64,000 nt of DNA, from contig JARFYF010000012.1 in the NCBI GenBank assembly GCA_030265395.1, positions 30,325,643 through 30,389,642 on the forward strand, read 5' to 3'. Numbering within the stretch: the stretch's first letter is position 1; each line of letters opens with the position of its first letter. The DNA is from Rhina ancylostomus (lineage: Eukaryota). The translations under genes were made by a program, and so were the position numbers. The notes below the pieces were generated by a model. It ran no database searches, was not told where the DNA came from, and was given only the letters and a program-made list of their open reading frames with translations. Of this stretch, positions 1 to 64,000 are shown piece after piece.

Positions 1-2114
1 TGTGTCATTGTGTAAGTGAAATGCTTTAAACTTGTTCTTTTGTTTGTTGTAAAGTAGCTCTAGTATGAAGTAGCTCTAGTACAATGTTCTCATAAGGGAT
101 CATGTTTTTCCATTAATCAACTAGCCTTAAACCTCCAGTTTCTCTGCCTTGTGAGTGACGATATATTGGGAATGCTGAAAATTACAAGCACTTGTGTTTA
201 TCAGCACTCACCTGCAGTATGAATACCATGTGCCAATTTCCCTGTCATACAATCCTATGATCCATTTATTTTTTAATGTGATAGATGACATTTCTTTTCA
301 AACAGACTGTGAAGGAAACAGTGCCTTTTCATAAGGAAGTTCTCCATTGGGGCATCTGGCTGTTTCATGTACTGTTCTCCAGTTTGAATTTGATACTCTG
401 CCATGCCTTCGAGGTTATGAAAGATAAGGAAGTAGTTCCAGTGACCAGGTTTTACCTGCCCACCCTGATTGTGCCCCAGGGTTAGAATCTTGATACTTGC
501 ACCGCTTTACAGAAGAGCTGATGACAGGTAGAGAGTGATACCAAGGAAAGCCTGCACCAAATCAAAGCTAAAAGGCAAGAGGCTTGGGATTGGATGAGAA
601 GCTGTGGTTAAAAGATGGATCAGTGGGATTGCCCTTTTTAGAAAAGTAGGTGACCCGAGATTGAGAGGTCATGATCCCACTGCCAATCATTGGATCACTA
701 ATGGAAGCTGGCTGTCTCAATAGCAGCTCCTTTTCTCCCTTAATTTTGTCTGTGGATGTATAGGATTAGTTGGGATGTAGGAACAAACTGTTTAAAAATC
801 CTGAATTGAACTTTGTGCATTGAGATAAAGATATCGTTAAAATCAACACATGGTCAAATAATTTTACTGTTCAATTAATGAAAGGTGGTGTTTTTAAAAG
901 TATTGTGCAAGTATTTGGAAGACCTGATCCTTATGCAGAGCATACACTGTCAAAATAAAAATGTTTATTCACTTCTTTCATCTGCAAGAAGATTCCTTTA
1001 TTTAGTGGGCAAATCTGAACTCTAATATCCTGCCATATATTTGTAAGTGATCAATGATTTTGAGAAGCTGTGACAAACCATTTCAAATAATGCTAATCAA
1101 TTGCTACCAACATTAGTCAAATGCTTTATTTCGACTGTAATCTGATGTCATGTTTTATAAAACATTGATAAGAGGTATTGTTAGTAGAGGGCAGCACATA
1201 AGGATTAAATATTGACAATAAGGCGAAGAATTCCATCATTATTGCCAGCTTTAGAAAAACGGGGAGCTCAAGAACAAGATCCTCAAGCACTAATGTATAG
1301 AAATCTTTAGACATAAGAAAATCTGAAACAAGTATTGCCCTGCAAATAGGCATTATATTAAAGGCAATTAAGCTGAATACGTAATGTTATCAGTGTATTA
1401 TAAATATATTTAAAATACAATTATTTTTATTTTGGAGAAGAAACCCAAGGCATAAGTTCTCTTTTTATCAGTGGAGTCTAAACAAATTACTGGAGGAGGA
1501 TGTGAGTGATGAAGGCATGATATTTCATATGTCGGTAGGAAGTATTTAGTCATAATCCTCCAGCCACCAGCTGGTCTTTTCCTGCCTGCAATTTTGTATT
1601 GTTTATTTTCCAGCAAGATCTGGGACACATTGGCACTCCTCAGTAAACTTTTTGATTTTTAACAGATAAATTGGTCTATTATGCTGGAATTTTGATACCC
1701 ACCACATACTTTAAAGTCACTTTCCTAATGGAAAGGTTACTTTAAATGTTAAAACCAAGGCTCTTGTTGGGATGAACAGTTTTACAGAAAGTTCCTTGCT
1801 TTGTTATAATTTAATAGTAAAATCTTTTACAGGTACTTATAATATTCCTAGCCAGAAACCTTCACCATACTAAACTGCTGCACCACTCCATCCATTCATG
1901 TCTTGGACCACCTGGTGACCAGGGTAAATTTTTAGATAAGGATTAGGTGCTCAAACTTTAAGTAATTTCAGTAGCTAATACGATTTGAATTCTTGTCCAT
2001 TTTTTTTTCACTCTTTAGACCTACTGAGCATCTCAAAGGTTTTGCATTTTCAAACTTCAACAAAAACTAGGTTTGAAATTACTGTATGATAATAGAAAAA
2101 TGCCTGAGGTGTTT

Positions 2115-2525
2115 ATAGAATCATACAGCATAGCCCTGCAGCCCACTATATCCACATTAATCCTATACTAATCCATTTTTCCTAACATGTCCCCATCAAG
2201 TCTTTATTCCTGTTCCCCCTGCCCCCACCCTGTTTCTTCTGTCACTCATCAGTTAACCTACCAACCAGCATGTCTTTATGTGGGATGGAACCAGAGATGA
2301 GGGGTGGGGGGGGGGGGGATCCATGCAGTCCTGTGGAGANNNNNNNNNNNNNNNNNNNNNNNNNNNNNNNNNNNNNNNNNNNNNNNNNNNNNNNNNNNNN
2401 NNNNNNNNNNNNNNNNNNNNNNNNNNNNNNNNNNNNNNNATGCAGACTCCACGCACACAGCACCCAATATCAGGATCAAACCTGGGTCTCTGGAGCTGTG
2501 AGAGGGCAGTGCTTTGCTTTGCTGC
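2115..2525 (-). mobile_element. tRNA-derived V-SINE (HE1-like), interrupted by a gap
   Basis: Reverse strand gives tRNA-like head (ctcacagctccagagacccaggtttgatcctg), tgctgtgtgcgtggagtctgca core and tgtatgattcta tail; related copies at 51893 and 63690. Confidence 0.75.
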
Positions 2526-5500
2526 TCTCCTAAAGCTTGTTCCTGAAGCATTCCTCTGTATACCAGTTTAACAGAAGAACTCACCCATTTAAAATAAACA
2601 AGTTAATGCATGTGTAGTTACAATAGCACCCACACTGATGCCTGTATTAAGCATTCATTATGGTCACCAATTATAATTTCAAGCCTATATTGTTCTTTTG
2701 ACTTGGTGGTGACAGATTAATTGTGCATGCTGAATCATTTCTGAAACGTTACCACAACACTCTCTTGATTTTTCAAAAGCTCCCTCTTTGTCTGTACTAT
2801 TTTTCACTTTCCCCCCACATTCTATTTGCTGCTTAGTATCCAATGGGTCCCTCTTAAAATACCTGAAGTAATATTGTATTAGGGGGATTTATAAGAGTTG
2901 TTCTAAAGTTTTAAAATAGTCCTATCACGTAGATTGGGCAAATCAGACTAATACACAATAGGATCTATGTACATTGTAGAGAGCTTTTCCTCATATGTGA
3001 TGCTTTGCTATCATCCATTTTATGGAGCATACTGCAACAGTGATGCATGGTTTGTATTTGGTGGTACTCCCATGGTATTAAAAGAACTATTTTGTGCTTA
3101 GAACTGTTAACAACCATATATGGAAGTTACAATTTGGAATCATTCATGTTTTCAATTTGATTTTAAATTTTGGCAAAGCTTATTTCTCAACCAGTAGCCT
3201 TGGAATGAATTCCACAGATAGGTATTTTCTCATATTTAATACGTCCTCACTTTTGATCCCTCAATAGCCAGTGTAGATTTGAAAAGCTTGAAAACATTCA
3301 AGAAGTGAACTTCCAAGTAATTCTGCTATGAACTGGAAAATATGTTGTCCTAATTTTTTCCCTTTCTGTCACCCCTTCATTTCATTAGCTGACATTTTCA
3401 CAAAATATGGTTACAAATCATTACCAAATTGTGTCAGCTCGCCAAAGAGCATCTTGAAGAGAGAGCTAAGGTTAATCACAAGAAAAAATGTGGCTCTGCT
3501 AAGTTTTTTAACAAAGATGTAGCTATTGGAATTTAGAATGTTATTTTTATGGGATCTGGATTGTACAGATTTGGATCCCTGTTCACAAAGTGGCTTCCAC
3601 ATGTGTATGGCAAAACTGCAATAACAAATTAAGAATTTTGTATAAATTCCACAAAATTTAAAATTAAATGAGAGAAACTTCATTTTCTTTTAATTTGTTC
3701 AGTGATTCATGAACTTTGGGGGGTGGGGGGGGAGGAGAATAAGAAAATATTCTGTGAAACATATAGAACATCTGATTTGGGTGGCTAAGATTATACTTAC
3801 AGGATTATAAGTGTGAGATGGATATTAAAAACTCTGCCTCTAAATAGAAAAATAGACAGAAACCTCCATCCAGTTTGAATCAGACCTAGAAATGAGTGAA
3901 GTTAAATAAAAATAGGCATTTGGGGTGAGGGAACTTTCTCTCATATCCTGAATGTTGCAGAAAACTAATATGCATACATGGCTGTGCAAAGAAGTGTTCT
4001 TGCTCTTTATTTATATTTAATATTTAGTCTGTATTTAGCTCGTTAAAGATCTAAATATAGATCTATATTTATACAGATCTATACCAGTGTTCATATGTGC
4101 ATATGCCACCACTGATTCTTCATTATTTCTCTCTAGTCTTCTCCCATTTCTCTCTGTTCTGTTCTCTCCTCCCTCCCTTGAAGGTGTCAATATTGTCTGT
4201 TTCAATTGTACTATGTGCCTGATATGTCTATATTCCCAACACCCTTAGCATAAAAAATCCTTTACATTATATTTTGGCTATACTATTTTTCAATATCTGC
4301 CTCATCAAATTCCTTAACTTTAAAGACATGTTATAGGCTTTTATTAGTCTTTTATTTCCAAAATAATAGAACTGGAGACTGCTCAATCATTCCTGACTAT
4401 TTCATCCTCTCAATTCTTTTGTAAATCTGTTTGTATTTTGTATAGCAATTGGTTCCTTTTAGGATATGGAGACCAAAACTGTACACAATACTGTTCTCTA
4501 AACAAGGTCTCTCATTTACTCCTACTCTACATTCTTGTCAGTATGTTTAATTTATGTATGTGCATTCCCAGATCACCTTTTGTTCCTATAAATGATTTAG
4601 CTACTTACCTGCGAAATCTATCACATTGATCCACATTCTATGTTGCTATAAAGCAAAATTTTGTATATGATCCAGAAATTTGAAATATACCAGAAAACAT
4701 TGACAGAAAACTCGACAGCTCAGACAGAATTTATGGATAGAGAATAACCAATACTCTGCAAATAGATGCTGCCTGATATTTTACAATACTTATTAAATTT
4801 GCTAATTATCTAACCATCCTGCAAGCCTGTTACTCCTTGGTTCAGACTTTCACTTTATTCAATAAACTCCCCAGTTTGGTGCAATTCCACTCTCTAAGCC
4901 CAGACCATTTATGTAGAAGGTAAACATCAGTGGTCTTAGCACAAGTCCCTGCAGGATACAGACTCCTGTTCCATATATTTTTGTCTTCAATTCAGGGGGG
5001 AAAAATTGTAGTTTGGTAGCTTAGCTGTCATGCCATTGATTTAATTGCAAAATATTGCCCACTTCCCAAGAAATATCATAAAAGTTATATACAAGGGGTG
5101 CATCTGGAAATAAGTAACTTCAATTTATATTACCATCATAAGCAAATCTAGCAGAAAAATTCTAAAGCTGTTTGAATAGGACAAATTACATTATTTAGCA
5201 ACCTTTGTTCTGTGTTAGCTCTACATATCAGAGCTTAATTCACCCAAAGACTTAACACAATTAACTTCTATACCTCAATAAGAAACAACACTTCTGGATA
5301 CTGCATTATTTATAAGGAGACAAAAGGAGAGAGATGAAAAATAGAAATTCATTAGCTGAGATAAATTTTGCACTTATTGGACATTACACAAATCCCTAAA
5401 ACATCTGGAGTTATTGAATCATCAATTGCTAAATATTACTGGGGAAAAGGTTTAATAAACTGCACTGGCAAAAAGTCATTTGAAAAGGATGTTGTCAAAA

Positions 5501-5689
5501 TTTCAAGGAGGGAAGAAGATGAAATTCATTTAAAAAGTTCTGGTGTGTCAGTCAGCATTTTGTAACTTTTTAACATCGTCATTGCTATACTTGACAATCC
5601 ATGGACCTCAGTAAATACTATAAATTGGTAAAGATAAAATATACAAATAACCTTACCAAGCTGTATCTCAATACCATATTCCTGATCTC

Positions 5690-7340
5690 TCCCTGTATTC
5701 AATGATGCCCTTTGTGTCTGGAAATACATTCAGTGACTTAGCTTCCACCTTCCATGGGTTTACAGTCCTTGAAATGAAGAAATTTCTCCTCATTTCAGTC
5801 CTAATTATATTAACCTATACCCTGAGTCTGTGGCGGNNNNNNNNNNNNNNNNNNNNNNNNNNNNNNNNNNNNNNNNNNNNNNNNNNNNNNNNNNNNNNNN
5901 NNNNNNNNNNNNNNNNNNNNNNNNNNNNNNNNNNNNCCCATTTTGGAACTCCCAGCCAGAAGAAACATCCTGCCTGCATTCCAGTCTGTGTGCCTCTGTC
6001 ATAATTTTGTATGTTTTAATGAGATCTCCTTTCATTCTTCTGAACTTGATTGAAAACTGGCCTAATTGACTTAATCTCTTCTCACACAATAGTTCTGCCA
6101 TCCCTGGTGAAGCTTTGCTTCATTCCCTCTATGGCAAGTATATCACCTCTTAAGTAATGATACCAAAACTGCATACAATAATCCAGGTTTGATCTCACCA
6201 AGGCTGTGATAATTGTAGCAAAACTCTTACACATGAAACCTCCTGTAATAAATGGTATGTTGGTACCTATATGTATTTTCTGTGACTGGCATACAAGGAC
6301 CCCAGCTGCTTTTGTACATCATCATTTCCCAATCTATCACCATTCAAACATGCTCCATTTCAGTTTTTCCTACCAGGGTGGATAACTTCAAGTTTTTTTA
6401 AATCCACATTAGACTGCATTTGCTAGGTACTTGCCCACTCACTAAACATGTCCAAGTTGTCTTGGAGCCTCTTTGCATCCTCTCAACTCTCAATCCCACT
6501 CAGTTTTGAGTTGTTAGCAAACTTGGAAGTAATGTATTTGTTTTCCCTCATCCAAATCTTTTTGAATAACTGGGGCCCAAACACTGATCTGTGCAGTATC
6601 CCAATTAGTCACCAACTTCACCCCAAACAGGTCACATTTATTCCTACTGATTTCCTGGCTATTAACCAATTTTCAATCCATGCAGTATGCCCCAATCACA
6701 GGTGCTTTAATTTTACATACTACCCTCAAGTGAGGCTTGATCAAAGGCTTCCTGAAAATTCCAAATATACCAATTCCACGTTCTATTATCTATTTCCTCG
6801 GCTATATCCTCAAAAAAAACCTCCAAAAGCTTTGTCAAATATAATTTTCTTCGTGAATTAGACTGCCTAAACCTATTAATATTTTCTGAGTGTCCTGTAT
6901 TTAGCTCCTTTATTATAGACCTCAGCACTTTCTCTTACTACTGTTAGGTAACCAGTCTTGTCTGCTTCATTTTTCTTTCAATTTTAAAGTTACAGTTGCC
7001 ACTCTTATATCTGTAGGTATTGATCTATAATCCATAGAAATTTTGAAGATGGCAACCAATGCACTCAGCTTTGTAGTACTGAGGTTTGCAGATTATCAGA
7101 TCGGGATTTATCAGCTGCCTGATTCTTTAATTTCTCCAGCACTCCTTCCCTTATCAATACAAATTTATTTTAATTCCTTCCACAAGGACTTTTTTTAGCA
7201 TTTCTGGGAAATTATTTTTCTCTCTTCTGAGAGAACAAAACAAAATTGTTTAATTTTTCTGTCATTTCTTTGTTCCCTGTTATAAATTGTTTTTGACTGC
7301 ATGATGCCTACATTTGTCTTCACTAATATTTTTTATTTTA
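5690..7340 (-). mobile_element. Degenerate CR1-type LINE (ORF2 RT and 3' end)
   Basis: Minus-strand fragments LGQFSIKFRRMKGDLIKTYKIM and LTKLLEVFFEDIAEEID...YIWNFQEAFDQ, typical CR1 RT motifs with stops and frameshifts. Confidence 0.8.
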
Positions 7341-9859
7341 CAGTTGTGGACACAGGTAAAATTGTTTATAGCTATCTCCAGTACATTGATGGCTGCATCC
7401 CTCAATTTATTTATGGCCTTGTAACTCAACTGTTGTTGAATAAGCATAATTTGGATTAAGAATATTAGTTTTTCCACTTGGAAAAGAATAACAGTATTAG
7501 GTTTTACAACTTGGACCTTTAAAATAATATTTAAAGTTGTGTGATTTCAAAATTCATAGAACTATCATATTACAAACAAAAGAGGGGTTTAATATACTTT
7601 TAGCCAATAATACACTGAATATTAAACAACTTTTTTATTAAACTTGCATGTTTCCTCATAGTCAACCTATTCAAAAATATCTTTGTTATTGGCTGTCCAG
7701 TTGTGCATGCAACTAAGTTTATTTTGCCCTTCCATTTTGTATTCTCTTTGTTGGTCTGACTATTGTGATGCCATACAACTTTGTCAATTTAGTCATCTAT
7801 GATTTATAGAAAGACTTGTTAATACATCAAGTGAATGCTAATCCTCTGTGCTGCTTCCCCACACTTGTCCAATTAGCCTTTCGTGAGATCAAGATCAACA
7901 GGGTCTTTAAATACTGCTCCCAGGCCAGTAAGAGTTTATTCACTTTCCCAAACCTCATCTTCTTGCACAAAGCCCAGAGCTACCACTGGGCTGCAGCATT
8001 GTTTGTTTTCTCCTCCAGGGACTGCTTCAAGTAGGACTTGTTCTCTGATTTTTAAATACCTTTCCCAGCTGTGTGCCCAAACTCCATAATTAAAAATTTT
8101 GTGACTCTGCAATCCATAATGCCTTTGCGTTTCAAGATCACAAAATGAGCAAATGAGGAGTTTTGTGAATGAGATGATCTATCCCCTTCATCCCAAATGC
8201 CTTCCATTTGGTTAAATTTAAATTTGGTCCTTGCACCTGAAAATCCTGATTAACTCGCAGTGGCACCATGGGGTCCATTCATAGTAGTCACTGAATATAC
8301 CTCCAAGAGATCCACATTGTCCTGAATCAATTAAGAAATTTAAGCTTCCCATTCAGCACATTCATCCTTCCAAAGATGTGCACCCTGGCAACAGCTCTTC
8401 CTTTTCCTGATCTGACCTCGGACTTTTTCTTTGCAGAGAAAGTCCATTAAGTATATTTAATTTTCCATCAGGTGACTGGGGTTTTGAGGTAGTTTACTGC
8501 CTTTTTAAAAATCTTTCATACTTTTAAACAGTATACCTTTTTGGGAGGTGTTTCTCACCCAAAACAAAACTCCTTTTGGAGTCTGTACATTTTCTCTGGT
8601 ACTTTCATCGGCAACCCTCATGATTATTTTGGTATCATTCAGCTTGCTTCATTAATAAAAGAAACTGGCCCATTAGGTAAGGTCTTTGAATTTATTTTTT
8701 TTAAAAAAATCAAATTGCGTGGTAGCTAAAGATGGGTCTACAATATTGCAACAGAAAAGAAAACTTGACTACCATTTCCAACATTATGATTACCTAGAGA
8801 TTTCAGTTAGATACATTAGATTGTGATGGTCTGTATGGTAGAATAGCCAGACAGTCCTTGCTACTGTGGGGAAACAGTAGATTATGTTCTACGTTAAGTG
8901 ATAAACTAAAGACTTCTGGTTCCTAATGCACAATCATGCTTTCAGCAGATGAGAGGTAACAGAAAATGGGAGGAAAATACAATTACTTCTGAGATTTAGA
9001 TAAGTAAGATCCCTTTATCAACTCCTGTACTGTACCACCACGTCAACAGAAGAGACTTAGATGGCACAAACCTACAGAAACAAAAGGAGTAGATAACTAC
9101 AGAGTTAGAATACCACCTGTTTATGAATATAGTTATGTCCCCTTTCTGGTAGGGAGACCTCAGACATTTGAGAGAGTTGATAAAGTTATTGTTGATTAAG
9201 ACAAATATTCAAGAAGTAGAATTGAACTGTGACCTACATAAGAGAAAGGCAGAGAATAAAAGCCAGTTACTGCCAGGGAGTAATTGAAAACTGAATAAAC
9301 TTAAATGCCTGGAAAAAAAGTTTAGATTTTTATCTTGTGAAAATCTCAGTTTTGCAGGAAAATGGTTAAAATTGTTATTATGTAATGAATGAAGTGAATG
9401 TATATAATTTGAGACCATTTTTTAAACTCAGTCTAGTTCTGGTGATTACCTGACTATCTGGCAAAGTTAATAAAAGCAAATGTGTCTTTGCTGTAATTTT
9501 TAATCTAGTCTTTTAACCTTTTCCTGTAAATTATGGTGATCAAATTCAAATAGNNNNNNNNNNTTTCTTGTGCTTTTTTGAGAGCTTATACTGACTTATA
9601 ATAATGAAGCTGTAATAACTGAAATGAGTGCTGAAGCAGTGGGTTAGCACAACATTCTTTTATATGCTAGCTTGAATCCATTCCACACTGGGACAAAGAT
9701 CTTAGCTGGGTGCCAACCAAATGTTTCCATGGTTTTCACTGCATTAATCTATGTTGGGCATCTACCCAGTAAATTAGCAATCTCATTGAGAATATTATCA
9801 AGAATGACCAGTGTTAGTAATAGCATTGCACCTGTTTGTGTCAGCTACAGTATAGCATG

Positions 9860-10090
9860 TTCCCCTCAAAGTTGTGGGTTCATGTCCCACTCCCAGAGAT
9901 TTCTGTGCAAAAATCAGGCATTACTGGCAATGCTGTATTTTAAACATACATTAGATTAAGGCCATGCACATCCTACCAGTTGATAAATAGATCACATCAT
10001 ACTGTAGTTGCATCTCAGCCAATGTCACTGATTCCATGAAGCTCACTTCATCCAATTTCACTCAGAACATTGGCAATTGTAATATAATCT
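9860..10090 (+). mobile_element. Old Deu-domain-like SINE fragment
   Basis: gttgtgggttcatgtcccactcccagaga...tgcaaaaatcaggc resembles shark DeuSINEs; reverse-oriented relatives near 22400-22495 and 23420-23730. Confidence 0.45.
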
Positions 10091-11139
10091 AAAGTTGTAT
10101 ACATTTGTATTGTAGCATTCTTGTTCCAACATATTTTTGTGTATGATATGTTATTACATTGTATTTTGGTAAGTTTAATGCTTTTGATACATTTTTTCAT
10201 CCTGAAAACATTAATCTTATAACATTTATATAAGTATTCAAATGTCAAATCTAGATGGTGTTTGAATCTTGAAATTAATTTGCCCTAACAAGAATGTTGA
10301 ATGAGTTTAAGTACCAATGAGTTGAATGAGTTTAAGAACTATATAATCAAAAAGCTTTGCTCTGTCACCCAAGTACACCCACCTTAAAGAAGGTAATTAT
10401 TGGCAGTTCAAAATTCCTCTTGTCCAAAAAAAATTGCAAAAGAAACCACAAAGCTATCTCTGCTTTATTTAAACAAAACTATACATACATACTATTTTAG
10501 TGTTAAGAATTGCCGTCTTTGATCTCTAGCTCATTATAGCCAGTCAAAACACCCTTGTTCATGTCGACAAAAGGAAACAGATTTGATAGAAATTCACATT
10601 TTCCCCAGCTTGGAAGAATGACATCAAATCCATTCGACTTTTCCCAATAGAGGGTTTATACTATTCCATGCAAAATCCACAACTACTAAGAAGTCCAGTT
10701 AATTAATACCCTTGTGTGCAGATTATGTTGCCTTTTTCAAGATTCTCCTTTGCAGATGAGATGAAGCGGCAAAGCAATCTTGAGGAACATGGAAAAGAAT
10801 TTGATTGAAGATGTGTTGAGTAATACTCTAACCAAAGCAAAATAATGAAATGGGAAGTTTATGATTTTTATCAGATTAATATATTCCACAACTATTGTTA
10901 CTAGGTATGCTTGTATTTAATATAGTAATAGTAATACTAGTGCATGTTTTGTGTCTCAGACTGGTAGCCCTGGTCTAGTAGTTGATTAATTTTTAATGTT
11001 TAATGAGCTTTTATTCTTTGCCAACATTTAAACTGATCCAAAAGCCATTGGAATGATATTATGCAGTCTGAGAGGGACTCTCACACCCAATCATACTTTA
11101 GATTGAGGCCTGTTGTTACCTCCTCTCAAGTGAGCCCTC

Positions 11140-11650
11140 AGGATCAAAGATGACTTGCTTCTACTCCAGCTCTGGTTTCTGAGGTGACTAATCAGGCCAA
11201 TATGGGAATGGCAGATTTATTTCACAGGAGGAAGTTGGCAGGGTGGATCAGTGGCTAGTTTGGGAGATGAACTCATCTGCTTCTCAGTGTCACCTTTGAG
11301 ATCTTTCTCCACTTCAGTCATGGGACAGGAGTCAGTGGGATATCACACTTGTAAGGAGGTTTTGGGAACATCCTTAAATCTTTTCCTCTCTCCACCTGGT
11401 AATCTCTTTCTTTGATGCAGCTCAGAATAGTGTGTCTGTTTTGGCAATTTGACAGCCAACTGAATGTAGTTAAGGCAGCAACAGCAGCTTGGGAGAGGAC
11501 ACTGAAGCTGGTTTGCTTCTACCAATTGATTTGGGGGATTTTGCAGAGATAGCATTAATGATGTCTTCCCCTCCTTTAGGGTGTTTTACCAAATGGAACA
11601 AGTCTGTTTTGTGCAGGGTCTGAGGGCTTGATCTTCAAATGCCCTTTTCC
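11140..11650 (-). mobile_element. RTE-clade LINE 3' fragment
   Basis: Minus strand LPKQTHYSELHQRKRLPGGERKRFKDVPKTSL, the RTE ORF C-terminal signature; homologous to 18520-19430. Confidence 0.75.
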
Positions 11651-14600
11651 TCGGTCAACCAAAGCTGTACTAATGTACTGAAAATGCCAATTTCTCTGCA
11701 CGGAGGAATTTGTACTAGTCTGATCCATGTGATACTGCCCACCACTTTCACGCTGGTGTATATCTGAAACAGTTTCATATTAATATGAAAACAATTGTAT
11801 GACAGCAGGATTTTTCATTTTATGGAATTTTATACCCTGACCATTTTGTTTTGATAGGCCATGACGGCAAAGCATCTTGAAAGTGTTGAGTGCTTCTGAT
11901 ATTATTTTTGTGTGCATTGCATATCTTTTAGGATTTTCTGCTCAAATAGTAGCCTACCAGCAGGATAATATGCAGTTCCCATTGCTTGCATTTTGTTTTT
12001 GTCCTTGGACCTGGGTTAAGTGGGTGTGTCTGAGATTAAAACAGCAGTGGTTCTGTTAGGCTTGGTTATGAATATAACAAGACTGGACTTCCCACAGTGG
12101 TATAGCCTGGGGGTCTAGATTTGGGGAAGGTATGTTGCCTGTGGAGAGAATTGAAGGCTGAGCAGGATTAGTATGAACCCAAATAACTGACTTCTTCCTT
12201 AGAAAATATCAAATCCCTCTGTTCCAGCTGTCAAAACTTATGGGAGTTCCATTCAATGCACATTTTTAGTGTGAGGGGTCACTCTTTAGAAATTGCACCA
12301 GAATTTGTAATTGGCATTAATGATTGTAGTGCAAAAAAGCTAGCACATCTGTGTAATTTTTTCAAGTAAATTTTAAATGTAGATAGAGTAGTTTTGAAAT
12401 TGGCTTTGAGAGTTGTATTTTACAGGACTTGAGCATATAGCTTATTTTCCTTTGATGCATGATCCCCCATGAGCAGGCTTTCATTGTGCTACAATCAATC
12501 CTGCTTTTTACTTTCCTGTTTGAAAAAAAGCCCTGGGATCTGTTAAACAAGTTCTGAAGATTTTTTTTTACCAATTAGCAGCTGCCTTGCCAGCAACAGC
12601 AGGTGGCTTTCATATCCCTCAGAGAAGGCTGTTTGCACCTCTGATCAAAGTGAAAGCAGGTTTAAGAAAAAAAGTCAAGGATTTTGTGGGATTTTGGTAT
12701 GTGACGCAAACCCGTGAAGTATAGGTAATTTTTGTAGTTTGGTCATTGAGCTGGTAATAAACTGCTACCATCTCAGGAAGTGTTAGCTTTGTTGTGTGTA
12801 TAACAGTGTTACGAGTTTGTATACATTCATTTCCTTGATAGCCATTCTCGGTAGGGAATGAGAGGGGATGGGTACTAATAGGGATGAGTAAATATGTCTG
12901 GGACCCAGTCAACACCCAATAAAAGAAACAGTTAATTCGCCTTACTTGAAAGGCCAACTGTGAAAATATTGCTATTTGCATTTTTATATAGTGAATAATC
13001 AGTAAATTCTGAGGTGATTTTCTGAAACATCTTGAAGTTTGAGTTCCAACTTATTTGACCAAAATACTAATACATCCATCCAGTATTAGCAAAGCATACA
13101 CTAAGTTTCTCATGATTATGCACCATTGGTATTAAAGTTCCAATTAAAATCTGTTTTTGAACTTTTTCCACCCTCTGTGATCATTTTGATTTTGGGTCTT
13201 TTCTGCTGTTGCATTGATGAAAAGCATTTGCAGTACTTGGCTTAAGAAAGGGTACAGAAATAATAGCATAGCAGTCTGCCCTCATTAGCTTGTGTAAGAA
13301 CTGTATGCACAGTGGCAATGGGTGCAATTGGCCAAGCTATGTGTGACAGCCTGCTTGTTTGGAAATAGGCTAATCTCCTGCTTGGGTTATCCAGAGGTCA
13401 GGTGGGTATTTCTTTTTTTGGCTCCTTTAGTGCATTAGCTTCTATGTGTTTTATAACAGCCCTCTTCTTTGGTAATTGTGCCTGGAGGCTGTGGATGGGC
13501 AGCAGTTATCCGTTGAAATAGACTAAGCAGCAAGTGTTCTGACATGTTTATCAGGCAAATTGTACCTGACAAAAAGGTAATTACACTTACAATTGGGTCC
13601 AAGAGCAGCTGGATGATTAGGGGTTAATCAACTATGCTCAGTAGACATGTCCTGTATTTAAAGCTAATGGTTTAGCCTTGACTGTTAGAAATCCTAAGCA
13701 CTATAGTTTAAAATGGGGTAATCAAAAAAAGTCATCAATTATTTGATCATGTATTAGGTCTTTGCAACTCCAGGTTAATGTAATGTTACCTTCCAATCAA
13801 AAGCAATGACTATGAATCCCTTCAGTTGCCAATTTTTAAAGCTTTGGTTGACCTAAATGATATGTAATATGACAAATTTGTTTTGATAATTATTCAGCTT
13901 TTTTAAATTTCTGTTAAAAGTATTTTTTTGCATTGTTCCTTTATAAGCTACCAATATGGATTTGATGGAACAACTTTGTGGAAATAGGAATAACTCTCTA
14001 TATTACATTTTTGCTTCCTGACACAGCTTAATCTGGATAATATCCTTATAAATCACAAGATGCTGTAATTTTCTTAATACAAATACACTGGTACATTGCT
14101 CTGTTCTAAATGCTTTTGCAGTAATGAGTATGCAATGGAATTTTCACTAAAGGAACTCATTANNNNNNNNNNNNNNNNNNNNNNNNNNNNNNNNNNNNNN
14201 NNNNNNNNNNNNNNNNNNNNNNNNNNNNNNNNNNNNNNNNNNNNNNNNNNNNNNNNNNNNNNNNNNNNNNNNNNNNNNNNNNNNNNNNNNNNNNNNNNNN
14301 NNNNNNGGTCCCTTTTGAGGCCTGGTAATAGGTCAGCCGGATGAACAATGCCTCTTCACAACACCTAACCTGTAAGCCATTTCATGGGGACTAGAACACC
14401 TGCTCCTTCTGTTGACAACTGTCCAGATCCTATGGTCTCCGTTGTCACCACCTGTAGAATGTGATGGTAGCTGCTGTCTCCCCCTTTTGAGTGGCTGCTC
14501 AACTCTCCCCAACCCAGAGATTTCTATATGGTAGCAAGCTTAATGGTGATCATTGGCCTTTCCACACCAAATCATGGACCAATATATGCTGCAAGTATGC

Positions 14601-14959
14601 TAGAGGAGGGTGGAGTTTTACAATAGGTTCCCATCATTGCAGCAGAAAGCCCAAGTAAATGTCTGTCTTAAGGTTATAAGGAGGTGCGTACCTGTGAGTG
14701 TTTGGATTGGAGAACCAAGTGCAATAATGAATAAGCACTCTACAGTGCTCATTGGGGTACCAGGGTGTAGAAAAATATTCTTAAATGGTGTACAAGTAAT
14801 CCTCTCAATCTAGGCTGTGATATTAGTATTTTTTTATGTAATTATATCCTATAAAGTCATAAAACTTTCATGTCATGCGCATTAGCACTTCAGACCTTTC
14901 AATGAGCATTCTTAAACACAGGCTATATGGAATGAAACAAACTGTTAAGTTATCTCATT

Positions 14960-15275
14960 ATTAGAACAATACAGGCCCTTCGGCCCACCGTGTTGTGCCA
15001 CCCAACAAACCACACCTCCCACCATCTAAGCCTTTCCTCTCTCTATCCCATACTCCTCCATATGCCCATCCAACAACCTCTTGAACCTGTCCAGCGTATN
15101 NNNNNNNNNNNNNNNNNNNNNNNNNNNNNNNNNNNNNNNNNNNNNNNNNNNNNNNNNNNNNNNNNNNNNNNNNNNNNNNNNNNNNNNNNNNNNNNNNNNT
15201 CCTTCCTATAATGCGGTGACCAGAACTGAACACAGTACTCTAGGTGTGGTCTAACCAGAGTTTTGTACAGCAGCA
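14960..15275 (-). mobile_element. CR1/HER1-like LINE 3' fragment spanning a gap
   Basis: gaccagaactgaacacagtactctaggtgtggtctaaccagagttttgtac (reverse reads [19 protein letters not shown]) plus ggcccttcggccca tail. Confidence 0.7.
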
Positions 15276-16009
15276 GATCACCACATTTTGTTTAATTGGT
15301 GATGAGGGGTAGGGGATTGGTGAGTGGGAGTGATTGCTGAATGGCAGAGGATGAGATGACAGGGAGGGATGAATCACTGGTTTGAATTAATTCACACAGT
15401 GGTCAGCTGGTTTGAATTCTTCACACAGCGGATGAGAGTTGTAAGAGAATGATGTGTAGTACTTGTTGCTTAGCTAATCCATTGTAAAGGAAAGCCTTTA
15501 TTTTCTTGTACGGAAAGTTAGTAGAAAGCACATGGATAGGTGAGTGGAGGGAGAAACGAAGGGAGAAGTGACCACAAAAGAGAATTTGAGCAAAGTTACT
15601 TGAAATTCATCAAATATATAAAATCTGTTGAATATAACTTCAGAATCAACAAAGAATTGGTCAATCCCACACTTTTTCCCCCAGTTTCCTCCTTTGTAGA
15701 AGTTCCTAAATTATGCTTTGTTTTGATGGCAAAGTCAATAGAGATGTCCATTCTTGTGTACAACTCAGCAATTTGGTTGGCTGCCATTAGCACAGACTAA
15801 TTCTGATGCAATTAATTCTTGCACACATTCTGGGAGGGATTACTATTGTTATTATCCAAAAAACAAACTGGATTTGAGACAACTATGTGTAGAAAGTGCT
15901 ACTAGAGATGAGTAATACTTGACCTTGGCAAATGAAATTAGGCAGGTGGTGGAAGTGTTGGTGGGGGGAGCACTTTGGGAATTGTGACCACAATTCTATA
16001 AGTTTCAAG

Positions 16010-17320
16010 TAGTAATGGAAAGGGATAAGGTTGAATCTCAAGTTAAGGTCTTGAATCAGGAAAGCTGATTTCAAGAGTGTAAGAGAGGACCTGGCAACAG
16101 TCAGTTGGGAGCACATGCTTGCGGGCCTTCTAAAGGAGAGTTATTAAAAGTTCAGGGCCATTATATTCCATTAAGGGTGAAAGGCACAAGTGGCTTGGGA
16201 ACTTTAGATGACAAAGGATGTTGAAAATTTGATCAGGAAAAGAAAAGAAATGGCAGGTAAAGGCAGATAGGATGGAGGGAGTTTCTTGAATATAGTGTGT
16301 GCAGGAGAGAACTTGAAGAAATTGAGAGCAAAAAATGGCTATGAAATATCCTTGGCAAGTAGGATTAAGGAGAATCCCTAAAAAAAAATTCTATGTATAT
16401 CAGAAGCAAGAGGATGGCCAGGGAAAGAGTGGGACTCCTTGAGGACCAAAGGGGTAGTTTGTGTGGAGCAAGGTGATATGGGGAGTTCCAAAATGAATAT
16501 TTGAGTATTCACTAAGGAAAAGGACATGGCAGATGATGACTTCAGGGAGGGGTATGTATATGATTAGGAGCAGGTCAGTATTAAGCAGGAGGTGGTAGTG
16601 GTTGTCATGGGATGTATATGGGTCCCAGGGCTGGATGAAATCTATCCCAGTTACTCAGGAAAGCAAGGGAGGAAAAAGCTCACGGAGATTTTTGCATCTT
16701 TGTTAGCCACTGGTGAGGTACCAAAAGACTGGAGGATGGGTAATGTTCCTTTTATTTTAAGAGGGGCAGCAGGGAAAAGCCAGGTAACTACAGACCAATA
16801 GTGAGTTCTGTGCCAGTGGGCAAGCAATTATTGGAGTAAGTGTGAAGGGATAGGAATTGTGTACATTTGGAACAGTAGGGGCTGGTCTAGGATAGCATGG
16901 TTTTGTGTGGAGAGAAATAAGATACTGCAGATGCTGGAATCTGGAGAAGAAAACAAACTGCTGGAGGAACTCAGTGGGTCAAGCAGCATTTGTGGAGATG
17001 GGGAGGGGGGGTAGTTGATGTTTTGAGTCAAGACCTTGCATCAGCACTGAGAGTGTAGAGGGCAAATATAAAGAGGGGAGGGGTGGATGAGGTGGGCTGA
17101 CAGGTGATAGGTGGAAATCCAGCTATTACCTGCCATCTCCTGCTTCATTCATCCCCCTCACTTATGTTTAAGAGACATTTAAACAGGCACTTAAAAAGGT
17201 AAAGAATAGAAGGATATGGACCTAATGTGGGCAAATGGGATTAGTGTAGATGGGCAAAAATGTCAGCATGGATGTGGTGTGCTGAAGAGCCTGTTTTTGT
17301 GGTATACAACTGTGACTATG
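16010..17320 (+). mobile_element. Degenerate CR1 LINE with a nested Penelope-derived tail (about 16918-17160, minus)
   Basis: PGLDEIYP...LTEIFASLLATGEVPKDWRMGNVP CR1 motif; CR1 3' UTR resumes at ~17165 and ends in tgactatg. Confidence 0.75.
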
Positions 17321-18519
17321 GATTATTTTTGCATTTCTTGCTTGCTGCCACATGAAACATTCATGCTTCCAGAGTATGAACTCAGACTATAAATTTGTTG
17401 CAAGTTGTAATCCAAACCAAAGAGGCAAATAGAAGAAACGTCCTTGTGAGGATATCTGCTGCTGTATTTAGTCTCAACATGCACTTGGATAAATAGATTC
17501 ACAGAATTTTGGAAAAACTGGAGAGGACAGATTCCTTTGGAATAGGGTCAAGATCAGAATGATGCTAAATGTAAATGTACATAAGATTGCCATTGATGTT
17601 TCAGTTTTTAAAATTATCATATGGAAAGCTGACCATGTTCTGCACAGAATAACCTAATGACATCCATCTTGATGTAATTTCCAAACACTGGTGGAAAAAC
17701 CTCAAAACCCTATTGGTGAAAATGATTCACCAAGCATTTTAGGACAGCTGATGTAGTCTTCTAACCAAGCATACCTTGAAGCTTGGATTCATACCAATCA
17801 AATTTCTGTATTTGTTATTGCATCTTTAAAGTCCTAATCTTCTGGGATGCTGCTTCTCTCTCCCCAACTCTCATCCACCTTTCTTCATCAGTGCGGACTG
17901 CTGATGGTTATGTAAATAAGCCTGGCCTATTCCAAAGCTTGAACGAAGTATGTTGCTGCACAATCAACCACAATGTAAGTGTGTTCCAAAAAGAATTGGG
18001 CTGTTCTACTTCTGAGGGGGAAAAAAATGATTGTTCAGGGAGCTAGTTGTTATAAGCATGTATGAAGATTGATTCAAATGTGCTATATTCGGGAAGGTGT
18101 TCCCAGCATGTAAGAAATTTAAAATGGTAATAACTCTATGAAGATTCTAGGATTCCCTCAAGCGACAAGAAATTAAGAGTACGTAGTGATTCCTCTGATA
18201 GAAGCTGCTTTTCAGCCCCAATATTAATTACCATTGTGCTCACAATATTAACCCTCTGCATTTAAATTTAATGCCAGTGAATGGAATCATGTATTTAAAT
18301 AGAATGCCAAAAAAAGTGGCAGTGTGTCTAAATTAATGGAACTAACTCCTTAAAGTTATTATTATACATTGAATTTGTATCTGGATGGATGAATTTGTTT
18401 TCTGGGGCCTGTTTTGAATCTTCTGAATAACTTTTCATGCTGCAATAATGAAATGACTACAAATACTACAATAAAGCAGTTAAGCAAAAGTGACAACTTC
18501 TCTTCAGACAGTCTTTTGG

Positions 18520-19430
18520 AATAGAGGATGATCCGCTTCCACTCTGCTCAAAAGTGGCTGACGTGGGAACTACAGACTCTTCCATAGTTGGAGCAGGAGG
18601 TACCTGATGGAGCAAGCAGATGAGGTGGTGCATTCCTTCCACCGTTTACACTAGGCATCTGTGTTCTCCAGGTGCATGGACTAGAGTTTCTCAATACCAG
18701 CCTGAATGTTCCCTCTCCACTGGATTGGTCATGAGCCAGGAATTCCAAAGAGTCAGTGGGGATATTGCAGTCTTTCAAGGAGGCTTTGAGAACATCCTTA
18801 AATCTTTTCCTCTGCCTGTTCTGATGATCTCTTCCCATGACAGACACTCTATTAAGAACTCTATTTTGAGAGTCTGGTGTTGGCGCAGGCAATGGTGTGA
18901 CCTGCCGAACAGGGCTAATTGAATGTAATTGGAGCCTCAATTCTGGCAATCTTGGTCTAAGAAGACAGTTCAGTTGTCTTTCCAGTGCATTAGGAGGGTT
19001 TTGCAGAGCTGAGCCTGGTATTTTTTTCAGTACTATTAGAGTGCCTGCTGTAGCCTTTTCAAATATCAAAGTATATAGGAGGACAGGGATCACTGCTGTC
19101 CATTAGACCTCCAGTTTTATACTAGGTTTTAGATCTTGGTCTTTAAACATCCTTCTCAGACAATGAAAGGCTGTGCTGGTGCATAGAAGGCGATGGTGAA
19201 TTTCACCATTGACATCTACCATTGCCAGGAGATGGCATCCAAAATATGAGAAGTGGTTTGGGTTTTTCCACCATCTTTCCATGAACATTTATTGTTGGGT
19301 AGCAGTATTGCAGAGAGGGGCAGATTGGTTGAGGACCTTCTGTACTCTAGATATCAGGTGTAAGGCCCACCATCTACTGTGGTTTAGCAAACCAGTCGAC
19401 AATGACCAAGAGCTCGGCCTCTGAACATTC
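18520..19430 (-). mobile_element. RTE-clade LINE fragment
   Basis: Minus ORFs: HFSYFGCHL...EIHHRL...AFHCLRR...DLKPSIKLEV, IPVLLY, RQRKRFKDVLKASLKDCNIP and terminal C-x2-(C)GRVC.S remnant. Confidence 0.85.
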
Positions 19431-22400
19431 TGTGAATTGCACTTAATCTGCTGCAATATCATTGTAAAAGTATTCATTAAAATTAAACTTTTGAAATTGA
19501 TATTCTATTTCTCCAAGTTGAAATTGTGCTTTTTGTACTTATTAGTAAGCAGCTGAGTTGCACAGATCAGGAAGGTAGCTGCAAAAGTTGTTGGTATGTG
19601 CTGAATAAACTTGTCAGTAAAGTGATTGCAATTGGATATGGACCTAAACAGCAACTAATTCTATAGGTTAAAAAGAAATTAATCAGTTAGGTCTCCTGAT
19701 CACTAATGGCTCCCCCCTGCTGGAAAATGTGTTGATATTTTAGCTCGGATGCCTTCCACTTCAAGTAACTTGACAGCAGTGGATCTTATAAGGAGAAGTA
19801 ACCATTTAGGTATCAAGAGCCACCAGTATCTGTGGAGCAGTATCTGTAGTCAATTAGCATTTTCAAGATACACTGGCATCAATACAAGTATTAATTCAAT
19901 ATAAAAAAATTATAGTGAGATTTTATTTATCTGTAGAATTGCTGTTTCATAGATTTGCTATAGTTAGCTCTCTGAATTTTATATTGTTTTACTCAAATAG
20001 ATGGCATCTAAAATTCCCACAGTTCTGTGAAGTGGTACGTACTTTGTAAATAACAGTGTAAAGATCTATTTTGCCATACTTCAAACAATGGATTAAGGAT
20101 ATTTCTTCTGTTGATATGTAACTTTTATAATGAAAGTTAGCTACGTCTGTCCTTATTGCAGAACAAGGCACCCTATTTATAGATTCTGTAAATAGCAAAA
20201 AAAAACATTTCCAAATCAGTTGGAAATACTGTTTTGCTTCAAATTTGTTAATTTCTAGATGAATCATACATTCTCCCATAGTCGTGATGTTTGAGGACTG
20301 AAGGCCATATATTTCACCGTTACTACATGGACTTAATAGGAAATTTGTGCCTTGTTCCAAATGAGAGTAAATGGGTGGTTGATGGTTAGCAGGAATTTGG
20401 GCCAAAGGGCCTGTTACCATGCTGTATCCCTCAGTATGAGAGAATGTCATTCCTTTTCTCCAAGTCTACAAAATACCCCACCTTGTGGTCCAACCAAGAA
20501 TAGAATAAATAACAAGATAGAATCAATATAGAACTATTGAATTAATTTTGAGGGATTCAAATCGATAATTGTGAAATATTAAAGATCAAGTTTATTGCTA
20601 TTCAAAATATTTATATTCCAAATTCATATTGCAATTAGACAAACCTTGGGAAAAATGGTTCTTAATTCTGAATATTATTAGTCACTGGTTATCGTTAATG
20701 ATTGTAATTAAGGATTTTAAATATTAAGGGATAAAATTATTGATCCCAAATTACTTTACTGCCCAGAATTCTATTTGGCAAATTACCAATAATTACTAAA
20801 AGATTAATATATCTTACTCAAATTATTTTAATTTAGATAATCAAATTAAAAGCCAGTACATCATCCCTGTATTTCATTTATTCTAGCTATTCTTCATGCA
20901 TAGACCCTTGTAATTTTGTGGAATATTTTAATTAACAATTTAATAGCAGTATTTTTTGTATTTTAATATAAATTACATTTTTTAACATGCATAATCATTT
21001 TCAATAATCTTTTCTGAACTTGCTGCTTTTGAATAAGGTTATTGGAGGTGTATTTAGTGCACTGATACTGGTCTTAAGAAAAGAATTGCACTAAATACAC
21101 TTATTGTAATAGGTTTTTTGTTGTACAATATAATTCATATGAAATTATTATTAAAAATGGATCAATTCTTAACAGTACTTCCCTTTTTTGATGTTTTATG
21201 TAGCACAACTTAAAAAATATTTTTATGATACAAGCCGAATTTCTAAAATCTAAACCTAAACCTTTGCAAAGTTAAAGTGACCTGATACAATTTTTTTCTG
21301 CTCAATCACATATGATTTTACTAATGCACTAAAACTGAAAGTGTTTTGAATTTTATAACATTTTAGAGCATTGTTGCTTTGACAAACATTTGTCAAGTGA
21401 TTATGAGTTTGTGATTGTCAGGAAATTATTCAGTTAAATATTATGTGGTGTTTGCAGAAGTGATAGCCAATGTGTGAAAAGAAACACCAAACACTGATTT
21501 ACTTGGAAATTCCAAATGTTTCCTCCTTTTGATATTTGCTCTTACTGCTGATTGCTCTTTAGATTTGTTTGATTCTGCTCTGTAAGAAGTGTGGATTTAA
21601 GTGGCTTATGGTTCAGTGACTATATAGTATTTCAGGCAATATAAAGAGAAAAGTGAGAGGTAAAAGTAATTGCTAGTTTAGAAGTGTAATGTGTTTTTTA
21701 AACTCCAGAAAACAGCAGCTAATTCTTGCATTCATTGGCTTAACTCCTCATATATCCAAAATGTGCAAAGCAATTGTTGTAAAAGTATGCTTTAGATTTT
21801 AAAGCTATACTTAAATCTCAGACTTAGCATTTCATTCCTTATCTCCTTTACCCTACAAACCGCATAATATGAACACTTAAGTTCACATAGTCTGTTTCCA
21901 TTTGAGGAAAGAATGGTCATGGATGTATGGTGGTCTATAACAATTGTCAGCACCATTCTTTGATTGTCCATGGAGTCAAATACCAAATACTTTTGCCTCC
22001 CTTCCTGAAAAAGCTCTCCACCACAGCAAGGTGCTTCATCATTTTAATGACATGCCTGTGAATTGACAAAACCCACTGTCAGCCAGTTCAGGCCTTTGGT
22101 TGAAAGACAAGTCATGCTACAACACTAAAGCTGTTTGTGTTTGTCAATATCAACTTCTAAGAAAATGTCATTATTGCCCAAAATTTTCATACTTTGTTTT
22201 GCTTTTGTTTTACAGATTTCAGTTTTGTTGGTTTTGAGCTTTTTAAGCTGTTTAAGCTGAGAGCAATAAAAAAGCAAAAGAAATTTAAGCCCTTTTCAGA
22301 ATATACCAAAATTTCATACAATAATTTGAAATATAGTCACTTTTGTAATGCATGAACATCTAACAGAGCTGATTAGATCTCTGCTTAATCTCTCTTTGGA

Positions 22401-23943
22401 AAAGGGTGGCACTTCTAAGAGTAAAACGCACCCTCAGTACTGCAGTGACGTATCAGGCTAAATTTTGGTGTTAGTTTCTTGTGTGGAACTTAATCGGAAG
22501 CTAACAGCACGTGATGCTATAATCAATAAACTTTAACCAAAAAAATATACTTTTTCAAATGTTTTCTCATCAGGTTTCTAACAACGTTTCTACCCTCCTG
22601 TCTTTTCCTAAAGATGCTAACAGCATGTTTTGTTTTCCATTCCTATTGAACATGCTCCAGTAGGGCATTATTAGGAATATATAGACTCATCATTACCTTG
22701 ACTTGTATATTCTACATCCATTATGATGAAGTCTTCTATTACCTTACACCTTAGCAATGTGAGATACTGCCTTGAATCTCTAAACTATCTTCCTTTCATT
22801 CTTAATACTTTTTAATCAGAAAAGCTAAAATCCATCAGGTAGACACTGAATTCCATGTGGCATGTTTTAGTGCATTATCTACAACCCTTTGTAGATCCTG
22901 TTGGTCTTCCACAATAACCATATCTCTTCATATTAGGAATAGATTTTGATCTATCCAAATCATTGATGTTATAATGCATAGAAATGCCCCAGTACTGAAC
23001 CCTATGGGAACCTCTACCTAAGCATTATGTTTAAAAAAAAATTGTCCTGAACACTCAATGTTTTCCTTTTTTGACTTCCTAATTCGATTCTCCTTAATCT
23101 TCCCAAATTAATTCTCCCTGTGGTATCTTTTAAACTAGTGATCACTTTTGCACCTCCTTTGCATCTTTCCAAAATTCTTGTATTCCTCCATTGTCAGGCT
23201 ACCCAAACTGTGTACCATATGATGCTTAACCTGGCTCGTGTATGACGAAAATTGTAAATTCAGTTTTGCACTGCATCACCCCGAGAAGGTGGCAAATTAG
23301 AACTTTAGGTTAACACAAGTGGAATTTCATCAGTTCTCTGGTGAAAATCTGATTTCTACTGAATTTCTCATCTATTTTAAATTTAATCAATTTAAAGGAA
23401 AACACTTGTATATAATTTTTTTAATTGTTAACTCAAAAGGGAGCAATAAATGAATGAGGAAAGTATTTACAGTGCACTTTGGCAAATTGTACTTCACATG
23501 CACTGAATTACTTTGAAGTGCAATAGCTCTTTGTAGGCAGATGCTACTTTGCACACAGGATCCTATGAACAGACAATGAGATAAATGAACCACTCATTGT
23601 TTTTGAGTTGGGGCATTTAATGATCAGACAGACACTTCTGCCATTGCTTGAGTATAGCATTGAAATGTTTGTCTGGATTCTATCTTTCATTCTTGGAATG
23701 GAGCTTCAATTTCAAAGGTGAGAATGCTGCTGACTACAACTTGAAACTGTACAGTCAATTTGGATGGCATCTCAACCAGTCCTTACTAGTTCAGATATAA
23801 ATTACACAATTAAATTAATTCAAAAGTTAACCTGTTTTTTAGTTGTTTTCATTCCAGAGTAAAGGTACATTAAAAAATAAATAACATTATTACACTAACA
23901 CCAAAAAGGTTGCTTAGTACTGTGTGATACTTATCTTTTCTAG

Positions 23944-24056
23944 CTACTCGATCTATTTATGGTGTGGGATTGGTCGACATATCTAGCTGATTATGGGCAA
24001 GCTACATCCAAGTACCTGAGAGTGAATCCCAACACAGCTCTGATACTACTAGAGAA
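23944..24056 (+). CDS. EXOC6: Exocyst complex component 6 (Sec15 homologue), penultimate coding exon
   Basis: ttttctag acceptor, 113 nt reading LLDLFMVWDWSTYLADYGQATSKYLRVNPNTALILLE(K), then AA|gtaagc donor (phase 2). Matches the recalled vertebrate EXOC6 C-terminal region. Confidence 0.96.
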
Positions 24057-27000
24057 GTAAGCAATTATATCTATAATTTTGTGTGTACATTAAGCCTAAT
24101 TTAACATAAAATGGCATTTCACATGATTTTCAGTTATTATTTTAACTTTTCTTCAGAATAGAATTCATTTAGTCTTTTAAATTTTCCATCTGTCTGACAT
24201 AAGACTTGGAAAGTTCTATAGATATTTGTTTTAAAAATTAAAAATTTAGTAAAACTATACAAATTTCTACAGTTGGTAATGCATATTGTACTGTTAAAAT
24301 TGGCAATGCAGAAATATTATCTACTCATTATACCAATACTTTCCATGTTATCTGTTAAATATGCACCAACATCTTTAAGCAACTGTCCTTTCTAATGGCT
24401 TGAGGTAGCTTCTGACATGCTTTCGTCATTATCATTCCTCTTTTGTACAGAATCTACAGAAGGTAAGTAGTATTCATGTACCAGGTAGTGTCACTCATTC
24501 ATTGTCGTGAATTGAATGTTCATGGTTTGAATTTTGAAATTTTTGTTCTAGTGATCATTTTCATGATTAATGTATGCATAGTTAACATCATAGATTTGAG
24601 CTCTTGACAAAAAGTATTTGTGACTTGCTTGATATTAACTGCTTTGATATTGCATCCGTAAGCGTGTTTGAGAAAACAGTTAGCATTCTACTCACTGAAA
24701 TTGAAAGTTATGCCTTGGAGCAATTTAATGAAGTTTTATTTTCTTATAATCTGAGCACGTTTTCTTTGTCAGACAGAAATGAATTATAATTGTTGCCCAA
24801 GAGCTTTAAATTTGTGCTGCTGCATTTTGGGAATGGTTCTTACAGTGGCTTCAAAGCCAGAATTCATTATTCATGCACAATAGTAATGAATAAATAATCT
24901 CTTTACCCAGTCTGTGTGTCTAACTCATCTTCATAGACTTATAGAATGTACTCATCAATAACAATCAGCAGTAAAATGAGTGTATAAATTGTCTATAACA
25001 AAAAGCAGTCCAGGAGAACAAACTGAGGTCTGACAATGTAGGTAAATAAGAAAAGTTAATGATAAAAAAGAACTTGAGCTAGGGATCCATTGTGTTGGGG
25101 TGTGAGGTTTTATATGCTAATGGATGAATTTCATTGTATTTGTCACAATTCCCTCAAGCACAGTAATTCCAAGTAAATGTGGTAAAACACTAAATCCCAA
25201 ATTTCCATGCACACTTTGTACTTGCGCGCAATAAATGCGTGCAACTTGAACAGATTATATCTTGAGCAATGATTGCTTTCACCATTCCCAACTGAAATTG
25301 CATCATATTTGTCTGATGAACGTCTAGCTTTGCCAACAGCCAAATAATGTGTAATAAAAACAAAAAAAAAGGCAGACTTGCACAGGTCAGTAGAGAGAGA
25401 AACAGTTACTGTTCCAAGTGTGTCATTCAGCAGAAGAATCTAATGGAAGATCTTCACCCCAAATTTTCTTTTTCCGTCACTGCTGCCTGACCTGACTTTT
25501 TGCAGTGCTCTCTGTTTTAAGGGTTACTCAGCCGTATATCATTCCAGGGTGCAGTGTGCTGCACAGATGGTTGAATATTGCCAGTGGCGTTAGTGGAAGG
25601 ATGGAGGGTACAACCCTTAACTGGAAAAAGTTGGTAAAAGTGAGCTCTACAGTCATTTCTCCAGTTATTAACTCCTTGAATGTTCCAGTAGTGGATCCAT
25701 TGGATGTACTGCAGAAGCTAGAAGTGAAGGGTTAAAGGCAGAGCAGATATCCACAAAGGAGTAGGAAAAGAAGAGCCTCTATCCTGGCTTTATCACGGTG
25801 GATTATACTAGGGGCCGCGCTCCAGCTCAGTAGCATTATATCCAAGGACCCTGATGGAGAGTGTCAACAAGATCCTCAACAAAATTTGGCACCAAATTGG
25901 GCATATCTTCCATTTGTCCCAAGCAAGAGATATTATTGACAACTGCTGACAAAGTATTTGAAGATTTGATATGTCCAGATGGAGCATATCAGCACCCAGT
26001 TATAAAGAGAGGTCCTCTCTTATCAAGACATGCCTCATAGCTTGGAGATTCTCTAAAGCATTCCACTTCACTAACTCCACTTTGCCCAAGTTATTGCCTC
26101 CTGACTCAATGATAAACTATCTTGACACCACAAATCCTTAGAATTCTATGGCCGAGGTAACATGGGAGCATCAGCATTTACACCTACACTTATCCAACCT
26201 TTAACAATTGTCTCTCTCTATGCTGTTAACAGTTGAAGTGTGACCTACAAAGCACAACTACCAATCACAGACTTTTGATTCATCAGCCAGCTGTGAAATT
26301 GAGACTGCAGCAGTGGTAGTATCACATTATTACTTTGCCAATATCTCCTCATGAAAGAGGCATTTTGTACTGATGGTTCTGAGTTGATCAAAGCCATTAA
26401 GAAAGCAGAATTGGTGAAAAGCATCTGGCCATATGAAAACTTTTAAGATGATGAATCATTATAGAAACACCTGGCCTCAAAAATTCCTTGGATATCAAGA
26501 AGGTGAAGAAACCTGAAACACCAATAGAGCACTGCTATTTAAACATTTGGCTTCCTTAGTGCTGATTACAACAAAAAGACTTTGGAAGTAACTCTTTCAA
26601 GTCAGTAACATGACTTGGCAGATAATCTGATATGGTAGCTGTTATGCCATCATAATCCATCAATGACTGTGTGGCAGAAAATTATGCTGTTCCATAAATC
26701 CTTTCATTCTACTGACAAGTCCTGGCTCCCAGATTGGACCACTCATTTAACCTTCTCATAGCCATATTGCTGTGGCTGCAGAATTTGCTTATCCAAAGTA
26801 TGGAAGGAACACTTGGACATCAGACCGCTATTGCTTCCACATCTTTTGAAACTGAGTGTTGAAGACATGGCTGCAAGTTAAATGATGGAAAGGCTCAGTG
26901 CAGTGTCGGTCAAGATTCCCAGACCTTTCAAAATATAAAGTTGAACGGCTGATCCAGAAAGATGGGATTCCCTGTCAATTTGCAAGTAATCAAGAAGAGG

Positions 27001-30000
27001 CAGTGGAAATGGTAGGAGCATGTCATTGTTAAAGGGAGCACTAGCAAATATGTACAGTACATGAACACAAGGAAAAAAAAAATCTGTGCCTTAAGAGGTT
27101 GGGGCATCTGAAAGGGCTGATGATGTGTATACCTTTTACGTTTAGTATCCTTGGCTTCTGCAAGCCTTGCATGCTCCCAGCTCCATTATCAGGACCATTA
27201 ATTGCTCCTCCAAACTATACAGGTTTTGGATCTGCTAGGCTCCTATCTACTAGGATAGACTTTAAGACAGTCTTATCCTGCAAAGGGAACATGATCCTTG
27301 TACGATGATGTGAAATGGCTTTCATCCTGTATGAATTGTGTGGGTAGTTATGAAATGTGAGGATTGTATCAGTGGTGAGAGTTTGAACACTGTATGGTTA
27401 TGTTTGTCCACCTGGTTTTGAAGAGTCATTACACTAGCCTTGACCAAAAGTAACATTGTGGAATATCTTACAGCATTGTAGTCAGGTTCATGGAAACTAG
27501 TTCCTAACACTAATCTATCTTGCAACTTCCTACCAGTGCTGCTTCATTTCAATTCAACTGTTATCCAGCAAGGTGTACAAGACCCTTGTCCCTCTCCAAT
27601 TCCAGTGCAAAGATACTCAGATCAACAACAGTAAATCTGCTCCCTGGCCAGATGAACTCCTGTACTCCTGTTGCAGTTATTACACAACTATCCAAAATGA
27701 CTTCCAGCAGTTTTGTGTTTGTATAGTACTTTGCTCTTTTTGAGTTCTGATGTTAATTAGTGCAGGATCAGTTCCATAGGTGAATAGTATTGCCTTACTA
27801 ATAAGCAGTTATCATGTAGAAATGGGGAAAACTACTCTGCACATTCAAATTGCAATAATGCATTTGCACAGGATAGTGATTGGGAAAATTTAGCACCAAA
27901 GGCACAGACATGCAGATATGGATTACTTGCATAGTGCCAGTATAGCCCACCTACAGACAAAGGAGTTACTAGTCTCATGAATTTGTAGAGTGCTTTTCAC
28001 AATATTTTATTGTCCCAAGGTGCTTGACAGCCAATGAAGTTCTGCTGTAATGAAATAAGTATTGTGATAGGGAAAAACATGCAGCCAGTTTGCACCCAGC
28101 AAGGTTCCACAACAGGGTTGAAATTGATGCTTAGATAATTGTTTACAGTTTCAATGAGACAAATATTGAATATGGCTGTGCAGGAACTCCTCTGCTCTGC
28201 TGTGATTAATGCTCAAGAATATATCTTGTCTATCTGAGATGATGAAGGATATCAACCCCAAAAGTGCAGAATTGATCCAGTGTCATATTTAAGTGTCTGT
28301 GATTCAGACTTAAATTTGTTAACTACTGATTCAGAATTGAGAATGCGTCTAGCCAAATAAAATTGAAAATTCTGTTTAAAAAGCCCTTCAATGGAATACA
28401 TTTCATGTTCTTCAGTTATACACTTAAATACAATGCATTGCACAGAGGGATTATATCATTTAGATATTGTACTTGATTGGGGTTATAGCAGAGGAAGTGT
28501 TGAAATGAGTAATTATTTGGAAAATATGGGAGAATTGAGCCTGGGAGCTGGGGTAGTTGTGATAGAAGAGGATTGTATCAGAGGCAATGAGGAGAAAAAT
28601 GAGTTAGACGAGGATTGGCCTGGGACCAAAATTTTGGGTTTGATGCTTCAAACCCTGACAACATACTGGTAAAGTCAAGCAGCCTTAATCTAAAAACTCT
28701 CCTCTTTCTTTGGGTTAAGGTTTACTTCAATGTTTAGGACTAGCCTCAATGTAGGTGCAGAACAATTTTGTAAGGGTTGTCAAAATGCAATTTGTTTGCT
28801 GTTAGACATCACTGCATGTGCTCAGAAGCCCAAGTATGTTATGTGCATCATATGTATGAAGATCCAGAACAAAAGTCTGTAAATACACTTGGGAAGCACA
28901 AAGTTCACAACTGTATCATGCATTGAAATGTTACGCTATATGATAAGACATCTGGACCTGTACTCAAAATAACAAAACAGTTTTTCTGGAGCTAGGACAC
29001 TATTAGGAAACATTTGTTCAGCCAAATGATAAATTAGGCATTTTAATCAACAGACAAGATGAAAACCTCCTGGAAGCCACTCCTTTGTTTAATTTGGCTT
29101 GCCTAATTTCCTGCTGTCTTAATACAATCTCCCTCCCTGTTAGTGGTGGCAGGAATATCCTTGGTACACATCCCATGGTCAACCTGCTGTTCTCTTCCCC
29201 CATCATCTCCTACTTTTCACCCTCACCATAGGAGCCGGATTTAATCTTCTGCAGTGTTAATTCTAGTGTGAGTACTTCAATTAGAATAATTCTGAGTTAA
29301 CAAAATTACTATGTAATCTAAAATAAAGCATTATGCTCCACAAGATTAGGTAATAGACTTGGATGATTAAATTCTACAACAATGCATGGATATAGTTTCA
29401 GCATCTTAATGATTGAAAGTTGTGCAGCAAATGACTGGTGGTTATGTATGTTTCTATTATATTCATTGAATGCTAGTGAAAAAGTAAATCTTTTTCTTCA
29501 AACTCACAGATATGGCTAGCTATTTGAATCAACAGGCCATTTTAGGATAAATTATCTCCTTTTCCTATTTCTTCTCTGTCAGAGTTTAATTATTTCTTAA
29601 ATTCCAATGCAGAAGTCCATGTCATGTTTTACTAATCTATGACCACTTGTCTCAACTTATTTTACAGTAACTCTTGATTTTTCTTTTCCAAGTCATCTAT
29701 AGGGTTATCATCCATTTGCCTTCTAAAACTTTGTTCTCCAATCTTTACTCAGTCTTGTACATAAGTGACATTGTGATTTAGCTTTGAGGGATTCTTATAA
29801 ACTGTCTCTAATCCTTGAACATGTATCACAGTTGCTTGGTGAAACAACACCTCTAGCAGCCATTCCTTCTGGGAGAGTCAAAACAAAATGGTGACGGGAG
29901 GGGGGGTGGTGGAAATCTGGAATCTCTTATTCAAGGCAATTAAATAAACAAGAAATAGCCCAAGAGACTATTTTCCTCATGCTTGAATTACCTAACTTTT

Positions 30001-32019
30001 ATAAGGTCCATATCCACATTAGGAGGGGTGTCTCTTTTGCAGATGTCCAAAGAATTATCACTCTGCACAAGCTGGTAACTTGTTCAAAGGAATGCAGTAC
30101 TCTGGGGAAGAGAATTGCCTAAAAATTAACTTCACATAACTTGTATCCATCATCTTCACCATTCTAACAAATAATAACAATGACAGCATGGCCATTTCTT
30201 TAAATATTTGATCTGGTTCATTACTAGCTTTCATTTATGCATCTGCAAATTAGTTCTTTGAGTAACTGATTTTTTTTTAGACACTGAGAATTATTCTTGT
30301 GACCCTACTGAACCTTTTCCCTAACTTCTGTATCACGTGAGGGTACCAAAACTGAACATAACTTTCAAAAAGTAGTAACTCTTGTACAAAATATACAAAC
30401 TGATAGCCCATTTACTTAAGGTCATAGCTTCTTGAGATTAGTCCTGAATATGGTCTCCAGGCCCATGGTGTTTTATTTCAACAAAATAATTCAAATGAAG
30501 TTTTACAGCAAAACAATTCGTATAATCCGTGGGTTTCTATGCAACTTCAATTACCAATCATGATTGAATCATGAGAAGTAAAAGTGCATTGAGCAACAAG
30601 GCAGCCAATAACATCTAATTGGGTGAGAATGAAAATCAGTAGAGGATGCATCAGAAAACAGTTTCTTACCAGATACCATCTTTAAAGACAGATGAATAAA
30701 GACTGTATGCAGAAACCATCCAGAAAGTACTAATGCATGCTAACTGTCAGCATAATATTTTACAGTATCTGATGGTTTCAGTATGTCACAGTTACATGTG
30801 TTTATTTACTATTATCACATTCCTGCCTCGGTGAGCATGCTGTAATTGAACCTTCCTGTCAGTGGTGGCAGTGTACAACTTCAGTTTTACAACAAATTCC
30901 TAAGCTTACTAAAATGTATATTTTGCTATTAAACTAAGTATAACATAATTTAAAGTTATATTAAAATTGGTATAGAAAGAGAATTCTACCTGAGTGTCAT
31001 GATCCAATTACCCATCTTCCACAAATAATATGCATAACATAATAAATAAGATTGCAAGAGTACCTGAAGTATGTTGTTTAAGAGCTTTGTAGTGCATGCC
31101 AGGCTATTGCCTTGTGTGAACAGTTGCTTTTTAAAAGCTGTTTTCAGAGGTGCTTTGAGACAAAGTAGATTTCCCTATTGCGGATATAATCACTGGATTA
31201 AGTTGAAAATTTGTCATGTACTTGTAAAATGGCCAATATTTGATGGAAATAGAGTAAGCCAGGTTGCTGTTTATTTTTAAAACCAGTATTTATTGTCATA
31301 ATTGCATCAGCCAACGAGTTGAAGGTGGGGCACAATGTGTGTTTTCCTAGCAGTTTATTATACACAATATCAACTTGCTCAGGAAAAATGTCTATTTAAA
31401 TACTGGAGGAGCCAAACAGTACATCAACCTCTCCCAATTAAAATAAGATTTTCTCAAGTAGAGAATAGTTGTGTATGATTTCCATGGGTAAAATCTATCC
31501 AGGTCAAATACTGTAGTGTGGTTGTCATGCTTGATTGACATAACCAATTCATTTCACTTTGCCTGACCGTAGCATTGACAATGTATCCAATATCTTGCCA
31601 CATCCTATAGCTAGTCTGCACCCAAATCTCCCTTTGGCCCAGCTTCAAGAAAGCATCCACAAGTAATTGACTCCTATTTGCCTAATGTTTCTTCCTCAAC
31701 ATCAATGTGGGTCCTCATTGAGCTTACCTATAATTCAGAATTCACTCTCGTGGGGAGGGGATCATCAAACAACAACTTGTATAGGTATATAATTGCTTAA
31801 ACATAGTAAAATATTCCAAGGTACTTCTGAGGAGCATTTATAGATACAACTTGATACCTAAGTATGTAAGAAGATATTGGAACAACATAATTCTGACAAA
31901 TCATGGCTGAGTGATACCGGAGTTGAGAGCCTGTGGTTATTGCAATGAATTAGAAATCCATTGAAGTTTCCACACAATGTTCTGAATCCTACCAACTATG
32001 AATATATTGTCCAGAAAAA

Positions 32020-33110
32020 AGCAGGTCAAATCCAGTCTACCCAATTACTGTCCTAGAATTTTAGACCATCATTAAGTGATGGGAGATGTCATTGAAGGGC
32101 CTATAAAGTGGCATTTACTTGCCCATAATCTGTTCATTGATTCTCAGTGTAGACATCCCAGCACCCAAAAACTCCTGATGTCAATTCCAGAAGTGAGATG
32201 AGAGTGACTGCCCTTGACATTGAGGCAGGATTTGACCAAATATAGCATCAAGGCACCCTTACNNNNNNNNNNNCAGTGGTTATCAACAGTAAAACTCCAT
32301 TAGCTGGAGTTTTTTTTGTACCAAGGAAAGTGGTAGTGATTGCTGGAGGAGATCAATCATCTAACCCCAGGACATTACAGCAGGAGTTTCAAAGGTCAGA
32401 AGTCGGGTGGGATTGTGATGATTGCACAGTGTTCAATTCCACTTCCAACTTGATAGGAAATGGAGCTGTCTTTCACTGTATGCAGGAAAACCTAGATTAC
32501 TTTTGGGCAGGGGGTGATAAGTGAATGGCAACATTTGCCACCTGCAAGTACCAGGCAAACCTATAACTACCATGGCTCTAAATGCCAGTCTGAAACTGAG
32601 TATCCCACCTCCTGACTCTCCAAAGCCTTATCACTATCCCCAGATAGCAGGTCAGGAATATATTGGGGTACTTTCCGCTTGTATGGAAAATTAGCAGTGC
32701 AACAACACTCGACACTCATCATCCTGGACAATGGAGACCACGTGATTGACACTCAGCCTGCTACCCTAAAATTCCTCCAGTACCATAGCTGCAGTGTGTA
32801 CTGTGTACAACATTATTACTGTTACTGACCAAGGCAGCTTCAATAGCATCTTCCAAATCTGTAGCTGCTTCTGTTGAGGAGCACAAAGTTAACAGGAGTG
32901 TGGGAAGGCACGCTCTCCTTTAAATCACACAATGTCCTGACTTGGAAATGTTATCTCTCTTCCTTCATTGTTGGGTTGAAATCCCAGAACCACTTCAACA
33001 TCACCATGGGAGTACCCTGACTAGATGGACAGCAGTTCAAGAAAGTGCCTCACTATCACCACCTTGGAATCAATTAGGAATGACCAATAAATGTTCTGTT
33101 TGCCTGCAAA
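32020..33110 (+). mobile_element. Degenerate non-LTR retrotransposon (CR1/L2-like) RT and 3' end
   Basis: ALDIEAGFDQI*HQG RT motif at ~32210, decayed ADD motif near 32415, 3' UTR ending caattaggaatgaccaataaatg. Confidence 0.65.
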
Positions 33111-33668
33111 GAGTAGTGGCGCAACAACACTGAATAAGATGCCAATGTAGCCCATGTTCCATAATGGAATTCACAATTTCTGGAACCTGAGTGTAGGCAA
33201 TGGAAGGAATGGCATGCTGCGGAGAGGAGAGTAACATTAGGATGGTGACAAAAGGTCATAATTTGAGAAATATGGAGTTCTCTTTTAGGGCTATTACTTA
33301 CACTGGGAGACAGAGTCAAGGTCTTGAAGGGATTTCATTAAACATGAGGAAAATAATTTTAATTTTGACATTATTTTGGAGCCAAAGCCAGTGTAGATCA
33401 GTACTTATGGTGTGAGAGATACTGAGCACTGTGTGGATCAGGGAGTGGACATCAGAGCTATCTGACTGAAGTCTGGGGAGGGTGGAAGTTTGGGAGATTG
33501 ACCTTTGTACTTCTAACATACTTGCCGTAGTATGTCATACTTTTGAATATCATTTATTCTTGGTTCCCGCATTGGATGCTGTGTTCTTTTGTTAATGGAT
33601 TAATATGGCATTTATTTGAATGCACAGCAGATCTGAGACGCTAAAAATGTGGTTAATTTATTTTGCAG

Positions 33669-33801
33669 GATGAAAGATACCAACAAAAAAAACATTATAT
33701 TTTCTCAGTTCAGAAAAAATGACCGTGATAAACAGAAACTAATCGAGACGGTAGTGAAGCAACTACGCAGTTTGGTGAATGGCATGTCCCAACACACATA
33801 G
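33669..33801 (+). CDS. EXOC6: EXOC6 last coding exon
   Basis: ttttgcag|G completes the Lys codon of the previous exon; MKDTNKKNIIFSQFRKNDRDKQKLIETVVKQLRSLVNGMSQHT*. The ending is EXOC6-type rather than EXOC6B-type. Confidence 0.97.
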
Positions 33802-34850
33802 CCTGTTGCCCTGGTTATTTTGTTCCTACCCTTTGATTCTTCAGCCAGCATTTGTGTACAACAGAATGTAAAAGAATGTCAAGTACCAACAGAGCAAACC
33901 AATTGGGAATGTAAAGGGTATACTGGTATGAAATAAGGGAAAGAGGAAATATTTTATATGTATTTTTCAAATCATGCAAAATTTGGTGTTTAGAGACTTT
34001 CTGAATATGTGCAGTGGTCTTTACTGCACACTGCAAATGTTCATAGTTAATTTGTTTAAGGACACTGGAAAACTAAATGTACATAACACAAGCTCAAATG
34101 ACTGATGGGCAGGGTGAATATGAAGTCAGGTGGGTGTGTTTAAAACATTTCACAGATTTTTGCAAGTTACAGTTGCAATATTTTTTAGTTTGGTAGTTGC
34201 ACTGTAATCTCTAACTTTGTGGATTGACTGTGACATAACTTTGTAAATAATAAACAAAAAGGCATGATGTTCCAGTCTTGCATAGAGTTGGCTGAAGTTT
34301 CTTTTTCACTTTATTGACCACAGTTGTTTGTATGTTTTACCTGCTTTGATGTTCATTCTAATTTTGTTTTCACTGTTCGTATTCCAAAGGAGCTGTTTGG
34401 GAATGTTTTACCACCGTGTTACAGAAATGACTGCACGTAAATTTGTATTTTTTTTGTTTTTACTCAGGGCTATACCACCATGGTGAATTTTGTTGAGTTT
34501 TTTTGCAAAAATATTAAAATTAACCAAAAGCACTATTCTCCAGCATTCAGAAAAAATATAACTTTTGCTTTACTTCAGCCCATTTTCCCCTTTTATACAA
34601 TTTACACCTTAATTCAAAAAAATTGGTGGAAAAATGATAGCAACTTCATTCTGATTTTCAGATTGGATCCTTCTTTGCACAATCAATAGGAAAAGTAGTG
34701 TATAGCATCATTATCTCACTGTTTGACTTCCCAATTTGTTGCCTCTTGTTTATAAGATAGATATTAATGAAGGATATTAAATTCTGTACAGTGATCTATT
34801 GCAGTACTTTATTTCTACTCTGCAATAAAAGTAACCCTGAGCACTTTTTA
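33802..34850 (+). other. EXOC6: EXOC6 3' UTR with candidate polyadenylation signals
   Basis: AT-rich unique sequence after the stop; AATAAA at 34249-34254 and 34824-34829, the latter followed by T/GT-rich sequence. True end inferred. Confidence 0.6.
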
Positions 34851-35009
34851 ATTGTTACTTTCTATGTCTCTATTTTGTTGGATGATGTTTACTAACAGCT
34901 ACAATTTTGCACAAGATTAATATTGATATATTTTGGAATTATGCCATTTCATATTAGCATCTTTCAAGGTACCATCAATATCTGTTGTTCAATTTAAGAT
35001 TTCCCAAAA

Positions 35010-35220
35010 TGTTACTCATTAATGTTTTAATTTTTATCACTCATTAATTCTTCATTATGTGAGTCACCTTCATTATTGCTTTAATATGAGGGTCAATCTC
35101 AATAATGCTTCAACATGAAGGTCACTGTCATTAATCCTCCCAAGTGAAGTCACTCTCATTAATGTTTTAATATGAGAATAACTCTTTATCCTTCCATGTG
35201 AATGCCACTCTCGTTAATCT
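35010..35220. repeat. Degenerate ~29-bp tandem repeat, about 7 units
   Basis: Units such as gtcaccttcattattgctttaatatgagg / gtcaatctcaataatgcttcaacatgaag / gtcactctcattaatgttttaatatgaga. Confidence 0.7.
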
Positions 35221-38200
35221 CTCCTTAAACCTTAAATTTATGGGTCATTCAAGAAGCCTTTGATGCAAACATTTTCATTAATACAAAGAAGCACATTGAC
35301 AGTAGGTTTTTATATAAACTGATAAGTTTAACACATTTTATAACAAAAAAATGGATATTATAGAATGATTATAAGATGGTAAACTAAACCCAAGGTTCAA
35401 GAGTTTGAGGTGCCAAGGAGAATGTGTTTCTGAAAGGAAGACATTAGAGTCTCTCTCTAATGGTTTAGTGGGTCAAAGCAACACCCGCTGTAAGCCTCTT
35501 ATTCTAGATCAACCAAGCATCAGTCTTGCAGCTTGATACCTGTCAAATATTTTGATTAAATTATCATTATTACAGTCACTCTGGCATTATTTACATTCCA
35601 GAAATGTTTTCACATTATCCATTGGCTAAACTAATAACTGTATTCAGGTGAATTACATTGTAATATTGATATTGCTCAAATGCTATCAAACTGTACTAGC
35701 AAAAGGATTTGTAGGGCTGGCAAGATATTGCTAATTTTAAATGATTTAAGAACCCTATTTTTGATTTCCCAAAAGGTCAGTTTCACAATTACATTAATAG
35801 CTTGTGCAAAGCTATTGCTTTAAAATGCTTTTTCACTACTTGCCTATTTTGATTTGGGCATTTTGCATCCAAATAATAATTAATGTTGATATAGTGCCCA
35901 AAATCTCAATACTTTGTAAAATGATTACTGATCATGGGCAGAAGAAGAAACACCTGGGGAAAGATTTTTTTCCCCTTTTCCTATAAACTAAATCAGCTGT
36001 GGCAGCTGATTTGCTTCCCAAAGAATCTTACTGAAGTGATGAGGGTGCTTTAAATTTGGTAATATTAGAAGTTGCAGGAGATTAGGCAAAGGTAGCAGGA
36101 GTATTGGGAGCACTGCAAGAAAGACAAACCCTTAACCTGTTTAAACCCTTAACAAGTAGGCAGCAATTGTAAGAGAAGAATAAGTACAGGAATAGTTTTG
36201 AGGCAGCCAGAGTACCACACATAGATGATCCAAAGAATAATGGGAAAACATATGCCTTCCCCTTCCTACCCTCTACTCTGCGCCCCTCTCACTAAACACT
36301 TAGACAGTAGCCAATAGAGCAGTATGATCTAAATTCTTTTCAATTTTGGATTTAAGAAATTTTTGAAAACTTAAAGAACATTTTTAAGCTTTAAACTATT
36401 GTAAATTGTTATATTGCAAACAGGAGCTCTATGAGGTTGGAGGTTCTGCATGGAGAATTTCTTAATGTGGCTATATTGTTTGCATTTATGAAAGTGATCA
36501 CATGTAAATATTAACATTTTTAATACAAATAAAACGTGTGGTAAAAGTTCAGTATGAAAGTCTTCTACATGATTATCGTTTGGAAAGTTTTTTTCTGAAG
36601 AACTAAGATACTATTTACTAATTTTTAAATTGCTTTCTGATTGCTGCAGCTAAACCGAACCTTTTCAGCTTATTTTAACTTTTAAACTCCATACGACTAT
36701 AAACTTCAAAGATGCTCACAAATAATATTTGCATCCCTAATAAAATTAGCAGTTTCCTCTCCCAGTTCGTTTGTTTTTACGCTCTTTTTATTGTTCAACT
36801 AAATGTGATGTTGATTTCATGTGAATTGTCTTTATGTTGGCCTAATGGCTTTCTTCGTTATGTAAAGTAGTTTACTGATTTAAGTTTCTAGTCTTGGCTA
36901 AGCTTTTATGAATGCACCAAAAAAATTAACTATACAGCAAAACTGGCGTAAAATTAAGCTCAAGAGAAATTTATAGTTGTTTTACCTGAATGACCTCTCT
37001 TGGAATGGGGTTTGATAGCATTGGTTGGAAGGAATGGGGGATTTTTGCAATGTGGACATAGCTTTCATTTGTACAACGCATAAACCTACATTAGATTATT
37101 CTTTAAACTAGACGCGGTGTATATACAATAACTCCCCTATTTTATCAACCCTCGAGTTTCTCGATTTGGTTTTGTTATATAACCCACATAAAGCAAAACT
37201 GACAGATGTTTTCAGATGTGCATTCCTACATTACCAATTACATTTAGAAGGTTGTCTTCGGATGTGCGATTGAACGAAGGCTAAATTTGTTTTTTTAAAA
37301 AACGAGGTTTTGCCTAACAAACTGCTCAGAACCTTGATGAAAGGACAGATTTTGTTTCCGTAAACAAGTTTTAAATGTCCCCAAGAAAGAAGAGAATCGT
37401 ATGATGTGTTCCGTCTCTCTCCGGGAGAATCCGTGTTCTGTTTCTCCTGTGGGTTATGGAGCATGTGGCGGTGTGTGTGGCCCGAATCATCGTATCACTG
37501 GGGTTTCTGCTGGAAAAGGACTGATTCCATAAAGAAAAGACCCACTGAACACTTGTGGATTGTTGTTGTTATTGTTGAATTACAATTCGTNNNNNNNNNG
37601 TAATTATTGAGAGCCACGGGGAAGCGCTGGCGGGATGAGACCCGGTACTCTAAAATTGGTTTCGGATTATGAAAGGGGGTAAATGGATTTCTGATACAGA
37701 GAGCTCAGTGGTTTATCAAAAGATGAAACAACCCGTCCCCTAATTGAGCTGAAAGGAAACCTGGGAAGAAGCTGTACTCCCGAACCAGGAAGATCGAATG
37801 CATTAAAGGCATTTCACTTATCCTCTCCTAACACCGTGCTTCTGCTTGTAAACTAAGCCTCTTCTGCCCCGCTGGATTAGACTGGAAAAAGCCTTGATCT
37901 TCTGCATTTTTCAGACAGCGGTGTGTTACTTTGTGAAGGAGCACACTTTTTTTGCTGACTTTAACTTTAAAGCAATTTATTTCTTCCTTAACATATACCA
38001 ATGCATTTTTTAAAACATCCGTTGCAAAGAAAATGAGAGAATGCAAACAAGCTTTCACCTTGGAATCTCTTAAAACTAAATCATTGCCGGTTGGGTTTGT
38101 CGCAATTAACATATAAGGATGCAGTTATTACTGCAAACTATGCCCCAAAAGGAGTGTGGCCTTTGTAAAGTCCTGTTAGACTCTGAAACACCCAGTATCC

Positions 38201-41200
38201 CACCTTTTAGGATTTCACCACGTGGAATATAATTCCAGTGAAGCGTTAGCCCGACTCTGGGAAGTCCTTAATAGTATCCTGTACAGATCCTGGTGCTGTT
38301 TATTCTTGGAGATGGCGTCTCCACAATCAGGACATTACTGTCTCTCCATTTCCAAATGATAGAAACATTGGAGAATGAAGGCAGCCGGAAATAACCGAGT
38401 CATGTCTACAGGTAGGCATGCGCACAAAGCTAGCCCTTGGTGAAACTTTGAATGAAGTCAGACATGAATTAAAAACAAGGTGATGCTTGGCTGGAAATTC
38501 CACCAAGGATTTTTTTTAAATCTTATCAAGGCGTTGATTGCATTGGAAGATTCAAAGCCATCTGATGATGTAACAGGACACCAATATGTTTAAACCTGAA
38601 ACTGTGTACATTATGTTTTATATTGGCTTTGTGTTTTGATTTGACGAGCCAGACTTGCATGTCCCATGTAAATGCTTTCTCGGGAAACGATCACGAAATC
38701 CTGCAGGCATACACGAATTTCGAAGTAGGTTGCTTACAATACGGAGCTGGTGAACATAGCGTCAGCTGTATCCCGCCTCTGAGTCAATTAAAAAGTGGCG
38801 TAAATATCTGGGAGGTCAATGGAGTGGAAAAGATGCTATATATTCAAGCTTTTATTTAATTATGAATTCATCCTAGATTTTGGGTATTCATATTTTATGT
38901 CCAAGAAATATATTTCAATTAATTTTGTGGTATATAACATGAATTTGTAAAGTTCTTTTCTAAATAATGTTAAATGTTAACGTGAAAGTATGCATGTTGT
39001 ACATTAGAAGAAAACAGAAGTGTTTTCCATTAATTATTTTTCTTAATTTCTATTTCTATTAATGATTGAGCTAAATGTTTTAAGTTATCGCACTAGTCTT
39101 GCAAATATGCTATCTGGTCATGTCATATACAAGAATGCCAGGTACGACGAGCGATCCCTTGGAAGGAGATTGATACCATATTGAGGTGAAACACATTTCC
39201 TGGCAGTATTCAAAGAAACGGAATGACAACAAATTAAATTGTTTTTAATTGGTTTGGAAAAAGCTGACCAAACAAAAAAGCACAAGAGAATTGTCAGGAG
39301 GGCCTTCTGGAACCGAGTGGGAAAGACCACTTCCCTCGGGAGACTGATGTTTCTTTTTACTGTTAAAGGGACACACACAAATATAAGCTACACCAACAAA
39401 TTCCAACAGGTGTTTTCAATAACTGGGGGCGGGAGATGAGATGATGCACCTGGAGCTGGGTGATCAACTAACGACGGTAAATTCAAAACGGCGTATGAAG
39501 GGACATCAGTTAAGTAAAGTGAAGCTGGGTCACTTCGTGTGAAGAGGCTTGAATGTATAACAGAATTAAACCCAGAAAATGCTCTTACTCCCAGTAGGTA
39601 GCGTTTGTAATAACCACGCATGCTTAGGGGTTAAGAAAATCAAACGAGAGTATTTAATGGAAATTGAATAAGAATTTGACTTCAAAAATGAAGTTTATAA
39701 GCCAGAAGGAACTAACTTTTTTTTCCTACGGCGACTACCGGACCCTCTGCTTTCAAGTAGTATTTTCAAGGATTTGGATAAAGCATACTCGCACAGTTGG
39801 TGGTCCGAGTTGAGGAGGAACAGTTCGGAAAGACAAACCCCATTGCGGATAATTAAATCCAAAACCACTCAAATCTCTGCTGGGAGGAAAATAAATATGG
39901 AGGAGGGGAACTATTTTAAAGGTGTCTGGAGTATTGTGGTGGTGGTGGTGGTGATGAAATCTTGGGCAGATGTAAAAAAATATCGACTGCAGCAGAGACT
40001 GGGTTAATAATATTGTACTGCAGACAATCGTAAAGATTGTTGGAAAGAATTTGAGGCCTGGGCAAAAGGTGCACCCAGTGCGAGGAGGGACTATTGCATT
40101 ACAGCGTCCTTACACCCGACCCATATCGGGCAGCAAATCACTGATCTAGCAGTTCGGTATCATAAGTGATAAGTGCATGTTTTTAGGATTTGCCTGTTGA
40201 AGCAACAAGACTGGAAGTTATTAAACAATCTGTTATGAGTCCAATTTACATTACAGATTGTTTCTGTAGCCTGATGGTCAGCATTTTAAGGTGTTTTGGC
40301 AGATTGGTTTAAATACGCACACCTGTAAATGTCAGCGACATTTTCCTTTAAACAGATCAAAGTGACTCAGAAAACNNNNNNNNNNNNNNNNNNNNNNNNN
40401 NNNNNNNNNNNNNNNNNNNNNNNNNNNNNNNNNNNNNNNNNNNNNNNNNNNNNNNNNNNNNNNNNNNNNNNNNNNTGCAAAGTACACAACCAGATTTGTA
40501 TACATCTGCAAATAATATATATTGGAGTGTTTAGAAATATAAAATCAAAACTTTACATGTGATGCCTGTATGAATTGTTTAACATTGTTGATAAATTTCA
40601 ATCCTGATTACTTTTTAACAACATAATTATCTGTTTCAGCAGTAAAGAAAACATTGCAGCTGGGCGAGCGGTTAATGCTCAGTGCAGAGCTGAGTTAAGG
40701 ATCAGGTCTCGCTATATCTGAAGGTTAACTATCAGTGTACGGCTTGAAAGATTAACAGTGCGGCTGCGTAAGGGTCAACACCGCACATAATTGTTTCAAA
40801 TCAATTGTCATTCTTACAGTTTTTTTTAATGGGTAGGTAAACTACTTCTTTGCAGCAATGTTGCACGCCTAATGGTTAATGAAACCACGCCTAATGAAAC
40901 CATCTCCACTGGATGGCTCTCACTAGTGGAGAGTATCCAGGTCAATACAGAATGACACATGCATTGATGATGCATAAATCCCTAGTGCACGTTGCTACGG
41001 TCCAATGCCTTTTACTCGGCGACTAATGGTTATAAGGTGCTATTATATCGCATAAGTCTCCTGAAACAGGCCCTGCGCAAAGCACCGGCCGCTAAAAAGA
41101 GCTTCATCCGCCGCCTCTCTTAATCGATGTCGAGGGTCTAGGAAAAAAACAGGTGAACTTTTCTCCCAAACTTTAATATGAAAAGACTATGATATGTGTT

Positions 41201-41369
41201 TGCCCTGCGATCTTTCAGTCAATGAATTGATTTCCCGTTTGTGAACCATCTTAAAATGGATAAAGTAAGACTCGCCTCTAGCTACTGACTTTATTCCAGG
41301 TTTAAACTCACTGGTTAAGATAACAAAGTGTTCAACTTTCGTCGGAGAACGACGGCAAAGGTATGTGGT

Positions 41370-41790
41370 CTGATTGCCTTTTGGGGGAGGGGGTCTGAAG
41401 GGGCGTGGTCCCGTATTCTTTGGGGTTACTGACTGGTCGATGGTGGAATCTATAGCGGTGGCTGGCTGTGTAGATGTGGAATTGGTGCAGTTCCTGCTAT
41501 TGGTTACCTGTTCTCTCATTGAATTACTGCCGAGTCCTGGCAGCGTCAGTGATCTGATGCACTGACTACTCTCCCACTCAGTCTTCCTCGCTCCTTCGAT
41601 TTTAATCATTGCGATCAATCCCCCCCCCCCAAATCCCTCTAATTTGGCACGGATTAACAGAATCTGATTGTTGCTATTTCACAAAGTATTTAAATTTACC
41701 AACGACGTCATCGGAGGAGGTGGATGGTCCGGTTAGCGAATATCTATAAAACCGCTGTACACAGAAACCCACCAATACTCATCCGGAACA
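41370..41790 (+). promoter_or_regulatory. Candidate CYP26C1 promoter
   Basis: CpG-rich; GC box-like GGGCGTGG at 41401, several ATTGG (reverse CCAAT), CRE-like GACGTCA at 41704, TATAAAA at 41745. TSS not directly observable. Confidence 0.4.
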
Positions 41791-43038
41791 GGTTTATGGT
41801 GGAATTTTAAACGAAAACTACGACACAATCTGATAAAACCGACTTGACTCCTCCGACCTTTCAATTAGTTGCACGTCCGGAAAAAGAGTAAGTTTTTCTT
41901 TAAGATGATTTCTTCCAATAGCCAGTCTATTATTTGTTTTCAGTCTTTCACCGACACGTGTGAATATGGACTGCAAACTTTCACGCTTTGCCGCCGGAGC
42001 TGTAGTCTGGGATTGTGCGCAGCACTGATGTGGCCAACAGATCACGACGCTATTAACTCCAATCAATATCATATTCGCTCTGTTTACAACTTGCAAGGTC
42101 AAAACTAAATCAAAACATTTGGAATTGATCTAGCGAAAAACGAATTCGCTACTGGTAAAACTGTTTCAACCGGAATGTGTTTTAGTAATCATCTCTCTTT
42201 AACAAGGGTTATTGCCTCAGTGTTAACCATACTTCTGGCCTAGTTAGATAAGTGCATGTTTGTGGATTGCTCTGTTTAAATCATACGTTTGTGCGCTGAA
42301 TTGTTGAATTAGGTGTTGCGTTGCCGTTAGGGATAATAGTTCTACTCCCAAAATAAGCCGACCGAACAGGAGATGGTTTCCAACATCCAGTGTTTAAAAT
42401 ATTAACTCTCGAAAAATAAACGCTACGTGGAGAGAAATAAAATGGCTATGCTGTTGAGGAAATCACGGGATATGTGTGGCTCGCCAGACTATAGTACTGT
42501 ATTCAGATATTCTGGAATTAAAGCAAAAGGGAGTTGTTCCTGTAAAAACTTGATAGAGAACAAACGTGCTGCATTTTGCAGGTTCAGACTAACATTCGCG
42601 ACTCCAATTAAATGCTATTTTAGATCCTTTATAAAACTTATTTCCAGTTTTTCTCCTTAACTAACTCGTCCGTCATTAACGACTAAACAAATTTATAATT
42701 TATCCAGCAGATTATAGTTGTGTTTATTAGGTAATTTTTAATACAATCATTCGAAATCTCTGCCATTCTAATAGACACTTTCACGAACGATCTTTGATGG
42801 TTTGAACAGTTTCTACTTTTCCGAAGGCAATCAACCTTTTGTGTGTCGGATACGAGCGGAGACTGGAGATTCACGGAAGAGATCGACTCTCATTAGCCCA
42901 TTCACTGCTTGTTGCCAATGTCGTCTTGATGCGAGGGGAAAAAAAGAACGTCCTTTTAATATTAAAACCTTATCCAGACGCTAAATCCTCCAGTGTGAAA
43001 ATAAAGTTGGCTGTAAATTGCTCTCTGGGCTGCTGGCC

Positions 43039-43242
43039 ATGTTCCTGCCCGGGGTTGACTACCTGTCGGCGCTGGCTACGGCTGTTGCCTCGCTNNNNNN
43101 NGTTCTGCTCCTACTCGCTGTCTCCAGACAGCTGTGGACCCTCGCCTGGAACGTGACCAGAGACAGGGACAACAAGCTGCCGCTTCCCAAAGGCTCGATG
43201 GGCTGGCCACTACTTGGAGAGACGCTGCACTGGATGGTACAG
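43039..43242 (+). CDS. CYP26C1: Cytochrome P450 26C1 coding exon 1
   Basis: gccATG; [19 protein letters not shown]...[47 protein letters not shown]: membrane anchor plus proline hinge ([11 protein letters not shown]); 204 nt, CAG|gtacaa donor; 7 Ns inside. Confidence 0.95.
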
Positions 43243-44186
43243 GTACAAGGCGATAATAATCGTTAGTGAAGCGGATAATCCTGCCAGTGAGGCGTTTTAT
43301 ATGGGGGGGGGAGGGGCGGGTAATGCGTCCGCCCTGGTTGATTACTTCTTCGCTTCTGGTGGATTGACTTGAACACTCGTACGTTAATACTGTAAATAAA
43401 GCTAAATGAAATGATCAGTGTTCCTTACTGCCCTATTCCATCTATGCTGATAAATAACAAGGTGTCCCGCTAAGGCACTTTATGCATTTATTGGCTCCTG
43501 GATTTGTATCTTCCTCCGACAGTTGTTACTTCCTATAAAGGGAGAATTGAAGTGTCTTGAGATTGTCTCCAAACACGTTAGTGTCATAATCTGGGCTCTC
43601 ATAACATCGCCACAATGCTTTGTAAATACATTTGTTTTATTTTTTAGAAGTCTTCATAAACTCGTAGGCGAAACTATTTGGTCGTGCCAGCGTTTAGTGC
43701 CGACTGGTTCGTGAAAGCAAAATCTGTATTAGTACGCACAGCTTAGAGATCAGATGGGTGTGAGCAGATTATTAGCGCGCACATTATAGTAGGAGAGAAA
43801 GGATTGATTTGGGAGTATTCGAGATGAGGGGACGGAAAGGAAACGGCGAGTACCAATGAAGATAACTGTGCAGACGGGATACTCCCCTAACCTGAGTTGT
43901 GAACGGTGAGGCAGGGCAACCGGCGGGATGGGCGCCCTCAGAATGAAATGGCATAAACCCCACTGCGTCAGGCTGTAGTGTGCTCGCTGCTGACTTGGGT
44001 GTGGGTTTTGTTGTGTGAAGGACGAGCAGTAATTGAAAGGTCCGTCCCAAACCCTCGGAAGCACTCTGCGATAATTACAGGTGTTTTCAGATGTAGGAAG
44101 CAGTTTGGATGGGCAGTTAGACTGAACCTCGAGCTTTATGCCAGCTCTCCATTCCCCGTGACTCCTTCCTTCCTTCCTTTCGGCAG

Positions 44187-44411
44187 GGTGCCAACTTCCA
44201 CGCTTCCAGGAGGGAGAAATACGGAAACGTCTTCAAAACGCACCTCCTGGGCAGGCCAGTGATCCGAGTGACAGGTGCGGAGAACATCCGCAAAGTCCTG
44301 ATGGGAGAGCACAGCTTGGTGAGCGCACAGTGGCCCCACAGCACCCGGATCCTCCTGGGCACCAACACGCTCGCCAATTCCAGCGGGGAGCTACACCGCC
44401 AGAGGAGGAGG
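44187..44411 (+). CDS. CYP26C1: CYP26C1 coding exon 2 (GC donor)
   Basis: Pyrimidine tract + cag; 225 nt [75 protein letters not shown]; ends AGG|gcaagt. Confidence 0.94.
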
Positions 44412-44489
44412 GCAAGTACCTTCGGGGTGGGGTGTGGCGGCATGGAGCAATCTCTGTACACGGCGCCAGATCAGAATGGAGACACGAAA

Positions 44490-44660
44490 GACTGCAGCCG
44501 GTGGAAGCTGGAGCCCAAAACAAAACTGCTGGAGTAACTCAGCGGGTCCGGCTCCTAATGCAGGCCCTCGACCCGAAACGTCAACCATTCCTCTGCCTCC
44601 ACAGATGCTGCCCGACCCGCTGAGTTCCTCCAGCAGTTTGTGGTGGTTGTGCACCAGATC
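44490..44660. mobile_element. Palindromic Penelope-derived non-autonomous element in CYP26C1 intron 2
   Basis: Inverted arms aaactgctggagtaactcagcgggtc (44523-44548) / gacccgctgagttcctccagcagttt (44614-44639), one mismatch, enclosing a hammerhead-like core. Confidence 0.75.
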
Positions 44661-45138
44661 TCAAAGGCTCGTGTATCCCAACACCAGACTTCCCTTTAAA
44701 AAGAGCCTCGAATGATTGAATATAACCGAATTGCCGGTGCAGGNNNNNNNNNNNNNNNNNNNNNNNNNNNNNNNNNNNNNNNNNNNNNNNNNNNNNNNNN
44801 NNNNNNNNNNNNNNNNNNNNNNNNNNNNNNNNNNNNNNNNNNNNNNNNNNNNNNNNNNNNNNNNNNNNNNNNNNNNNNNNNNNNNNNNNNNNNNNNNNNN
44901 NNNNNNNNNNNNNNNNNNNNNNNNNNNNNNNNNNNNNNNNNNNNNNNNNNNNNNNNNNNNNNNNNNNNNNNNNNNNNNNNNNNNNNNNNNNNNNNNNNNN
45001 NNNNNNNNNNNNNNNNNNNNNNNNNNNNNNNNNNNNNNNNNNNNNNNNNNNNNNNNNNNNNNNNNNNNNNNNNNNNNNNNNNNNNNNNNNNNNNNNNNNN
45101 NNNNNNNNNNNNNNNNNNNNNNNNNNNNNNNNNNNNNN

Positions 45139-45268
45139 CGCCATCCGGATCCTGCTCGGTCTCCGGGCAGCGGATCACCAGCTCGACTATCTCTCCTGCA
45201 TATTCGAGCAGCTCATGGAAAATATCTTCTCGCTGCCTTTGGATATTCCCTTCAGCGGCCTGCGTAAG
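45139..45268 (+). CDS. CYP26C1: CYP26C1 coding exon 3, visible 3' part (5' part in gap 44744-45138)
   Basis: AIRILLGLRAADHQLDYLSCIFEQLMENIFSLPLDIPFSGLRK then AAG|gtatca donor. Confidence 0.92.
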
Positions 45269-45980
45269 GTATCAGTTTAACCGCTGACCATCATCCATTC
45301 ACCCGCTTCCTCCGCTGCTGCCTGTTCCTATCAAACGCACCTCAACATACAATATGTTTATGCAATTGGAGCGCTCAGTGCCGATTTTTCCACGAGACTG
45401 TCTTATAACCTGACCCAATAAACTGTGCCACCGACCAGCCCAGGTTTCCTATTAACCTCACAACGCAATTGTCTCTCGACTCTTGTCTCCCTTTAGCTGA
45501 TTATTTTTCAGGGAGGTGCAGTGTTGCATTTGGCCGCTTCGTAAACGAACCGAATTAATGTGTGTAACTCTTTAAATATTGCGTTCCTTTCTCTCCATTT
45601 GTGTAAGAAATTTCACCGCCCCTTCCCCCGAAGTCCCGCTTTAATATTAATGCAGAGCTTTGAATTTAAGCTTCTCCTGGTTTTATATTTCTATATAATT
45701 GTGTACACCGCAACATATTAAATTGCAGTAGCATTTTAAAGAAGTGGTTCCTCTTAGGTAGGCTGCGTATTGTACAGAGTACTCATTCTGTCTGTAAGTG
45801 CTGTAATTGAAAGAGGGAAAGTATCAGATTTAAACCAGAATTTTACCGTGGTGTAGCTTTTAGAGTTCGTGATTAAGAGCTGCATTCATTGTAGCTTCCA
45901 GACAGCACGATCTCGATAAGCTTTCAATATAAAGTGAACTCGTACTGAGACCTATTTATAACAATCTACTTGTTTTTAAG

Positions 45981-46136
45981 GGCATCAAAGCACGGAACGC
46001 ATTGCACGAGTACCTGGAAAAAGCGATCACTGAAAAGCTGCAGCAAAACAGTCCTGGTGCCTATCCCGACGCTTTGGATTTCATGCTGAATAGTGCGAGG
46101 AAGAACGGGAAGGAGCCGAGCCTTCAGGAACTAAAG
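45981..46136 (+). CDS. CYP26C1: CYP26C1 coding exon 4
   Basis: tgtttttaag acceptor; 156 nt GIKARNALHEYLEKAITEKLQQNSPGAYPDALDFMLNSARKNGKEPSLQELK; AAG|gtaatc donor. Confidence 0.95.
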
Positions 46137-47684
46137 GTAATCGGATCCCGAGTCTGTGAATGTGATTAATCCCCTCGCCTTCCATCCTCTTTCTAAATTT
46201 TCCTTCTGTTTTTACAATGTTCGTTTCCATTCTTGTCATTTTCCTAACTCACCACGATGAAATAAAAGCAGAAAGACTAACGCGGGGATCTTTTTGAATC
46301 TCTGAACAACCTGCAAGCAACAACGGCCGGTGGCAGTATCAAAGCAACTGGTTAAACACACTGGAGCAGGCACTGCGGCGTTGCCTATGCCGTTGTACAT
46401 CTTGTGTGCTCGTACAATGCCGGTAACCGATCAGGAGTAACATCACTCACCACCTTTAGGGCCACAGCGGAGCGGTTTCCGTTCTATGGTAATACTTAAG
46501 ACCATGTGTAAACAGCTCGCATCAAATGGAGTCCATCTGCACCCCGCCAGTTGACCCTCAGCGCTGGGTGTTTGAAGTACAGCTGTGCGCTAACGCTGGC
46601 GGGTCCTCTGCAGTCCGGATCTCCCGAGGGCAAATGAAGCAGGAATTGTTCCGAAGTCTTTATCCAGTTGACTGCCCCTGCTGGTAATGGTACTAAAACT
46701 ATCCTTCCCTACTGGAAAGGCAGACGCAGATTTATACACGTGTGTTGTGAGCCTTATATACCTTCTAAACTGTTTTCCACCCCCAAAAGTAGAAATGGGT
46801 TTGGAAGCGCAGAACAAATTGGTCTTTTCTGACGTTGCTTCCCGTTAGAAATTGCAGAACGCTTTTTATACGAACTGCCTGGAACACGTCTGGGCAGGAG
46901 AGCGCTCCACTCACCATTAACTTCACACTGAAGCAGGGAATGGTCACAGCATTGAAGGGGGCATTTATTTCACGGAGTCTGCACTGATTTTATGTTAGAG
47001 CCATACAGTTGGATTCCCACCCTGGCCCTCTCCCCAGCACCCTGCAACATGTTTCTTTTCCTTTCCGACACTTTCCCTGTTCCCTTTTGAATGTTACAAT
47101 TAAATTTGCCTCCAGTGTAATCTAAATGTTAACCACTGGTTATGTGGAGGAGTGTGGGCAGAATTCCTCCTGTCCCATGTACGGGTAGCTAGGCACCAGT
47201 CTTGTAGTGTGCAGGTGGTTCTGTCCAGTCACTTTTTAACTGAACTCCTTAAATGTAAAATGTTGCCTGGTTTATGGAGTTATGGACTATTCTGTTAAAT
47301 CCAAAACTGGCCTCTAATTCTAGATTTGTCCTGTACCTATGGCAGGGCTGCAAAGGGAAAACTAAAGCCCTTGTATAACTATGTTCCACAGCCACCATGG
47401 ACAATTGGAATTTATTCCACTGACGGAACAACATTGGAAACTTTCTAAAAATTGCAGGAAAATGGAGGGGGATAGAGTTTCACTTCAGTAGTTAACCAGA
47501 GTATATCATGATTCTGATCAGGGGGGAAAAGATTTTACACCATGCTGTTTACTCCATGTATCTTACGGACTTGCTTGTCGTGGATTTGTGTAACAGATTA
47601 GTTTAGTGCTATCAATCGTGCCGCATAGAGTAAGAGGTACCTGGGAATGAATTCTAGGACAGCAGCCTAGTCTAGAATTTAAAA

Positions 47685-47850
47685 AAAATAGAAAATGCTG
47701 AAAACACTCAGCAGGCCAGGCAGCATCTGTGGAAATGAAACAGAGTTAATGTTTCTGATTGTTTCTCTTTCCACAGATGCTGCCTGACCTGCTGAGTGTT
47801 TCCAGCATTTGCTGTTTTTATTTATGATTTCCAGAACCTGTAGTTTTGTT
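47685..47850. mobile_element. Palindromic Penelope-derived element
   Basis: aatgctgaaaacactcagcaggccaggcagcatctgtggaaa ... tttccacagatgctgcctgacctgctgagtgtttccagcatt, ~42-bp near-perfect inverted arms; decayed relatives at ~4690, 25370, 53575, 60540. Confidence 0.75.
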
Positions 47851-50519
47851 TTACTTTTCAATTAGCAGGGATTTGCCTGATTTGGTCTGAACAACCAGTA
47901 TTATTGATGGCAAACAATAATCTCACATTTACTTGTCTTTGACATTTGACTAACTCTGCTGTGAAAAATTTTAAAGTCTAAAAACTTAAATCTGCTGCAT
48001 CCATGGGTCATAGCATTATTTTAATCCTTTTCACAGCTATGTTTTACTTTGATGGAAACCCAATTTATAGGTAATGACATTAAAACCACTTGCAAGTAAT
48101 ATGACACCATTTATCAATAGGACTTCAATAAGTGATCCTTAGCACCTGCTAAACCTTATACTTGATGCATATCATTTCTGGAGAAGTTCCATCATGTTAA
48201 TTCTCTTCAGAGAGGCACTTGAATAAATTAACAACCGATTTATTTTCCACTCTGCAATAATTTTATTTTATTAAACCTACAGAAGCCTTTTATAATGCTA
48301 ATTTTATTTTGATGTTGATGATTTTCCACCCTGCTCTAACATTATATTTACATTGTAAATTGGGATCATAGTCTGTGTGAATTATCAAGGACCTCCTCTT
48401 GATCTAGTTCCATTGAAATTTGCCAGATTCTTAGACTGAAACCTTCTTCCCTTTTTAACCACACGTGTTGCTGAATTTGAGAGATCTGTGTGCACACGTC
48501 AGGAGAGAACAGAAATGACTCCTGAGGTGAGAGAATAAGTGTACCTGGCCACAGGAACCAAGCAATGTAAGCACATTTTGCCTTGCAATGGTCCTAACCT
48601 GACTCCATACCAGGATTCTACAGGACATGCTCAGAAGCTATTCAGTAGCTTTGTTTTGACATCATATACAGTTAAACTCTAGTGGCTTGCAAAACTGGAT
48701 TCAAAAAATGTTTCTGGGTACTTGGGTTCTCTTTGATATCTTATTAACTTAAGCTGACTTTACTTTTGTAATACTTTGATAAGGTCAACTCTCCTTCTCT
48801 ACAACTATAAAAGTTTGTTATAAATATCTATATAGAGAGATCTTTCTTGGCTGTCAGGGTTCAATTCAAAGCCAGTGACTGTAAACAAGATACTGCTTGG
48901 CTGGAAGTAATTCTGCAGCCACCAATCTTAGATGTTAACAGTATTAAGTTAATTATTTTCTTAAAGTCAACACCGAGAACAATAGTAGCAACTGAAATGC
49001 AGACTCTGTAACATCGGCTTCAGTTGGANNNNNNNNNNNNTATCTCCATGGCTCTTTGCTCTGGTGATAGAGACTCCTGCAAGGAAACTAAAGCTCAGTG
49101 CTGGAATGATTATACCAAATGCTTTTACTGTGCAGCTCCATTAATCACTACTGTGATTTGGTACAGATAATCATGCCTTCATTTTAGTACAATTAATGTA
49201 TGAGCAAGATCAGTTTGATTTTAGCTTCCTTCAGTCATGAAAGTTAACTGTAAATGTGAAATCTTTGGAATCCTTTTTCAGAATTGATGCAGTCCAAAGC
49301 TCTTTTCTAGTATTAATATAGCTCCATTTTGTTGAGGCCAGCTGTGTCCTGACAGGACAACAGAAGTGAGCATTTCCCTTGGTTTATCCAGTTTACTTCA
49401 ATATATTTTAGATGTTGTAATACTGGGCTCTCTTGAGACAAACTACCATTCATATATATTCTGTGTGCATAGAAATCCAACATCAAATCAGCTGATCAAT
49501 ATTGACAAAATACCTGAATGTAACAAGTTTAGTTTCTGTGAAGTGGTGGTTTCATACTTTGATTAAATGGGAATCACTGGCTACACGTACATATAGATCT
49601 GTATTCATTTTCACTCGTTCTTTGGATCACAGTGCTGATATGTATGACATCCTTAAGTTGCCCTTAGAAAGTGATAGTGGGCCACTGTCTTGGGTAACTG
49701 ATATGTAGATTTAATTTAACTGAGCAGCTGGCAAGGCCACTTTAGAAGACAGTTGAGGATTGAAACCAGGATTGCATTTAGGACTGTTCCAGTAAGGATG
49801 ATGTTTCCTTCTCTGAATCATCTGGGATTTTACCAAAACCTGATAGCTGCTTTGTCACTTTTACTGATGTGAGCTTTGTATGCCCTCTGGCAGTCCACTA
49901 TGAGCAGGTTTCTTCAGTTCCATTACTTTATTGAAATAACCATGTTCTTGAATTCTCTCACAAATTTAAAAAAACTAAAATGGGTTGTTTTACATCCTCC
50001 ATTTCAAGTAGTGTAGATAGAGACAATAAGGTTGAAATGAGTAAGCAATTTTAGAAAAGATGACTCTGAGGAAAAAGGTGTGGATGGTACCAAGCTTTCC
50101 ATCAGTAACTGGATGGTGGGAATGTTGTGATCAATTCTAAATGTTTGCCTGGATTGTAATGATTTCACGTGTGTTTTACAATGTCTGATAATATGGGAGT
50201 ACTGGTAGAGTGAATTCTTTACTCCAGTACCTTGTGATCCTGGATCATACTATTGCAAAGTTAGATCAGTGATTATCTTCAAATTTAATATTGATCACAC
50301 TTTTAGGAACTTTTGCATTCCATCTTGGGAAGTCCAAGTAAATTGATCAGTTGATATAAAAGATACACAAAGGATGTTGCTTTCTTGGAGGACTTCAAGT
50401 TCACCCCTGATTTTTTTTTGAAAAAGATCACTGAAAATATTTTCCCTAAAACATTAAATTTGTANNNNNNNNNNNNNNNNNNNNNNNNAATTATCTGCAG
50501 AAAATGCTGGAAACAGCAG

Positions 50520-51880
50520 GCCAGGTTCTTGTCTCCCAACCAATCCTATCCAGATCACAATGAGATCTCTAACTTCATACAATCACATCTTTTGCTAGTG
50601 ATCTCTTGCACAGAAATAAACACCTTGTCATTTGATCTTCCCACCAAGGGAAGTTGCTCCTTCCTGTTTACTTTCATGCATACTTTATACACCTTGATTA
50701 CATCTCCTGTTAGCTTCATGTGTTGCCAAGGAAACAACCCTAACCTAATTGTTCTCTGGTCATAACTAAAAGTCTTCAGCTCCGGGAAGGTTCTCATAAA
50801 CCTCCTTGCTCTGCATTTCTACCATATCTCTCCAGTAATGCAGATGACAGATCATCTGCAATATTGTACCTGGGACCTCTGCATTATTCTGGCATGATCT
50901 TCTTGCTCCTGAATGTGAAGTTTCAGACAATAAAGGCAAGTATCTAGAATTCCCTTAATTCTAAACAAAGAACCACATTGCCTGTTTTTTTAACAATCTG
51001 TGAACATAATCCTTTACAGTTAAACATCTTGCTATTTATTATGTAGTCTCTTGCGTGGTTGAACCTTTGTAAATGGATTATGTTGCACTCTCTGAATTGA
51101 ATTCCATTTGTCACTGCATGGTTCACCAACCCAGTCCAGTGACGTATGGCAGTCGAAAACCTTCTGCCTTACTTCATTCTACTATGTCAATGTTGGAATG
51201 ATTAGCAAACTTCTTAACCATGCCTCCCACATTCAGATCCAAATCATTGTTATGGACCTTGTAAACAAAGCCACCTAGCACTGAGCACTGTGGAATCTCA
51301 ATGCATTCTGGTGTCTAAAGCTCCCATTGACAGTGCTTTCTGCCACTGAGACAATTTTAGATTCCATTTGCCACTTTTGCTTAGATCCCATGTGGTTTTA
51401 ATTAATCTCCTGATCAGTTTACCATGTGGGACTTTATCTAAGATCCACAGATTACATAATGTGTGCTCTCCCTGTCACTGCTCCCTATTGCCTTGTTAAA
51501 TTTTCAAATGTTAGTCAGGCACAACCTTCTAACAAATTAACTTTCCTATCTTTGATTAAAGTCTGCCCTACTGACTGCTGATTTTACTAATTCTTAGAAT
51601 TGTTCTTGTACCTTGCCTGTGACTAATGTTAGACTGTTTTGTCCTGTGATTACAGGTCTATCTTTCTCCTTCCATAAACAGAAGTACCATGTTAGCCATA
51701 TTCCAGATCTCCTTCCTCTATGGCCATAGCCAGAGGATTGGAAAATGCTACATGAAGCTTTTACTGTGTTTCCCCTCTTCTGGGATGCATTGTACCCAAA
51801 TGGTTTATTCAGCTTAAATAAACTGGACCCCTTGATATTTCTTCACTCTTATCTATTGTATCCAATAATTCACACCTTCC
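50520..51880 (-). mobile_element. Old CR1 LINE fragment
   Basis: Minus strand RLGLFPWQHMKLTGDVIKVYKV CR1 C-terminal motif; heavily decayed RT upstream. Confidence 0.65.
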
Positions 51881-51892
51881 TTAACATCTGAA

Positions 51893-52090
51893 CAGCACAG
51901 TGGTGCAGCCAACAGAGCTGTTGCCTCTCAGCTCCAGCAGCTTGGATTCAATCCTGACCTCTGCTGACTGTGTAGAGTATGCATGTTCTTCCTGTAACTG
52001 CTTGGGGATTAGTTAAATGGGTGCTTGATGTTCAGTGTGGGTTCTATGGGTGAAGGGCTTATTTCCATACTATATGAATCTATGACTATA
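51893..52090 (+). mobile_element. tRNA-derived V-SINE (HE1-like)
   Basis: A box-like cagtggtgcagc, B box-like ggattcaatcc, ctgtgtagagtatgcatgttct core, CR1-derived tail ending tatgaatctatgacta. Confidence 0.8.
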
Positions 52091-52101
52091 AAGACTGTAT
52101 C

Positions 52102-53023
52102 ATTTTTCCGGTTCTGTCGCGGTATCAGCCTATAATATTAACTGCTTCAGCTCAAAGGCCTAGTAATAATATTGGCAATGATTGACAGCCTAGTCATTTA
52201 AAAATGACGGAAGTAGTTAAATGCTTGATCAAGCAGTAGCTTGATCAAACCGATGACGCATGTCAAACCTCATCCTGTATTACTCAGAAATGTACCACGT
52301 GTATATGCTTGATCAAACCAGCTGTAACAGTATAAATATTGTGATTGTGAGCTACTGAGGCACTTCACTCAGCGGCTTCAACATATGAGCAACCACCGAA
52401 ACTGCTCTTAAGCCTGTGAAGTCACAGCAGCGGATCTTTGATACCTTTAAACTTTAAAGGTCTTCTTCGCTCGTGTGTATTGCCTCAGTAGACGGTAAGA
52501 ACATGTCTTTGTTATCATAGAGCATTAAGATCGCGGGCTTGATGGTTGACTTGATATTGTAGATTTGTAACGCATTAATAAACTAGATCACTTTGATCAA
52601 ACTCTTAGGTATTGTTTGTATAAATGAATTGCGATTAGGTTGAGAGGCTCTTAGTTGGATACTCGGCTACGTGAATTCCCAGTAGTAACGGAACCCCGAG
52701 TGAATCGGTCTCCTAGATCCGGATTCCACTAGTCTCCACCGATAGCGAAGGACTCCTATATAGCGCTCTCGAACCGACTAGTCCCGTTCCCCCTCCACGG
52801 TCACCTTAAAGCAATAGCTACCGTTCGGTAAGCAAGACGTAGGGTCAAATTGAGCAACCTTTATAGGGGAAAGCTATTACCGTCGCAGTTCTTCACTCAG
52901 GTTGTCCTTTTAGTTCTCTAGGCTGTACTCTTTCTGATGCCTAATGTAGTCAATATCCCATTGTTAGGCAGAGTAATTCTTTATTTCTCTAGAGAAAAAT
53001 CAATTAGTAAATCTAGACGAACA
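52102..53023 (+). mobile_element. Candidate young solo LTR of an unidentified retroelement
   Basis: Abrupt CpG-rich non-coding block; TATAAA 52331, AATAAA 52577, ends ...GAACA; flanked by TATC direct repeats (52098-52101, 53024-53027). Canonical 5' TG is absent at that boundary (a TG occurs at 52115). Confidence 0.55.
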
Positions 53024-54789
53024 TATCTTGTTGTTTTGCCCTTTTCTCATTCATTAATTTATTGACCCTCCTATTTGTTAATGTTCAATGCTGCATTTTG
53101 GGATACATGGAGAATATGTTCCACTGCATTTGGATTATTAGAAAATGTTTTGATTAAAGACACCTTTTTCCTCTCCCTCTCCTTGGTTAAGGCATTGATT
53201 AGCTTATACATACAGATGAACAGATTGCAGGTTCAATGCCTTATTTATGTAGTGTTAGCTGATTTTAAAATTGACCTCCAAGTCTATTTTCTATTATCGT
53301 GTGATGAGCTAAATGCTTTCTGTGGTGGGAATATAAATAGACCTTTCTGTTGTATCAACCTTGGTTGAATAACTTGTTGCTATTTGTCTAACCTCAAACA
53401 TGAAGAATGGATGTCTGGACACACTATCAGAAAGTGGGGAATGCCCATTAAACTCTGCAATATCTAGGAATGTAGAGGGAAAAAACTGCAAAGGAAAATA
53501 AGAGGAATGGGAAATATTGGGAGGATGGGCCAACTGTGGAAGAATAGGGGAGCATTTCAGTCTTGAGGATCAGACATATGCTGCCAAACCTGCTGAATGT
53601 TTCCAGCACTTTCCGTTTTTATTTCAGATTTCCAGCATCTACAGTTTTTTTGATGCTCAAATCTCCCCTGCATTGTCTTTTGCATTTTCACATCCATCCT
53701 GTGCTTTGGTAAGCAGAACTTCACTGTGGCTTACCCCAGCTGTGGCTTACTATAGTTCTGTACGAATCTCCAGCTCTGTGCTCCTTGTATTGTGTGCCTC
53801 AGCCAAAAAAGGCAAGTATTAGGTGTGCTGCCTTATCCACCTCAAAGCCTACAAATCATTGCTACCTTTTGATGCTTTTGTAGATATAAACTCCAAGATC
53901 CCTCTTTTACTAGGTATCCCTCCATTCATTGTATATTCCTTTACCACCGTTGCCTCACTCAAACACAATTGCTCACTAAATTATATTCCTAAACTAACAT
54001 CCTATATTCTCTGGTTATTTTGTCATTTATTAATGAGTAAAGTTTGTAAGAGTTTTGTGTATTATTAATCTCTCTTATTAATTCATCTATTAATGAGTAA
54101 TATTTGTAAGATCTTGCTCACAGATTGATGTCTGCATTACATTTTTGCATTCATTGGTTGCAAAGAATTTTGGAACATTCTCGCCCTAAGAGAGGTGCAA
54201 GTTTTAGTGCAATTCTTCATTCCTGTTCTGAATGCTCAACAGAATAACACCTGGTTTTAAAGTTAATTTCAGGAAGTCTTCACAGTGAGATCCGGTCTGA
54301 ATCATGAATCATCAAGGATCTCTATTTAAATAATGCCACATTGTACACCTGCTAAGTCACTCTCTGTACTAACAAAAACTTCCTGCTAGACTTCCACCTA
54401 GGCCAGGCATTAGCTTGTATCAAATTTTTAATCTATAGTCTGGGCCAAGTGTTTCCAGTATAAAGATGTTAGAGAAAGAATTTTCCTGTAATTACATGTT
54501 GTGTGATGGGTGCAGTGCACCTGAAGCACTCATTGGTGACTTGTTTGTTCAGTAATTGGAACTGTAGTTAACAAAATATTCTACAAATTAAGCAAGGTAA
54601 TTGCCCTATTATATCCAAAGCCATCATTAATGCAATAAAACTCTGAGAATCTGACAAGCTTAACACTGGTGCTGGACTGGCAGATTTTCTGGACTATTTT
54701 ATATTACTGCTATTAATATCTCAACACCCCTTTAATTCATTTTTTTTAGATGTTACATAGTATGATAAATTTTCCAGTGAACCACTTAA

Positions 54790-55005
54790 GTTGAAAGGGC
54801 CTGCGGGAACCAGGGCTCCCACAAGTTGTAAAGGAGTGTGGACACCAGGGACCTAGTGAGCAGAAAGTGAATGCACAAACCGGGACCCTGATGTGTTTGA
54901 GGGAGTGTGGGAACCAGGGTTCTTGAGTGGAAAGGGAGCAGGAGAATCATGGAGCTGGTATATTAAAGGGAACGCAGGGATCCCATGAGTTAAAAGGGAG
55001 TTCAT
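54790..55005. repeat. Degenerate ~33-bp tandem repeat, 6-7 units
   Basis: Recurring aaagggagtgtgggaaccaggg...tgagtt-like unit. Confidence 0.65.
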
Positions 55006-55319
55006 CGAACATTACTAAGTGAGTCATAGGCTGGTTGATCAAAATTTCCAAACCATCAGATAGTGGATTATTGGAGTTTTACTGTCTTTCTCTACAAGAA
55101 TTATTTCTCACTCTGTTCAACTTTTTAATTTTACATAGTATACAGCTTAAACTTTCCAATTTATAGGTTGGGATTCTGGAGAATGTATTTGAGGAGCTCA
55201 TTAAAATTTGCATCACCCAAAGTCTGACAGCATGCAGATGGATGGTATCATTGGTGTTCCAATTGACATAATGCCAATTGATTGGCAAAAGACAGTAATG
55301 AATTATTAATGCTAAGGTT

Positions 55320-55600
55320 TTGCTTACCATTTTCCCCCTCCTCACCTGGCTCCATCTGCCTGTCACCCTTCTTTCCACTGCCCCCCCCGCCCGCCCGCCC
55401 CACCACCCACCTGTCCTGCAATCGCCCATTAACTCCTGTCTCGCCACTCCCTTTCCACTGTATACTGGCTATCTTTCCTCTCCACTCAGTCCTGATACAG
55501 GGTCTCGAGCCAAAACATCAACAGTTCCTTTTTTCACTCCTACAGATGCTGCTTGACCCACTGAGTTCATCCAGCAGATTGTTTGTTGCACCAAATTCTG
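55320..55600 (+). mobile_element. Penelope-like element 3' terminal fragment
   Basis: Pyrimidine-rich tract then cagtcctgatacagggtctcgagccaaaacatc...agatgctgcttgacccactgagttcatccagca, homologous to 63540-63650. Confidence 0.7.
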
Positions 55601-55809
55601 TTGAAAATTAATGGTTCTGTATGATATACTTTCATCCATAGTTTCTTGACTGAAATTCAGTCAAGGTTTAAAATGGGAACAGAGTAAACCAGTTAGCAAG
55701 TTAAGCATTCTCAAACATTCAGTAAGGTGTGGCTAATCTGTAATATGCCTGCATTTTCTCAATATACTGTAATACTTTCATTAACTATCTGTAATTTAAC
55801 ACTTGGTGC

Positions 55810-56770
55810 AGCATCAGATGTTATTTGCAGAAGATTTCCAAATTTCTGTCATCCTTTTTATATAGAATCATTTCCTAACTTCACTCCTGAAATGCCTGAG
55901 CCCTACTTATTCATTTATTTATCTATTTATTTATTTGAAGCTATGACCCTTATCCCTGGCCTTCAAAACCAGCAGAAATAGTTTTTCTCCATTTGCACTA
56001 AACTGTCAATTAAATCACTTCTTAACTTTCTAAATTCCAGGGTATACAACTCTAGTTTGTATAATCTTGCCTCATAAATTAACCCTTGGAACACAGCTAT
56101 CACTGTTAAATCTAAACATTCACTCTCCAAGGCTAATATATCCTTGGTGTGCCGCCAAGACTGCTCACAGTGCTACTGGGTGTTGTATTACAGCAACTTC
56201 TCTACCCTTTCATCCTTGTCCTCCAAGTATAAAGGGCAACATTCCATTGGCCTCTTTAATTAGTTTGTGTACTTGTCTGCCATATATTATGATCCATATG
56301 GACCCCTAAATCTCTTGGATGACCACTGCTTTTGTGTTTCCTGCTCTGTCCTTTTCAGTGCCACACTTGGCTACATTGAAATCCATTTGCTCAAATATCT
56401 CTAATGATATCCTTCCATCTAGATTAACTATAAAGTTGCCTTTCCTTGTCATTAGCAAACTTGAATAGTGGCTTCTGATCACATCGTCCATGCAGTGACT
56501 GGCTCCAGTTAATACATGCTTGTAGGAATCTTGAGTCAAACCCTACTTAATTTAAACCTGTTTTCGCTATTGCCTCCTGCCATTCAGCCAGTTTCTTAAC
56601 CATATCAACAATTTCCATTCATTTCCATGAAAATTAGCGAACAATCTCTGAGATGCTGCATCAAATATCCTCTGGAAAGCCATCTTAAACATGCATTGAC
56701 ATCCACCATCCACCGTTAGTCAATTCTTTCTCAGCCCTGGTCTATCCTTTATAAATCCATTCTCACTCTC
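55810..56770 (-). mobile_element. Old CR1 LINE fragment
   Basis: agaatttcca...ttcctaacttcactcctgaa 3' region and cacttggctacattgaaatccatttgc (reverse QMDFNVAKC) CR1 motif. Confidence 0.55.
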
Positions 56771-58585
56771 ACTCTCATTCTCACTCTCGTTGACCTTGTT
56801 GCAATTGGAACTCTTCTGTATCCCCAGGAATCCCTCAAACTCATTCTTTCCCATTATCTCAAAGGATAAAATTCTTTACTTTTACCTTCCTGCAAAAATG
56901 TTCATGCATTTAAACTTATAGTTTTGTGCCATCAAACCTAATCACTGCTTTCTTGAGTAAAACTCACTTTGGCCAATTTCCCTCAATCTGTTGCTCCTTT
57001 CTCTCTTGAATTCAATTTCCATTACACTAAAGCCAATTGAAGCTTAGTGTATATAGGTTTTATAACACATGGTGTATTTAATGGTTTATGTACATCAATA
57101 ATTCTCTTTTCTCCTAGAGGTTGCAAGTATCAACCTTGAAAAGCTGTTTTTCCCCATATATGTACAAAGCATTAGAAATAAATATAGGTTTGGTGGTTAA
57201 GTGTTTAATGTCTTGTTATGATATATGTCATTTTTGCAAGGGCTGTTAGAATCAACTGATTTTTTTAAAAAAACTATGGTAGGAAGCAAGACATGGTCAC
57301 AACCAATACGGGCTGCTTGAAAAATGAATAACAGTAATGCTCTAAGTAGAAATGAGGAGTGGTTGACGTGTTGAATCATTGCAACAAACACGTGGATAAA
57401 TGCAGAAGATCCCAAGGTAACTAATATTGCATGGGGGCAGGAATACAAGTAAAAGTAGAAATGACAAGTGACAAGTCCCTAGGATACAGAGGGGGAAAAG
57501 TGTAGAAACTTGTAAAGGATATTTAGGATAATCGCGCCAATAGAATAGAAATGACGACGGAGAAAGACGAGAGGCCAGTTTGTCCGCTGAATCAATTATG
57601 CTGCACATTGGGTATTCGAGCAGTGGGAGGCGAGTGGTGGAGAGGGATTTGCTGATCCTGTGCAAGTTTGAATATAGATAGATCTTCCACTGCATTAAGA
57701 TCATCCTAAAACTAATTTGAATTTTTTTGAAGTGTATTAAAATGTAGGAAATGTGGCAGCCAACTTTAAGCAAAGCAAGTTCCTGCAAACAGTAATGTGG
57801 TAATGAACAGACACTCTGTTACAGTGATGTTGATTGACCCAAGTAGGAGACCTGCTCTGGTTTTCGAAGCAGAACTGGGTACAAAGCAGAGATTTAGCTT
57901 CATTGGATTCATGTGGTGAAGCCGTTATGGTGAAGTTTAGTGTTCAGCCTACATCATGAATTTAATTATTTTTTAAAAACTCAGATCGAAATGTTCGATT
58001 CTCAGCGGCCGAGGAAATGGGAGGTGCACGGTGCCGTACAATCCCTCGCTTCCATTACTCGCGATTGCATTCACATCAGCGTGTCAGGTGTCAATCTGAA
58101 CAGCCGCCACTTGGAGAATTCGCCCTTTCTTCCGCCGAGGTGCGAACTCCCTGCTCTCTGGGACAATGTAGCGAATCCCCCTCAACGTCACCCAGCCAGA
58201 GTTAGCGAGTCCGTTGACGGAGGCCGAGCTTCTTGTGGCATTTAATTATCTAGGCGGGCAATTGAATGGCCAAGGCATAGAATGGCCCACTGGCCAAGGC
58301 CATTGTGATGAATGAGGTTGGTATGGATGCGGACTTGTTCCCTCGCTGCCTCTGGTTTCCCAGTGAATGCCCACTGATAAGAATCGTTAAAGACATTCCC
58401 GTATTTGACACACATTCACCAGCTTAAAAATGAACCTACTGGGTCTGGTGTCCGGATTGCCGAGGTTCTGGGTTTAAAACGGCTTAATCGTTCCCGGGTT
58501 TGCTGGCGTGCCTGCGGTGGAATTGTGGCAGCTTGCTCCTTCCACCCGTCAGTGACTCACCTCAACACGTCTGTTCTCTCTTCAG

Positions 58586-59194
58586 GAATCTGCGGTTGAG
58601 CTGATCTTCGCCGCGTTCTCCACCACGGCGAGTGCCAGCACATCGCTGGTGCTGCTGCTCCTGCAGCACTCCCACGTCCTGCAGAAGGCGAGGCAGGAGC
58701 TCCAGCAGCACCGGCTGATCCCCAGTTGCCAATGCAACTGGCTCGTTGCCACCCGGGATAGAACCGGCGGCCAGATAAACAAGCTGGCTTTCCCCGAAAA
58801 CCCAAACCGGGTGAGCGAGTCCATGCAAAGGTGCGAGCGGCTGGTTGCCCGGGACAGTTTAGCCGGGGACAGCAGTTGCCGTCAGTCCGTTACTCTCGTG
58901 GATAAGGAGTGGCTGCAGATCGGCGCCCACCAAGGTCGTCCCGGCCAGGACAAGGAACACTTTCAGCCCTTCCCCTTTCGGAATAGTGTGTGTCGGGAAG
59001 TCGAGTGTCCCGAGGGGACGGCGGCGGAGAGTGAGAGGGGACTGCTGTGCGGGGACTGCGACTGCCGGCGCTCCCTGAGTCTGGAGGTCCTGGGACGTCT
59101 GCGTTATCTCGACTGTGTGGTGAAGGAGGTGCTCAGGTTGCTTCCCCCCGTGTCCGGGGGCTACAGGACAGCGCTGCAGACCTTTGAACTGAAT
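58586..59194 (+). CDS. CYP26C1: CYP26C1 coding exon 5 (I-helix, J-K insertion, ExxR motif)
   Basis: ctctcttcag acceptor; ESAVELIFAAFSTTASASTSLVLLLLQH...LRYLDCVVKEVLRLLPPVSGGYRTALQTFELN; AAT|gtaagt donor; 609 nt with no stop. ESAVEL and KEVLRLLPPVSGG are C1-type. Final exon not found in the window. Confidence 0.94.
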
Positions 59195-59577
59195 GTAAGT
59201 GAACTTCCCGCCGGGAAGAGGCACTCGTTTCTAGATTCTGCATAGAGGTGACCATTCACCCACCGTGGGTGTGCCCACTTTGCCAGCGACTCATCTCATT
59301 TGGTCCCTTTCCCCACAGTCTTGCAAACAATCTTTCTAGTATTCATCTTATGGCCTTCCAAAAGTTACTAAAACTGCATCTGTCAAGCTTTCTGGTGGTG
59401 CATTCCAGATTATAACAATTCCCTGGTTTATAACAGTCCATCGTTAGTCAATTACTTTATCTGTGGTTCCCCAATTTGCCAGCATTTTTGTTTGTAAACT
59501 CGCTGCACTAGCCGGTTGTGGGCTTGATATCATCCAGTTCAACATAATTCTGTTTCCAATAGCCGGGTAATTTTAAT

Positions 59578-59995
59578 CTCTGTAATTTAAACTGCATTGG
59601 CTGTTCTGAGACGTCTCCACCCGCCTTCAATAAATGAAGGCAGATTGCATTGGACTGGAGGTGCGAACAGTGGGCTCCACAATAAAGTGAAATGCTAACT
59701 GAGCCTTGTGCGGCGTTTGATGAGCTGGATGGGGCTAAAATGAACAGCGATAATGAACAGTTAAAACACTCCAGTCTGCTCCAGATACCTGGCACTCAAG
59801 CATGGGAATGGAGTGTGTCTCCTCTGTTTAAATACGGGAACAAATAAATTTAAGAGTTTACACTAATAAATATCAAACACCACACAAGGCTCACTTAGCA
59901 TTTCATTTTATTGTGGAGTCCAATGGAATCTGCCTTCATTTATTGAAGGTGGGTGGAGATCTCTCAGAATAGCCAATGCATTTTAAATTACAGAG
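59578..59995. repeat. Long inverted repeat (fold-back/MITE-like) in CYP26C1 intron 5
   Basis: Arm 59578-59721 is the reverse complement of 59872-59995 apart from about 10 substitutions and one ~20-nt indel; ~150-nt spacer. Confidence 0.9.
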
Positions 59996-60919
59996 GTCAA
60001 TTCTTTTAGGGCATTAGATCGCAAGGTGCATGAAAGTTGGAGGGGGGGAGGGGAACCCAGCGAAAATAAATCTTCGGTTTGGACCGAGGTCTTTAAAGAC
60101 AGTGAAATATTTCCCAGTATTTCATTGTACATGGTGACTTGGAGGTGCAGATGTAATTAGAATTGCATTCCCACGTGCACACATTCATAGGGCGCCTGGC
60201 CCACTGGTTAAAGAATAATTGTCGACCAAAACACACGAACTCCCTTGCTTATAGAAGCAGTGCAAACTTTGCACCTGGCCAGACCTCTTCTAATGAGACT
60301 ACAAGGAGTGGAGGAGAGTCCGCCGTGGGAGTATCCTGGTGGTGCTCACAACAGCTCTCAATCCCCAGGCAGTCTACATGTTAAAGAGTTTAAAACTTGG
60401 TAAATCTCCTGTAATGAACCCCTAGATAAGATACCAGGGGTTCATTATAGAAGTTCCCAGTGCACTATTAATGTTAACCTACGCCCAACTCCTTGAACCA
60501 AAATTTTAAAAAAAGATTGTTATTGCCAAAAAACTGAAATAAAAGCAGAGATATCTGGAAATACTGAGTTCTGACAAAACTTTATCCACCCAATATATTA
60601 ACTTCAGATGCTGCTTGACCTGCTGAGTATTTCTCCTTAATAGGATCTGGGCTTGTAGAGATGTTATTGTGGTTCAACCCCATATCTTTATAAACCATTC
60701 AAGTCAAAGTAATAGGTAAGGTCTTTCTACTGATCAGCAGGGAAATATTTTGATTGGCAAAGTCTAAAACCAGCCGAATTTTTGTGCCTGCAGGGAATCA
60801 CTGATCCTCGGCTCTGCGGACCCGTGTCCTAGCTGCTTGGGCTCTATAGGTAGGATACAAATGTGTGAGGAGAAGATGCGCAGCCAATCAAAACCGATCA
60901 CTGGCTCTAGAGATTGTGA

Positions 60920-62670
60920 TCATAATAAGCAATAAGCAGAAGTATATAGCCTTAGATGCTTTTCCAAAATTCAATAAGATCATGTGTGGTTATTCCACCT
61001 TTCTATCTCACTGAATGCCCACATCCCTTGATTACCAGTTGATCTCAGTTGTAAATATGCTTAATGAGTTAGCACCCACAGCTTTCCCGGGTAGAGAATT
61101 CCAAAGATTTATAGCCAATCTGAGTAAAAAATTTTCTCGGCATCATATGTTTTCAATTAGACTACCTCTCATGCTTCTAAACTTCAGTGAGAATAGACGA
61201 GGCATATTCAACCTCTGCTCAAAAGATAATCCCGTCTTGACAGAAATCAATCTAACAAATCTACATAGTACCAGCTCCAGGGCAAATGCATTCTATTCAC
61301 TAATTCCTCCTTACAAAGTGAAACACTTCATTTCTAACATTATAATGTTTGCCACTATTACGCCCACGCAATTGACTCCAATATGCCTTTGCAAACTCCC
61401 TGTATCTTTCTTGCAGCTCACATTCCCACCTTGTTTTGCATCATCTGCAAAGTCAGATGTATTGTTTTCTCACCTTTGTTACTAATATAGATTGTAACTG
61501 GCTGAAGCTCAGTACTGATCTATGTGCAACTCAGGACCCATTTATTCTTGCTGTTTTCAGCCAAATCAATTCTGCATTCTCATATTATATCCTCCTCTCC
61601 ATCTTAGTGTTATTTGCAAAATCATATATACTACATCACTGGTTTACCTCAGCTATCCAGTTAGTTAGATATTCAACAAAACTGTTAAATTTATCAAATT
61701 AATTTTCCCTTTTTATAAAGCTACATTCACTCTGGCGAGACTGCTTGGGGGTGGAGATGTCTGGTTTCCATATCTCTGATTTCTGGATCAAAGTAAAGTA
61801 TCACTCCACTTCCCAGCCAAGTTCACCTGCCTGTTATATGCCAGGGAATTTTCCATTTTCAAAAGCATGAACTCCTTGAGCCACTGGACCACCTGTCACC
61901 CTTTGCTCAGATGAAATCTGTTTTCTGCTAGTGTACTGCCCAATATGTACATTGAATTAAGTGCAATATGATTTTAAAATGGCTGTTCATCCTCATGTGA
62001 TTACAGGTATGGTACTTGAAATCCATTAAGCAGATCCATTCACTGTTTCACATCATACTTTGTCATTGTCAAAAAAGCCCCATAATTAGTTCCCCCTCCT
62101 TTGTAATAATGGTTCAGTTGTAGTTGCAGTAAGGATATAAAATACAAATAGGCATAGGGTCCCTTTAAGCCATCTCCACAATTCAATGGAACCTTGGTCT
62201 CCTTCACTTTCTTCATCAATTCCCTGTTTCATTAGTATCAAAAGCTCTCAAACTCAGTCTTGGATATACCCACTGAGCTGTGGCTGCCCAGTCTTTGAGT
62301 TAGAAAATTCCAATGATCTACACCCCTCTGCATAAAGAAGTTTCCCCTCCTTATTTCCAAGTGACTAACCTCTTATCCTGAATATATATCGTCTTAGATT
62401 CACCAGCAAGAGGAAGCAAACTCTCAACATTTTCCCTACCATCCCCCTTGTGTTTCAATGAGATCACCTCTTACTCCAATCTCATTGGATGACCCTCACT
62501 AACCTAGAATGTATCTATTGCATTAAGGTTGCACTGACTCCATTGGTAACAATATCCTTTGGGAATAGAACCCGAAACTGGTCACAGTATTCCAAATGTG
62601 ATCGCACCAAAGTTCTCTCTGGTCTCAAGAAGATTTTAAAAAAACTTTTACAAGCCAAACCCCTTGCAAT
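60920..62670 (-). mobile_element. Two decayed CR1 LINE 3' fragments (about 60920-61740 and 62140-62670)
   Basis: ggtagagaattccaaagatt and ttagaaaattccaatgatct CR1 3' motifs; minus strand RTLVRSHLEYCDQF. Confidence 0.6.
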
Positions 62671-62764
62671 TACTAAAAACAAAATTTGGGAATTTCTCAG
62701 CAGATTAACTATCATCTGTGGAAAGAGAAATAGAGTTAATGTCTCAGGTCATGGAACCTTCCAA

Positions 62765-63652
62765 TCTCCCTCCCCACTGATGACCCTCCCAGGATTTATC
62801 CCTGCATCCAGGCAAAGTGCTGCACCTGTCCCTACACCACCTCCCTCACCACCATTCAGGCCCCTAGACAATCCTTCCAGGTGAGGCAGCACTTTGCCTG
62901 TGAATCAGAGGGCGCCATTTATTACACTTGCTGTTCCCGGTGTGGCTGCCCCTACATTAGTGAGAGCTGACACAGATTGGGGATCACTCCATTGAACACC
63001 TTTGATCCATACCCCACAACAGCCTGGGTCTCCCAGTGGCCAGCCACTTCATTTCCACTTCCCATTCCCATACTGACATGTCTATCCATGGCCTCTTCTG
63101 CTCATCAGGACTGGAAAGGCTGGTGCAGATTGGAGGACCAACACCTCATATTCCATCTTGGTAGTCTCCAACCTGACAGCATCAATGTCGATTTCTCTAA
63201 CTTCCAGTAACCCCTCCCCTCTGTTTCTCCCCCTTTTTTCCCCTTCCCCTTTGTTTTTCCTCAGTCCTGTGGCCCCCTCATCCCTTCTCTTTTCCCTGTC
63301 CTGCTCCCATGCCTGGCCCATCACCTCCCTTCTATTCCCCACCTCCTTCCTTTTATTCCTCGGCCCACTGCCCTCTCCTACCAGATTCCTCATTCAGCCC
63401 TTTGCCTCTTCTACCTACCACTTCTCAGCTTCTTGCATCACTCCCTTTCATCCCCCCCCCTGCACCCACCTCCCCCTCTCAGCTGGACTCACCTATCACC
63501 TGCCAGCCTGTGCTCCTCCCCTTCCCTTTTTACTCTGGCTTCTGCCGTCTTCCAGTCCTGATGAAGGGTCTTGACCAGAAACGTCAACTGTTCATTTCCC
63601 TCCCTTAGATGCTGCCTGGTTGCTGAATTCCTCCAGCATTTTGTGTGTGTTG
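62765..63652 (+). mobile_element. 5'-truncated Penelope-like element (GIY-YIG remnant plus hammerhead-bearing terminal repeat)
   Basis: FQVRQHFACESEGAIYYTCCSRCGCPYISES*HRLG and RLEDQHLIFHLGSLQPDSINVDFSNF match the PLE GIY-YIG domain; flanked by direct repeat GAACCTTCCAA at 62754-62764 and 63656-63666. Confidence 0.88.
63553..63590 (+). ncRNA. Minimal type I hammerhead ribozyme motif (slightly degenerate)
   Basis: cagtc-CTGATGA-agggtcttgacca-GAAAC-GTC-aactg: core boxes, stem II, palindromic ACGT stem III, GUC cleavage triplet; mismatches at the stem I and stem II closing pairs. Confidence 0.7.
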
Positions 63653-63689
63653 ATAGAACCTTCCAACTTGGGTGGAAATTTTATAGAGC

Positions 63690-63995
63690 CATAGAATTGT
63701 ACAGCATAGAAACAGACCCTTTGATCCAATTTTCAGACTGATCATCAAGCACCTATTTACACTAATCCCATTTTATTCTCCCCACATTCCCTTCAACTCC
63801 CCACAAATTCTATAACCTACCACATTCTAGGGGCAATTTACAATGGCAAGTTTACCTACCAGCACATCTTTGGGATGTGGGAGGAAACCAAAGCGTGCAG
63901 ATAAAACAGTTACAGCGAGAGTGTGCAAGCTCCACCTAGGTGGCACTGAATTAAACTCTGGGTCACTGAGGCTGCAAGGCAGCACGTCAACTATT
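63690..63995 (-). mobile_element. tRNA-derived V-SINE (HE1-like)
   Basis: catagaattgtacagcatagaaacagaccctt tail and tctttgggatgtgggaggaaacc...gtgcaagctccac core in reverse orientation. Confidence 0.78.
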
Positions 63996-64000
63996 TCCCT

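Follow-up and report, generated by a model that had tools for sequence, protein, structure and literature searches.

The window analysed was a stretch of 64,000 nucleotides of the genome of the ray Rhina ancylostomus, which holds exons 1-5 of a CYP26C1 gene; exon 6, with the heme cysteine, lies beyond it (L005:3518 onward). The features of the gene are listed below, with helices J and J' named after P450 convention.

43039..43242, + strand: CYP26C1 exon 1, N-terminal membrane anchor, from an ATG to a GT donor (tblastn with Pristis P0001, 93%)
44187..44411, + strand: CYP26C1 exon 2, with a probable GC donor at its 3' end (AG/GCAAGT)
45140..45268, + strand: CYP26C1 exon 3, readable 3' part, 100% to P0001 residues 193-235, GT donor
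45981..46136, + strand: CYP26C1 exon 4, 156 nt, whose 3' end is spliced to exon 5 in both contigs, X1 and X2
58586..59194, + strand: CYP26C1 exon 5, 609 nt, with helices I and J, the loop, J' and K (ExxR)
58712..59038, + strand: 109-aa insert of the first-pass annotation; its 5' edge (58711/58712) is the CYP26A1 intron site and its first residues are conserved core
58727..58735, + strand: first conserved CxC (CQC), 10 and 12 residues past the helix-J Glu, each Cys in 61/63 sequences
58736..59056, + strand: hypervariable 107-aa loop, predicted disordered, single-copy DNA, without a Pfam match
59057..59065, + strand: second conserved CxC (CDC), aligning with the lone CxC of CYP26B1, its Cys in 58/63 and 62/63 sequences

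The start of intron 2 (44406-44417) reads AG/GCAAGT, from the DNA alone a probable GC-AG intron. The motifs AFSTT and KEVLR were found in exon 5 and FGGGVRSCIG in exon 6, and the window protein matched Pfam PF00067; the I-helix TT, the K-helix ExxR and the heme FxxGxRxCxG are core signatures of P450 enzymes (PMC7151129). The best match was CYP26C1 of Pristis (88% over exon 5 and 98% over the 443 columns outside the loop), and in a 28-row tree calculated with the loops removed the window gene was sister to Pristis C1 (97/89) inside the C1 clade (99/98). By this grouping with gnathostome C1, and not with B1 or A1, the gene is CYP26C1. On this contig and strand, a CYP26A1-type gene was located about 28 kb downstream of exon 5; the adjacency of C1 and A1 is known for CYP26C1 (PMC5247814, PMC10350081). 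Known CYP26C1 enzymes hydroxylate all-trans and 9-cis retinoic acid (PMC7151129), as the ray protein would be expected to do. The genome has four CYP26 genes, namely C1, A1, B1 on C52 (L015) and a divergent gene on C74. The divergent gene (L008:5595-5879) has a 285-nt exon 5 without CxC and is possibly the chondrichthyan CYP26B2 mentioned in PMC5247814. Four C1-type proteins, P0015, P0018, P0117 and P0374, are labelled CYP26B1 or B1-like by their sources, and P0015 and P0374 were placed in the C1 clade by the 28-row tree. Leucoraja P0122 and Latimeria P0318 also fell in the C1 clade, though PMC5247814 could not find the gene there.

Exon 5 is an open frame of 203 codons with canonical splice sites (acceptor TTCAG/, donor /GTAAGT) and a GC3 of 0.73; each of the other two forward frames contains four stops. 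The first-pass annotation had described within it a cysteine-rich insertion between helices J and K, and much of the description held to the letter: ELQQH and GLLCG are separated by exactly 109 residues, nine cysteines occur from the insert start through CDCRR (within 120 residues), and a CxC stands at each end of the insert. The insert is real, but its edges were off by about 8 codons, the variable part being the 107 residues between the two CxC motifs. Only 2.4% of 20,000 base shuffles kept the insert open by chance, and of 11,285 windows of that length in intron 4 just one was open; the insert frame is therefore open beyond chance. The window codes for Arg at 58712-58714; Gly stands there in the relatives X1 and X4 as well as in most orthologues (QQH-G-L), and position 58712 differs from both X1 and X4. 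A Pfam search of the loop gave no family match. A DNA search with the loop against its own genome returned one match, the loop itself, in what is a weak test, since very common words were skipped; an exonised repeat or mobile element was set aside because this weak search found no other genome copies.

Contigs X1 and X2, both from one study of a related organism, span the whole of exon 5 with 48 differences in 612 nt and no gaps. At their loose ends, 30 of 30 letters agreed with the last bases of exon 4 and the first bases of exon 6, indicating that they are spliced mRNA, although their RNA label is a guess by the search tool and none of the four runs listed is recorded as RNA; this status follows from the exon joins and holds for the related organism, not for the window's own species. 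No joint was seen inside exon 5 in either contig, although contigs drop rare variants. The RNA check over 58712-59038 that had been proposed earlier thus showed the segment retained in the relative without skips, and the view of an expanded loop that is expressed and kept in frame was borne out by an exon 5 left uncut in spliced contigs. For relative X4, six indels were listed in the flanking introns and none in exon 5. The sole joint seen inside the exon was in an X4 record, a different one with a short loop, which is probably a paralogue. In a skate cluster at 90%, 12 unnamed proteins of 603-604 aa, located on contigs of 2.5-3.1 kb, all carried the long loop (12/12); the 15 members listed out of 29 comprised these 12 full-length proteins, one last-exon fragment and two named models, and as a 90% cluster need not contain short forms, the count shows the presence of the long loop only.

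Loop length was compared as the I-to-K segment, measured from the I-helix TT to KEVLR, in orthologues hand-picked from score-ranked lists (best 120 of 591 and best 120 of 637 matches). The segment is 172 aa long in the window and likewise 172 aa in Pristis. From lamprey to marsupials, 54 long-form orthologues ranged from 125 to 193 aa, a range whose lower bounds are partly a matter of choice, since 27 short models of non-placental species were left out. Lengths were 169 aa in the sea lamprey, 190 in the coelacanth, 136-193 in 14 chondrichthyans, 152-161 in 13 squamates, 158-183 in six turtles and a crocodilian, 130-144 in 37 birds, 125-166 in six monotreme or marsupial sequences and 85-191 in 12 ray-finned sequences. 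Twelve amphibians gave 145-182 aa, the regular expression having missed two of 14, both of which have both CxC motifs. The nine placentals were far shorter (75-82 aa), and 27 CYP26B1 proteins gave 63-64 aa, parsing having missed 18 of 45; 6 of 54 B1 proteins stayed unparsed. A hagfish row of 84 aa may itself be a short model. The unnamed protein P0145, C1-like and of fish type, has a loop of tandem peptide repeats in a 191-aa segment without CxC. Long forms of CYP26C1 are already annotated in public databases. The loop had been called very long for a CYP26C1, a judgement which does not stand: 16 of the 54 long-form orthologues equal or exceed the window, and 48 of the 54 reach at least 150 aa. 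Such lengths are usual, yet the four end cysteines proved to be conserved, so that the doubt raised beforehand, that long inserts might be the norm and hold no conserved Cys, was right in its first half only. Among the sequences compared, a long loop is the usual state in vertebrates, and the placental form of CYP26C1 is the shortened one.

The 27 database models of non-placental CYP26C1 that were left out (P0009, P0136, P0016, P0137, P0138, P0140, P0032, P0141, P0096, P0039, P0105 and others) lack most of the loop. They could be read as evidence of an exitron, i.e. of a loop spliced out of part of the transcripts to give a short, placental-like isoform; Hypanus, Cetorhinus and Hemiscyllium showed only short models among those listed, and the window itself has a fair internal donor at 58811. 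The junctions of these models are, however, inconsistent between and within species, with four different ones in Cetorhinus alone, and their lengths gather near the values of placental C1 (75-84) or B1 (60-65), as would be expected of models forced by reference proteins. X1 and X2, as far as contigs can tell, have no such joint. A long and a short model were found side by side in Callorhinchus (189/62), Pelodiscus (176/79) and Petaurus (154/77). The exitron is accordingly given little probability, and the short models are likely annotation artefacts, shaped by the short proteins used as reference. Many CYP26C1 models of sharks, turtles, birds and marsupials seem to lose the loop to invented introns, which would mislead comparative work.

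The end cysteines behaved differently from the loop between them. Among 63 sequences other than those of birds and ray-finned fishes, the four were kept in 61, 61, 58 and 62, at a fixed, ungapped spacing that holds whatever the loop length, while neighbouring residues vary; the expectation that the end CxC motifs matter was thereby supported. Birds kept the second pair in 36 of 37 sequences and the first in 17 of 37 in strict form or 32 of 37 in a looser one. Both pairs were absent as a set from ray-finned fishes (0/12), yet the loops were kept. Variant pairs were CxxC in skates and lamprey, CxxH in Callorhinchus, and CxxC, HxxC or CC in birds. CYP26B1 of species other than the window's has a lone CxC at the position of the second C1 pair (46 of 48 read). 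A His three residues ahead of this lone CxC, also in 46/48, could be a third ligand. The outgroup CYP26-like representatives had short segments and no CxC there, as judged from 132 of 147 that were placed, a few of them wrongly; the misplaced ones are multi-domain or fused records. Read from these alignments, the ancestral state of a long loop with two Cys pairs probably predates the split of lampreys and jawed vertebrates. No description of the loop or of its cysteines was found in the literature in the parts available; the alignment figures of PMC10350081 and PMC5247814 and the original cloning papers may have it.

Compared with X1, the insert contains 22 non-synonymous and 12 synonymous differences, giving a dN/dS of 0.51, which in this one species pair is not clearly below 1 (p=0.08 against neutrality); between the CxC motifs the ratio is 0.64. 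The flanks contain 3 non-synonymous and 11 synonymous differences, and the contrast between insert and flanks (Fisher p=0.01) shows in these coding sequences that selection is relaxed inside the loop relative to its flanks. Identity in the loop falls to 10-35 of 107 residues while the flanks keep 74-88 of 96 (P0004-P0018). This bears on the proposal of a Cys-rich module, specific to the lineage of sharks and rays, with a metal, redox or interaction role. The nine cysteines in 120 residues of the window had spoken for it, and one of the five inner ones is indeed kept in 8 of 11 chondrichthyan relatives; the other four are kept in only 2, 3, 1 and 5 of the 11, skate loops have 0-1 inner Cys, and the inner Cys content in the group is 2.3%. 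As the loop also lacks a Pfam family and has low pLDDT, the module is considered largely refuted, with a very small probability left to it.

It had also been suggested that the insert arose from an intron, CYP26A1 having one at the equivalent position. The position is correct: in A1 of this genome, ELQEQ and GLLS are separated by a 199-nt intron, at a site that matches 58711/58712 of the window and thus the 5' boundary drawn for the insert. A further hint might be that zebrafish CYP26C1 is given seven exons in Table 1 of PMC3012610, against six here, if the extra intron should lie in the loop. The residues directly past the site are, however, conserved core in C1 (G in 36/63, L in 56/63, then CxC at +10 and +12), A1's GLL aligns with the G-L-I directly past the site, and the variable part begins 8 codons later. 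The inserted span has neither a GT start nor an AG end, its likeness to the A1 intron was reached by 250 of 300 shuffles, and the intronless 285-nt exon of the C74 paralogue has no insert. GLLC, which recalls CYP26A1, reads RRLC, WLC, RSC or QLSR in relatives, so this likeness was discarded as chance. An exonised ancestral intron is therefore scarcely credible. The other suggestion, that a CxC segment was duplicated, is plausible in view of the single CxC of CYP26B1 against the two of C1, but cannot be shown from the DNA, in which 14-16 of 36 bases are alike. The protein sequences would fit such a duplication in an early gene of B1/C1 type, with either a gain in C1 or a loss in B1.

For structure, an AlphaFold model of the Pristis protein based on 150 rows was used, an earlier model on 49 close rows having been poor in the core (mean pLDDT 62). 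Its mean pLDDT was 85.6, with 469 residues at 90 or above. Values below 50 were obtained at 352-428 and 432-443, between the CxC motifs at 335-337 and 445-447, and the ten-residue blocks holding these motifs reached 79 and 67. The loop is thus predicted to be disordered on an intact P450 core. In the alignment with cyanobacterial CYP120A1, residues 327-449 faced 285-291, so that about 5 residues bridge what here spans about 121, indicating that the two CxC motifs lie near each other. This face of P450s of the endoplasmic reticulum is the cytosolic side, where disulfides are unlikely.

Taken as a whole, these results lean somewhat towards an ordinary ray CYP26C1 loop that is long, fast-changing and disordered, its base clamped by four cysteines, most likely via one zinc. 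The description of the loop is held with high confidence; the Cys4 zinc step, read from residue conservation, is put ahead of acylation or redox roles as a tentative choice that falls short of an even chance. Where a compact P450 has about 5 residues, the loop would hang off the cytosolic surface with its two ends close together; a Cys4 site at this point would keep helix J aligned with J'/K, which would leave the loop free to grow or shrink. In placentals the four cysteines were kept and the loop was cut down to about 14 residues; ray-finned fishes kept a loop and lost the Cys pairs. A zinc clasp is favoured by four conserved cysteines in two pairs and by variants (CxxC, CxxH, HxxC) that often keep ligand-type patterns. 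The lone CxC of B1, however, gives the second pair a role without the first, the ray-finned sequences (12/12 without both pairs, segments of 85-191 aa) show that a long loop can do without a clasp, and the strict first pair is a minority form in birds.

A role for each motif by itself, as the B1 motif suggests, would also be expected if the end cysteines tuned membrane contact or turnover through S-acylation or redox modification, the loop being a tolerated spacer. Acylation is common at CxC motifs that membrane proteins expose on their cytosolic face. The swaps to CxxC, CxxH and HxxC nevertheless look more like metal ligands, and a palmitoylation proteomics paper, in the part accessible, mentions CYP26B1 only as up-regulated (PMC10337253), which leaves this explanation unlikely. 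Still less weight is given to a regulatory function of the disordered loop, which as a tag for degradation or phosphorylation would set the half-life of the enzyme and so shape retinoic acid gradients. At least 125 aa are retained in many lineages, dN/dS is about 0.5, and the 107 residues include 12 S/T, 16 D/E and 3 K, all of which would suit such a tag; but no motif is common across classes, P0145 fills its loop with tandem repeats, and placentals have lost nearly all of it. The zinc clasp may be extended to a broader and rather doubtful proposal, that CYP26C1, including the human enzyme, has an unrecognised structural zinc site, in which two CxC motifs dating back about 500 million years would staple the base of a free surface loop. 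We know of no such zinc site in any P450. If it were true, the developmental retinoic-acid sink would respond to zinc or to redox state. Four cysteines outside the catalytic core that are nearly as conserved as the adjacent helices provide a lead to a possible site for a metal or a lipid; the enzyme itself has been connected with craniofacial and skeletal disorders (PMC7151129, PMC5167135, PMC7690606).

In comparison with known systems, the long loop, at first sight a lineage oddity, is an ordinary feature of CYP26C1. Cartilaginous-fish CYP26C1 (Pristis pectinata P0001, Mobula P0002, Heptranchias P0005, Leucoraja P0122) has the same CxC motifs, and the window differs from it only by lineage-level loop substitutions, with R and not G after QQH and an unshared GLLC. 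Placental C1 (P0078, 522 aa) has the same core and both CxC at the same spacing (C335/C337 and C352/C354), but about 14 residues between the pairs against 107 in the window, and no inner cysteines. CYP26B1 has one CxC at the place of C1's second pair, without the first pair and without the loop (63-64-aa segment). In CYP26A1 and invertebrate-type CYP26-like proteins, G-L-L/I stands right past helix J on the same P450 core, and CYP26A1 has its intron at the end of helix J and a 62-aa segment. The sea lamprey protein P0295 (634 aa), of CYP26B1/C1 type, has a 169-aa segment with Cys pairs at both ends, but these are CCxC and CxxC instead of CxC, the loop sequence is unrelated by eye, and its one-to-one orthology is not settled by the 28-row tree (see also PMC10350081). 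The closest solved structure is cyanobacterial CYP120A1 (PDB 2VE3), with an E value of 1e-86 by sequence and a TM score of 0.90-0.94 by fold.
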